From Eledone cirrhosa (lineage: Eukaryota), in assembly GCA_964016885.1 (NCBI GenBank), contig OZ024749.1, positions 34,720,001 through 34,784,000 on the forward strand: a stretch of DNA of 64,000 nt, in the 5' to 3' direction. Positions within the stretch are counted from its first letter, which is position 1. Each line of letters starts with the position of its first letter. Shown in pieces: positions 1 through 64,000 of this stretch. A program made the position numbers and the translations under genes. Under the pieces are notes generated by a model. It was given only the letters and a program-made list of their open reading frames with translations. It was not told where the DNA came from and searched no databases.

Positions 1-500
1 GATGGTGGTGAAGGAAGACTGGGTTGTGATTATGTTGATGGTGGTAGTGGTGGTGTTAGTTGTTGGTGTGGTAATGGTGGCAGTGGTATAGTGATGGTGG
101 TGAAGGAAGACTGGGTTGTGATTATGTTGATGGTGGTAGTGGTGGTGTTAGTTGTTGGTGTGGTAATGGTGGCAGTGGTATAGTGATGGTGGTGAAGGAA
201 GACTGGGTTGTGATTATGTTGATGGTGGTAGTGGTGGTGTTAGTTGTTGGTGTGGTAATGGTGGCAGTGGTATAGTGATGGTGGTGAAGGAAGACTGGGT
301 TGTGATTATGTTGATGGTGGTAGTGGTGGTGTTAGTTGTTGGTGTGGTAATGGTGGCAGTGGTGTAGTGATGGTGGTGAAGGAAGACTGGGTTGTGATTA
401 TGTTGATGGTGGTAGTGGTGGTGTTAGTTGTTGGTGTGGTAATGGTGGCAGTGGTGTAGTGATGAGGATGGTAAAGGAAGACTTGGTTGTGAAAATGGCA
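1..500. repeat. 92-bp GT-rich minisatellite, 5 near-identical copies plus a degenerate partial; runs off the window edge
   Basis: Unit GATGGTGGTGAAGGAAGACTGGG... restarts at 1, 93, 185, 277 and 369; degenerate copy at 461. Confidence 0.95.
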
Positions 501-784
501 GTGGTGATAATAATGGGGTAGCTGTGGTGCTGTTACTGGTCATGGAGTTCTGTGTTATGATGTTGGTGATGATGGTAATTTATTTGCCACAAAGACTATG
601 GAATAGGGAACATGATAAAAGAAATTACAATAACATGAGGAGTGTGTGTGTGTGTGGGGGGGGGGGGGGCTTTCATTAAGTATATATTTGGCATGTGACT
701 ATAGTTACACTGAATCTCCTTGAAAACTAAGTTATGGGTTCAATATGTTTATGGGATGCTCAGCCACTTGCATGTTAATTTCAT

Positions 785-915
785 TTTTCAACATAGTCCT
801 TAAAAAGAAACAATGCAGTTATTAATAAAAAAAAGTTGAAATTAATGCATGCAAGATTTCACAGCACTAGCATCACTCCTTCATAGTCAGCCTATGAATT
901 TTTCAGTATTTTTGT
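785..915 (+). mobile_element. Partial mariner-type MITE (same family as 27815-28004, 58650-59023, 59478-59679)
   Basis: Shares CAACATAGTCC...GAAACAATGCAG...GTTGAAATTAATGCATGCAAGATT...GTCAGCCTATGAA with the full copies. Confidence 0.7.
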
Positions 916-1623
916 ATATCAGTATCAGAATGGTGGTAGATTGCCAGAATTGTTAAAGATTCAGACAAAATGTCTTGTGGCTCTTTATGTAGTGAGTTCA
1001 AATCATCCTGAGGTCAACTTTGTCTTTGATTCGTCTCTAAAAATACCAAACAAACTGATTAGTTAATCAACCCCAATTCAAGAGTACAAAAGCGATCAAC
1101 TGTATCATAGTTCTATTGAAAGTGTCAAGTGTTTTATATTTGAAGTCACCTAACATCTCAGTTAACTCAGTAAAAACAATAGCTAGGCGTCTTTTATTGC
1201 CGAAATAATAGAATAAGGTCAAAACAACATTATTGTTTATAAAGAGTGTACGTTTGTTGAAGAGTTTTTATAGTATTTTTGTAACAATTATACAGCTTCA
1301 TAAGCTGTGCTGGGATCTCTTATGGTCCATTAAACCATGATAGAAGGCTTGTTAAAAGGAACGAACAACAATTTAACAATATGTTACCCACCCATCACAT
1401 TTCACCTTTTATATGATGTTTTTGTGAAGACATGTGGCCTAGTATTTAGGGTGTCAGACTCATGATCATAAGATTGTGGGTTTGATTCCTGGACAAGGTG
1501 GAATGTTGTGTTCTTAAGCAAGATACTTTATTTCTTGAAAACTTTGGTGAAAACATTTAGTCTTATATCTTTAATGAATAATCCATGTTTTATTTACATA
1601 AAGTGTTGTAATGAAGTCTCATA

Positions 1624-1700
<77 letters not shown>

Positions 1701-1792
1701 TATATACATACATACATTTAATAAATGAAACAAAACAAAACACAGGAAGCAAAATTACAGTTATATTAGGTTCACACACTTGGAGGATATAT

Positions 1793-1834
<42 letters not shown>

Positions 1835-2160
1835 GTTTGACGTCTATCTTCCACGCCAGCATGGATTAGACGGGAATTGTCCCACTTGAGGCAAGATTGG
1901 TCGAGTGACCGTGTCTTGCTCGTATAGGACTATCTGGATGCCCTTCCTAACACCAACCACATTTACAGTGTGGACTGGGAGCTTTTTACTGTGTTACCTA
2001 CATGGACACATTACAGCGTGAACTGTGTGTTTTTTTGTTGTGACACTGACACGACCTCATTGGTTTGGACTGGATGTTGTGGTACCAACATAACTTTACA
2101 GAGAAAGGGTGGTGTTGGTGGGAGTGGGAGGATGGAGTAGGGGTAGTGGGTTGGGGTGTG
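1793..2160 (-). mobile_element. 3' fragment of RTE family B (SINE-like 3' UTR, (ATG)n tail)
   Basis: Homologous to 28017-28500; contains GGATGCCCTTCCTAACACCAACCACATTTACAG and a terminal (ATC)n. Confidence 0.8.
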
Positions 2161-2399
2161 TATATGTATATTTCTATATATATATAGAGAGAGAGAGAGC
2201 AGGGAAAATGGTCATTAAATGATGATGATATATATATCAGGTATGTCCTAGCTTTTAGAATAGGTACATCAAATCCCTGCTTGTAAGAGGAAAATTAAAA
2301 AGATTTGTATGAGGAAGGGCATCCAGCTGTAAAACATTGTCTCAGACCATCCTGTCAAATCTATGCCAGTATGGAAGAGTGGATGTAAAAACACAGTTG

Positions 2400-2489
<90 letters not shown>

Positions 2490-2510
2490 AACAAGATATC
2501 GTTATAGGTA

Positions 2511-3135
<625 letters not shown>

Positions 3136-3205
3136 ATATATGTATATATATATATACATATATATATATACATACATATATATACATATATATATATACA
3201 TATAT

Positions 3206-3256
<51 letters not shown>

Positions 3257-3567
3257 CATATATATATACATATATATATATATATACACATATATATATA
3301 TATAAATATATATATATACATATATATATACATATATATATATGTATATATATATATATATGTATGTATATATATGTATATATATATATGTATATATATG
3401 TATGTATATATATATATATATGTATATATTTATATATGTATATATATATGTATATATGTATATATATATGTATATATGTATATATATGTATATATATATG
3501 TATATATGTATATATATGTATATATATATGTATATATATATATATGTATATATATATGTATATATAT

Positions 3568-3797
3568 AAGCAAATTATAAACGTAAACATGTAAGTATGT
3601 TTTTGAAACGGTGCGCGAGTTTGAAATTAGAAATTAGAAATTATAAGCTTTCACCGTATTTTTAGACTAAAGAAATTTCTAGCCTGATAGTGGGGTTTAT
3701 AACCCTCGGAGAAATGGAAAAAGATGAGTGTACAGCAACACTCATCTTTTTCCATTTCTCAGAGGGTTATAAACCCCACTATCAGGCTAGAAATTTC

Positions 3798-3798
<1 letters not shown>
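3568..3798 (+). mobile_element. Penelope-like terminal fragment with hammerhead 3' half and a 61-bp terminal fold-back
   Basis: GAAA-CGGTG...CACCG-TA at 3605-3658; inverted arms 3671-3731 and 3738-3798; second copy at 32612-32780. Confidence 0.6.
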
Positions 3799-3829
<31 letters not shown>

Positions 3830-3834
<5 letters not shown>

Positions 3835-4095
3835 TCATCATCATCATCACCGTTTTACGTCCGTTCTTCCACGCTAGCATGGGTTAGACGGGTTGTCCTG
3901 TTGTGGGCAGTGTCTGGTCGGCTGACCATGCCTTGCTCATACAGGAACTGATCTGGCTTGATTTCTACAGCTGGATGCCCTTCCTAACACCAACCTCATT
4001 TACAGTGAGTGCTGGGTGCTTTTTCGTGGCACCTACACGTCCACTTTACAGTGTGGGCTGGGTGCTTTTTTGCCGTGGCACCTCCACGGCCACCT
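3830..4095 (-). mobile_element. 5'-truncated CORE-type SINE (young family) with RTE-like tail
   Basis: Matches 19850-20120 in reverse; (ATC)n tail. Confidence 0.8.
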
Positions 4096-4112
4096 TATAT
4101 ACATATATATAC

Positions 4113-4172
<60 letters not shown>

Positions 4173-4177
<5 letters not shown>

Positions 4178-4376
4178 AACCAGTAAGACCTCGATGGCTG
4201 AGCTCAAGCCGTTTCGACGGCTAATTCTGGACTAAATTTAGTCCAGAATTAGCCGTCGAAACGGCTTGAGCTCAGCCGTCGGGGTCTTACTGGTTCCTAT
4301 TACCCACTCTACTACCCTAAGTATCGAGTACTTTGGTGCGTTATGGTCCACCTGGTTCCTTACCACATTTCCTTCG

Positions 4377-4378
<2 letters not shown>
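4173..4378 (+). mobile_element. Penelope-like terminal fragment beginning with a 128-bp spacerless palindrome
   Basis: Arms 4173-4236 and 4237-4300 with 2 mismatches; hammerhead 3' half GAAA-CGGCT-tgagctc-AGCCG-TC at 4258-4280; (TA)n on both sides; related tail at 8585-8625. Confidence 0.65.
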
Positions 4379-4463
<85 letters not shown>

Positions 4464-4485
4464 CATACATACATACATACATACA

Positions 4486-4536
<51 letters not shown>

Positions 4537-5527
4537 GACAACTCTGCAAGCTAGTGTCTGTAATGAAATATGAAGAAGTGGACAGTAAATTATAAACTGC
4601 CAAGAGATATGAAAGAAAAAAAGGAAATCAAATAAGAAAAACCAGAAAAATAAAAGGAGAGTTGGAAGAGGGAAAGGCAGAAGGAAAGAAAGAAAGAAGA
4701 AATCGTAAAAGAGTTATATAATAATTATAATAGGGTTGAGTAGGTATTATGTCATGTTTGTGGAGTTGCAGGAAATATGGGAGTAAGCTATACAGTTGTG
4801 TTTAGAGGCACAAACTGTTGCTGTTATCATCTCTGATCATAGTTTAGTCGGGGATGAGAGGAAACACTTTTAACCCTCTTCCAGTCAGTTCACTTGTGAA
4901 CCAAACTAATGTCTACTAATAGCATCTCATTCATCATTGTCATCACCATCATTATCACCATTGTTTAACATAGATTGGATGGGTCTCAGAACTCAGTGGA
5001 GGTCATTGTCCTGACAGATGGTCAGGGGACTACACCTTACTTATGTTTATTTCTACACTCTACAGTCTGTACTGTTAAAAATATAATGGCTTCTAAGTTA
5101 GGACCAAGGCAAATATTTTGGGGTAAGTCCAATACTGACTGATACTATATTTTATTGAATTTGAAAAAATGAAAGACAAAGTTGACCTCAATGAGATTTT
5201 AACTCAGAACATAAAAGGTTGTTGTAACTGAATTACATAAAATATTTTCTCTGTTAGTATATAATAAGTGTATGCATGCTCCCTTAACTCTTTAGGGAGT
5301 TGTAGGGATGCCATTTTGATATACAGTGTTTCTAAGGCATTTTAAAACCCGGTGAAGCCCAATCCTATCCAGTTCTGAATACAGCAGATTTCTTCCAAAG
5401 AAGAAAAGAGAGAGAGAGAGAATAGAAGTGATAAAGAGATATAGAGGAAGAATCAAGCCCAGTACTAAATAAATTATAAATAAAACTGATATCATAGGCA
5501 TCCACCATCATCATCACCTCTTTTTAA

Positions 5528-5748
5528 CCATTTAGCATTTAAACCAGCTGTATCCAGCCAGAATTCTTTCACCTCTTTCTGTTCAAACTAGTTATAACTG
5601 GCCACTCATACTGACGTTAAGGTATTGTTCTCAAAATAAATAACATCAAAATCTCATAGATTCGATATTATGTGAGGTAATTATGTGAGACAAAGCCTTT
5701 ACCATGAAAATATAATAGTAAATATAGAGTAATGTGAATGCTAAAGGG
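5528..5748 (+). mobile_element. piggyBac-type MITE (~220 bp)
   Basis: TTAA flanks; TIR CC(C)TTTAGCATT / AATGCTAAAGGG. Confidence 0.85.
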
Positions 5749-6496
5749 TTAATGTCCATTTTTCCACACTAGCTTGGGTTAGTTGAGTTGTCTCGTTGTG
5801 TGACAAGCCAGGTCAGATGACCATGTCTTGTTCATACAGAACTGATTTAATAGAATATTAAATATAAATTAAATTTATGACTGCGTCAGCATCAAAAGGC
5901 TTGACAATAAACTGAATGTTTTTAATTTTATTTTAAAACATTCTATATTCTTTTCATTGAGTTCTTATATTTTGACTTTCATTTAATTTAAATTATTGTA
6001 AGATCAAAATATGTTTTTATATATTATATATTTTACCTTCAAAGTGTTTCATTTGAGTACAATATATACAAAAGTGTTTTATTTCCTGAAATATCTTCCA
6101 AACTATCATAAAATGTAATGGAGGAAATTCCTTCTTTGGTAGTTTTCCTATTTTTATTTAGAACGGAAATATTTAGTTTTTCATAAGTCCTTATTACAGC
6201 AAAATCTCTCAGCCCATTTCACACAACATGAGACTAATTGCTTACTATTTCTTGACACTACACAACTCTCAATTGGTTTATCATTACATATATTTCTTCT
6301 GTTAAGTACTGAGAAATCTCTCCAACTAATCATCTTTCAGTCAGTTTAACATTTCCTTACTTTCTTATGACATATGCTATATTTCAATTAATAGAGGAAG
6401 AAATAGGACAGATTTCGTTACTGAAATTGTATAGGGTGGTTTATTGGCCGACAAGAGCTCAGCCAGTGGGCAGTAACTCCTTATAATATATATATA

Positions 6497-7016
6497 CTGT
6501 ATTAGACAGCTCATAGTATGCAATTTTTTTCCAAAAAATATCCCAGAAAAATATCCCAGAAAATATCCCAGAAAATCACCTAGCATCTTATAAGCTCAAG
6601 GGTCAGTTTGGGTAACTAGTGGAGTTCTAGTGGCTCTTAAATTAACCGCAAACATCTCTGCAAATGTAAACAAGGTGTCAATTGCTTCTACACCAACAAT
6701 AGCAACTCTTTTCTAAAAAAAGCTACAATTTTAATAACTTTTATGATGAATAAAGCAAATTTATTTTCACTTTCTTTTATTTTAAACAAAAAATACGATG
6801 TAAAGAATAAAGTACATTTATTTTCACATTTCCTTGTTTTAAAACTGTACTAAAATATTACAACTAGAATTACAATGTAGAATAATAATAAAATGATGTA
6901 CAAAGTTTATACCCTTCATCCGATATTCGTAGTTTAAACTCATTTTATCTTTTTGGTGCCTGCCCAAATTGAGGTGTATCTTATAAGCCCATGCATCTTA
7001 TAAACTGCTAAATCGG
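6497..7016. mobile_element. Non-autonomous Tc2/pogo-like DNA transposon relic
   Basis: TA-flanked degenerate TIRs CTGTATTAGACAGCTCATAGTATGCA / TGCATCTTATAAACTGCTAAATCGG with subterminal TCTTATAAG repeats. Confidence 0.5.
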
Positions 7017-7334
7017 TATATATTAGCCACACAGCCATGCCTGCATCTATTGTAAAAGTATTACCATTATTTGAAATAAATTCTATCTTTGGAATTATGT
7101 ATTATCTGACTATAATTTATTATTGTGGAATGAAGTCAATATTAAATATACATAAAATAACACTGAAGGTTACTGTCAATGATGCTTACAGTCAGTTAAA
7201 TAAAGTTCAACATGAAATATGAGGTTGAAATAATTATAACCGACCTTCGTATTAACCAGATCAATTTCCATCAAAATGTTATTGTTAATTGTTGCCTTCA
7301 ATACACAGTTTAGACTTCCAAACCACCTTCGTAT

Positions 7335-7672
7335 GTATATGATATGACCCCTGATTCTAAAGCTAAAAAAAAACAGGAATGAATCACATCCCTTTGTATG
7401 ATGCCTGTATCTGAAGATTAAAAAAATATGGGAATGAATTACATCTTGTGTATGATACAGTGCCTGTTTCTGAAGTAAAAAAAGACAAACAGGGAAAAAA
7501 TTACATTCCTTGAATATAATATGACTGGTGTATAACACATCTCCTGTTCTGAAGCTAAAAAAATCAGGAATATATTACAGCCTTGTATATAATATGACTT
7601 GAGTATAAAACACGCCCTGTTTGTGAAGCTAAAAGAACAGGAAAAAATTACATCCTTGTATAATATGACCCT
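7335..7672. repeat. Degenerate tandem repeat, ~5 units of 55-75 bp
   Basis: Recurrent CCTGT..TGAAG(C)TAAAA..CAGGAA..ATTACATCCTTG..TATAATATGAC. Confidence 0.75.
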
Positions 7673-7971
7673 TAAGTAGAGTCATATCTATGTAAATAGT
7701 TTTGTAAAGTTGTACCATTACCCATCAAAATCTCGATCTCACACATATATTTCACTGCTATATTCAATTTCTCACAAGGTTAAAGAATGTGACATAACCA
7801 GATGTTTTGAATTTTATGTAGATGTGCCCATCTTGATTTTCTTAATGAAGAAATATGAAATATTTGTCAACTCCAACTGAGGAAATGAGAATTGGTGGGA
7901 ACTTAGAGGAATGAAGGAAAAGTCATCAACCTTTTATAGCCATTTTCCTAGGATAATTAAATTTTATATAA

Positions 7972-8042
<71 letters not shown>

Positions 8043-8043
<1 letters not shown>

Positions 8044-8373
8044 TACGATATTAACAAATGGTTATCATATATATATATATATACGATATTAACAAATGGA
8101 AACTATATTTATAAAACCATATTTATTTCATTATACATATTTCAAGGACACCAAGTTAAATTATAAAACTGATCTATATTATATTTTATCTGATGAAAGC
8201 AGACCATAATTTAACTTGGTGTCCTTGAAATATGTATAATGAAATAAATATGGTTTTATAAATATAGTTTCCATTTGTTAATATCGTATTTTTACTCCAA
8301 ATATTTGTTGAGTGCTTTATATCAGTTATAAAAATATTTGCTTGTTGTATCCCAACAATTTAAATAGAACTTT

Positions 8374-8376
<3 letters not shown>
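8043..8376 (+). mobile_element. Penelope-like terminal fragment with an 84-bp inverted 5' copy
   Basis: Arms 8081-8164 and 8206-8289; extra short inverted stub at 8043-8061; (TA)n flanks. Confidence 0.65.
8182..8246 (+). ncRNA. Type I hammerhead ribozyme motif, Penelope type
   Basis: TATTTTAT CTGATGA AAGCAGACCA-taatttaact-TGGTGTCCTT GAAA TATGTA TA^ATGAAATA. Stem I is 8 bp (one G.U), stem II pairs 8/10, triplet is AUA. Confidence 0.7.
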
Positions 8377-8409
<33 letters not shown>

Positions 8410-8525
8410 CACACACACACACACTCATACATACATACACATATATATGTATATATATATATATATTTCCAAAATAAAGCATGAAACTAATAAGACTTTT
8501 TGTACCTCTGTTTGGTGTCCCCTTG

Positions 8526-8573
<48 letters not shown>

Positions 8574-9026
8574 AAGAGTTAACTGTATTACCCCAAGTAT
8601 TGAGTACTCTAGTGAGTAATGGTCTAACCAGTTTCTAACTGAATTCATCCTGATTTATATATATATATATGTATATGTAAATGTAATACATACATATAAT
8701 TTATACCACAAACGTTAAACTAATATATTTCTTCATTGTACTGTGCTGTTTGCTTTGTTATTTCTATTTACTTCATATATATATATATATATATTTGTAT
8801 AAATATTTGTATATATGGGGAACAGCCCTTGTTATATGTGCTGTTGAAAACACAACTACTTTAAATTTCAATCTTTTTATTAGAACCTTCTTGTATTCTC
8901 TAATAAGGTGTTTACAATAGAGAGAAAGATGTATATGCCTTTTAACCACTTGTAAATGTAGAATCTGCAGATATGTAAGCCAGGCTATGGTTTGTCAAAT
9001 GTATTTCAGTGAGTGATATATATATA

Positions 9027-9283
9027 TCATCATCATCATCATCATCAACGTTTAACATCCGTGTTCCACGCTTGCATGGGTTTGGACGGGGGTTTTCCCA
9101 CTTGAGGCAAGAGTGATTGTCTTGCTCGCATAGGACTGTCTGGCGGGTTTTCTACAGTTGGATGCCCTTCCTAACACCAACCACATTTACAGTCTGGGAG
9201 GTTTTTACCGTGTTGCCTACACGGCCACATTACAGCGTGGACTGTGTGTTTTTTTGTCGTGACACCTACACGATCTCATTTGT

Positions 9284-9287
<4 letters not shown>
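9027..9287 (-). mobile_element. 3' fragment of RTE family B
   Basis: Near-identical to 28017-28395. Confidence 0.85.
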
Positions 9288-9329
<42 letters not shown>

Positions 9330-9946
9330 GGGGGTAAGAAGCTCTCAGGAGAGCTGGACAGCAGAAGGTCTTCAGAGAAGAAATTCCCCCTCAAGTAAGT
9401 GTTTCGGCCTTTAACTTCTTACACTGTAAAGCCGCCAGGCTGCATTCAGGTCATGACTCCTCGGTGCCCTTCTGCTGGCATTTAACCATTCAGAAATCAG
9501 AGACTTGCTGTGTATTTAAACCATATGGAGATTTTGTTGCAACAACTTTCCATTGCTTCTGCTTTCAAACTTATACTTAAATGCTTTCTTGAATTGGAAA
9601 ATAACATTGGTAGTCCGGTAGTAGTGAAATACGGTCACCAGCAAGTGACTTCAAGTTACATCCTTTAATGTGCGTTAAAATAAAAACACAATGCCGCTCG
9701 AGTGGTATGGGAGTCGTTTTTGTTTCTCCTCGACCAGATCCTGCTGTAACTCCTTTCCGCTGCCTCTGATATTGCCTTAAAGGATTTGGTCCTTGTCTTC
9801 TCAGAGACTGGGAGTTGTTTCATGAGATTGTAGGCAAATTTGCCCACAAATCCTCTGGCTCGAACTTCTATTATGAGAACTTTGATTCAGAAGTTGGCTT
9901 CCCTCAAGCTGTTGGCCAAACTGACGAATTTTTCACTCTTGAATAC

Positions 9947-9947
<1 letters not shown>
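9330..9947 (-). mobile_element. 5'-truncated RLE non-LTR retrotransposon, Hero-like; ORF C-terminus plus 3' UTR, in (TA)n
   Basis: Translation FKSEKFVSLANSLREANF*IKVLIIEVRARGFVGKFAYNLMKQL...KAISEAAERSYSRIWSRR fits the K..KY..L / EVG.RGF / AE..S.W.W pattern of the Hero-type RLE C-terminus. Confidence 0.75.
9359..9425 (-). ncRNA. Candidate hammerhead ribozyme with permuted strand order in the Hero-like 3' UTR
   Basis: AGTG-TA^-AGAAG tta AAGGCC GAAA-CACT ... CTTCT-CTGAAGA-CCTT. Stem III is 5 bp, stem I is 5 bp, stem II is imperfect. Confidence 0.5.
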
Positions 9948-9984
<37 letters not shown>

Positions 9985-10072
9985 GAATATATAATATATA
10001 TATAATTGTCATCGCCATAGTTTAACACCCGCTTTCTCTGTTCTCAAGTATTGGCCAGGATATATATATATA

Positions 10073-10404
10073 GGAGGCACATGGCTTAGTGGTTAGAGCA
10101 TTGGCCTTGCAATCGAAAGGTTGTGAGTTCAATTCTCAGACCGGGTGATGTGTTGTTTCCTTGAGCAAGACACTTTATTTCACATTGCTCCAGCTGTAGA
10201 AATGAGATGATAGGGACTGGGGTCCCTATCATTCCACTGCTAAGTGGTCTGGTCGTGGAGGTGCCATGGCAAAAAAGCACCCAGCACTCACTGTAAATGA
10301 GGTTGGTGTTAGGAAGGGCATCCAGCTGTAGAAATCAAGCCAGAATCAGTTCCCGTCCCACCTTTGCAAGCAGGGAAAAGTGGACGTAAAATAAATAAAA
10401 TAAA
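10073..10404 (+). mobile_element. Full-length tRNA-derived CORE-type SINE with RTE-derived tail
   Basis: A box TGGCTTAGTGG; B box GAGTTCAATTC; CORE-like TCCTTGAGCAAGACACTTTATTTCAC; tail CCCGTCCCACC(C/T)TTGCAAGCAGGGAAAAG shared with the RTE LINE 3' end. Confidence 0.85.
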
Positions 10405-10451
10405 ATGAATATACACACACACACACACACACACCCATCACCCCACCAACA

Positions 10452-10496
<45 letters not shown>

Positions 10497-10497
10497 C

Positions 10498-10561
<64 letters not shown>

Positions 10562-10844
10562 CAATGATAGTTAGGTTTGAAAAAAAAAATCAAAAAATCA
10601 ATCTTTCAAGGCACATTGGTTCGATAGAGGGAGCATGTTACACAGATTATTTTTGTTGGTTTTTTGTATTTGTTCAGTAAATTCCCAGCCATCTGTTGTC
10701 TGTAGGACTCAGAATCAATAGAAACTGTTCTTCTGAAGTAAGTTTATGTCTCTAATGCTTTCATTTATGAATGACTTGATCACTACCTTCATGACAACCG
10801 CTTGACTCTGATTACTACAAGTACAACTAACGCTCACCTGCTGT

Positions 10845-11200
10845 ATTGTATCCTTGAGCAAGATACTGTATTCTGTGCTTCTCCTTCAATCATCTCTGCT
10901 GGAAAACATTTGTTTGACCTGTATTTTAAAGGACCAAACTTGTTGTGTACTGTTAAGGGTTCATGTGTCTGTGAAATGGTCAGCCTCTTGAACTATAATA
11001 CAAAGATGAGCTGTACCTGTATTTTAAAGGACCAAACTTGTTATGCACTGTGTCAAGCTGAATCTCCCTGAGAATCAAGTTAAGTCTACATGTGCCTGTG
11101 GAATGTTCAACCACTTGCAGATTAATGTTTTCACAAGTGGGCTGTACCACGTTGTTTGAACAACTGAAAACTTCATCATCAAAGCTGACGGATGTCCAGC
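10845..11200 (+). mobile_element. Older CORE-type SINE with an internal duplication. Other degenerate copies: ~680-785, 1425-1535, 17270-17580, 17915-18080, 21560-21755, 41180-41480(-), 49355-49676, 51080-51375(-)
   Basis: Shared TGAATCTCCCTGAGAA...CTGTGGAATG(C/T)TCAGCCACTTGCA...CAACTGGAAC body. Confidence 0.75.
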
Positions 11201-11309
11201 ACACACTCACACACGTGCACACACTCGTGTGCACATGCATGCATTCATATTAAAACAGGTAGGATCATTGTTGGAGTCAAGTACTTTTATAGAAAGATCA
11301 TATAGGACT

Positions 11310-11815
11310 TGTAATTGTTTTGTTTCGTAGGTGACCTAATTAGCAGTGGAGCAGATTGTTCTAAAAGTATAGTAGCTAGAATAAGAACAGGTTTGAAAAA
11401 GTTTCAGGAGCTACTGCCACTGTTAATAAGAAAGGTATTTTCTCTCTAAACAAAGGTAAATTGTATGATACCTGTGTGTGCAGCACAATTCTGTGTGGCA
11501 GTGAATATAGAGAATATTCAAGAAATAGACAGAAATTTATCAAGTATACTCTGATAGATGTGTCATATTAATGTGCATGAAAAATGAAGTATGGAGGAGC
11601 TGAGAGAAAAACTAGACATAAAAGGAATCAGATATTGCATGCAGGAGAGAAGATTGCACTGGTATGGACATGTAATGCATATAGATGATGATTGTTCAGT
11701 GAAGAAGAGCCAGGCGATCCCAGTGGAAGGAAGCAGAAGAAGAAGGAAATCTTGGAAAACTTAGCCTGAAGGGTGAGAACTGATCCCAAATTTCTGGACC
11801 TCACAGAGGAGATTG
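11310..11815 (+). pseudogene. Decayed RTE LINE post-RT fragment
   Basis: Homologous to the reverse complement of 45330-45930 (RRLHWYGHVMH.DDD...); multiple stops. Confidence 0.8.
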
Positions 11816-12185
11816 ATCTGTAAGATGTGATATTAATTTACCTGTTGTGGTGTGAGGGGAACTATGTGTGTATTTTAATTGTATTTAAAGGTTACACATT
11901 TATTTAAATGATATACATTGAATACATAACTAGGGGGGTGATGAAAGAGAATACAGACAATAGGGAATAATGGAGAAGCTTGGCATGAATCCTGCAAAAC
12001 TAACCCCTGCTTTATCAGAGATGATGGACTTAAAATGCTTGCTGTTGTTGTTATTGTTGTACAGTAAGAAAGAGATATAGGGGAAGATCAACCCCAGTAC
12101 TGGTAGTTAGTTATTTATCAACCTTAAAAGGATGAAAGGTAAAGTTGAGATTGGCAAGGATTTGAACTCTGAAAGCCGGAAGTAA

Positions 12186-12646
12186 TACCACAACGAGATC
12201 TTTGGCGCTACGCAGTAATACAGAAGACCCGCCTTGTCTATGTACAAAGCAAAACCTACAGTCAGTAGGCACCTCTTAACCAAATATACACTCCAATCTA
12301 CTACCCCGACCCTATCCTCCCACTCCCACCAACAGCACGAGAAAATAAGATCGAGTTCTGTAGGTGTCACGACAAAAAAAAACACACACAGTCCACGCTG
12401 TAATGTGGCCGTGTGGGTAACACGGTAAAAAGTTGCCAGTTCCACACTGTAAATGTGGTTGGTGTTAGGAAGGGCATCCAGCCGTAGAAAACCTGCCAGA
12501 TGGTCCTATATGAGCGATACACGATCACCCGACCAGCCTTGCCTCCAGTGGGGCAACTCCCATCTAACCCATTAGACGGGAGTTGTCCCACTTGAGGCAA
12601 GGCTGGTCGGGTGATCGTTAAACGAAGATGATGATGATGATGATGA
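12186..12646 (+). mobile_element. RTE family B 3' end with a fold-back replacing part of the tail
   Basis: Matches the reverse complement of 19102-19550; inverted arms 12521-12567 and 12572-12618. Confidence 0.8.
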
Positions 12647-12710
12647 TTCTATCTGTTATTCTTATAACTTCCAATTGACTGCCTACAGATATATACAAAT
12701 GTATATATAT

Positions 12711-13001
12711 ATCATCATCATCATCATTTTACGTCCGCTTTTCCCTGCTTGCAAGGGTGGGACGGGAACTGATTCTGGCTTGATTTCTACAGTTGGATGC
12801 CCTTCCTAACACCAACCTCATTTACAGTAAGTGCTGGGTGCTTTTTTGCCATGGCACCTCCACGACCACTTTGCAGTGGAATGATATGAACCCCAGGCCC
12901 TATCATCTCATTTCTACAGCTGAGTAAACTGGAGCAATGTGATATAAAGTGTCTTGCTCAAGGAAACAACACATCACCCGGTCTGAGAATTGAACTCACA
13001 A
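12711..13001 (-). mobile_element. CORE-type SINE (young family), head truncated
   Basis: Near-identical to 61205-61507. Confidence 0.85.
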
Positions 13002-13239
13002 ATATATATATATATATATGTAAAAAGAAACAAAATGAGTGGAGCTAGGATTTACAGTGTATATAATATAATAATATGATCTCACAAAAGAATGACATGC
13101 AAGACTAAAGATGATAATATGGATTGTGGACTTTGTTGGTAATATTTAGTTCAATGCTAGTTATACTGAAGTGTCAGAAAAGGGAGTCACCTGGTACATG
13201 TATATCTATACTCTTTCATGTACTCTTAACTGCTGTATG

Positions 13240-13802
13240 TTTTCCTTAGAATATATATATAATAGAGTATTGAAGTTTGCTTGAAGCATTGTGGAATAAT
13301 AAGGTAAATTTCTTTAAGTCGTTTGGAAGCCTCGACAATGCAAATGGGTAAATCTCCGGGTAACAAGATCTGGTGGTGGAGAGAGAGATGTAAGTGGGTG
13401 TACGTTGAGATACGTGGCGTGTATAAGACGTGTAGAGGAATGAAGGAAAGAGCGTAAAGGATAAAAATAAAAATAACAACACGAGAGAGAGTTACCTTGG
13501 GGGAAAGGTTGTCTGCTTCCGACAGACAACCTTTCCCCCACTCCGGAAAAAAACCCCAGTTGATGGATGTGAATCCGAAATATATAGGGACAATTAAATC
13601 TCTCCCAAGGTAACTCTCTCTCGTGTTGTTATTTTTATTTTTATCCTTTACGCTCTTTCCTTCATTCCTCTACACGTCTTATACACGCCACGCATCTCAA
13701 CGTACACCCACTTACATCTCTCTCTCCACCACCGGATCTTGTTACCCGGAGATTTACCCATTTGCATTGTCGAGGCTTCCAAACGACTTAAAGAAATTTA
13801 CC
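13240..13802. mobile_element. Penelope-like inverted terminal structure with 199-bp arms
   Basis: Arms 13303-13501 and 13604-13802 (2 mismatches seen); spacer holds an 18-bp hairpin and a degenerate minimal hammerhead at 13554-13589. Confidence 0.6.
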
Positions 13803-15504
13803 ATATATATAATATTTATTAGTAACCACACAGCCTACATCTCTCTCTCTTTTTGAATTCTACTCACACACACACACACACACACATATATGTGTGTGTG
13901 TGTATGTATATATATATATGTAAATATGTTTATATACTTTCTCATGATTCAGCGAGCTTCCCAATAGTTGTCATCTATTTTTCTTTCTATCTATCTATCT
14001 TTCTCTCCACTTCTCTTAAACTCACTTTCAACCTTTCACTACAATCTGACCAACACTTTAAGAATTTTAGCAGTCCAGTCTGTATCTCCCGAAATCCAAA
14101 CTAAGCCTTCATAATCCTCATCATATTTTTCAGTCAACTATTATTTCTTATGACAGCAATAGCTAAAAACTTTTGTGAACTTTCTCATGTCTCGGCAGCC
14201 TGTCCTTTTGCCGCTATATACCATGCACATACCCTGTCTACCACCTTCCTATCTATCTACCGTTCTCACCATAGAAAAGGCAACCTGTCTAGAAACTACG
14301 CGATAAAAGCATCTAATACACAATATAAAGTGATAAGAAGATCATCAGGGGTCAAGAAGACGTTTCAGTAGCATCAAAGACAGAACAACCCCTTCTAGTA
14401 CAATCTATTGGAGTCAGTGTAAAATGCTTCAAGTACATAGTAGGAAGGGCATCCAGCCTTGGAAATCAAGACAAAACCAGTGTATGAGCATGAGGTGATT
14501 ACCTGATCAGTCTGGCTTCAGACCGTGACAATCCATCAAAATCCGTGCAAGCATAGAAAATAAACATTAAATAGGCGAGGGTGCTATGGAGCAGTAAGGT
14601 GTGAAATAATCCTGTATCTCTCTGTTGATTCTATAATGGCTAGTCTCTCTTTATAAAGGTTGTCATTAGTGAGAACAGGAGACAAGTAATTTGTGAGAAA
14701 GTACTCTTGTAATATAAATTATAGTACATTCTCTAGAGGGACATGTGTAGCTTAGGGGTTAGGGTGTTTGGCCCACATTTGTAAAGTTTGTGAGTTTGAT
14801 TACTGGCAGAGTGCTGTCTCCTTGTCCAAGACAGTTTATTTTACATAGCTTTAATACACCCACCTCCAATTAAGTACTGATTTATTTTGAGATGAACCAT
14901 CCAACCCTAACTAGCAGAGAAAATAGATGTTAAATAATAATGATGATTTATCTATTGATAAAAACTTTTCCATTACATACACACACTCGTTCCCTATAGA
15001 ATTTGTTAGACTGTGTACATATAATTTAAACCATTGTCCCTGACATGAAGTTGTCTAAAACTAAAGCATGCTCGATTGCTCTCAATATATAATAGTAGTA
15101 ATTAATATGAATAGCTGGGTGTAACACAAGGAAGCCAAACCTATTGAAACATTATTCAAAGATAAAATTCACAAGAATATAATATTAACTCAAGTTACAA
15201 CTATTCAACTTTAAAGTACATGAAGCTGAGCTAATCTACAAGGAAAACCTCATTTCATTTTCTTAGCTATAATTCTTCCAATTTAGACCACATATTCTCC
15301 ATTATGAGTGGCACCCAGGATTGTATTATTTATAAGACGGACTAGGCTGAAGATTAGAATTAGAGTCCTTACAGGGACTAGGGACCCCGCAAGGACTAAA
15401 AGTCCTACAGAGACTGGAGACCTACAAGGAGTAGGTGCTCTATAAAGACTAGGGGCTGTACAAGGAAGGGCATCCTGTTGTGGAAACCAAGATAAATATA
15501 TACC

Positions 15505-15700
15505 CACAAAAGGGTGGCTATATGACACCTGTGTGCGAAGGGAAATGCTGCATGGTAGCAAAATATGGGTAGTGACTGCTGAGGACATGTGGAGGCTGAA
15601 GAGAAATGAAGCTACCATGCTTCATTGGATGTGCAATGTAAATGTGAGAGAAAGGCAGAGCCTGATGAACTGGGGTAGAAACTGGGTTTAAGAAGATTCT
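15505..15700 (+). pseudogene. Decayed RTE LINE fragment
   Basis: Translates KGWLYDTCVRREMLHGSKIWVVTAEDMWRLKRNEATMLHWMCNV, homologous to the main RTE copy. Confidence 0.75.
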
Positions 15701-16404
15701 GAAGTGTCACATTTTCTATATCACTCTTATTGACATATATATATGTCTGGTAGCATAACCAAGAGTTGAATATCCTTGCTGCAAGAGTGTTAATAATTTT
15801 CCTTTTAACAAACCTGTCTTTTGACAAATATATCTAATCCCAGAGCCAGTACTTTAATATTATGGTATAGTAGGAACAGTACTGCTAATAAATGGTCCAT
15901 TGGCATCCAATGGTAAGATTTTGACTAATTTCTAGAAAATACATTTGAGTGTTTTGTAAAACTAAATTCTTAGGAAGTGAAATCTTTTTCAGTAATCGAA
16001 GCTGGAATCTCTTTTAGGGTTCTAAAGCAATAGCTTTTCTTCATTCCGGAAACAACTTCAGACCAATCTGTGCCAGATGTCCTGTCATTATACTCTCTTT
16101 AACTCTATTAGAGATTCCGTACCCCACCCACATGCATAAAAATTGATGGTTCACACTTTCATGACTATATTTCTTATGAAATACTGTATTTCAATTATTC
16201 AATGAAAAATTTTGTCATTTTTACTTCATTTCATCCCTCTAAAAACAAGCCCCTAAAATAAATGATCCCTCTACCTTGCAATCCTCACAAATTTCCCCTA
16301 ATTGCAACAACGTAGAGAAGTCCCACCTAAACATTAAGTACATTGGAGTGACTTGATCTGAGATCATCTGTTGAAACTAAAGCTATTACATTGCGAAGGG
16401 CCAT

Positions 16405-16708
16405 GTAAAAACCTCCCAGCCCCACACTGTAAATGTGGTTGGTGTTAGGAAGGGCATCCAGCTGTAGAAAACCCGCCAGACAGTCCACGCTGTAATGTGG
16501 CCGTGTAGGCAACACGGTAAAAACCTCCCAGCCCCACACTGTAAATGTGGTTGGTGTTAGGAAGGGCATCCAACTGTAGAAAACCCGCCAGACAGTCCTA
16601 TGCGAGCAAGACAACCACTCTTGCCTCAAGTGGGAAAACCCCCGTCCAAACCCATGCAAGCGTGGAACACGGACGCTAAACCTGATGATGATGATGATGA
16701 TGATGATG
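16405..16708 (+). mobile_element. RTE family B 3' fragment with a duplicated module
   Basis: Reverse complement of 28017-28320, including the same internal duplication. Confidence 0.85.
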
Positions 16709-16912
16709 TCTGTCGAGTGACTTGATCTGAGAGTATGTGTTAAAACTAAAGCTTTTTCATTGAGGAAGAGTTATATTTAAGCCAGAGTTGTACTTGTCTG
16801 GCAAGTGACTTGATCTGAAACTGTGTGTTGAACTAAAGCTATTACATTGAGGAAGAGTTATATTTAAACCAGTGTTGTACTTGTCTGGCAAGTGACTTGA
16901 TCAAAGACTATT

Positions 16913-17131
16913 GAGAAAGAGTTATTTTAGCCATTCAAAAACACAAAAACTGTTAACTTCACTTTATATATATCATTCATTTCTTGGTGTTGAAATAGTT
17001 ATGGCACTGTGGAACTGTGTCAGTGACCAGGTTGCAAACAGTGTGATGAAAATTTTAACACCAAAAATAAATGATAAATGTAAAGGGAAGTGAACAGTTT
17101 CTGTGTTTTTAAATGGTTAAAATGATTCTTC
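16913..17131. mobile_element. Fold-back MITE with long (~75 bp) TIRs; longer relative at 47182-47649
   Basis: GAAAGAGTTATTTTAGCCATTCAAAAACAC...AACTTCACTTT versus AAAGGGAAGTGAACAG...GTGTTTTTAAATGGTTAAAATGATTCTTCC. Confidence 0.65.
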
Positions 17132-18171
17132 CTTGATGTAATTATTTGCTGATTAAATGCATAAGTCAAGGACAGCTGATACGACTATATGCCACCATGG
17201 TCAACTTTAAATTTCATTTTATCCAAATTGATAAAATATATACCATACTGGGGTATAAAAGTTCTAGGCATAGAGGATATAGTATTTAGCTTGTTATAGG
17301 ATCTTGAGTTCAATTCCTGGTAAAACATTGTGACCTTGAACAAGACTCTTTATTTCACATTGCTCCAATCCACTCAGATGTAAAAAATGAGTTATATCTG
17401 TAATTCAAAATGTCAGCTTTGCCACACACTGTGTCATACTGAATCTCCCTGAGAATTCTGTTAAGAGTTCACATGTCTGTGGAATGTTCAGTTATTTACT
17501 CACTAATTTCCTGAGCAAGTTGTTCTAATGATCAAACAACTGGAACACTTGATGTCAGAACCAACAGAGTGCCAGCTGACATCTCTGGGACCTATTTAGA
17601 TACATTATTTCTGTTCCAAAATATATGACCTAGTGACCACAGGGAAATCATTTCACTCCCAAATAAACATTGGTTTCTTTAATGTAACAATAGCAACAAT
17701 GTTTAATTATTTATCCTTTGAGAAAAATTAATTGTGTTACTATGGTACTATTATTGCTCAGAGAAATATATAATTCTTTGACATTTGATAAAAAAAAATC
17801 TTGTGAAAGATATCAAATTCTTGTAAACGCCCATAACAGGATCCCTGAAATGAAATATAAATAGAAGAGAGATTAGTTAAACACATATTGGGCATATTGT
17901 AATGTAGTTAGATAGAAGGCATAAGGCTTAGTATTTAGGGTGTTTGATTCAGAATTGTAAGGTTGTCAGTTCAATTCTCAGTCCATTAAGCTGGCAAAAT
18001 TTAGTTGTACCTATAGTCCAAATAGCCAATCTTGAAATCCACAGTATTGTTGAATCTCCCTGAGAATTACGTTAAGAGTACAAATTTGACATATTTTGAT
18101 ATTTTTGTTTTTGTATTGTTGCTAGGCAAAATAGTTAGCTAGGTTAGGGGTAATAGAGTAAGATATGTTTA

Positions 18172-18390
18172 TAGGGAATGTGTGTGGCTGAGTGGTTAGA
18201 GAAGTGGATTCACAATCTTGAGGTTGTGAGTTCGGTTCCTTGACCAACCGGGCGATGTGTTATGTCCTTGAGCAAGACATTTTATTTCACGTTGCTCCTT
18301 CTACCTGGAGTTGCGACCGATAGATAGCAACTGGAAAGACCGACGAAAACATTGTTTGCTCAGTCCGATTTGACGAAAGTCGATCGATCC
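18172..18390 (+). mobile_element. CORE-type SINE with a distinct tail; related copy at ~22690-22980
   Basis: tRNA-like head, CORE-like block, then GGAG(T/C)TG(C/T)GAC(C/T)GA(T/C)AGATAG...AAACATTGTTT tail. Confidence 0.65.
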
Positions 18391-19101
18391 TTATATATGT
18401 TTACAGTATTTTTAAGTATTTTATAGTAACAGTGAACAGGATATAACAGTTTGCTGCGATATTAAAAAGTAGTTTAGGTATATGTTTATTAAATGGTGGG
18501 TTAAAATATGAAGTGGATTTCCCCGTGACCTCTGGTGTTACACAGTAATACAGAAGACCCGATTTCCCACATGTACAAACCGAAGCTGAAGCATATAGAC
18601 AGTAAAGTGGTTGTGTAGGTGTCAAGACAAAAAAGCACCCAGTCCACACTGTAAAGTGGTTGTGTAAGCGCCACAGTAAAAAGGCACCCAGTACTCACTG
18701 TAAATGAAGTTGGTGTTAGGAAGGGCAGAAATCAAGTAGAAATCAAGCCAAAATCAGTTCTGTATGAGCAAGACATGGTCACCTGACCTGGCATTGCCCA
18801 CAACAGGACAACCCGTCTATCCATACTAGTGTATAAGAATGGACGTAAAATGATGATGATGATGATGATAATGATGCCTTTAGATTTATGGTCAGAGTCA
18901 GGCCGACAACAGATTACTTTATTATTATCATAATTTTTGTGCTCACAGTCATTAGAGTATGTACTGTTAATGTTATTATTTCCTATGTGCTTTGTGTTCT
19001 TATTTGTGTGTGCACCATTACTTCTATTTTCACTGCGTATGTGATTATCACTACAATTACTAATTATTTTCTTAGTTTTATAGAGAAGTGAATGATTGTT
19101 C

Positions 19102-19632
19102 ATCATCATTATCATCATCATCATCATCATCATCGTTTAACGTCCATCTTTCACGCTTGCATGGGTTTAGATGAGAGTTTTCCCACTTGAGGCAAGATTG
19201 GTTGTCCTGCTCGTATAGGACTGTCTGGTGGGTTTTCTACGGCTGGATGCCCTTCCTAACACCAATCACGTTTACAGTGTGGAACTGGGAGGTTTTTACC
19301 ATGTTACCTACACGGCCACATTACAACGTGGACTGTGTGTTTTTTTGTCGTGACACTTACACGACCTCATTTGTTTCGGACTGGATGTTGTGGTACCAAC
19401 ATAACTTCACATTGAAGGGGGTGGTGTGGATGGGGAGGGGGTAGTGGGACAGGGGTGTATTTTTGTTAGAGGTGCCTACTGACTGTAGGTTTTGCTTTGT
19501 ACTTAGGCAAGGTGGGTCTTCTGTATTACTGTGTAGCGCCAAAGATCTCGGTCCAGTGACATTGTCTTGGAGAGGTGTAAGTGTGTGAGGTCGGAATTTA
19601 TCAAGTCATCTCAGGTTTTTCTGGGTCTGCGT
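19102..19632 (-). mobile_element. RTE family B 3' end (ORF terminus plus SINE-like UTR)
   Basis: Homologous to 28017-28655. Confidence 0.85.
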
Positions 19633-19777
19633 TCAATTTAAGTAAATTTTTATTGTGCAAATTGGATCTAAATAGAGTCATATTATGTATATGTTTATAT
19701 GAAGAGAGAAAAAGAGACTTCATTGACAGCGTCTATCATCTGGAGCAATGCATTATAAATTTATATATATATATATC

Positions 19778-20120
19778 ACATTGCTTCAGTTTACTCAGCT
19801 GTAGAAATGAGATGATAGGACTGGGGTCCCTGTCATTCCACTGCAAAGTGGTCGTGGAGGTGCCACGGCAAAAAAAGCACTCAGCCTACACTGTAAAGTG
19901 AACGTGTAGGCGCCACAGAAAAAAAGCACCCAGCACTCACTGTAAATGAGGTTGGTGTTAGGAAGGGCATCCAGCTGTAGAAATCAAGCCAGAATCAGTT
20001 CCTGTATGAGCAAGACAAGGTCAGCCGACTGGACACTGCCCACAACAGGACAACCCGTCTAACCCATGCTAGCGTGGAAGAATGGACGTAAAACAGTGAT
20101 GATGATGATGATGATGATGA
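19778..20120 (+). mobile_element. 5'-truncated CORE-type SINE with (ATG)n tail
   Basis: Body matches 39450-39620; tail CCCGTCTAACCCATGCTAGCGTGGAAG. Confidence 0.8.
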
Positions 20121-20136
20121 TATAAATATGTGTGCA

Positions 20137-20207
<71 letters not shown>

Positions 20208-20535
20208 GAGAGAGAGACTACATTGTTAGAGCACATCATTTGGAGCAGTATGTTATAAAGTATATATATTTATATATACACATGAAGATAGATAGATAGA
20301 TAAATAGAGAGAGAGAGAGAGAGAGACTTAATTGACTGGGTATATTACCTGGAGCAAAAAACAGAACAGAATCAACCTGGTTATAAGTTTGATTTCCCAT
20401 GGGGAGAGAAGGAGGAGGAGAAGGAGGAGGAGGAATGCCTGTGATGGAGTTCAAGAATAGGAGAGACGCTACTAAAATAATTTACAAAATATCTAAATTA
20501 ACTTAGGCATTCTAACCTTTGTTCAACAAACTATA

Positions 20536-20588
<53 letters not shown>

Positions 20589-20759
20589 CTATATATACAT
20601 GTATATGTATGTATATATATATATATATGTATGTATGTATACATGTATATGTATGTATATATATGTATGTATGTATATATACATGTATATATATATGTAT
20701 GTATATATACATGTATATATATATGTATGTATATATATATGTATATGAATATTCATTCA

Positions 20760-20790
<31 letters not shown>

Positions 20791-20841
20791 GAATATACAT
20801 TCATATATATATATGTATGTATATATACATATATATGTATG

Positions 20842-20873
<32 letters not shown>

Positions 20874-21003
20874 CATGTTTGTATATATTTATATATATAT
20901 ATGTATATCTGTGTTTGTGTGTGTATATATATATACAAATATTTGTATGCATATATATATATATATATACATATATATTTGTATGTATATATACATATAT
21001 ATG

Positions 21004-21055
<52 letters not shown>

Positions 21056-21819
21056 ATATGTATATATATGTGTACATTTTATTTAAACAACAACTATATA
21101 AATCATCTAGCTATATAGAGCAGGAGGGTGAGCAGAGAGTGATATTTCCTGTTGAGTGTTTATTATTTCAACTTGAATTATTTACCATTTAAATAAATAA
21201 AAATCTTAAAATGATATTGAATTGTATGAGACTCTCAGGATGTGACCTTTCACCTTTCAACTATCATAAGTCAGGTGAAATTTTTTTCTCAAATTTTTTT
21301 AATGTTTGTTAATTTTTTTTTTTAAATAAAGAAAAATTATTTGTGAAACCATTTCATGCATGGTATGGAAACCTTAAGAATCTTGAAAAATTCCTCATTA
21401 CCAATATTTTAAGAATAACAGAAAAAATGACATTTGCAGCTTAGACATATGTGGGTTTAGCTGACTCATAGAATGTGTCTTAGGTGTTTTAATGATAGGA
21501 ACCCCATTCCTATCATAATATTTTTAATCATCTATTATGATTGTCTTATCACCAATACAGTGGCTAGGGAGCTCGGTTTACATTGGTAGGGTCATGAGTT
21601 TGATTGCTGGTAGAGAGCTGTGTCCTTGAGCAAGACACTTTATTTCACATTGCTCCATCTCACTCAACTGGAAAAAAATGGGTTGTACCTGTAATTCAAA
21701 GGGCTAACCTTGTTAAACACTGCATCACATTGAATCTCCTTGAAAACTATGTTAACTTTTTTTATACCAAACTGCTTGACACTGCCCTTGGTTCTACAAT
21801 ACAAAACTGTTTATTTTAA

Positions 21820-22029
21820 CCCATTAGAATTTAAATCAGCCGTATCTGGCCAGAGTTCTCTCACTTCTTTCTGTTCAAACCATCTGTAACCGGCTACTCA
21901 TACTGATGTTAAGATATTGTTCTCAAAATAAATAATATCAAAATCTCACAGATTCGATATTATGTGAGATAATTATGTGAGGTAAAGCCTTTACAATAGT
22001 AAAAATAGAGAAATGTAAATGCTAAAGTG
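21820..22029 (+). mobile_element. piggyBac-type MITE
   Basis: TTAA flanks; same family as 5528-5748. Confidence 0.85.
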
Positions 22030-23843
22030 TTAAAGTGTTTATATCTATCTAAAATGCTCCCATCATAATTCTATATAAGAATGTTTGTTATGTTCCAAAC
22101 ACCAGTGGAATAATAAGAAAATCAATTATAACACTAAATCCCTCCAAATTCTTGATTATTTTCAAAATTATTTGAAAACGACAGGCAGTGCCTGTCATTA
22201 GAAATATGGTTATGGAATGGTTAATAGTACACAGGTCTGTGGAATGTTCAGCCATCTGTGTGTTAATTTCACGTGTAGGGTGTTCCATTGTTTGAACAAC
22301 TGGAACACTTGTAGTCAGAACTGACAGAGGTACAACACATGGTCTGACCTAATTTATAACCATGACATCTCCAGTCTCTGATTAATGTTGCAGTATTGGT
22401 AGGGCGCTGGACAGCATATTGTGTAGCATAAAGTTAACAACCCGTTACGTTCTGGGGTCAAATCCCTCTGAGGTTAGCTTTGTCTTTCATCCTTAAAGGG
22501 TCGATATAATAAAGCAGCAGTAAGTACTTGGATCGATTTAATTGACTTTCCCTCCCTCAAAATTGCTGGTTGTGCCTATAGTAGAAATCATTAATGTTGC
22601 AGTGGTTTTTCAGGGTAACCTGAAAATATTTTACCAATGTTCTTCTGGACAGCAGAGAAAATTGAGTGTGATTAGTGTTGTGAATGAGCTTGGTCTATTA
22701 GAGTGTTGGACTCACAATCATAAGATCGTGGGTTCGATTCCTGCACTGAGCGGTGTGTTATGTTCTTCAGTTAAAATACTTTATTTCACATTACTCCTTC
22801 TACCAGGAATTATGACCAGCTCATTGTATCAACTGTGGAAAAAAACCAATAGAAACATTGTTTCCTTGATCTGATCTAATGATTGGTTCCTTTCTTCTAC
22901 CAGGAGCTGTGACTGACAGATAGTATCAACAATGGAAATATGAATAGAAACATTGTTTCCTTGGTCCAACTTGGTGGTTGGCACCTTTCCTTTTTAGTGT
23001 GGTATTTGTTCATGTACATTTGATTTAGATTGCCTGTTGGGAAAACAATCTAAAGGGGAGGTGTCATGGTTAGTGTTATCTTTAATGAAAAAGAATTAGA
23101 TTAAAAGTATAGTCAGAGCCAACACCTGGGTATATAACACCCTAGACAAGCCCTACAATGTGTTACTTTCTCCCAGTTATACACCCCCATTCTCCCAAAT
23201 ATGATAATTTTAACTTCTAATTTGCAAAGCCAATGAACCTAGTTTTGACATTTCTTGTTCTGACCACACTAAAGGGATTACTAGACCTGCATTTTCCACT
23301 ACTCAATCAATACTCACCCATTTCAAATCATGTTACAGGCCATAACCCCACATGTTGCTGTTGATATTTCCATAATGCTGCTATGTGGCAAAGATGTTTA
23401 ATGATTTATTTATTGATTGCAGGAAATAATTACATATTTAATTATATATTGTAGCAGCAACAAAATAAGATACACCTTGTATATTCTGTAAAGGGTTTGG
23501 TGATGGGAAGAGCATCTATCTGTAGAAACCATGCCAAACCTGGAACTATGTAAACGAGATATGGAGCGCACTGCATTTCTATGAGGACAGTAACTCTGAT
23601 TAAGAACTGATTTGATCTGTGATGGGCTCAGCCAACCATTACCAGCATGTGGAAAAAATAGACATTAAATGATGATGATGTTGATAATATAATTTAAAGA
23701 CCTTATTGTAATAGATATATTTCATGACGCAAACTAGAGATAAGCGTGTACATCTTCATAAATCTTTAAAAAAAAATCTTCTTATCTTGTTTATGAGAAG
23801 CTGAGGAAAGACATATATAAATAAATATATACATATATACACA

Positions 23844-23875
<32 letters not shown>

Positions 23876-24594
23876 CATATATATAAACACACATGTATAT
23901 GTGTATGTATGTATTTATATATATCTTTCCTCAACTTCTCATAAACAAATATATATATATATATATATACACACACATACACACACAGAGGAGATGAGAA
24001 GAAATAAACTATGACAACAACTGTTGCCCAATCTCTAGCAATGAATTTAAGTATTATCTGCAGTTGTCATTGCTAAATAAGTATAGAATATCTTGTAAAC
24101 AAGTCCCTTCAATCACCTTCCTCTCTTCTCCGCCCTTGCCCCTCTTTCTCTTCCACTGCCTCAAGTTCCATCAACTATCTGTGCAACCATCAGATACCTC
24201 AGGATCATTTTAAACACACTTTTTCCCCAATCACATCATGATCCTCTCAAACACACAGTTTCATTGATCTCCATGCTGCAGAATATGTGCAAACTTCTTT
24301 TATGCATCTTCCTTTGCTAGATATAGCTGACACTTGACCTCTCTTTTGCCTATCCGTTATTGCTCTCTGTTTTCCTCTTTACTCCAATTTCTTTACTCTT
24401 GTCTTTTTGTTTTCATGGCTCTATCTTTTATCTCTTAGTCTATCTAGCCCTTACTCTAAGGTCACTGATAACTTAATCTATGTTGGAAGGTATATTCTTC
24501 CCCAGGGAAGGACTTGACATTTCCAACCTTTTGCCTATCTTGGTTCTTGGTGAGAATAAAGTCACTCTCTCTCTATATATATATATATACGTGT

Positions 24595-24648
<54 letters not shown>

Positions 24649-24972
24649 ATATAAGATCTCTCTTTTCTGCTCTAGCTCTTTGGATTGCCTCCCGTTCCCT
24701 TCTGAATTGACATATTCAGGTATTTATTCTCTTGCGGCCTTAACTGAGAAAATTTTACATTCAATGTTCAGAAGGAGATTTAATGTAACACAATGTAACA
24801 GGAATGGCCTTGTGAATTACAGCTACAGTTCATCCAGTGGGCTTCCAAACAATTTCTGTCTTCCCAATTTCACTCACAAGGACAAGACATTGGTCAAACT
24901 GAGGCTATAGTAAATGATTCCAAACAGTGGGAAGAAACCCAATACTTAATAATCGTGAAGCAAACTTCTTCA

Positions 24973-25184
24973 CCCTTAGCATTTACATTACTCTATATTT
25001 ACTATTGTATTTTCACGGTAAAGGCTTTACCTCACATAATTATCTTACATAATATTAAAATTTTGATATTATTTATTTTGAGAACAATACCTTAACATAT
25101 GTATGAGCAGCCGGATATGGCTGGTTTGAAGAGAAAGAAGTGAGAGAATTCTGGCCAGATATGGCCGGTTTAAATGCTAAGGGG
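24973..25184 (-). mobile_element. piggyBac-type MITE inserted in a SINE remnant
   Basis: Same family in reverse orientation; the interrupted SINE (24835-24972) resumes after it. Confidence 0.8.
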
Positions 25185-26084
25185 TTAAACATTCAGCCAT
25201 GCTGCATCAATTGTTGGCACCAAATTGATGTGGTAACATGTTTGCAAGTGAATAGAGGTTTGTAAAACTTCAATATTGATGATACAATGGAATAATTTGT
25301 GGTGGGATGTAAGGAGGGAACTAGGAAATATCGGTATTATCACTGTTTAACATGTATTCTCTATGCTTGGATGGGTTAGACCAGTTGTCACATTATGAGA
25401 CAAGTTAGGTGAAATGACCATGTCTTTCTCATACGGAAACTGTTTCTGGCTTAGTTTCTAGAGTGGGATGCCCTTCCAAATGTCAACCACATTACAGTGC
25501 TGACTGGATGTTTTTTCTCGGGGTAGGTAAACACATGTAGATATCCTTGGTAGGTGAGACTACCAAGAAATGGAAATATCTAAATATGGTCAACCTGGAC
25601 GTTGGTAGATTAACAGAATGAAAATGTCACTAATAAGAATAAGAAAAAAAACACGAAAGAAGTGATATAAAGAAAAATGTTACAATGTGAACACTCGTTC
25701 CAGTCGCATCGCATTCCAAACTTGATAACTAAACAATTTAAAAGGGGATTATACTTTCAAATTAATGATGTTTGCATGAAACAGAGACAGTCAGCACCAG
25801 TGAAGATGTGGTGGTGGTGCTGCTGCTGCTGAAAAGATGAAAGACGACCAGGTTTAAATGGGTTCTGAAAATACCCAAGGTCACCAGGAGATTACTTGAA
25901 AAGAGAGATTTTTTATTAACCCAGGTTTACATTGCATCGACTGGTTTAGTATATAATAAATTTAGAATGAAACTTAAAACAATTTTGAAAATGTGTTCTG
26001 TTCATGTCTATCTCCTCTCTGTAAATGGCCTCATAGTAATATTATTTCTCCCATTAACATTATATGGTCAATAACTACAGCGAC

Positions 26085-26114
26085 CTACTACTACTACTAC
26101 TACCACCACAGCTG

Positions 26115-26175
<61 letters not shown>

Positions 26176-26236
26176 TGCTACCATCACCACTACTACCTCC
26201 ATCACCACCACCACTACTACTACCACCACCACCACC

Positions 26237-26284
<48 letters not shown>

Positions 26285-26312
26285 GCTACTACCACCATCA
26301 CTACTACTACTA
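26085..26312. repeat. (CTA)n/(CCA)n compound trinucleotide microsatellite
   Basis: Read directly from the sequence. Confidence 0.95.
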
Positions 26313-26488
26313 CATGCTTTATTGCAATACAATACACCACGCAGCTGAACTCTTTTGCTACCATATTTCTAGTGAAAGACATTGCCTATGATTTTCAAAT
26401 CATTGTGACAATAATCAAGAATTTGGAGAGATTTAGTAATATAACTAATTTTATCAATGTTAAAACTGGTGTTTGGAACATAACTTAA

Positions 26489-26700
26489 CCCTTTAGCATT
26501 TAAATCGGCTACATCCATTCAGAATTCTCTCATCTCTTTCTGTTCAAACTGGCTATAACTGACCACTCATACTGATGTTAAGGTATTGTTCTCAAAATAA
26601 ATAATATCAAAATCTCATAGATTCGATATTATGAGAGATAATTTTGTCAAATACTGTGAAAATACAATAGTGAATATAGAGTAATGTAAATGCTAAAGGG
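26489..26700 (+). mobile_element. piggyBac-type MITE nested at a TTAA of an older repeat
   Basis: TTAA at 26485 and 26701; the flanks rejoin as GGAACATAAC-TTAA-CAAA, as in uninterrupted copies of the older repeat (e.g. 51548). Confidence 0.9.
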
Positions 26701-27080
26701 TTAACAAAAGTTAGAGTGTTTTTAGGTAAATATGAATACTTTAAAACAAATACTTCTGTTTCATAGAACGTTTGGTTATCTCATGCAGTTTGGTATTAAA
26801 ACAGTTAAAAGAAACTGCTTCAGAAAATTTTAGTTGACAGTGCATAAAACTAACCCAAACTAATCCTACATAAAACTAACCCAAACATTTTAAGATTAAT
26901 AAAGGGAGTTGTATTAATAGTACAACACACACATACACACATATATATATATTGCTTCAATTCTTCCTAGCTGAGGAAAGGAGTGTTAAATTATGATGGT
27001 GTGTGTATATATATATATAGTGAAGAGGGTGAATTCCAATGGTAAGCCCAGCCATTTCAACAAGTATTTCCAAGGGAATA

Positions 27081-27117
<37 letters not shown>

Positions 27118-27121
<4 letters not shown>

Positions 27122-27520
27122 ACCCCTTAGCCTTTGTCAAGGCAGAATTCTAGGAGAAGGAAAACTCTGATATAACACCTGCAACCCTGATGGTATCCAA
27201 TGATGTTGACTTGTTCTTCTTTTTGGTAAATATCATCTTGGTTAAGAGAGTGGGACTGGCTTTGTGCAGTGCCTTTGCTCACTATAAAAGCTTCACGGCA
27301 CAGGCATTGCTTTATATCTGGAGATCTCTCTGCACTTGTCATCACATGGTACCATGGGCCCAGCACTATGTGTCAATAATTGTCACAAGTGTAGTGTTTG
27401 TACCAGAGTTTTCAAGTCGCTGGCTGGACTAAAAAGTCACACTTGTTCAGCGCATCGGTAGGGGTTCTCCTACATGGATATAAAGTAGTGGCCGTACTCG
27501 AAAACGAGTTGGCAGCCACC
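27118..27520. mobile_element. Retroelement relic in (TA)n, possibly an RTE 5' UTR
   Basis: CTAGGAGAAGGAAAACTCTGAT resembles a motif I associate with RTE 5' UTRs; otherwise unassigned. Confidence 0.35.
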
Positions 27521-27544
27521 ATATATATATATATATATATATAA

Positions 27545-27576
<32 letters not shown>

Positions 27577-27746
27577 ATGTGTGTATATATATATATATAC
27601 ACACAATGCTATGTTTTACTGTTATTATACCTAAATATAATTTGTATAAATGAAGCTCTGAAAATAATATGGTTTTTAGCCCATTGAGTTATTTATGGTG
27701 TAATATGATTGGAATAATTTTATTGTCATCTGTTTTTATTACACAC

Positions 27747-27814
<68 letters not shown>

Positions 27815-27820
<6 letters not shown>

Positions 27821-28004
27821 GTTGGCTGAAAGGTTCATAGGCTGTCCAAGATACTTTCATGGAATGACCAAATGAGGTTTATTTTTTAACATAGTCCCTG
27901 GAGAGAAATAATGCAGTTATTAATAAGAGTTGAAAATAATACATGCAAGATTTCAAGTATCACTCTTTTGTAGTCAGCCTAAGAACTTTTCAGTCGACCT
28001 TCGT
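27815..28004 (+). mobile_element. Mariner-type MITE (~190 bp)
   Basis: TA-flanked TIRs AAGGGTTGGCTGAAAGGTTCATAGGCTG / CAGCCTAAGAACTTTTCAGTCGACCTTCG. Confidence 0.8.
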
Positions 28005-28016
28005 ATATGTGTACAT

Positions 28017-28708
28017 ATCATCATCATCATCATCATCATCAGGTTTAGCGTCCGTGTTCCACGCTTGCATGGGTTTGGACGGGGGTTTTCCCACTTGAGG
28101 CAAGAGTGGTTGTCTTGCTCGCATGGGACTGTCTGGCGGGTTTTCTACAGCTGGATGCCCTTCCTAACACCAACCACATTTACAGTGTGGGGCTGGGAGG
28201 TTTTTACCGTGTTGCCTACACGGCCACATTACAGCGTGGACTGTCTGGCGGGTTTTCTACAGCTGGATGCCATTCCTAACACCAACCACATTTACAGTGT
28301 GGGGCTGGGAGGTTTTTACCGTGTTGCCTACACGGCCACATTTACAGCGTGGACTGTGTGTTTTTTGTCGTGACACCTACACGATCTCATTTGTTTCGGC
28401 CTGGATGTTGTGGGACCAACATAACTTTACATTGAAAGGGGCGGTGTGGGTGGGGTGGAGGTGGTGGGACGGGGGTGTGTTTTGATAGAGATGCCTACTG
28501 ACTGTAGTAGGTTTTTACTTTGTATTTAGGTAAGGCGGGTCTTCTCTATTACTGAGTACCGCCAAAGGTCTCGGTCCAGTGACATTGTCTTGGAGAGGTG
28601 TAAGCGTGTGAGGTCGGAATTTATCAGCTCGTCCCATGTTTTTCTGGGTCTGCCTACTCCGTGGCTACCGTCTATCTTTATTGCCCTGCACTTTGTTATA
28701 CAGCTGTC
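28017..28708 (-). mobile_element. RTE family B: ORF C-terminus plus ~490-nt SINE-like 3' UTR; longest copy in the window
   Basis: CITKCRAIKIDGSHGVGRPRKTWDELINSDL...DRDLWRYSVIEKTRLT* (RTE GRP..TW / DR..WR motifs), followed by the UTR and (ATG)n. Confidence 0.85.
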
Positions 28709-28749
28709 ATATATATATATATATATATTCGCACACACACATACAATGC

Positions 28750-28895
28750 ACTTCTGCAGTTTTGGTTTACCAAATTCACTCACAAGGCATTGGTCAACTT
28801 GAAGTTATATTATAAGCCCATGATGTCACACAATGTGACTGAACCTGAAACAACATGGTTGCAGAACAAACTCTTTACCCATAAAGTCATGCCTG
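28750..28895 (-). mobile_element. Degenerate tRNA-SINE of a further family; also 24835-24972(-) and 54910-55030(+)
   Basis: Shared AATT(C/T)CACTCACAAGG block with a decayed tRNA-like head. Confidence 0.6.
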
Positions 28896-29095
28896 AGTTT
28901 ATAGATAGATATTTTATATTTTATTACTGCCTAGAGTGTATATAAATGTTTTCAGTGTTTGGTTGTACTGCCAGCACTATAAACAATACAAGACTTATGT
29001 ATATATATATGTATATATATATGTGTGTCTGTGTCTGTATGTGTGTGTATATATATATATGGTTGTGTATATATATATATAAATATATATATATC

Positions 29096-29186
29096 GTGTC
29101 CCAAAAAATGTATACACACTTCAACAGCATTCTAATAAATATTGCCTGTATAGGTAATCAAAGTGTGTATACATTTTGGGGACACA
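29096..29186. mobile_element. Minimal Tc1-like MITE (~90 bp)
   Basis: GTGTCCCAAAAAATGTATACACACTT / AAGTGTGTATACATTTTGGGGACAC inverted termini in a TA context. Confidence 0.65.
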
Positions 29187-29757
29187 CCCTCTCTCTCTAT
29201 ATATATGTGTGGGTGGGTGTGGGTGTGTATCCATTCAAATATTAATGTCAAGCATCATCAGAGATGATAGATAGCCAAACCTTTATAGATTGTTAATGGC
29301 TCTAGACTCTGTAACATTGTCACTGGTTGAACATATGTTTAGCCTTTTATTGGTTTATTACTCTACTTTAACAGCTCGATTTTCTCTCTCAGGTGAAGAA
29401 GTTTGAAGAACTCTTGCCACAAACCTTTGCCTCACCACCAACCACCGTCACCAGCCCTCACCAACCCTCATTCAGCGTCACCTACCTTTACCAACCTTCA
29501 CCCAATGTCACCCACCTGTTTTATAAGCCTGCAGCTAGAAATAAATGTCAGTGATGTGACTCTGATGTCACACTATGTGCCAATGATGTGACTCTGATGT
29601 CTCCAGAACATTAAGTAGGGGTGGGGGTCTTGATTGGGCTGTCGCATTTGTTCATGGCACTAATACTACCAGATAAATAAGTCATAAATGTTAGAGATTG
29701 ACTGGAGGATTGTTTTGTTATAATGAAATTGAACATATTTAGTTAACATTATATCGA

Positions 29758-30340
29758 AGGGCAGTATCAGTAGAGGGTCGGACGCCATGCTTTCTAGCAT
29801 AGAGTTACGTCCCTTTACGGACTGAGTTCAAATCCCTCCAAGGTTAACTTTGCCTTTCATCCTTACGGGGTCGATAAAATAAAGTACCAGTAATGTACTG
29901 GGTAATTGCTGGCCTTGTGCCAAAAGTAGAAACAATTATATAGTTTTTAACTTTAGGGCGGTGGATTGGCAGTATTGGGAGAGGGTCGGACGCCATGCTT
30001 TGACGTATAGAGTTACGGCCCTTGCCATTCTCAGTTCAAATCCCGCCAAGGTTAACTTTGCCTTTCATCCTTACGGGGTCGATAAAATAAAGTACCAGTA
30101 ATGCACTGGGTAATTGCTGGCCTTGTGCCTAACGTAGAAACAATTATTAAGGGTGGTGGATTGGCAGTATTGGTAGAGGGTCGGACGCCATGCTTTCCAG
30201 CATAGTTACGTCCCTTTACGATCTGAGTTCAAATCCCGCCGAGGTTGACTTTGCCTTTCATCCTTACGGGGTCGATAAAATAAAGTACCAGTAATGCACT
30301 AGGTAATTGCTGGCCTTGTGCCTAAAGTAGAAACAATTAT
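29758..30340 (+). mobile_element. Three head-to-tail copies of a ~185-bp tRNA-SINE. Other copies: 22389-22590, 36255-36440, 37797-38262, 40490-40692(-), 48058-48237(-), 56504-56566(-), 58770-58950(-), 59029-59118
   Basis: A box TGGCAGTAT(C/T)GG; B box GAGTTCAAATCC; conserved GCCTTTCATCCTTACGGGGTCGATAAAATAAAGTACCAG domain; AGAAACAATT end. Confidence 0.9.
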
Positions 30341-30389
30341 ATAGTTTTTAACTATTGACAATATATGGAGACATCTATAAAGATATGTT

Positions 30390-30737
30390 TTATGGGCAAA
30401 GAACCCATTCGGTCATGAATGCCCATAGGATTTGCACCTAGAAAGTACACCTCTGAGGCACAAGTCCAGGCAAGGGGTTTTTGTGGAAGACCAGCAGTTG
30501 CCCAACCATACCAATCTCCCCTCTCCATGCCACCGATGTTGTCCAAGAGAACAGCAAAAGTTGATACAGCTTGACACGAGTGATGTCACAACCCATTTCT
30601 GCAGTTAAGTGAACAGGAGCAGCATGAATTAAAATGTCTTGCTCAAGGACACAATGCTTTACCCAGTCCAGGAATTGAACTCACAACCTCACGATTGTAA
30701 ACCCAACAATTCTAACCACTAACCCATGCACCTTCAT
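30390..30737 (-). mobile_element. CORE-type SINE with another tail variant
   Basis: Reverse tRNA head at 30665-30737 and a TGTCTTGCTCAAGGACACA CORE-like block. Confidence 0.7.
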
Positions 30738-31235
30738 GATATCTTATATCTTTATAGATATAACAATATTTTATATGTATAAATATAACAATATCTTACA
30801 AATACGGATATAAAAATATCTTATACTATATAGAGCTGCTTCTAACTGTTTATTTATCTTCTTGGATTGTCTTAGTATAGCTTTCTTCTGTATGTTGGAT
30901 CAGACACCATATCACACTTGCTTAGATAGCCAATATATATATGTTAGCCAACTAACAGAGAACGAAGGACAAACACAGACAGAAATATGAACTCTCCTCT
31001 CTAAATATGTATGTAAAAACTAATAATTTTTCTTCCCCTTTTTATTATTTGTATAAATATGCAACATAACTATATTATGCATATCCACAGTTGAAAAAGC
31101 ATATAATGTTGAAACTGGTATTATTAAATGCAGAAATATCCACTTTATTAATAAATGTTTTGATATTATACTGAAAGAATCTCTTCAGCATTTTCTACTG
31201 AAAAAATCTTTTTCCTCTCTGCTATTTTGCTATTT

Positions 31236-31296
<61 letters not shown>

Positions 31297-31299
<3 letters not shown>

Positions 31300-32597
31300 G
31301 GTGCAGACGATATTTGTTCGCAAGATTACTGTCTGAAAAAGTAACACAGTAGTTTTATTTTTTAAGATATATTTATCAAACTTGGGTCAGTTTGTCTTCA
31401 TGACTTGTTCTTTCAATCTCACTCGATAAACCCGTCATTGGCTTTGATGACGGCCTCAAGGTGGCCTCGGAATCGGCTACAGGCCTTCATCACTCTCGCC
31501 CAACTTAGGGCCCTAAAGGCACTTGTGAGCCTGGCCTTCAAATCGTCTTTCGTATTGCAGCTAGATCTGTTGGTGTCTCGTTCCACTGCACCCCACACAA
31601 AGAAGTTGAGGGGGTTGCAGTCAGGCGAGCTGGGAGGCCAGATGTAAGGTGAAGTGTGGTTGACAAAGTTCTCTGACAGCCAGGCTTGGGTCTTTCGGCT
31701 GGTATGGTAGGGCGCTGAGTCTTGCTGCCACTTGTACAGCCTACCTGCAGCTACCTGGTCGATCCAGGGATTTACTACCTCGCTCAGAACGCGGATGTAG
31801 CCATCGGTGTTCAGCTTGAGGCCCTCAGGGAAGAAGTAAGGTGGCATGACATCACCTTGACTGCTGACGACACCTAAGACCAATGTTGTTGCTGGAAACT
31901 TTGTCTGCATGACTCTGGGCACGTCTTTGGATGAGACAGCGAGCCACCTGTTGTTCTGGGAGTTGATCTTTTGGTCTTGGCAGAAGTTTTTGTCGTCGGA
32001 GAAAAACGACAGCATGTCTCCAGTGGGTGTTTCAACTGGTTGATCAGCTTCTTTGCATGCTTCAGTCGATTTTCTTACATCGTCTTTGACAGAAATTGTC
32101 CTTTCCTCATCTTGTATGAAACATAGCGAATATCTTCATGTACCTCCAGCCTAATGAGCTTTTCATCTACGCCTTTCTCCCTTGCAATGGCACGCATCGA
32201 CTTGCTAAGTTCATTGTTGATGATATCCTGAACTTCAGCGACGAACTCGGGCATTCTGAAGGCGTCAGATTGTCGATCATGTGTTTTCCTCTCTGATGTT
32301 GCTTCGTAGTCGAATCCTGAATCTTCCAATTCCTTTCTGACCTTTTCCACCATTTTCCTGCTGACGCTGAGAAAGTCTGAAATTTCCTTATTTGTCCTCC
32401 CGGCGCGGATTCCAAGAAGAACTCTGTGTCTCTTCCACAAATTTGGAGGTTCAAAATTATTCATAATCAATTATTCTGAAAATAAATAATAGAAATATAG
32501 TCACTGTTTTTATGAAGACAAGAGTGACAACGGAAGTAAAAAAAATGTGCATAAAATTAGCAGTTGAAAATTGCGAACAAATATCGTCCACACCCTG
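31297..32597 (-). mobile_element. Full-length DD37D (maT-type) Tc1/mariner transposon, 1301 bp
   Basis: 27-bp TIRs CAGGGTG(CA/TG)GACGATATTTGTTCGCAA at 31297-31323 and 32571-32597; TA on both sides; internal transposase. Confidence 0.95.
31419..32464 (-). pseudogene. DD37D transposase pseudogene
   Basis: N-terminal HTH region, then FSDDK, QQDSAPYH and WPPSSPDCNPLNF, with 37 residues between D2 and the third catalytic position (N here). Premature stop at 32075 and a frameshift near 32015. Confidence 0.9.
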
Positions 32598-32611
32598 TAT
32601 ATATATATGTA

Positions 32612-32780
32612 TGGCAACACTCATCTTTTTCCATTTCTCCGAGGGTTATAAACCCCACTATCAGGCTAGAAATTTCTTTAGTCTAAAATACGGTGAAAGC
32701 TTATAATTTCTAATTTCTAATTTTCAAACTCACGCACCGTTTCAAAAACATACTTACATGTTTACATTTATAATTTACTT
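32612..32780 (-). mobile_element. Second copy of the Penelope-like fragment at 3568-3731
   Basis: Near-identical reverse complement; flanked by TA runs. Confidence 0.7.
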
Positions 32781-32862
32781 ATATATATATATATCGTCAT
32801 TTTAACATCAGCTTTCCCTGATATGTATATCAGGGAAGGTGGATGTTAAAACGATAATGTTG

Positions 32863-32893
<31 letters not shown>

Positions 32894-33157
32894 CGTCGTT
32901 TTAACATCAGCTTTCCCTGATATATATATATATTTATATTTAGTGACTTCAAATAACAATAGCTTACTTTATCATTATGTTGGGGGTGGGGAAGTTGGTG
33001 TTGGCTGATTGATACACCTACAATTACTGCACTGTTTCATTCTGAAATTCATTGCTGATGATAACTTGACAGATGGAAATACCTTTTTCAAGATAAAGCA
33101 CAACATTCTTGAAATAGATAAGGAATAATTTCTACATATTTGTTCACTATTGTAATA

Positions 33158-33273
33158 AAGAATCTAGCTAATACTAAAGTGGGTAAATACAGGTATAAGA
33201 AACTAGCTAATACCAAGGTGGATTAATACAGGTATAAGAATCTAGTTAATACCAAGGTTAATTAATACAGGTT
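33158..33273. repeat. 39-bp tandem repeat, 3 copies
   Basis: AAGAA(T/A)CTAG(C/T)TAATAC...AATACAGGT starting at 33158, 33197 and 33236. Confidence 0.85.
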
Positions 33274-34134
33274 TATGTTCTTCATATATCCACGGATGCA
33301 AACCCTTAGATACTTCATTAGTGTTGCATCCTGGTGTCATTGGATGTTTCAGAGGGTATTACAACATACATCCTCATCCAGGTGACCTGATTACAGGTGC
33401 ACATAACTGGATACATCATTAATGTTGTATTGGAGTCCCCAAGTGTTTTTCTGGTATATCTTACAACATACACCTTCATCCCGGTGACCTGACTTTAAAT
33501 GAAGGTGATGATGATGATGGCAAATACTTTAAAACAAACAGTTTTGTATGATAGAATTAGGGGTAGTCTCAGGTGGTTTGGTATTGAAAGGGTTAAATGT
33601 TTTATGTGAATTATTGAAAATATTATCGAGGATAGTTGTTTGTGATGTAATGAAACTGTTGCAAGTGGTTTTAGAACTCAGATACATTCACATGATTAAT
33701 CCCACATCCGCCAGAAAACCCTATATCTAAAAATAACAGACTTTAGAAATTAGCTTTCATTTACAGGAAAACTGGAACGGAAATACATTAGTTTCTGCTA
33801 ATTAATGTTTGATACAAAATATTCCCATCCCACCCTATCACCTCACCCCCACCTCACAACCACCAGCAACAACACATAAGGTGTGTGTGTGGGGGGGGGT
33901 CTATACTTAATAGCAAGGGACGTACATACATCATCAACCATACATATATTAATGTGGAGGGGACTCAGTGTTAAAAGCTGTGCCATTACTAACATAGTTT
34001 TCTCTGGAGAGTATGTCAGTATGTCGACAGTGTGACAAATAGGGCACGTAAAAAATTGACTCCCATTTAGGATCTCCATCTGAAAATCAATAGTAATTAA
34101 CATAAATTACTATCGTAATACTGAGTTCACGACT

Positions 34135-34997
34135 GGTTATTTAGCGCCCTAGGCTAACTCTACAATGTATGCCTGGGTATTTATCACCCTAAACTAGCTC
34201 TGCAATGTGTGTCTGGGTATTTAGTACCCTAGGCTAGCTCTACAATGAATGCCTGGGTATTTATCACCCTAAACTAACTATATAATGTGTGCCTAGGTAT
34301 TTAACACCCTAGGCTAACCCTACAACATGTGCCTGAATATTTAGCATACTAGGCTAACCGTACAATGTGTGCCTGGGTATTTAACATCATAGGTTAGCTC
34401 TACAATATTTACTTCCAAGTAGCTCTTTAATGCGTGCCTGGGTATTTAGCATCCTAGGCTAGCTCTATAATGTGTGCTTGGGTATTTAACATCCTAGGCT
34501 AGCTCTATAATGTGTGCCTTGGTATTTAACATCCTAGGCTAGCTCTATAATGTGTGCCTTGGTATTTAACATCCTAGGCTAGCTCTACAATGTGTGCCTG
34601 GGTATTTAACATCCTAGGCTAGCTCTATAATGTGTGCCTGGGTATTTCACATACAAGGCTAGCTCTACAATGTGTGCCTGGGTATTTCACATACAAGGCT
34701 AGCTCTACAATGTGTGCCTGGGTATTTCACATACAAGGCTAGCTCTACAATGTGTGCCTGGGTATTTCACATACAAGGCTAGCTCTACAATGTGTGCCTG
34801 GGTATTTCACATACAAGGCTAGCTCTACAATGTGTGCCTGGGTATTTCACATACAAGGCTAGCTCTATAATGTGTGCCTGGGTATTTCACATACAAGGCT
34901 AGCTCTATAATGAGTGTCTGTATATATTTACTGCTTCCGGCCAGCTCAATAATGTGTTCCTGGGTATTTAGTACCCAAGGCTAACTTTACAAAGTGT
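34135..34997. repeat. 40-bp minisatellite, ~21 copies
   Basis: Unit GGTATTTCACATACAAGGCTAGCTCTACAATGTGTGCCTG; homogeneous core, degenerate edges. Confidence 0.95.
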
Positions 34998-37900
34998 TCT
35001 CTTATTTCCCAGTTTTGCATCCCATTTTCCTAAATATAATTATTGCAACTTACAGACAAACCTAGTTTATGACACTTCTTGCTTTGATCACAATAAGCCT
35101 CCATTTTCTACTACACAGCCGACTCTCACTTGCACCGACTCATGTGAGAAGTCATAACACCATAAGACCCTCTCCATGACTTTGCTATGGAGCAATGTGA
35201 CTGAATTATTACATCAGAAATCATCAGATATCCACCTTATTTTGTCAGTCTATATACTCCATCATCTCACTAAGTATGCTGCACCTTCGCTGCACTGTTT
35301 CAGTATTAATTTATCAGAAATTTTAATCAGTTTATTATCTTCTCCAAAACATTCTTCTTCGTCATCTCTTTCTTGCTGTGTATATCTTTTTCTTTCTATC
35401 TTTCTTACTTTATCTCTATTTCTCTCTCTATCTCTCTTTCTTTCTATAACCATGTAGCTCTCTTTCTCTCCTCTCTACCTATTGCTATTTGTACCTTATT
35501 CTGTACCTCTCTGTCTCTTTCCATTCTCTCTCCCCTACACCTCTCCCTCCCTCCCTCCCTCTCTGTCTCCTCCTCTATATCTTCCTCACTCTGCTATCTC
35601 TCCATCACCTGTTCCTTCCCTCTATCTCTCTCTCTCTCCCCCCCCCTCCATCACTTTCTCTCCCATCCATCCCTTCCCTCTCTCTAAAGAAATACATCAA
35701 CCATCACCAACCAACAGACTGTCAAGCAGAACTGATACAAAAGTAAACAATTAATGTTTATATTAAAAACTATTTATATATTCACGCCTATGAACAGTTA
35801 ATAGTTGAAGTACACATACACACAACACACAGACACACACACATATCTGTATATATGTATATATATATATATATATATCATCATCATCATCATCATCATC
35901 ACTGTTTTACGACTGTTTTTTCTGTGCTTGCATGGGTTATATATATATATATATATATATTCTTAGACCTTGGATATCTCCCTTGAATACTCAGTGGACA
36001 ATATATGTTTCTGGTTGAGATACGACATGGTCAAACCATTAGAGTAAATTATTTCTGGAAGACTTGTATACTTGTTTCAATCCTAGTGTCTTGATTTATA
36101 GTTATTTACTTTTAAATATTTGCTGCTTGTAATCTGGGCTGTGTCATCGCAGGGTCGGGTCTCTAGCCGTTCAGGTATTTCAGGCTAATGTCCCCTGGTA
36201 CTTCAATCTTTCACCCCACTACACGTGACTGCCTGATCTTGGCACAATATATTTGTGGATTGGCAGTATCGGTAGAGGATCGGACTCCATGCTTTGACGC
36301 ATAGAGTTATGTCCCTTGCCATTCTGAGTTCAAATCCCGCCGAGCTTAACTTTGCCTTTCATCCTTACAGGCTCGATAAAATAAAGTACCAGTAATGTAC
36401 TGGGTAATTGCTGGCCTTGTGGCAAAAGTAGAAACAATATATTTAATTAACCTGTTGATGCCAAAGTACCTGAAATTACTTCTGATTCTGAAATACAAAT
36501 CAGTATATTTTAAAATGTTTATATATTTATCTACAAATCTGCCATGATAATTTTATTTAAGAGTAATTGTTATGTTCTAAACATCATCTTAATAATGGGA
36601 AAGCTATTCCTTAAAATTCATGATTATATTTTTAATTATTTGAAAATTATAATTAGTGTTCCTGCAGCATGGTCCCAGTCATGTATGCACTACTCCAAAA
36701 TGGGTTGCATGTGAACCATGTAGTGGTTTTCAGCAAATGGTTAGCATTAATTATTTTCTAGCTCTAAAGATGAAACCTGTCTTGAGGTGGAAATGGCTAA
36801 TGAAGGCACCTGAGAACTTGATTTTGTTAGTGTGTGGGGAGGGGGGGACATAAACGATTTTAAAGTTTACATTTTACTCTTAGATGAGAATTATCAAAGG
36901 ACTTAATTAAAATTAAATTATTTAAGTTTCATTTCCTACATCCTTAGTATCTATAGTTAAATATTTGTACTTCCATTTCTTGTTAGTTAAGGCGGCTTTT
37001 TGGCAAACTTTTTGCATGATGGATAGAATATTGGCGGTAATTTTATGTAAGAACCTTTAAATTATATTCCAAGCATCAGATAAATAATAAGAGAATTAGT
37101 TTTATTACAAAACCTCTCTAAATTCTTGTTTAGTTTCTGATTTAAGTGGAAACTATAGGCAGTGTCTTTCATTAGAAATATGGTAATGAAAGGGTTGAAC
37201 TTTCTGTAGTTGATGGCTGAGGTGTGTGTCTGCCTGTCAAATGTAATTTTGTAATGTCTCTCAGTTGAAGTAGAGGAGACACCGTTAGTGCAATGTCAAT
37301 GTTTTGTTTTTCGATTCCTCTTTGACTACACTCATTACTCCTTGTTGAACAACTAGATAATACTTGGTTCCACTTAGTGCAATGTCAAATATCATTTCTA
37401 TTTACAGAAGTCCTCTTTCTTTCCACCACACTATTGACATCTGCTTTTCAGTAGTGAACTCCATCGCTTGGGGTTCACATTAAGTAAAATGATGGCCTTG
37501 TGCCTAAATTAAAAACCATTATTATTGTTACTGATATTATTGTTATTATTATTATTATTACAGTTGCATTTATCTTGCTTTATGTTCATACGAGTTATCA
37601 CCAAGTCACAACCAGTGACCTCAAGAGACAACAAGGTCCGCCATGTTCAAGAAAGAACATACATACTCACACATGCATCTTTAGTGTTTAGACTTGTGAT
37701 GTACTTATATTGACAGAATCTTCCTTAGTATATGGGCAGTTCCCATTAGTACTATCTTTTGTATTATTATTATTATTATTGTTATTATTATTGTTATTAC
37801 GGGGTCGATAAAATAAAGTACCAGTAATGCACTGGGTAATTGCTGGCCTTGTGCCTAAAGTAGAAACAATTATTATTGTTACTGTTATTATTGTTATTAT

Positions 37901-38269
37901 CATTATGATTATTAAGGCAGTGGATTATAGAGGGCGGTGAATTGGCAGTATCGGTAGAGGGTCGGACACTTTCCAGCATAGTTACGTCCCTTTACGGTCT
38001 GAGTTCATTATGATTATTAAGGCAGTGGATTAGCAATATCCGTAGAGCATTGGACAATATGCTCTGCATATAGTTATGGTCCTTTACATTCTGAGTTCAT
38101 ATCCTGCCAAAGTTAGCTTTGCCTTTCATTCTTATGAGGTCAATAAAATAAAGCATCAGTAAAACACAGGAGTCAATTTAATCGACTTGCACCCCCACCC
38201 CCCCACCCATCCACCCACCCCAAAAAAATGTTTGCCTTGTGCCTATAGTAGAAACCATTATTATCTTTA

Positions 38270-38657
38270 CTATCATTATTGTTTCGCACAAATGAATTGG
38301 AATTTTTGTCTTTATGTTTGGGTCACAACTAGTTTCTTTAGAACTCAAGGACCTTTCTGAAGATTCTTGCTGTATACCCAATAAGGTAGACTTTAGATCA
38401 ACAATACATTCTTTCTATTGTCTTGGTAATAGTCCTTAATGCATCATTCATAAAGCCGGTTACTTTTGCAGAGACATTCCACAATCTCTTTATTTTCCTA
38501 GTAATATTCTGATACTTTTCGATCTTTTCCTGTTCCTACTTGGACAGGTTCATATTAGCAGAGATAGTTATGTCAACAGTTATACATACCTTTGACACTT
38601 TGTCTATAATAACTATGAAAGGTCTTCTAGCTTGTATTTTGTGGTCTGTTATAGGGG
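38270..38657 (-). mobile_element. 3' relic of an R4/Dong-like RLE retrotransposon
   Basis: Translation PITDHKIQARRPFIVIIDKVSKVCITVDITISANMNLSK*EQEKIEKYQNITRKIKRLWNV, then ..ARIFRKVLEF* and a TAA-rich tail. Confidence 0.8.
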
Positions 38658-39340
38658 TTTTTTTTCTCCGAAGCTTTTCCCTTGGTAATGGATGGTTAAT
38701 CTGAAAGATTTTGTGAATAATAAGTTGCTAAGGTAACTTTCAATCACTTGTCCTTTCTTTTATTTTGCTTTCTCTCTCAGTTCCCTTCTGATTTACCTTG
38801 GCAATATAACCCACTTACAAATGGACTATTTAGTTTCATTGTTATTTTTATTTATCATTAAGGGTGGCGGATTGGAAGTATTGGTAGAGCATCGGACATG
38901 TTTTGTGGCAAAACAAAAAGCACCCAGTCCACACTGTAAATGTGGTTGGCATTGGGAAGGGCATCTAGCTGTAGAAACCAAACTAGAAACAGTTCTGTAT
39001 GAACAAGACATCGTCACCTCACCTAACTTGCCTCAAATGAGACAACCCGTCTAACTTATGCTAGCATGAAAACTAGTCATTAAACAATGATGATGATGAT
39101 GATGATTGCTGCTGCTGGTGTTGTTATTACTATTGTTATTGCTGTTGTTATTACCCAGTGATAAAATTCTCTCCCAATCTCACTCTCCAACACAATGTGT
39201 ATCAAGCCATGTATTACATGACGTCAATGGTGACATCACAATACAACAATATCTAACTTACATCTGGTGAAATAGTAGAGAGCTGGGTGGTAGTTAAACG
39301 GAGTGTGTGTCTATGGTGTATGGTATAGCTGTTGGGATAT

Positions 39341-39807
39341 AGGCACATGGTTTAGTGGTTAGAGCATTGGCCTTGCAATCAAAAGGTTGTGAGTTCAATT
39401 CTCAGACCGGGTGATGTGTTGTTTCCTTGAGCAAGACACTTTATTTCACATTGCTCCAGTTTACTCAGCTGTAGAAATTAGATGATAGGGACTGGGGTCC
39501 ATATCATTCCACTGCAAAGTGGTCGTGGAGGTGCCACGGCAAAAAAGCACCCAGCCCACACTGTAAAGTGGACATGTAGGTGCCATGGAAAAAAAGCATC
39601 CAGCACTCACTGTAAATGAGGTTCCTTCAACTGACATTTCTTGGCACTTCTTCACCCACCAGTCATCCTCCATGCGCATCACATGTTCATACCATCGCAG
39701 TCTCCTCTCAGCTGTAGAAAAGAAATCAAGCCAGAATCAGTTCCCGTCCCACCCTTGCAAGCAGGGAAAAGTGGACATAAAATGATGATGATGAAAATGA
39801 TGATGAT
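39341..39807 (+). mobile_element. Full-length CORE-type SINE with an antisense RTE insert (39622-39709)
   Basis: Matches 10073-10404 except that GGTGTTAGGAAGGGCATC is replaced by ~88 nt homologous to 45490-45578. Confidence 0.85.
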
Positions 39808-39811
39808 ATAC

Positions 39812-39897
<86 letters not shown>

Positions 39898-39938
39898 ATA
39901 TATATATTATATGTATAGATATGTATATATATATATGC

Positions 39939-39978
<40 letters not shown>

Positions 39979-40047
39979 ATAATAAATGTGAAGACTAAAA
40001 TCTTTGCTTTAAACTTTAATTTGTTCTTATAATAAATATATATATAT

Positions 40048-40454
40048 ACGCCTTACCTAAATACATAGTAAAACCTACTACAGCCAGTAGGCATCTCTAA
40101 CAAAATACACCCCGTCCCACCACCCCCACCCCATCCACACCACCCCGTTCTATGTAAAGTTATGTTGGTGCCGCGCCATCCAGGCCGAAACAAATTAGAT
40201 CGTGTAGGTGTCACGACAAAAAAACACACAGTCCACGCTGTAATGTGGCCGTGTAGGCAACACGGTAAAAACCTCCCAGACCCACACTGTAAATGTGGTT
40301 GGTGTTAGGAAGGGCATCCAACTGTAGAAAACCTGCCAGACAGTCCTATGCGAGCAAGAAAATCACTCTTGCCTCAAGTGGGACTACCCCCGTCCAAACC
40401 CATGCAAGCGTGGAACACGGACGTTAAACGTTGATGATGATGATGATGATGATG
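40048..40454 (+). mobile_element. RTE family B 3' UTR copy
   Basis: Reverse complement of 28017-28536, without the internal duplication. Confidence 0.85.
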
Positions 40455-40456
40455 AC

Positions 40457-40489
<33 letters not shown>

Positions 40490-41756
40490 ATGGTTTCTTA
40501 TATAGACACAAGGCCAGCAAATTTGGGGGGAGGGGAAAGTCGATTAAATCGACCCCAGTGCGTGACTGGTATCTTATTTTATCGACCCGGTTAGGATGAA
40601 AGGTAAAGTTAACCTCGGCGGGATTTGAACTCAGATCATAAAGGGCCGTAACTCTATGCTACAAAGCATGTTGTCCGACTCCCTACCGATATAATGATTG
40701 CATGTGAGTAGACATTACTGCTGTGCCAAGTGGTGGTCATGAGTGGAAAGGTGGAGTGCCTGGAAATATTTAGCTCAAGATATCCAGTGTTTGCATTTGT
40801 GTGTGTGCATGCATGGCTATGAGTGCGTGTGTATGGGAATGTGTATGTTTGTGTGTATATATGTGTGCCTGAGTCTGTGTGTCTTAAATATGACATGTTC
40901 AGTAGAGATTTATAACTGTAGTTAAAAGTAATCAAAATAATCTTAATCTGTCAAATTACTTCTTACACCAACTGCTGCTACTTGAGGTAATTTATCCAAC
41001 ATACACACCTCATCTAGCTTTTCTCTTACTCCAGTCATCAGTTACCAGCATTCCTCCTTAACTATGTGCTGAGTGTGTGTGTTGCATGTGTTGTATATGT
41101 GTGTTGTGTGTATGTGTGCTGTGTGTGTGTTATATATGTATGTTGTGTATGTGAATATTGTGTATGTGTGTTAAGTGTGTTTGACCTTTGTCAATTCCTA
41201 CGAGGAATGTTCCAATTTTTCGAACAACAGAAGAATCTGCTCATGACAGTAAAGTGCAAGTGGCTGAGCATTCCATATGATACACTAAAGGAGATTCAGC
41301 ATGGCACAATATACAAGGTTGACACTTTGAATTACAGGTAGAAACAACTCAATTTTGCCAGCTGGGTGGACTAGAGCAGTGTGAAATAAAGTGTCTTGCT
41401 CAAGGATATAATGCACCATTGGGAATAGAACTCACAACCATATTATTGTGATCCAAACATCCTAACCACTAAGCCATCTACTTTCTCTGCTTCTTTACTA
41501 AATTGTTGCTTTCTGACATTGATTGATATTTTAAAACCCTCATGCTTCCAGAAATTCGCCAAAACTACACCTGATGTACCCCTTCCATACACATGCACAC
41601 GTGTATATCATGACTCTGTTCATTTTGCTGACGTTTGTACATTACCCTATGTACTATACATACACTTTTTGATGAGTTGTAGTGCACCTGAGCACTGTAC
41701 ACAATATTTTCATTATTATTATTATTTACTTCCCAATTCTCAGTATTATGTTCATC

Positions 41757-42388
41757 CAGGTGACTAGCTAAAGACACTTCTGTTTCACCAGGTAATACAG
41801 GTAACTAGCTAAAGACACTACTGTTTCACCAGGTAACTAGCTAAAGACACTTCTGTTTCACCAGATAATACAGGTAACTAGCTAAAGACACTACTGTTTC
41901 ACCAGGTGACTAGCTAAAGACACTACTGTTTCACCAGGTAGCTAGCTAAAGACACTACTGTTTCACCAGGTGACTAGCTAAAGCCACTACTGTTTCACCA
42001 GGTAATACAGGTAACTAGTTAAAGACATTACTGTTTCACCAGGTAATACAGGTAACTAGCTAAAGACACTACTGTTTCACCAGGTGACTAGCTAAAGACA
42101 CTACTGTTTCACCAGGTAACTAGCTAAAGGCACTACTGTTTCACCAAGTAACTAGCTAAAGACACTTCTGTTTCAACAGGTGACTAGCTAAAGACACTAC
42201 TGTTTCACCAGGTGACTAGCTAAAGACACTTCTGTTTCACCAGTTAATACAGGTAACTAGCTAAAGACACTTCTGTTTCACCAAGTAATCCAGGTGACTA
42301 GCTAAAGACACTTCTGTTTCACTAGGTAATACAGGTAACTAGCTAAAGACACTACTGTTTCACCAGGTAATACAGGTGACTAGCTAAA
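41757..42388. repeat. Minisatellite: 32-bp unit with an optional 9-bp module, ~17 units
   Basis: CAGGT(G/A)ACTAGCTAAAGACACT(A/T)CTGTTTCAC with or without CAGGTAATA. Confidence 0.95.
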
Positions 42389-42414
42389 CACATTCATGCT
42401 ACACTATTAAGTTT

Positions 42415-42542
42415 TTATTACTGTGGTACCAACACTGTCATCTGACAGTGTATACTGGGTACTTATTACTGTGGTACCAACACTATCATCTGACAGTGTA
42501 TACTGGGTACTTATTACTGTGGTACCAACACTATCATCTGAC
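42415..42542. repeat. 48-bp tandem repeat, ~2.7 copies
   Basis: TTATTACTGTGGTACCAACACT... at 42415, 42463 and 42511. Confidence 0.9.
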
Positions 42543-43009
42543 GGGGGTAGATAAGGATGTTTTTATCATTGCACTAACAGGACAACTTCACAGATTGGGC
42601 TGGGTGTATTTATGATGGCACCAGCACTACCTCATTACAACACCTGGGTGTTTACTTTGTCCTCAACCAGTTCCAGCAGACACTTGAGCGGTTCTCTGAT
42701 AAACACCCTTCAATCCATAATACTCACTGGCCATATTCCAGACTAATCCCACCCCATCTTTTGTCCCTTCCCTTATTCTTCACTAAGCTCACCATTGTTA
42801 TTCCATTCTAATATTTAGGAGAGAAGACAATTCTATGTTCTCTAAGAGACCAATGTGACCAGCATCAGTTTGAGCTGAGTTATAAACTTTCAGAAGTCAA
42901 TAAGAATTAGTTTTCTTATTGCTCACCATTCTATTCATCTGATGTTAAAAATAGCGACAGATGGACAGACAGACAGACAGACATGATACTCACATCCATC
43001 CATCATCCA

Positions 43010-43465
43010 TTCATACATACATGTATACATACACACATGCATACATATATACATGTACATACATACAGATACATGTACATACATACATATATGTACATAC
43101 ATACAGATACATGTACATACATACATATATGTACATACATACAGATACATGTACATACATACATATATGTACATACATACATATATGTACATACATACAT
43201 ATATGTACATACATACATATATGTACATACATACAGATACATGTACATACATACAGATACATGTACATACATACAGATACATGCATACATACATATATGT
43301 ACATACATACAGATACATGTACATACATACAGATACATGCATACATACATATATGTACATACATACAGATACATGTACATACATACAGATACATGCATAC
43401 ATACATACATGTATGTATATATAAATACATTCATACATTCATACATACATATATACATACATGCA
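43010..43465. repeat. Higher-order (ATAC)n-derived microsatellite
   Basis: Alternating ATGTACATACATACAT and ...ACAGATAC modules. Confidence 0.9.
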
Positions 43466-43880
43466 TGATTATATAAACATATATCCAGAGATGTATAAAT
43501 ACATACATAAATACACACATACACATATATATATATAGTTTTTTGTTAATGTATGTACACAAGTCTGTGTGTGTGTGTGTGTGTATATGTATGTGTGTGT
43601 ATGTGTATGTATGTATGCAACATATTGTTCTCAGTAAGAAAGTAAAGTTATTTATCACAAGTCAGATGCAATTGTCACATGTTATTGTCTAATGACCTAA
43701 TTCTTCTTTCTCTGTTGATTCCTTCCAGTAAACAACCAGCAATTATTGTCTGTGTTCCTTAAATGCTAAGGCATGAGGGTCATAGGGGACAAATTCCATG
43801 TCACTTGTTATAGAATTAGAAGGATGAAACTTCTTTTAGAATTACATATGGCTGAATATATATAAATATGTATGTATATA

Positions 43881-44073
43881 TATCATCATCATCATCATCA
43901 TTTTACATCCGCTTTTCCCTGCTTGCAAGGGTGGGATGGGTCCTATTCAGCACAGCATCTCTCCACTTGTCACGGTCCTTTGTCATCTCCTCCGTGAGCT
44001 TCAGCAATCTGAGGTCTGCTCTCACCACCTCTGCCGATGTTTTTCGTGGTCTTTCTCTACTGCGTCTTCCTTC
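43881..44073 (-). mobile_element. RTE LINE (family A) extreme 3' end
   Basis: Near-identical to 45320-45495. Confidence 0.85.
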
Positions 44074-44147
44074 TCATTTGACAGCTGTTAGATGATTGTG
44101 ATGATTATATTTATGTATATGCATATGTATATGTGTATATATGTATG

Positions 44148-44229
<82 letters not shown>

Positions 44230-44317
44230 CCAGAATCAGTTCCCGTCCCACCCTTGCAAGCAGGGAAAAGTGGACGTAAAATGAAATGATGATGAAATGA
44301 TATATATATATATACAT

Positions 44318-44375
<58 letters not shown>

Positions 44376-45049
44376 GCATAGCTATCTATCCTTATATGTG
44401 TGTGTGTGGGGGTTTTTTTGTCTCCAGGGTTATCTTACCCGATTCATGAAAGTATTATCAATAATTATCAATTGTTATTATAGTTATCTGCAATGGGGTG
44501 ACTATATTTTCAAATTTCAAATTTTGCAATGCTTTGTAAGTCAACCAAATCTTAATTAGAAAATAAATAGATTTTATCTGTAAGATTTATGTGTGAAACT
44601 CTGAGTTTTCCAGAAAGGTAGAGCAGGGTGGAGAAAGTAGTTGGCAGTGACATGAAAAGGATTTGACAGATCCTCTAGAGGCCACAGGGGTTAGCCTCAA
44701 TATATCAATCACCATTCACCCGGAGACCCTAACATATTAACTTGGGAGCTCATTGTACTTTGATGGTACCTTTTAAAATATCCTCATCATTATCAGCAGC
44801 ATTGTCATTACCATCATGACCAGCATCATCACCACTTCCACCAACATCATCACCAACACCATCACTACCACCATCAGCATCATCACCATCACCATTCCCA
44901 CCATCATTGTCCCCACTGTGGTTGTTGTTTACATCAATGTGTTAGAAAATATGTCATGGTTGATATTTCTAACAGAATAGAAATATGAACCAATGTATGG
45001 CATTAATTCCATAATATCAGTGTTGATTTGGTTAGATTATCAAACTCAA

Positions 45050-45200
45050 ATAAATCAGAATAAACTAGAGTAAATCAGATTATTCTAGAGTACACTCTAT
45101 TAAACTAGATTAAACCAGAGTAAACTAGAATAAATTAGAGTAAACCAGATTAAACAAGATTAATCCAGATTAAACCAGAGTAAACTAGAGTAAACCAGAC
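45050..45200. repeat. 10-bp minisatellite TAAAC(T/C)AGA(G/T)
   Basis: Read directly from the sequence; about 14 units. Confidence 0.85.
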
Positions 45201-45274
45201 ACTACCCACCATTATATGAATCCTTTCATTACTATATATCTAATGAAAGACTTCCTATTATTTTCAATTACTGT

Positions 45275-45306
<32 letters not shown>

Positions 45307-47062
45307 TATCATCACCATTATCATTTTACATCTGCTTTTCCCTGCTTGCAAGAGTGGGGCGGGTCCTATTCAGCACAGCATCTCTCCACTTGTCATGCTC
45401 CTTCGTCATTTCCACCGTGAGCTTCAGTGATCTGAGGTCTGCTCTCACCACCTCCGCCCATGTTTTTCGTGGTCTACTTCTACTACGGCTTCTTTCAATT
45501 GGCATTTCTTGGCACTTCTTCACCCACCGGTCATCCTCCATGTGCATCACATGTCTATACCATCTCAGTCTCCTCTCCCGCACGCTACAATCTATCCCTC
45601 TCAGACAGTTTCTCTCTCAACACATCCATGCTCAGTTGTTCATGCACATTGACATTTCACATCCACCGGAGTATGTTTGCCTCATTTCTCTCCAGCCGTC
45701 GCATATCCTCTGCAGTTGCTGCCCATGTCTCACTACCATGCAGCATCGCGCTCCTCACAAAGGCATCATATAACCGGCCTTTTGTAGACAGGGAGAAACC
45801 CTTCTTCGTCAGCAGAGGAAGCAGGTCCCTAAACTTCTTCCGACCCGTCCTTATTCTAGATTCTATGGCCTCGGAACACCCCCTCCCATGCTAATCTGAT
45901 CACCTAGGTACCGGAATCTATCAACCACTTCTATAGCACCCACCTGCATTTGAAAAATGTGTCTATCAATGCGACTTCTACTATCAAATTTCCCTGTACA
46001 TCTCTGCATACGTATTTCTCCCTACCTGTTAGTTTGCCTGCTATCCCACTACATCTCTTGTGACCAAAGATCTGCATTGAGTACATTTTATAGAATTTAT
46101 GCCAGCTTCTTTTCTGCATAACGAACATGGCCATTTCCCTGATGGAATCAAAGTTTTGTCCTCTTTTCTACTCATCAACACTTTTGTCTTAGCTAGTTCA
46201 CTCTCAGTTTTGTTGATTCCAACTGCTGTTTCCAAAGCCAGAATTTATTCTCTAGCTCCTCTACTGATTCTGCTATAAGAACCAGATCATCAGCATAGAG
46301 AAGTTCCCATGGACAGCCAGTTTAAACTCCTCTGTTATGGCTTGGAGGACTATAATGAACAAGAGTGGCCTGAGGACTGAACCCTGATGTACTCCTACTT
46401 GTATCTGGAATTCCTCATTAAACTTTATTCCTACCCTCACTTTACTGACAGTACCTCAGTACAAAGTTTGCACTGTCCTCACAAGCCATTCCGCAACACC
46501 TAGTTTCCTTAGGGACCACCAGATGACAGATCGGGGTACCCTATCAAAGGCCTTCTCTAGGTCAACAAAAGCTAAGTATAGTGGCTTATTCTTCTTTTTC
46601 GTCATACAAATTTGTATTTTAGTGAAAAGTCTTTTAGCTTCCAGACCTTTCTTCTACACACCTTCCTGTATGTCTCATTCCGTCTCTTGCTTACTGAGAT
46701 ATCACTAATGACTAACCAATGCTGTGGGGTACATTCTTCCCCAGGGTATGCCTTGGTATTTGACACCATCTGCCTGTCCTGCTGCCTAACTAGCAAGAAG
46801 TCAATCTGGCTTATGTGCTCGCCTGATTTGTAGGTTATTAGGTGGTTGGCAGGTTTCTGAAAGTTAGTGTTGCAAATGGTTAGTGCACTTGCATCACAAA
46901 ATTCAAGAAGTCTCACTCCTTCTTCATTTCTTGAGCCGTAACCATGCCCACCATGTACCCCAGTGTAACCATCCTGGAGCTGCCCAACATGACCATTGAA
47001 GTCCCCTGCTAGCATAACGATGTCTCCGTCCTCTGTCATTGTGGCTGTTTGTAAATCACCCG
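45275..47062 (-). mobile_element. RTE-clade LINE (family A): 5'-truncated, internally deleted, frameshifted
   Basis: APE endonuclease (AGDFNGHVG, NEEGVRLLEFC, SQIDFLL) joined at ~46600 to RT (FVDLEKAFDRV, GVHQGSVL, LLYADDLVL); C-terminal RRLRWY.HV, RPRKTW; (ATG)n tail. Confidence 0.95.
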
Positions 47063-47760
47063 CATATAAGCTGAAAATATGACAAAAAAATCGAATTTGT
47101 AATTGATTGAATAAACTGACCAACTGTTTGGAGCTGTGCACTTTATAGAAATAAAGTGACTTGATCTGAAACTGTGTAAATGGAAGAGCAATTTTGCCAT
47201 TCAAAAAACACACCAAAATTTAACTTCACTTTACATTTATCATTATTTTCTCTTTTATTCATTGTTGCATAAAAATATAATAACAATATGCTTACAGAAC
47301 GAAAACACAAACATATATAATATATACAAATATAAATGCAAAAAGAGAAATAAAACATAAAGAAAGGAAAAAAAAAATCATTTATATCTTGATGTCAAAC
47401 ATTTTTGTGGCTCCTTCTTTGATACAGTTCCACTGTAACTGATTTGAAATTTGGTTACTGGTCATTTTTTAATGGCAATCAAGGTTTATTTGTTGTGGCC
47501 TGGTCAGTAACACAGTTCATGGGTGGAGCTGTGTCAGTGACCAAGTCACAAACAGTGTGATAAATATATTGACACCAGGAAATAAATGATAAATGCAAAG
47601 TGAAGTTAACAGTTTTTGTGTGTTTTTAAATGTTTAAAATAATTCTTCCAAGTCGTAAACTATTCTACATATTATAAGAACTCTTTCTCTCTCTCTCTTT
47701 CAATTTTTTCTTCCTCTTCCGTTTACACACTCCAGTGCACACAGGATGTCTTTAATTCCT

Positions 47761-47804
<44 letters not shown>

Positions 47805-48986
47805 AACCATTCCCTTACACTATTCTCTTTATCTCACATTCTGTTTTGTCTCTCTCTCAATCTTGATTTGTTAATCCCTAATCCAACCCACCAAAAAAAA
47901 AAAAAAGAAACCAAACCACTTCAACTAAATATAAGATATAAAACAAGTATGCAGAAACCCATTGCATATGTGTGTATGTGTGTCTATCCCATAACATAGT
48001 GGCTAAAAAAAAAAAAGAGATTGAAAAAATATCTACCAGATTTGAAAAGATAAATACTTGTTTCTACTTTAGGCACAAGGCCAACAATTACCCAGTGCAT
48101 TACTGGTACTTTATTTTATCGACCCCATAAGGATGAAAGGCAAAGTCAACCTCGGCGGGATTTGAACTCAGATCGTAAAGGGACGTAACTATGCTTGAAA
48201 GCATGGCGTCACCCTCTACCGATACTGCCAATCCACCAAATACTGGTGTCAAGACAGTAGTGTCTTAGTTTGGTCTCAGTCGAATTAATGAAGCCATAAA
48301 AAGAATATTAGAATTCACGTAGTTCGTGAAATATTCATTTCCCATTTACAAATTAATTTAATTATTCCATCCACCAAACAGTTCCTAACCTGCAATTTAC
48401 GACCCCTTGAGGGTTTGTAATGGCAGTACTGCGGGGCCATAGCAAGGTTCAAAATGTTGTCTGCTTTTATAAAAAATTATATATACACACTATTGTGTAT
48501 CCATTCTTCTCTAAATATAACAATTTCTCTCTCTTTGGTTGTTATTCTCACAGTATAACAATTTCAAGTACTTTATTATAAACATAATACACGCATTATT
48601 CAGTATCTATTCTTCTCTAGCTGTAACTGTTTCTCTCTTTCAATTGCTATTCTTACTCTATATCAATCTGGGAGTAATTGTAGTGGGTGTTGTTCCATGG
48701 GAAAATTCATTTAACTCTCTTGATACTAAACTGACTGAAACCACCCCTAATTCTACCATACAATGTCTGTGGTGATTAAATTTATCTAAAATCCTTTTGT
48801 CATAATTTCAAGTAAGAACTTTTTTTAAGTTATAATCCAACAACCAGATAAATTATGAGAAGTTCATTTCTGATGAATTTCAAAATGATTTGTAAATCAT
48901 AGACAGTGGTTTTCATAAGATATTATGATAAAAGGGTTAAATAAAAGTTTTGGGAACCACAAGCATAGAAAATGGACATTAAACAG

Positions 48987-49029
<43 letters not shown>

Positions 49030-49708
49030 ACTCATCAAATAATATCTAAAATTTGAATTTTTCTCTAAAACAGTGCTTCCAGCTGACTTATTAACTTCAT
49101 ATAAATATTTCTTCTTTCAAACAATTTCATCACCAAAGCTGTACAAACTCAAATCACTTCCCTCCCCCTACCTAATATATTAAATATCAATAACTAAAGC
49201 ACTAAGTTATCGTTGTCAATCCCAATAGGTTATACCACTGGGTTATATATGATATTTGATATCAGCTTAAAGATGCTTTCAACATTCCATTTTGTTAATG
49301 TTACCCTGATACAAGTAGGCCAGATACACTTTAGTGTGTAGTGGGTATACTGTGAAGGAATGTGGCTTAATGGTTAAGATGTTCGGCTCATGATTGTAAG
49401 GTTGTTTATTCAATTCCTGGTAGAGCATTGTGTTCTTGAGCAAGACACTTTATTTCACATTGCTCAAGTCTACTCAGCTAGTAACAAATAGTTGTAGCTG
49501 TAATTCGAAGAGACAACTTTGTCACTCAATGTGTCATGCTCAATCTCCCTGAGAAGTGTGTTAAAGAGTATGCATATCTGTGGAATGCTTAGCCACTTGC
49601 ACATTAGTTTCATAAGCTGGCAGCTCTGATGTTCGAACAACTGAAACAATGAACATGAGAACTGATAGAGGTCCAACATATACACATATATATTGAGATG
49701 AGTATTAA

Positions 49709-49919
49709 CCCTTTAGCATTTACATTACTCTATTGTATTTTGTCATAAAGGCTTTATCTCATATAAATATCTCACATGATATTGAATCTATGAGATTTTG
49801 ATATTATTTATTTTGAGAGCAATACCTTAACGTCAGTATGAGTAGCCAGTTAGAGCTGATTTGAACAAAAAGAGGTGAGAGAATTCTGGCCAGTTATGGC
49901 CGGTTTAAATGCTAAAGGG
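49709..49919 (-). mobile_element. piggyBac-type MITE
   Basis: TTAA CCCTTTAGCATTTA ... TAAATGCTAAAGGG TTAA. Confidence 0.9.
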
Positions 49920-50738
49920 TTAAGTTGGTGTTAGAAACATCACTTAACAAAGGCTCTTAAATAAAATTATGATGAAAGTTTTTTTAGATAAATACAAACG
50001 CGTTAAAATAAACGGCTCTGTATCATAGAAACAGGGACGCTTTCAGGTGGTTTTGTGTCAAAAGTGTGAAATCATTTCAATAAACAATATAGAGAGATAT
50101 AAAAAACTTCAATCAATACTTTAATATTGAGTGGAAGTGAATGAAAGAGGACAGATTAAAGAAAGTTTGATCAATAAATAGTGAAATGGTGAAATAATGT
50201 AATCCTGTCTTATCAAGTATAGTATATTACTGCATTATTGTTCATGGCTTCATAGTATCACACATCTGCTCCATTCATTGAGCATGCCCACATATATTTG
50301 TTGGAAAAATATTTGCAAATGTGCATGGGAACCTATATGTGTGTGTGTGTGTAGATATATGTGTGTATATGTGTATACATAAATAAGACCGTTATTGCTT
50401 CAATCAGTCAACAAACACTCGGCAAACACCCTAAACTAAATGCCAACCTGTCCCCATGATTCTTGCCTAACCAAACCATACTCACCCTCCAAATTCGGCA
50501 AATCAATCGCATACCACCCATCTTCCCAAACTCAGCATACATAAGCAGGCCACAACAGCCACCGAATGGGGAAGACCAAATGTCAAGCTGCAGCTGTTAA
50601 ATTACATAGTTTCTATATAATAAAACCACAAAGACTATTCTGTGTGAGTATGTGTAAGTATGTGTGTATATATGTGGATGTATATGTGTGTACATTCTGT
50701 AGATGCAAACATTTGTGTAAACATCTCTTCTCCTTTAA

Positions 50739-50959
50739 CCCTTTAGCATTTAAACTGGCTGAATCCAGCCAGAACTCTCTCACCTTTTACTGTTCAAACT
50801 GGCCATAACTGGCTGCTCATACTGTCGTTAAGGTATTGTTCTCAAAATAAATAATATCAAAATCTCATAGATTTGATATTATGTGAGATAATTATGTGAG
50901 GTAAAGCCTTTACCGGGAAAATATAATAGTATATATAGAGTAATGTAAATGGTAAAGGG
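50739..50959 (+). mobile_element. piggyBac-type MITE
   Basis: TTAA flanks and the family TIRs. Confidence 0.9.
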
Positions 50960-53142
50960 TTAAAAGAAGCCCACCATTGGTGGTCATGTAATGAAATCTA
51001 TATTATTACTGAATTCAATGTAAATATCATAGTATGGTGACCACATCTGATAGTGTATGTGATGATGGGTGTTGCACGTCTGTTGTTTCTGATTATGAGT
51101 ATTCCAGTTGTTCAAATGACAGAACAACTGCATGTGGCTGAACATTCCACGGACATGTGCACCCTTAATCCAGTTCTCAAAGTGGTTCAGTATAGCACAC
51201 TGGATGACATTGCTATCCCTTTGCATTACAGGTACAACTCATTTTTTGCAGCTGAGTGGCCTGGAGAAATGTGAAATAAAGTATCTTGCTCAAGGTCACA
51301 ATGCACCACTGGGAATCAAACTCATGGCCTTACAATTCTAAGTTGAGCATTCTACCCACTAAGCCACATACCTTGATATACACCACTGCTGATACAGTAA
51401 AGAACTAACACAATCAGTTAGTTACAGTGTAAACTAGAAATGTTCATCTTTAATTAAAAACAAATTCAAAGGTTGATTATAAAAATAATCAAGAATTTGA
51501 GGAGATTTTGTAAAATAAATAGCTTTCTCATTATCAAGCTGGTGTTTGGAACATAACTTAACAAAGGTTCTTACATAAAAACTATGTTGGATGATGTTAG
51601 ATAAATATAAATACTTTAATTCCTTTGTTACAAAATTTCTTATGAAAGTCACTGCCTATGGTTTCCAAATAATTTTGAGAATAATCATGAATTTGGGGGG
51701 ATATAGTGATATAACTAACGTTCTCATTATCAAGCTGGTGTCTGAGACCGGGACATAACAAAGGTTCTTACATAAAATTATGATGGACCATGTAGAGGTT
51801 TCCTTGTTCACTCTATAAACGCTTTTATGACTATATTTCTAATGAAATAAACTCTACTTGAATTAATTAGCGAACAATTTTGAGTGATTTACTTAAATTT
51901 TTAATCATTTCATTACTAAGATAGTAACTTAGCATATGGTTCATCAATATCATCATCATGGTAGTCTTTATGTCCATTTTCCTACATTTCCATGGGCTGG
52001 ACAGGTTCTTTTTAGCAGAATATCTCTCCACTCGCCATCTCCTCTGTGTGTCTCAGCAATTTGAGATCAGCTCTGACCACCTCTACCCAGGTCTTTCTTG
52101 GCCTACTTCTATTGAAGCTTCCTTCCACTGGGATTTCCTATAAAATGATGTTGGAAGATCTTAATTTAAATAGGAACCCTTTAAAATGTGTGGCTTTTTT
52201 TCCATAAAACCAGAGCTGATTATGCCTGGGTTGGTATTTAAAAGCTTAAGCTGGTATTTAGATTATATCCTAAGTTCTTGCATGAGATTACTATGACAAA
52301 GGTTTTGAGGAAATTTGACTGTTATTTCCTGCTAGTTTCAATGACCACATAGAGGTTCCTTTGTCAACTTGATCAAAAGATTAAGGATAGGTTACAAGGT
52401 CTTTGTTTTTCATAGAAACAATGCAACAATTGCACACTTGTTATGACTAAGTTGCATGTGGATGGTGACTGCACAGGAGTGACATCATCTCTGTAGTAGA
52501 AGTGGTTTGATGTGACACGAAGGGTTAAAGATGGGGTAAAGGGGTGACAACATCTCTATAGTAGAGGTGGTTTGGTGTGATAGTAAGTATGTCATAGATG
52601 TAGAGAACAAAAATTGAGAGCACCCAGTACACCCTGTAAAATGTTAGTGTTGGGGCCATGATAAAATGCACCGAGTATGCCTTGTAAAGTGGTGGTGCTA
52701 GTTCCATGATAAGATACACTCAGTACACTCTGTGAGGTGGCTGGAATTAGGAAGGGCATCAAGCTATAGAAACCATGCCAACGTACACAAATTTAACCCT
52801 TCTGTATATGTCCAGTTTAGTGGCTGATGACCATGGAGTTTTGTATTTGTTACTAATATTAAATTATCTTCCATGACACGAGACTATCCTCCTCTTCTTT
52901 TGTTAAGTTACACACACTCACGCAGACACTCATGCAGACATACACACACACAGACACACATGTATGTGTACATATTTGAAAGAGAGAGCTTCTTGTTACT
53001 GTGTAGTATCACCTTGGCTTACAAGAAAGCGACGACAAAATCAACATGGTGTTTGTGACATAATACTGGGTATTTTGTTAGCAATCCTGGTATTTGGACA
53101 GGGTACAAAGTTCACATGAAGACTATATTCAAAACTACACCT

Positions 53143-53265
53143 TTCTTCTTCTTCTTCTTCTTCTTCTTCTTCTTCTTCTTCTTCTTCTTCTTCTTCTTCT
53201 TCTTCTTCTTCTTCTTCTTCTTCTTCTTCTTCTTCTTTTTCTTCTTCTTCTTCTTCTTCTTCTTC
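53143..53265. repeat. (CTT)n microsatellite
   Basis: Read directly from the sequence. Confidence 0.95.
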
Positions 53266-53574
53266 CATCATCTCCACAACCACTACCACCTTCATTACCA
53301 AAGAGGTAAGGCCAAACAGTTATTAACTATAAACAAGTCCGCCCTAAATATTTCTCTCCTGTCTTCAAAATGAATACGTGACTTATGCAGGGAAAATTTG
53401 ACACTTAATAAAATTGTTGATTTCAACAATGGAATCACCAGTTTTTACACATTTTACTGCAAACTACTCTAATCTTTCCCATCAACACTTATCCAGGGTT
53501 TTTTATAACGTTGTTTGTGAAGTTCTCTGTCCTTACTCTGATAACAGAATTAGTCTCCACTCTGTGTGTGTGGA

Positions 53575-54117
53575 TTGGACCTCCATCGGTTCTGATGACA
53601 AGTGCTCCAGTTGCTCAAAACAACAATGAACGTACAAGGGACTGGGCACCCTTAATGTAGTTTTCAGTAAAATTCAGCATGGCCCAATGTATGACAAGAC
53701 TGGCCCTTTGAATTACAGGTATAGTCCATCTTGTATTATAGTGCAAGGGGTTGATCCTTCTACAGACACATGCATCCTTTATGTGGTTCTCAGGGAGATT
53801 CAGCATGGCACAGTGTATGACAAGACTGGCCCTTTGAATTACAGGTATAGTCCATCTTGTATTATAGTGCAAGTGGTTGACCCTTCTACAGACACATACA
53901 TCCTTTATGTGGTTCTCAGGGAGATTCAGCATGGCCCAATGTATGATAAGACTGGCCCTTTGAGTTACAGGTACTATACATTATTTTTGCAGCTCAGTAG
54001 ACTGGAGCAAAGTGAAATAAAATGTCTTGATCAAAGACACAATGTGCTGCCAACAATCAAACTCATGACCTTAAAATTGTGACCCAAACACTCTAACCAT
54101 TAAGCCATGTTCCTTCA
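53575..54117 (-). mobile_element. Older CORE-type SINE with an internal 126-bp tandem duplication
   Basis: ATTCAGCATGG recurs at 53672, 53798 and 53924; tRNA head at 54040-54117. Confidence 0.8.
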
Positions 54118-54504
54118 TTATTCTCCATTGTGTGTGTACACACACATGCAGATACTGGACCACATGCACACACACACACACATACACATGCACATTATCT
54201 GAGACACATGTCTATATTACTATCAGCAGTGATAAACTATTTCTAAAGCTTAAAATGAAAACCACATGCATTTTATTTTAAAATGAAATCTGAACAAAAT
54301 TAAAAGCTGAAAGAAAATGGAGGTGTTGTTTTAGGAAGAATATCTAGGATGGCGGAAGGGGAGGTAGATTGTTGAATAGGTGATAAATAAAATTCCAATC
54401 AAGTGTTGGGGGCAATTCTTCCTATTTCATTTCAATCTCTTTATTTCTCTGGAATAAATTAAATGTGCTCCAACCCAAAGAAAGATTGGTTCTGCCAGGT
54501 TTAA

Positions 54505-54725
54505 CCCTTTAGCATTTAAACCAGCTGTATCCAGCCAGAATTCTTTCACCTCTTTCTGTTCAAACCAACCGTAACTGGCTGTTCATACCAATATTAAGTT
54601 ATTGTTCTCGAAACAAATAACATCAATATCTCGTAGATTCAATATTATGTGAGATAATTATGTAAGATAAAACCTTTACCACAAAAATACAATAGTACTT
54701 ATAGAGTAATGTAAATGTTAAAGGG
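54505..54725 (+). mobile_element. piggyBac-type MITE; an eighth, 3'-damaged copy lies at 55708-55901
   Basis: TTAA flanks and the family TIRs. Confidence 0.9.
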
Positions 54726-55339
54726 TTAAAATGCCATCACAGTGGCCCTAGGAATAACATATAGATGTAAGGAGGTATGTAGGATGTTGAATAGTATTTC
54801 GTTTTAGCGAGGCATGTAAGGCCTATATTTCAAAGAATTATAGGGGTATTGTAAGGGAGGGAGGGGGGGATTACACAGGGTTGACATCTGCATGTAAAAC
54901 AAATAGTTACAGGTGCAGGGATTGCTGTGTAGTTAGGAAGTTCACTCCACAATTACATGGCTCTGGGTTCAGTGCTGCTATGCAGCACCTTGTGAGTGGA
55001 ATTCAGTTGATGGAAACTGCACAGGCTTGTCTTATATATGTATTTGTGTGTGTATAAATACTCACACACACACATATATATATTTATATATACACACATA
55101 CATAGATATATGTATGAACATATATATGTGTGTGTGTGTGTGTATATATGTCCATATCTGTGTTTGTGTCTGTGTTTATGTTCCATAACTTAGCGTTCAA
55201 TAAAATAAGTTCCAGGCTTGAAAAACATACTCTGGGGTCAATATGATCAACTAAAATCCTTTCAAAATGATGTTTCCTAAAATCCCTTCAAAATGATGTT
55301 TCTTGGTGTTGGTGGTGCTTGTGCTAGTGCTGGTGTTGA

Positions 55340-55373
<34 letters not shown>

Positions 55374-58300
55374 GGTGGTGGTGGGGTGTTATCTTCTTCC
55401 TCCTCCCTCACCTCCTTCCATCAAGTGAATCCTACCTCTGCTCATCAAGTATGTCCAACACTGCCAGTGAAACAGACTTGTTACTTGTGCCCTAAGGGCT
55501 TGCTTAGTCAAGTTTGTCACACCCAATGTATGAGTGACAGTTCAATTTCAGGCAAAACCAGTTCATACATTTCCATCTGAGATTTAGTTATTTTGATATC
55601 AAACCACCTGAAACCACCCCTGGTTCTGTGATACATAACTATTTATTTTAAAGATTTTATATTTATCTAAAAAAAGTTCCATCATAATTTTATGTAAGAA
55701 CCTTTAACCCTTTAGCATTTAAACCGGCCAGAATTCTCTCATCTCTTTTTGTTCAAATCGGCCATAACCAGCTGCTCATATTGATATTACGGTATTGTTC
55801 TCAAAATATATATCAAAATCCATAGATTTGATAAGATAGTTATGTAAGATAAAGTGTTTACCATGAAAATACATTAGTAAATATAGAGTAATGTAAATGC
55901 TGTTCCACACTAGTTTAATATTGAGGAAATTAGTTATATTACTAAATCACTCCAAATTATTTGAAAATCATAGTCAATATCTTTTATTACATGAAAGGGT
56001 TGTTGTAGTATATGGTAGTTGTAGTAGGGGGACTTTCAAATACATTCTACTTATTTTTACTGTTTAGTTAGTGAGAGCAGAGCAGTGTCCATATCTCTTC
56101 TTTAATCTTTAGCCAGGGAGAAGGGACAGTACCCTTGATCCTACATTTCAGAGCCACCAAGGTTGGTGGAAAGGGGGAAGAAAAGTACCCTTAAACTGAA
56201 GACCTCACTTGAACACTTGCAACAAAGTAAATTCTGTTAAGGTTCCCAAGGATAAGGTGACCACTTAAGTCCACTACCCTGGTTGACCACAGTGGGATTT
56301 GAACTCAGAACAAATAATGCATGGAATATCTTTTGATGCTCTAAAAATTCCACTAATCCACTGTTCTGAACTGGTACATTACTAAAATTATTAATTACTT
56401 AATTACTAAGATAGTAACTTAACATAAGGTTTTTATATAAAACTATGCTAAAGTTAAGTTATTGGAACATAACTTAACAAATGTTCTTACATAAGATTAT
56501 AATTGTTTCTACGTTTGGCACAAGGCTAGCAAATACCCAGTGCATTACTGGTACTTTATTTTATCGACATAAGATTATAATGGAAGGTTTTAATATAAAT
56601 ATAAACACTTTAAAGCAAACAGTTTTATATTGAAGAACTAAAAGTGGTTTCAAGCAATCTGTTATCAAAAGGGTTAAACCTGTTTTGTGACTTCAGTTTA
56701 CTATAGTTTATTTTGAGACACCTTACAAGAAACTGAAGACGGGTTTATTAAAAAAAAACAAAAATAATAATAATAAACGTATGTTGTAAAAGACAACATT
56801 AAAGCCTATATAATGCAACTTCTCACATCTGTCCGACATTTCAGTGTCAGTTAGTACAGGAAGAGCTGGTTTACTACTAGACAAGAATATATATTTCACT
56901 TCTGAATACACAGGGCGTGATCGTTTGTATTTCAAAAAAATAACTGACCTGGCTGTGTTAGTTTGAACTCAGTGTTAAAAGTTTGCTGTCAAGTTAGGTG
57001 ATGAACTAAGATAGATTATTATACATTCTAAGCAACATTGTTGGTTGCACTTCCTGGTTGCATGGGCTTTTCCACATGAAAAACAGAGATCAATTGACAT
57101 TTTTATCATTTTCTGTCTTTATCAAATTTTACTTGATACCAACCTGATCAAAATTACCTCTGGTTCTCTGGATCAAAACTACCTATTTTAAAGGGTTCCT
57201 ATTTAAATTAAAATCTTCCAACACAGTACAGCTCTTCCTGTACTAACTAACACTGAACCATATGTTAAGTTACTATCTTAGCAATGAAATAATTAATGAA
57301 TTTAGTAAATCCCTCAAAATTCTTCATAATTAATTGAAACAGAGTGTAAAGTCGTAATATTGGTGCCACAATAAAATGAACCAACTACACTCTATAAAAT
57401 GGTAGTGATAGTGCCATGATAAAATATAGTACACTCTGTAAAGTGGTTGGTATTAAGAAATCCAACTGTAGAAATTATTCATTAATGTATGTGCAAGACA
57501 TGGTCCCTCGACTTGTCTAGTCTCAAACCTTGACTTCCAACCCATGTAAGAATGGCAAATGGACATAAAATGGTGCTGATGATGATGATAATGATGTACT
57601 TCATTAGAAATCTTATCATAAATAGCATGTATGTAGGTATCTCGGTTGACTGGCACTCAAGTTTAGCTGAGTCAACACCTAATTTAGGAATTGAAATAGA
57701 GTGTATTTTATTAGAAATACGGTCATGAAAATGTTAAAATAAACTAAGAGTAGAAATGAAGTGACAAAACAGGTTTAAAGTTTATTTATTTCATCCTTTG
57801 TTTTATGTTTTATGTGTTCTTGTAACTGGAAAATTGGCAAATATAAGAACGCACTTGAATCTGTTATTGACAGTGAGCTCTCAGTGGTTTTTTTCCTGCA
57901 GACTGTAGTCAATGACCATGACATACAACATCTTGCAAGAACCTTTAAGTTATATTCCAAACACCAACTTAATTATAAGAATGTTAGTCATATCATAAAA
58001 TTTATCAGATTTAAGATTATTTTCAAAATGATTTTTTAAAATGTAGTGTCTTTCATTAGAAATATGGTAATAAAAGAGTTAAAGTCTTTATATTTATCTA
58101 AAAACGTTTCATCATAATTTTATATAAAAATCTTTATTATATTATGTTCCAAATGCTTGACAAATATTTTCAAAAAATGATTTCATAATCAGAGACAATG
58201 TTTCTCATTAGCAATTTCATAATAAAAAGTTTAATAGTCTCTCCATCTCATTTTTACTCTCTGTCTCTCTCTCCTCCCACCCTATTCCTATTAATCATAT

Positions 58301-58649
58301 ACTTTTAATGTCTTCCTCTGTAACATGGCTCCGTCTACATTCCTCCGTCTATAAATACTTCCTCTATTTTTTCTACCTTTAATTCTCTCACACCAAGTCT
58401 CCTTCTTATTTTTCTTCTCCCTCCCTTTCTTGTGTTTTATCTTCCTGCTTCTGTTTTCCATAAAATAAACTACTAAAATCTACCCCCATCCCTGCCATTT
58501 CATCTCCATTCTCCCACCGCCCTTTGTGTTGTTCTGTTGTAAAAGATGGTTTTAGCCTCTAGCATTAATCACTGATATAGATTAGACATAATTGGCTAAA
58601 ACTTGGTTAGATCTGTCTATCTATCTAATTCTGTCTGTTTGTCTGTGTC

Positions 58650-59023
58650 AGCTGAAAGGTTCATAGGCTGACAATGATTCTCTCATGGAATGACCAAATA
58701 AGCTTTATTTTTCAACATAGTCTCTGGAAAGAAACAATGCAGTTATTAATAAGAAGAGTTGAAATTAATTGTTTCTACTTTAGGCACAAGGCCAGCAATT
58801 ACCCAGTTCATTACTGGTACTTTATTTTATCGACCCCGTAAGGATGAAAGTCAACCTCGGCGGGATTTGAACTCAGATCGTAAAGGGACGTAACTATGCT
58901 GGAAAGCATGGCGTCTGACCCTCTACCGATACTGCCAATCCACCGCCCTTGAAGAAGAGTTGAAATTAATGCATGCAAGATTCTTTCATAATCAGCCTAT
59001 GAACTTTTCAGCCCATGCTCGTA
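58650..59023 (+). mobile_element. Mariner-type MITE interrupted by a full SINE (58770-58950, minus) with a 19-bp TSD
   Basis: AAGAAGAGTTGAAATTAAT at 58751-58769 and 58952-58970. Confidence 0.9.
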
Positions 59024-59477
59024 TATATACTTTGCCTTTCATCCTTACGGGGTCAATAAAATAAAGTACCAGTAATACACTGGGTAATTGCTGGCCTTGT
59101 GCCAAAAGTAGAAACAAATTATATATATATATATTTATTAAAATAACAGATTAAAGTTTAAGCAGAGAGAGTGTGTGTGTGTGTATCCAGTTTAGAATAG
59201 GTACACTGTATTCCTCCATGTCATAAGAAGCAACTAAAAGGGTTGGTGTCGGAAAGGGCATCCAGCTGTAAAACATTGCCTCAAAAAGTTCTGTCCAACC
59301 CATACCAGTTAGGCTTGAAAACAGGTTAAAATTATTTATCCTTTTTTTCAATTTACAGGAAAATATATACATGGTATGTTTATATGTCTAGACACTAAAA
59401 CATGTCTCTTATACAGTCTCAGATACTTCTTTTCTGTATATATACAGGGAAAACGTTTTCAGATATATATCTATATA

Positions 59478-59679
59478 CATGAGAGTGGGCTGAAAAGTTC
59501 ATAAGTTGTCTATGAAGAAGTGATGCTAGAGTTGTGAAATCTTGCAAGCTTTAATTTCAACTCTTCTTATTACTAAATACATTGTTTCTTTCCAGGGACT
59601 ATGTTGAAAAATAAACCTCATTTGGTCATTCCATGAGAGATTCTTGGTCAACCTATGAACTTTTCAGCTGACCCTTGTA
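59478..59679 (-). mobile_element. Mariner-type MITE
   Basis: TIRs GTGGGCTGAAAAGTTCATAAGTTG / CAACCTATGAACTTTTCAGCTGAC in a TA context. Confidence 0.8.
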
Positions 59680-60502
59680 TAAATAACATTTGTTAAATTA
59701 TGTTCAAAGAACCATGTGTAATAATGAAAAAGTTATGTTACTAAATCCCTTAAAATTCTTCATTATATTCATAATTAATCGAAAATTAGGCAGTGTCTTT
59801 AATGAAATTTATAGTAACGAAAGGTTAATGTTGTTCTTGTTTGAAGTTCTTGTTTGAAATAATGATGGGAAGGCAACAGTAGAAGAATGTCTATGTCAAG
59901 CTGCCTCTGTCTGTCTGTCATCTCTCAAAGTTTACTTTCAACCAGAAGTGAGATTTTAATGATGACTACCATCACTTATAAACATGTTAACTGTTTCAAA
60001 ACTTCTCTTGGCAGATGTTCAAATTCTGCAACAAATCCAGTTTTTTTTTTTTTTTTCACTAAAATAAATCTTTAAAGCAAAGTCCTATTTCTGCATTAAT
60101 TATTAAGCAGTGTTTTGGGAACATAACTTAACAAAGGCTCTTAGTTCAAATTAGGATAGAATGTCTTTAGATAAATATAAACACTTTAAAATAAAGTTTT
60201 ATATCATAAAACTAGCAGTAGTTTTAGGCAGTTTGGTCTGAAAAGGGTTAAACCTTAACTAATATTGACAAGGTGGTGATATACTGCTAGACAACCAATA
60301 ACATTGTTATTGTTGAAATGTCAGTATGACCAGACATTGTCCTTAACTAGATGCCAGTCTTTCTTTGGTGCATTTCATAAAAGAATCCTATTTCAGTTTC
60401 AGCTATGTCACAATAGCAACAGTCCTGATTTCTCAAGTAAACATGGGATCTGTATTTTACAACAGAAGAGGGAGTAGATAAATAGATTAAGACAATTTTA
60501 TT

Positions 60503-60718
60503 TTTAACTCTTTTGATACCATCCTATCCAAAGCTGCATCTGGTTCTATGAAATGAAAGCAAGAATTTTAAAGGATTCATGTTTAAATCAAAATCTTCCA
60601 ACACAATTTTATATGAGAATATTTTGTTAAGTTACAAATACCTTCTTAGTAAGGAAATAAATAATAAGTTTAATAAATCCTTCCAAATTCTCCATGAATG
60701 TGATAATAAAAGGGTTAA
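60503..60718 (+). mobile_element. Representative of an older TTAA-type MITE family with many decayed copies (e.g. 37040-37197, 48710-48940, 51440-51790, 55590-56000, 56380-56676, 57130-57340, 57940-58083, 60100-60250, 62593-63001)
   Basis: TTAAC(C/T)CTTTTGATACC...AAAGGGTTAA termini; family core TAAGAACCTTTGTTAAGTTATGTTCCAAACACCAG, best preserved at 51540-51572 (minus). Confidence 0.6.
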
Positions 60719-61204
60719 TGACATTATTCAGTAGGAAGGTGGAAATGACCTTGGGAGGTCGTCACTCCTAATCCATTGAAATCAATATGGTAATAGGGCA
60801 ATATTATTTATTCATAAGGCTGACTAGACTGAAGCCTAGGGACCCATCAGTTTTTTTTTTTTGTTGAGGCACTGTTACTTCTGCCTTAAAGTTTCAATGG
60901 TTAAACACACTTTGCACTGTACCAATAAATATTTATCATCATCATCATCATTTATTCATCCATTTTTCATGTTGGCATATGTTGGACAGGTTGTCACAGT
61001 TTACCTCATCTCACACATACATTCCATATTTGGCATGGTTCCTAGAGCTGCATGCCCTTCTTAACACCAACCACCTTACAGTGTACCAGGTTACCGGTTC
61101 CCTTTTTTTTTTATCCATATCTCTATTCCAATATTCAGACAAGAGCAATAAAAGGTGGGAGATGATGCTTCATTTCAGTTTGTATATACACTTCTGAAGT
61201 ATAT

Positions 61205-61547
61205 ATCATCATCATCATCATCATCATTTCATTTTACGTCTGCTTTTCCCTGCTTGCAAGGGTGGGACGGGAACTGATTCTGGCTTGATTTCTACAGCTG
61301 GATGCCCTTCCTAACACCAACCTCATTTACAGTGAGTGCTGGGTGCTTTTTTGCCGTGGCACCTCCACGACCACTTTGCAGTGGAATGATAGGGACCCCA
61401 GTCCCTATCATCTCATTTCTACAGCTGAGTAAACTGGAGCAATGTGAAATAAAGTGTCTTGCTCAAGGAAACAACACATCACCCGGTCTGAGAATTGAAC
61501 TCACAACCTTTCGATTGCAACGCCAATGCTCTAACCACTAAGCCATG
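61205..61547 (-). mobile_element. Near full-length young CORE-type SINE
   Basis: Reverse complement of 10073-10404 with an (ATG)n tail. Confidence 0.9.
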
Positions 61548-62059
61548 ATATATATATTGAAGTGTTAGGAGAAGCCTGAAATACTTCAAAGTCTAGAGGC
61601 TCAGCCATAAGTTAATACGGCCTGGTGTGCTTGATATTTATCTTGTGTGAGGTACGAATTCCAGGGGGATGACATATTGAGAAAGAAGGATTGAGGAAAA
61701 GTTGTTGTGAGAGGCCACTATTTGGGGTTGATTGGGTATATAGATATGTTTCTTTATTAAAAATACATTCACCCACAGAGGGACTTGAATTTGCAACCCT
61801 CAGGTATATATGTAGAGAGTGGATTCAATATGGTATGTTAATGTGACTGCTGGCTGTTGGGGGAGAGGGTAATGGGGAGAGACAACATCATGTGGCTACT
61901 ACTGTTTTTTTGTTTTTTTTTCAAAATGATTTGGAAACCATAAACAGTGTCTTTCATTGGAAATCTGGTAACGAAAGGTTTAAATAGCTTCTATCATGTC
62001 ATGTTTTTACTGTACAGTAAACATCTTTTATATTCAAGTGTTGGTGTATCTCAAGCAAA

Positions 62060-62588
62060 TTTTTTTTTTTTTTTTAAGTATAAAATTCATAACTTTATTC
62101 ACAGAAAAATTTATTTAAAGAAATGAAGAATAGAAGAAAAAGAAGAGAAATTAAATCAAAGAAATTAAACAACGAAAGGAAATGAAGAGGGGGGGAAGTG
62201 TCAGATTCTACACCCCAGTCTGAATGGTATTGCTCAGCTGCATCCTACAGACAAAATAACAAAGGCATTACCATGGAGAATGCCCTGTGACGCCCTCTGC
62301 AAAAGCTACTCCACTTTACAGGCGTCCTTCCTCGGTGGGTGGCCATTTTTCCGATTTTTTCCAGTTGTGATGGGAGGCCAGCCATATCAAGGCTCCTTTG
62401 GATTAGGTAATTCAGAGCTGTGTATCAGGGAAAGTGGCCTGTGTTAAGGTGGCAGGATTGTTGGTGCAGACTGAACTCGTCAACAACATCTCCATAATGG
62501 CATCTGTGTGGCTCACACATTCAGAGTCGGTGACGCTATACCACTCCAATGTGAGTGCACTTGTCATCAAGTAGGGCACCATGGATTT
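62060..62588 (-). mobile_element. 3' relic of a CRE-like RLE retrotransposon with poly(A) tail
   Basis: Translation GALLDD..HIGVV*RHRL*MCEPHRCHYGDVVDEFSLHQQSC..P*YTALNYLIQRSLDMAGLPSQLE (zinc-knuckle region), then E*LLQRASQGILHGNAFVILS; AATAAA followed by A16. Confidence 0.75.
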
Positions 62589-63001
62589 TATCTTAACCCT
62601 TTCATCACTATATTTCTAATGAAATACACATTTAATTAATGAAGAATTTTTAAGGGTTTACTAAACTTATTATTTCAATAACATATGGTTCTTATATAAA
62701 ACTATGGTGGAAAATTTAAACTTAACTCTTAACTACTAGTGAACCAATCTTTTTGAAAATTTGCAGTATTAGAGTAAACACATTAATTTTTAATCTGATG
62801 CAGTCATAGTGCTGTTTGTTTGTTTTATTTAACTTTTCAAAAATGTTTTGTTAATGTGGTTTCATGTGGTACAGGATGTTAAGTGTTAAATAGGAACTGT
62901 TTAAAATACAGTTAATTACTGAAAAATTTTGAGTTAATGAATTCAATTTTTAATTATTTCATTAGTAAGATAGGAACTTAACATATGGTTCTTATATAAA
63001 A

Positions 63002-63705
63002 CTAGCTGAGGTACCCGGCTTCACCTGGGAGAATAGTTAAGAGAAGACGGATAAAAGAGAAAACAACTGTATTGGATGTGTTGTCTGGTATGAGGTGAGA
63101 CAGTAATGTGTGAGTATGTGTGAGAGAGACATAAAAAAAACAATCATAAAACTTCCTTATAGACTGGGGGAGTAAACTGCCGATTAAGTGGTAGCATTGG
63201 CCTTCGATTTTAAAGGTTGTGAAATAACCATAGTTAGTGTGATCATTTTCAGCTCCAAAGGACGTCATCTGAAACATAGCAATATACTGCATAACATGGC
63301 CTTTGAAGTGTTTAGCTTTGTTAGTACAGACTGTAAGTAGTATGGATAAGAGCTGGAGGGTAGATTAATTTCAAATAGTATCAATTTTTTTTGTTCTGTA
63401 AAATCAAAGATTGTAAACCGACTTTATAAAAGCTAACGCAATATTGTTAAACCTTCAAAGGGTCTATAGTTTAAGCCGTTTCTAGACTTTTGTGGGACGT
63501 TACACTCTCTCTCTCTCTGAATATCTAACAATTTAATTGTATCTCTCTCTGTATAACAGCCTATCTCTCTCTTTCTACCTTTCTCTCTGTGTTTCTCTCT
63601 CTCTTTAGATGTGTGTGTATGTATTTGTGTATGTATGTGTGTGTGTGTAGTTTTCGTGTGATTCAACCAACGAACCAATAAACATCTCTCATTTATATAT
63701 ACAGA
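63002..63705 (-). mobile_element. Non-autonomous Helitron, 704 bp, carrying a RepHel fragment
   Basis: 5' TCTGTATATATAAA; 3' hairpin-like CCCAGGTGAAGCCGGG, then CTAG; inserted between A and T; internal FQMTSFGA...TFKIEGQCYHLIGSLLP. Confidence 0.9.
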
Positions 63706-63843
63706 TTATGTTGGAAGATTTTAATTTAAATTGGAGCCCTTTAAAATGGCTGGTTTTGTTTCATAGAACCAGAGCTGGCTTTGTATGGGTTGGTATCAAA
63801 AGGGGATAAGTATTTGAGTAAAAAAACATGACTATATCATTGC

Positions 63844-63844
<1 letters not shown>

Positions 63845-63888
<44 letters not shown>

Positions 63889-63926
63889 TATCATCTGCAT
63901 TATCATCATCATCATCATCATCATCA
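63845..63926. repeat. (TCA)n microsatellite. Long (TA)n-based arrays also occur at ~1627-1716, 2402-2612, 3136-3567, 20532-21070, 39815-39975 and 44150-44370
   Basis: Read directly from the sequence. Confidence 0.95.
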
Positions 63927-64000
63927 CCATAATTACTATAATTCATTGATCACTATAATTCATTGATCAACTAGCAATAGACAAATGCAGTACATGATGT

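Follow-up and report, generated by a model that had tools for sequence, protein, structure and literature searches.

The element copy in the window

The window, a 64,000-nt stretch of Eledone cirrhosa contig OZ024749.1, carries a decayed and 5'-truncated copy of an RLE-type non-LTR retrotransposon, about 610 nt long, which belongs to family 1 and is 77% identical to locus L251 over 649 nt (Table 1). The last part of its ORF remnant aligns (62% identity over 60 aa) with the C-terminus of an intact reverse transcriptase protein, P0004, which is 1033 aa long and contains RVT_1 and zf-RVT domains; its endonuclease motif was identified by eye, and its best solved relatives are R2 proteins. This protein displays the features of an RLE-type non-LTR element, namely a single ORF, a reverse transcriptase with a C-terminal zinc-binding/endonuclease region, and R2 as nearest relative. 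No relatives of P0004 were found in viral contigs. Family 1 is tentatively labeled Hero (HERO).

A hammerhead-like motif lies approximately 240 nt 3' of the stop of the broken ORF remnant. The first-pass annotation had read its three strands as AGTG-TA^AGAAG (9425-9415), AAGGCC-GAAA-CACT (9411-9398), and CTTCT-CTGAAGA-CCTT (9380-9365), enclosed by a 10-bp helix (9477-9468 with 9368-9359), and our analysis confirms these letters and coordinates, the helix, and the distance from the stop. The window copy has an A at position 10.1 in place of the conserved G and has lost most of the helix that joins stems I and II. It folds no better than shuffles when taken as a single sequence (z -0.45), a result that is uninformative because the copy is both pseudoknotted and decayed, and Rfam returned no hammerhead match in it at E values up to 10. 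The 3.0-Gb genome holds approximately 1200 candidate copies of the motif region, the best of which are 82-89% identical. Among long copies of family 1, 35 of 63 retain all core letters and 15 also satisfy a fixed-spacing test for G10.1, a degree of loss that is as expected for an old family.

Table 1. Positions of the element copy, its ORF remnant, and the parts of the motif in the window
Feature	Position	Strand	Remarks
Decayed, 5'-truncated copy of RLE-type non-LTR retrotransposon (family 1)	9333..9945	-	flanked by TA microsatellites
ORF remnant, C-terminal endonuclease region	9665..9945	-	one in-frame stop at 9889-9887
Clamp helix Pa, 5' strand	9468..9477	-	pairs with 9368-9359, 10 bp
Hairpin Pb, palindromic apex 9457-9450	9442..9467	-	ends directly 5' of position 10.1
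True stem II strand 10.1-10.5	9437..9441	-	10.1 is A here, conserved G elsewhere
Interaction helix (stem I-stem II), 5' strand	9430..9436	-	degraded in window copy
Block S: stem III 5' strand, U16.1 (9421), A17 (9420), stem I 5' strand	9415..9426	-	
Block G: stem II strand 11.5-11.1 (9410-9406), GAAA (9405-9402), stem III 3' strand	9397..9410	-	
Interaction helix, 3' strand	9386..9392	-	
Stem I 3' strand and CUGAAGA core (block C minus its stem II half)	9369..9380	-	
Clamp helix Pa, 3' strand	9359..9368	-	directly 3' of A9
Terminal hairpin and 3' end of insertion	9333..9358	-	joined to 5' UTR in tandem copies

Other repeats lie nearby in the window. The tRNA-like head of a SINE (10082-10139; Rfam 28.1 bits, slightly below the cut-off) adjoins the element, a near-perfect, GC-rich inverted repeat of 88 nt ends a SINE-like repeat (12526-12613, where Rfam miRNA matches are weak and far under the gathering score), and a MITE-like fold-back element of approximately 470 bp with long inverted arms was recognized by eye at 13320-13790.

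Occurrence of the motif in related elements

A second family, found by a protein search of the same genome and 37-40% identical to the query protein, bears the same motif built from different stems. An alignment of 34 relatives, used as query, recovered 79 metagenome loci; we examined the 61 loci in which the match extends as far as the end of the ORF (18 were left out), and 51 of these have a tail of at least 150 nt. A strict descriptor of the motif, with its blocks in the order S-G-C, matched within 400 nt in 35 of the 51 tails, which belong to related elements of other organisms, as compared with 0/51 tails on the reverse strand and, over 100 dinucleotide shuffles, 0.02 matches per set of 51; the motif is thus not equally frequent in shuffled sequence. 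Fifteen tails had no strict match within 700 nt. Five of them fit if a single imperfect helix or core letter is allowed, another gives a partial fit and another a poor one, and the remaining eight do not fit, with three of these eight ending inside the motif as judged by eye. The motif is spread across the protein tree (a quick, unrooted version), and the counts across these relatives are not independent events since the relatives share ancestry. Rfam reported no hammerhead match in 16 related loci at E values up to 0.05. The motif is real and conserved beyond chance, and lies, as the first-pass annotation proposed, in the tail of an RLE-type non-LTR element, where it is common to relatives.

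The spacing between stop codon and motif varies. In L306 (~2690) and L362 (~3680), the deepest-branching relatives, the motif is found approximately 600 nt past the stop, compared to 60-250 nt elsewhere. In the clade nearest family 1, tRNA-like stretches were noted by eye between the stop codon and the motif (L290, L292, L293, L308, L316, L335, L344, and L354), for which Rfam has no match at an E value of 0.05; these stretches possibly represent an internal Pol III promoter located 5' of the ribozyme.

Fold and covariation

The strand order deduced from the sequences is Pa5'-Pb-II(10.x)-interaction-III-UH^-I-II(11.x)-GAAA-III-interaction-I-CUGANGA-Pa3'. The first-pass annotation had recognized that the hammerhead core is in a non-circular order, that it may be pseudoknotted, and that a short link, 3 nt in its reading, joins the stem I and stem II strands; our analysis bears all of this out, with a link of 3-4 nt. 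It had, however, assigned stem II to CCUU/AAGG, a complementarity that is present in the window copy and not conserved as a helix. With anchors set independently of stem II, the strand 5' of GAAA in 36 distinct sequences pairs with the strand 3' of CUGANGA by at least 4 bp in 2/36 (cross-pair background 3.3%), versus 34/36 for an upstream strand, which reaches at least 5 bp in 31/36. The cross-pair backgrounds for this upstream partner, 42% (at least 4 bp) and 21% (at least 5 bp), are high because many of the sequences share letters. The upstream strand lies 19-20 nt 5' of U16.1 in 29/36 (ties broken toward 19).

With a family-2 copy substituted for the window copy in the set of 36, G10.1 stands opposite C or U11.1 in 35/36, and all 36 form stem II pairs 2-4, each of which occurs as three or four pair types. 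In this set, the interaction helix has at least 6 bp in 29/36 (17.7% in cross-pairs). Hairpin Pb sits directly before 10.1 in 32/36 sequences, with an apex palindrome of at least 6 nt in 25/32 versus 12.4% in shuffles. Among 34 relatives, 24 form a clamp helix Pa of at least 8 bp, against a cross-pair background of 6.9%. The apex palindromes occur in several different sequences; those of the window copy (9457-9450) and its relatives vary in sequence and stay self-complementary, like a dimer-initiation loop.

In a MAFFT alignment of 30 sequences (mean identity 43%), GAAA and CUGA-GA are invariant, and U16.1 and C11.1 are nearly so. Position 17 is never G among the descriptor matches, although the descriptor excludes G there by construction. 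Four helices are paired in 91% of cells, and 18 of their 20 pairs have changed on both sides; 0/500 shuffles attain either the paired fraction or the covariation score, and slid structures reach 37-50%. When CCUU/AAGG is taken as stem II, 52.5% is paired, 232/500 shuffles score as high, and no covariation is seen, and we rejected it. All five pairs of the interaction helix show changes on both sides, indicating a tertiary contact between stems I and II. The family thus has the hammerhead core letters (CUGANGA, GAAA, and UH), stems I, II, and III with covariation, and the G10.1-C11.1 and A15.1-U16.1 pairs, of which the window copy lacks G10.1.

The first-pass annotation had also suggested that the 10-bp helix competes with stem II, possibly as a switch. 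This reading fails because the clamp helix shows covariation and lies clear of the true stem II; the helix is instead a conserved part of the fold. An obligate dimer is unnecessary, as the core can be built without one, even though the palindromic loop hints at possible dimer contacts.

Relation to known ribozymes and elements

The circular order of hammerhead types I, II, and III is not found here; the order is S-G-C, as in the type-SGC hammerhead (HRIMA-1 and variants; Eckert et al. 2023, PMC10085705). According to the available text of that paper, type-SGC cleaves in vitro, its stems I and II are connected by 3 nt and by an extra interaction helix, and it comes from metatranscriptomes, with no example found in the genome of a known organism; the text treats CUGANGA and the adjacent stem II strand as inseparable, and in it the string "retrotranspos" occurs in the reference list only. 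As far as that text describes type-SGC, our motif shares the block order, the short (approximately 3-nt) I-II link, the helix that connects stems I and II at their far ends, and the full core consensus. It differs in that the stem II strand, which in type-SGC directly follows CUGANGA in an intact block C, here lies 5' of block S, that two helices are inserted at A9/G10.1, and that it resides in animal retrotransposon DNA rather than in anonymous metatranscriptomes. CUGANGA runs into Pa, the partner strand of Pa runs into Pb, and Pb runs into G10.1; the arrangement can therefore be described as a type-SGC core opened at A9/G10.1. The aligned sequences thus indicate that block C is split at this linkage, with the core re-closed by the two added helices.

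The motif is very probably a working ribozyme. We infer catalytic competence only indirectly, because no precedent was found for helices inserted at A9/G10.1. The available text of PMC4209133 notes that Penelope hammerheads often have one extra nucleotide at the A9/G10.1 linkage, PMC3088659, as far as available, locates hammerhead core insertions near C3, A6, and A13, and the accessible parts of PMC2632901 and PMC10162972 contain nothing on insertions at A9/G10.1. The first-pass annotation had wondered whether the motif was undescribed: the block order S-G-C is published and shown to cleave (PMC10085705, from its available text), and the novelty that stands is the split block C, with the strand wiring that follows, for which the literature searched holds no example and the supplementary alignments of PMC10085705 may hold one. 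Likewise, the literature searched reports no hammerhead for HERO or any other RLE element, and Repbase, Repbase Reports, Dfam, or ZWD may hold one. In their accessible portions, PMC4640811, PMC13580325, and PMC7650587 name HERO and make no mention of a HERO ribozyme, and those of PMC13725137 and bioRxiv 10.64898/2026.07.22.740005 contain nothing on one.

Two other groups provide partial parallels, drawn here from the available parts of the cited sources. Like R2 and other RLE elements and the HERO clade (PMC4640811), the element has a single ORF with a reverse transcriptase and a C-terminal zinc-binding/endonuclease region. HDV-like ribozymes set or trim the 5' end for R2 and other RLE non-LTR elements (cited in PMC13725137), and our motif is likewise predicted to set the RNA 5' end from a longer transcript; unlike in R2, the ribozyme is a hammerhead in the 3' tail, which would act via a tandem junction. 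With Penelope-like elements and non-LTR retrozymes (PMC4209133, PMC11167929, bioRxiv 10.64898/2026.07.22.740005), the element shares a hammerhead in the terminal repeat of a partial tandem, an internal start of reverse transcription (predicted here), a proposed circular template, and palindromic elements. The hammerheads of those groups are of type I, often minimal and dimeric, and accompany a GIY-YIG endonuclease, whereas here the reverse transcriptase is R2-like and the pseudoknotted ribozyme is already complete in a single molecule. In PMC11167929, priming is shown to be internal for Penelope, insertion in vitro did not require hammerhead cleavage, and the hammerhead site was not the end point of any reads; a circular template has been proposed for Penelope-like elements (PMC4209133).

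Insertion 5' ends at the predicted cut

The predicted cut falls between 9420 and 9419, and insertion 5' ends peak at 9419 (+1). The first-pass annotation had suggested that this cut defines the 3' end of the element RNA; this is not so for insertions, because family-1 insertions run approximately 90 nt further, and the cut is instead a frequent 5' end. Indeed, many family-1 insertions consist of the segment from cut site to tail end only. We measured 5' ends in 90 tail-anchored copies, taken from the first 100 listed of 239 exact matches of the tail-end pattern (omitting four neighbors of one cluster and the last six). Twenty-three began at +15 or beyond, 23 at +3 to +14, 14 at -2 to +2 (eight of them exactly at +1), eight at -3 to -60, and 22 further upstream. 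Expressed as a rate per base at risk, ends occur at 0.5-0.65% from +15 to +60, 3.2% from +3 to +14, 8.9% from -2 to +2, and 0.5-0.6% upstream, an approximately 15-fold rise at the predicted scissile bond. For the -2 to +2 window, which was set in advance, approximately 0.9 ends were expected (Poisson p 1.6e-12), and in a scan of 4-nt windows the best ones all include +1. A few 5'-end assignments are noisy, owing to internal deletions and one triplicated locus. A GAAAC-anchored sample of 91 sites, drawn from 482 matches and in part shared with the first sample, placed 18/91 ends at -2 to +2. All counts exclude a 60-nt DNA search, which was dominated by a tail-derived satellite.

Individual insertions illustrate the same end point. 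L042 starts at +1 within a target duplication of more than 20 nt, and L165 and L192 are head-to-head fold-back pairs joining +1 to +15, consistent with cDNA that ended at +1 and then folded back. Many copies start exactly at the predicted cut, and the element RNA is therefore likely to be cut in living cells; the 5'-end peak is likely a fossil of such cleavage. Family 2 shows little pile-up, as judged by eye: 2/28 copies begin near the site and 26/28 read through it. A search of sequencing runs with the family-2 tail found no RNA dataset among the matches listed.

Satellite-like derivatives of the tail are also present. Tandem arrays of up to seven units of the approximately 90-nt cut-to-tail-end fragment, with short TA spacers, occur in L022 (1684-1880), L053 (864-1590), and L039; they resemble retrozyme-like satellites, although their units could not self-cut because each is without block S. 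A 42-bp satellite derived from the CUGAAGA-to-tail-end segment occurs in L013, L023, and L065-L090 (the C1 cluster near 15.9-16.3 Mb) and was apparently seeded by a short internal repeat.

Partial tandems

Tails are also found fused directly to the 5' UTR of the next unit, as in L245, where a 611-nt tail is joined to the 5' UTR of a full unit. In family 1, the tail precedes the UTR start in all six of the copies that keep it (among 10 matches), and also in L150 and L404. In family 2, four of the six copies that keep the UTR start have the tail directly before it with no spacer; of the other two, the first begins a few bases into the UTR and the second is rearranged. Two of the four family-2 tandems have the form tail-unit-tail, with spacings of 3599 and 3132 nt. 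The first base after the tail is identical to the first UTR base in 102/135 insertions. Six metagenome contigs repeat tail sequence at the contig start, which may be assembly overlap. The element thus has the partial tandem with repeated terminal region of Penelope-like elements, and does not have their telomerase-like reverse transcriptase and GIY-YIG endonuclease. The upstream tails of all four family-2 tandems cross the cut site, which fits an uncut tandem RNA as well as a circle.

Proposed mechanism and alternatives

Building on the covarying fold, the 5'-end peak, and the tail-UTR fusions, we propose a clamp-and-read-through model, to which we give a probability of roughly two in three: the tail hammerhead would cut unit-length RNA from tandem transcripts, the RNA ends would be held or rejoined, and reverse transcription would start inside. 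In this model, the two ribozymes of a partial tandem would release an RNA that starts at the cut (+1) and consists of approximately 90 nt of tail, the 5' UTR, and the ORF, with its 3' end at GUA. The ends could then re-pair through Pa, II, III, and the interaction helix (approximately 25 bp), giving a nicked or ligated circle, and the reverse transcriptase would prime at the tail/5' UTR boundary, probably within the terminal hairpin region (Table 1). On nicked RNA it would run off at +1 to produce the mini-insertions and fold-back pairs; on ligated or uncut RNA it would read through, possibly for more than one unit, and recreate the partial tandem.

Another role for an active ribozyme is conceivable, in which it merely trims the 5' end of a transcript made from the upstream tail, or severs the ORF from the priming signal to limit the element, with no circle and with long insertions arising from uncut tandem RNA. 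This accounts for the +1 peak and the tandem junctions without ligation, and the available text of PMC13725137 connects 5' ends generated by ribozymes with the initiation of translation in retrotransposons and in RNA viruses. We consider it unlikely, as the conserved pairing of approximately 25 bp that bridges both products and the efficient read-through in family 2 are both left unexplained, although each of these points is only suggestive. Less likely still is a non-catalytic fold, serving as a docking structure for the reverse transcriptase or as a dimerization signal, with the 5'-end peak arising where a tight structure stalls the enzyme. Such a fold would suit the broad shoulder from +3 to +14, where more ends lie than at -2 to +2, and the weak pile-up in family 2, and the palindromic loops suggest a structural role. 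However, all unpaired catalytic letters of the hammerhead are invariant while the stems are free to vary, the peak and the sharp drop coincide with a bond that analogy had predicted in advance, and the helices that conflict with type-SGC suit a hammerhead once block C may split.

The peak would be uninformative on cleavage if the short copies were offspring of one truncated master, a SINE-like offshoot that started at +1 by chance. Short copies are slightly more alike than long ones (80% versus 74%), and the tandem arrays of the fragment described above exist; nevertheless, none of 95 columns tested was diagnostic (smallest p 0.04), the two alleles of a T/C dimorphism are each present in short as well as long copies, flanks differ, and the 5' end of the master itself would still have to be placed at that bond by something. 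We regard this explanation as highly improbable. Extending the clamp-and-read-through model, we tentatively suggest, at somewhat less than even odds, a fuller reading in which the motif is a seventh natural hammerhead wiring, with an A9/G10.1 split and a five-helix junction, ancestral to an animal LINE-type clade whose transposition may proceed via self-cut, self-clamped circular RNA, palindrome-paired dimers, and rolling reverse transcription. Rolling reverse transcription of circular RNA is unreported for any R2-group element in the literature searched.

Implications

The split block C breaks a stated assumption of the six-permutation hammerhead scheme, and descriptor and Rfam searches therefore miss this class, which is probably abundant in animal genomes. 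Hammerheads that are not circularly permuted move from anonymous metatranscriptomes into a defined, clonable element. In addition, the genome appears to preserve a fossil record of in vivo cleavage at single-base precision, of a kind missing for Penelope hammerheads, and the long-proposed circular-template model of partial-tandem retrotransposons becomes directly testable. The enzyme family concerned is R2-related and under development for gene insertion. If the hammerhead cuts, these elements could copy themselves from head-to-tail or circular RNA.
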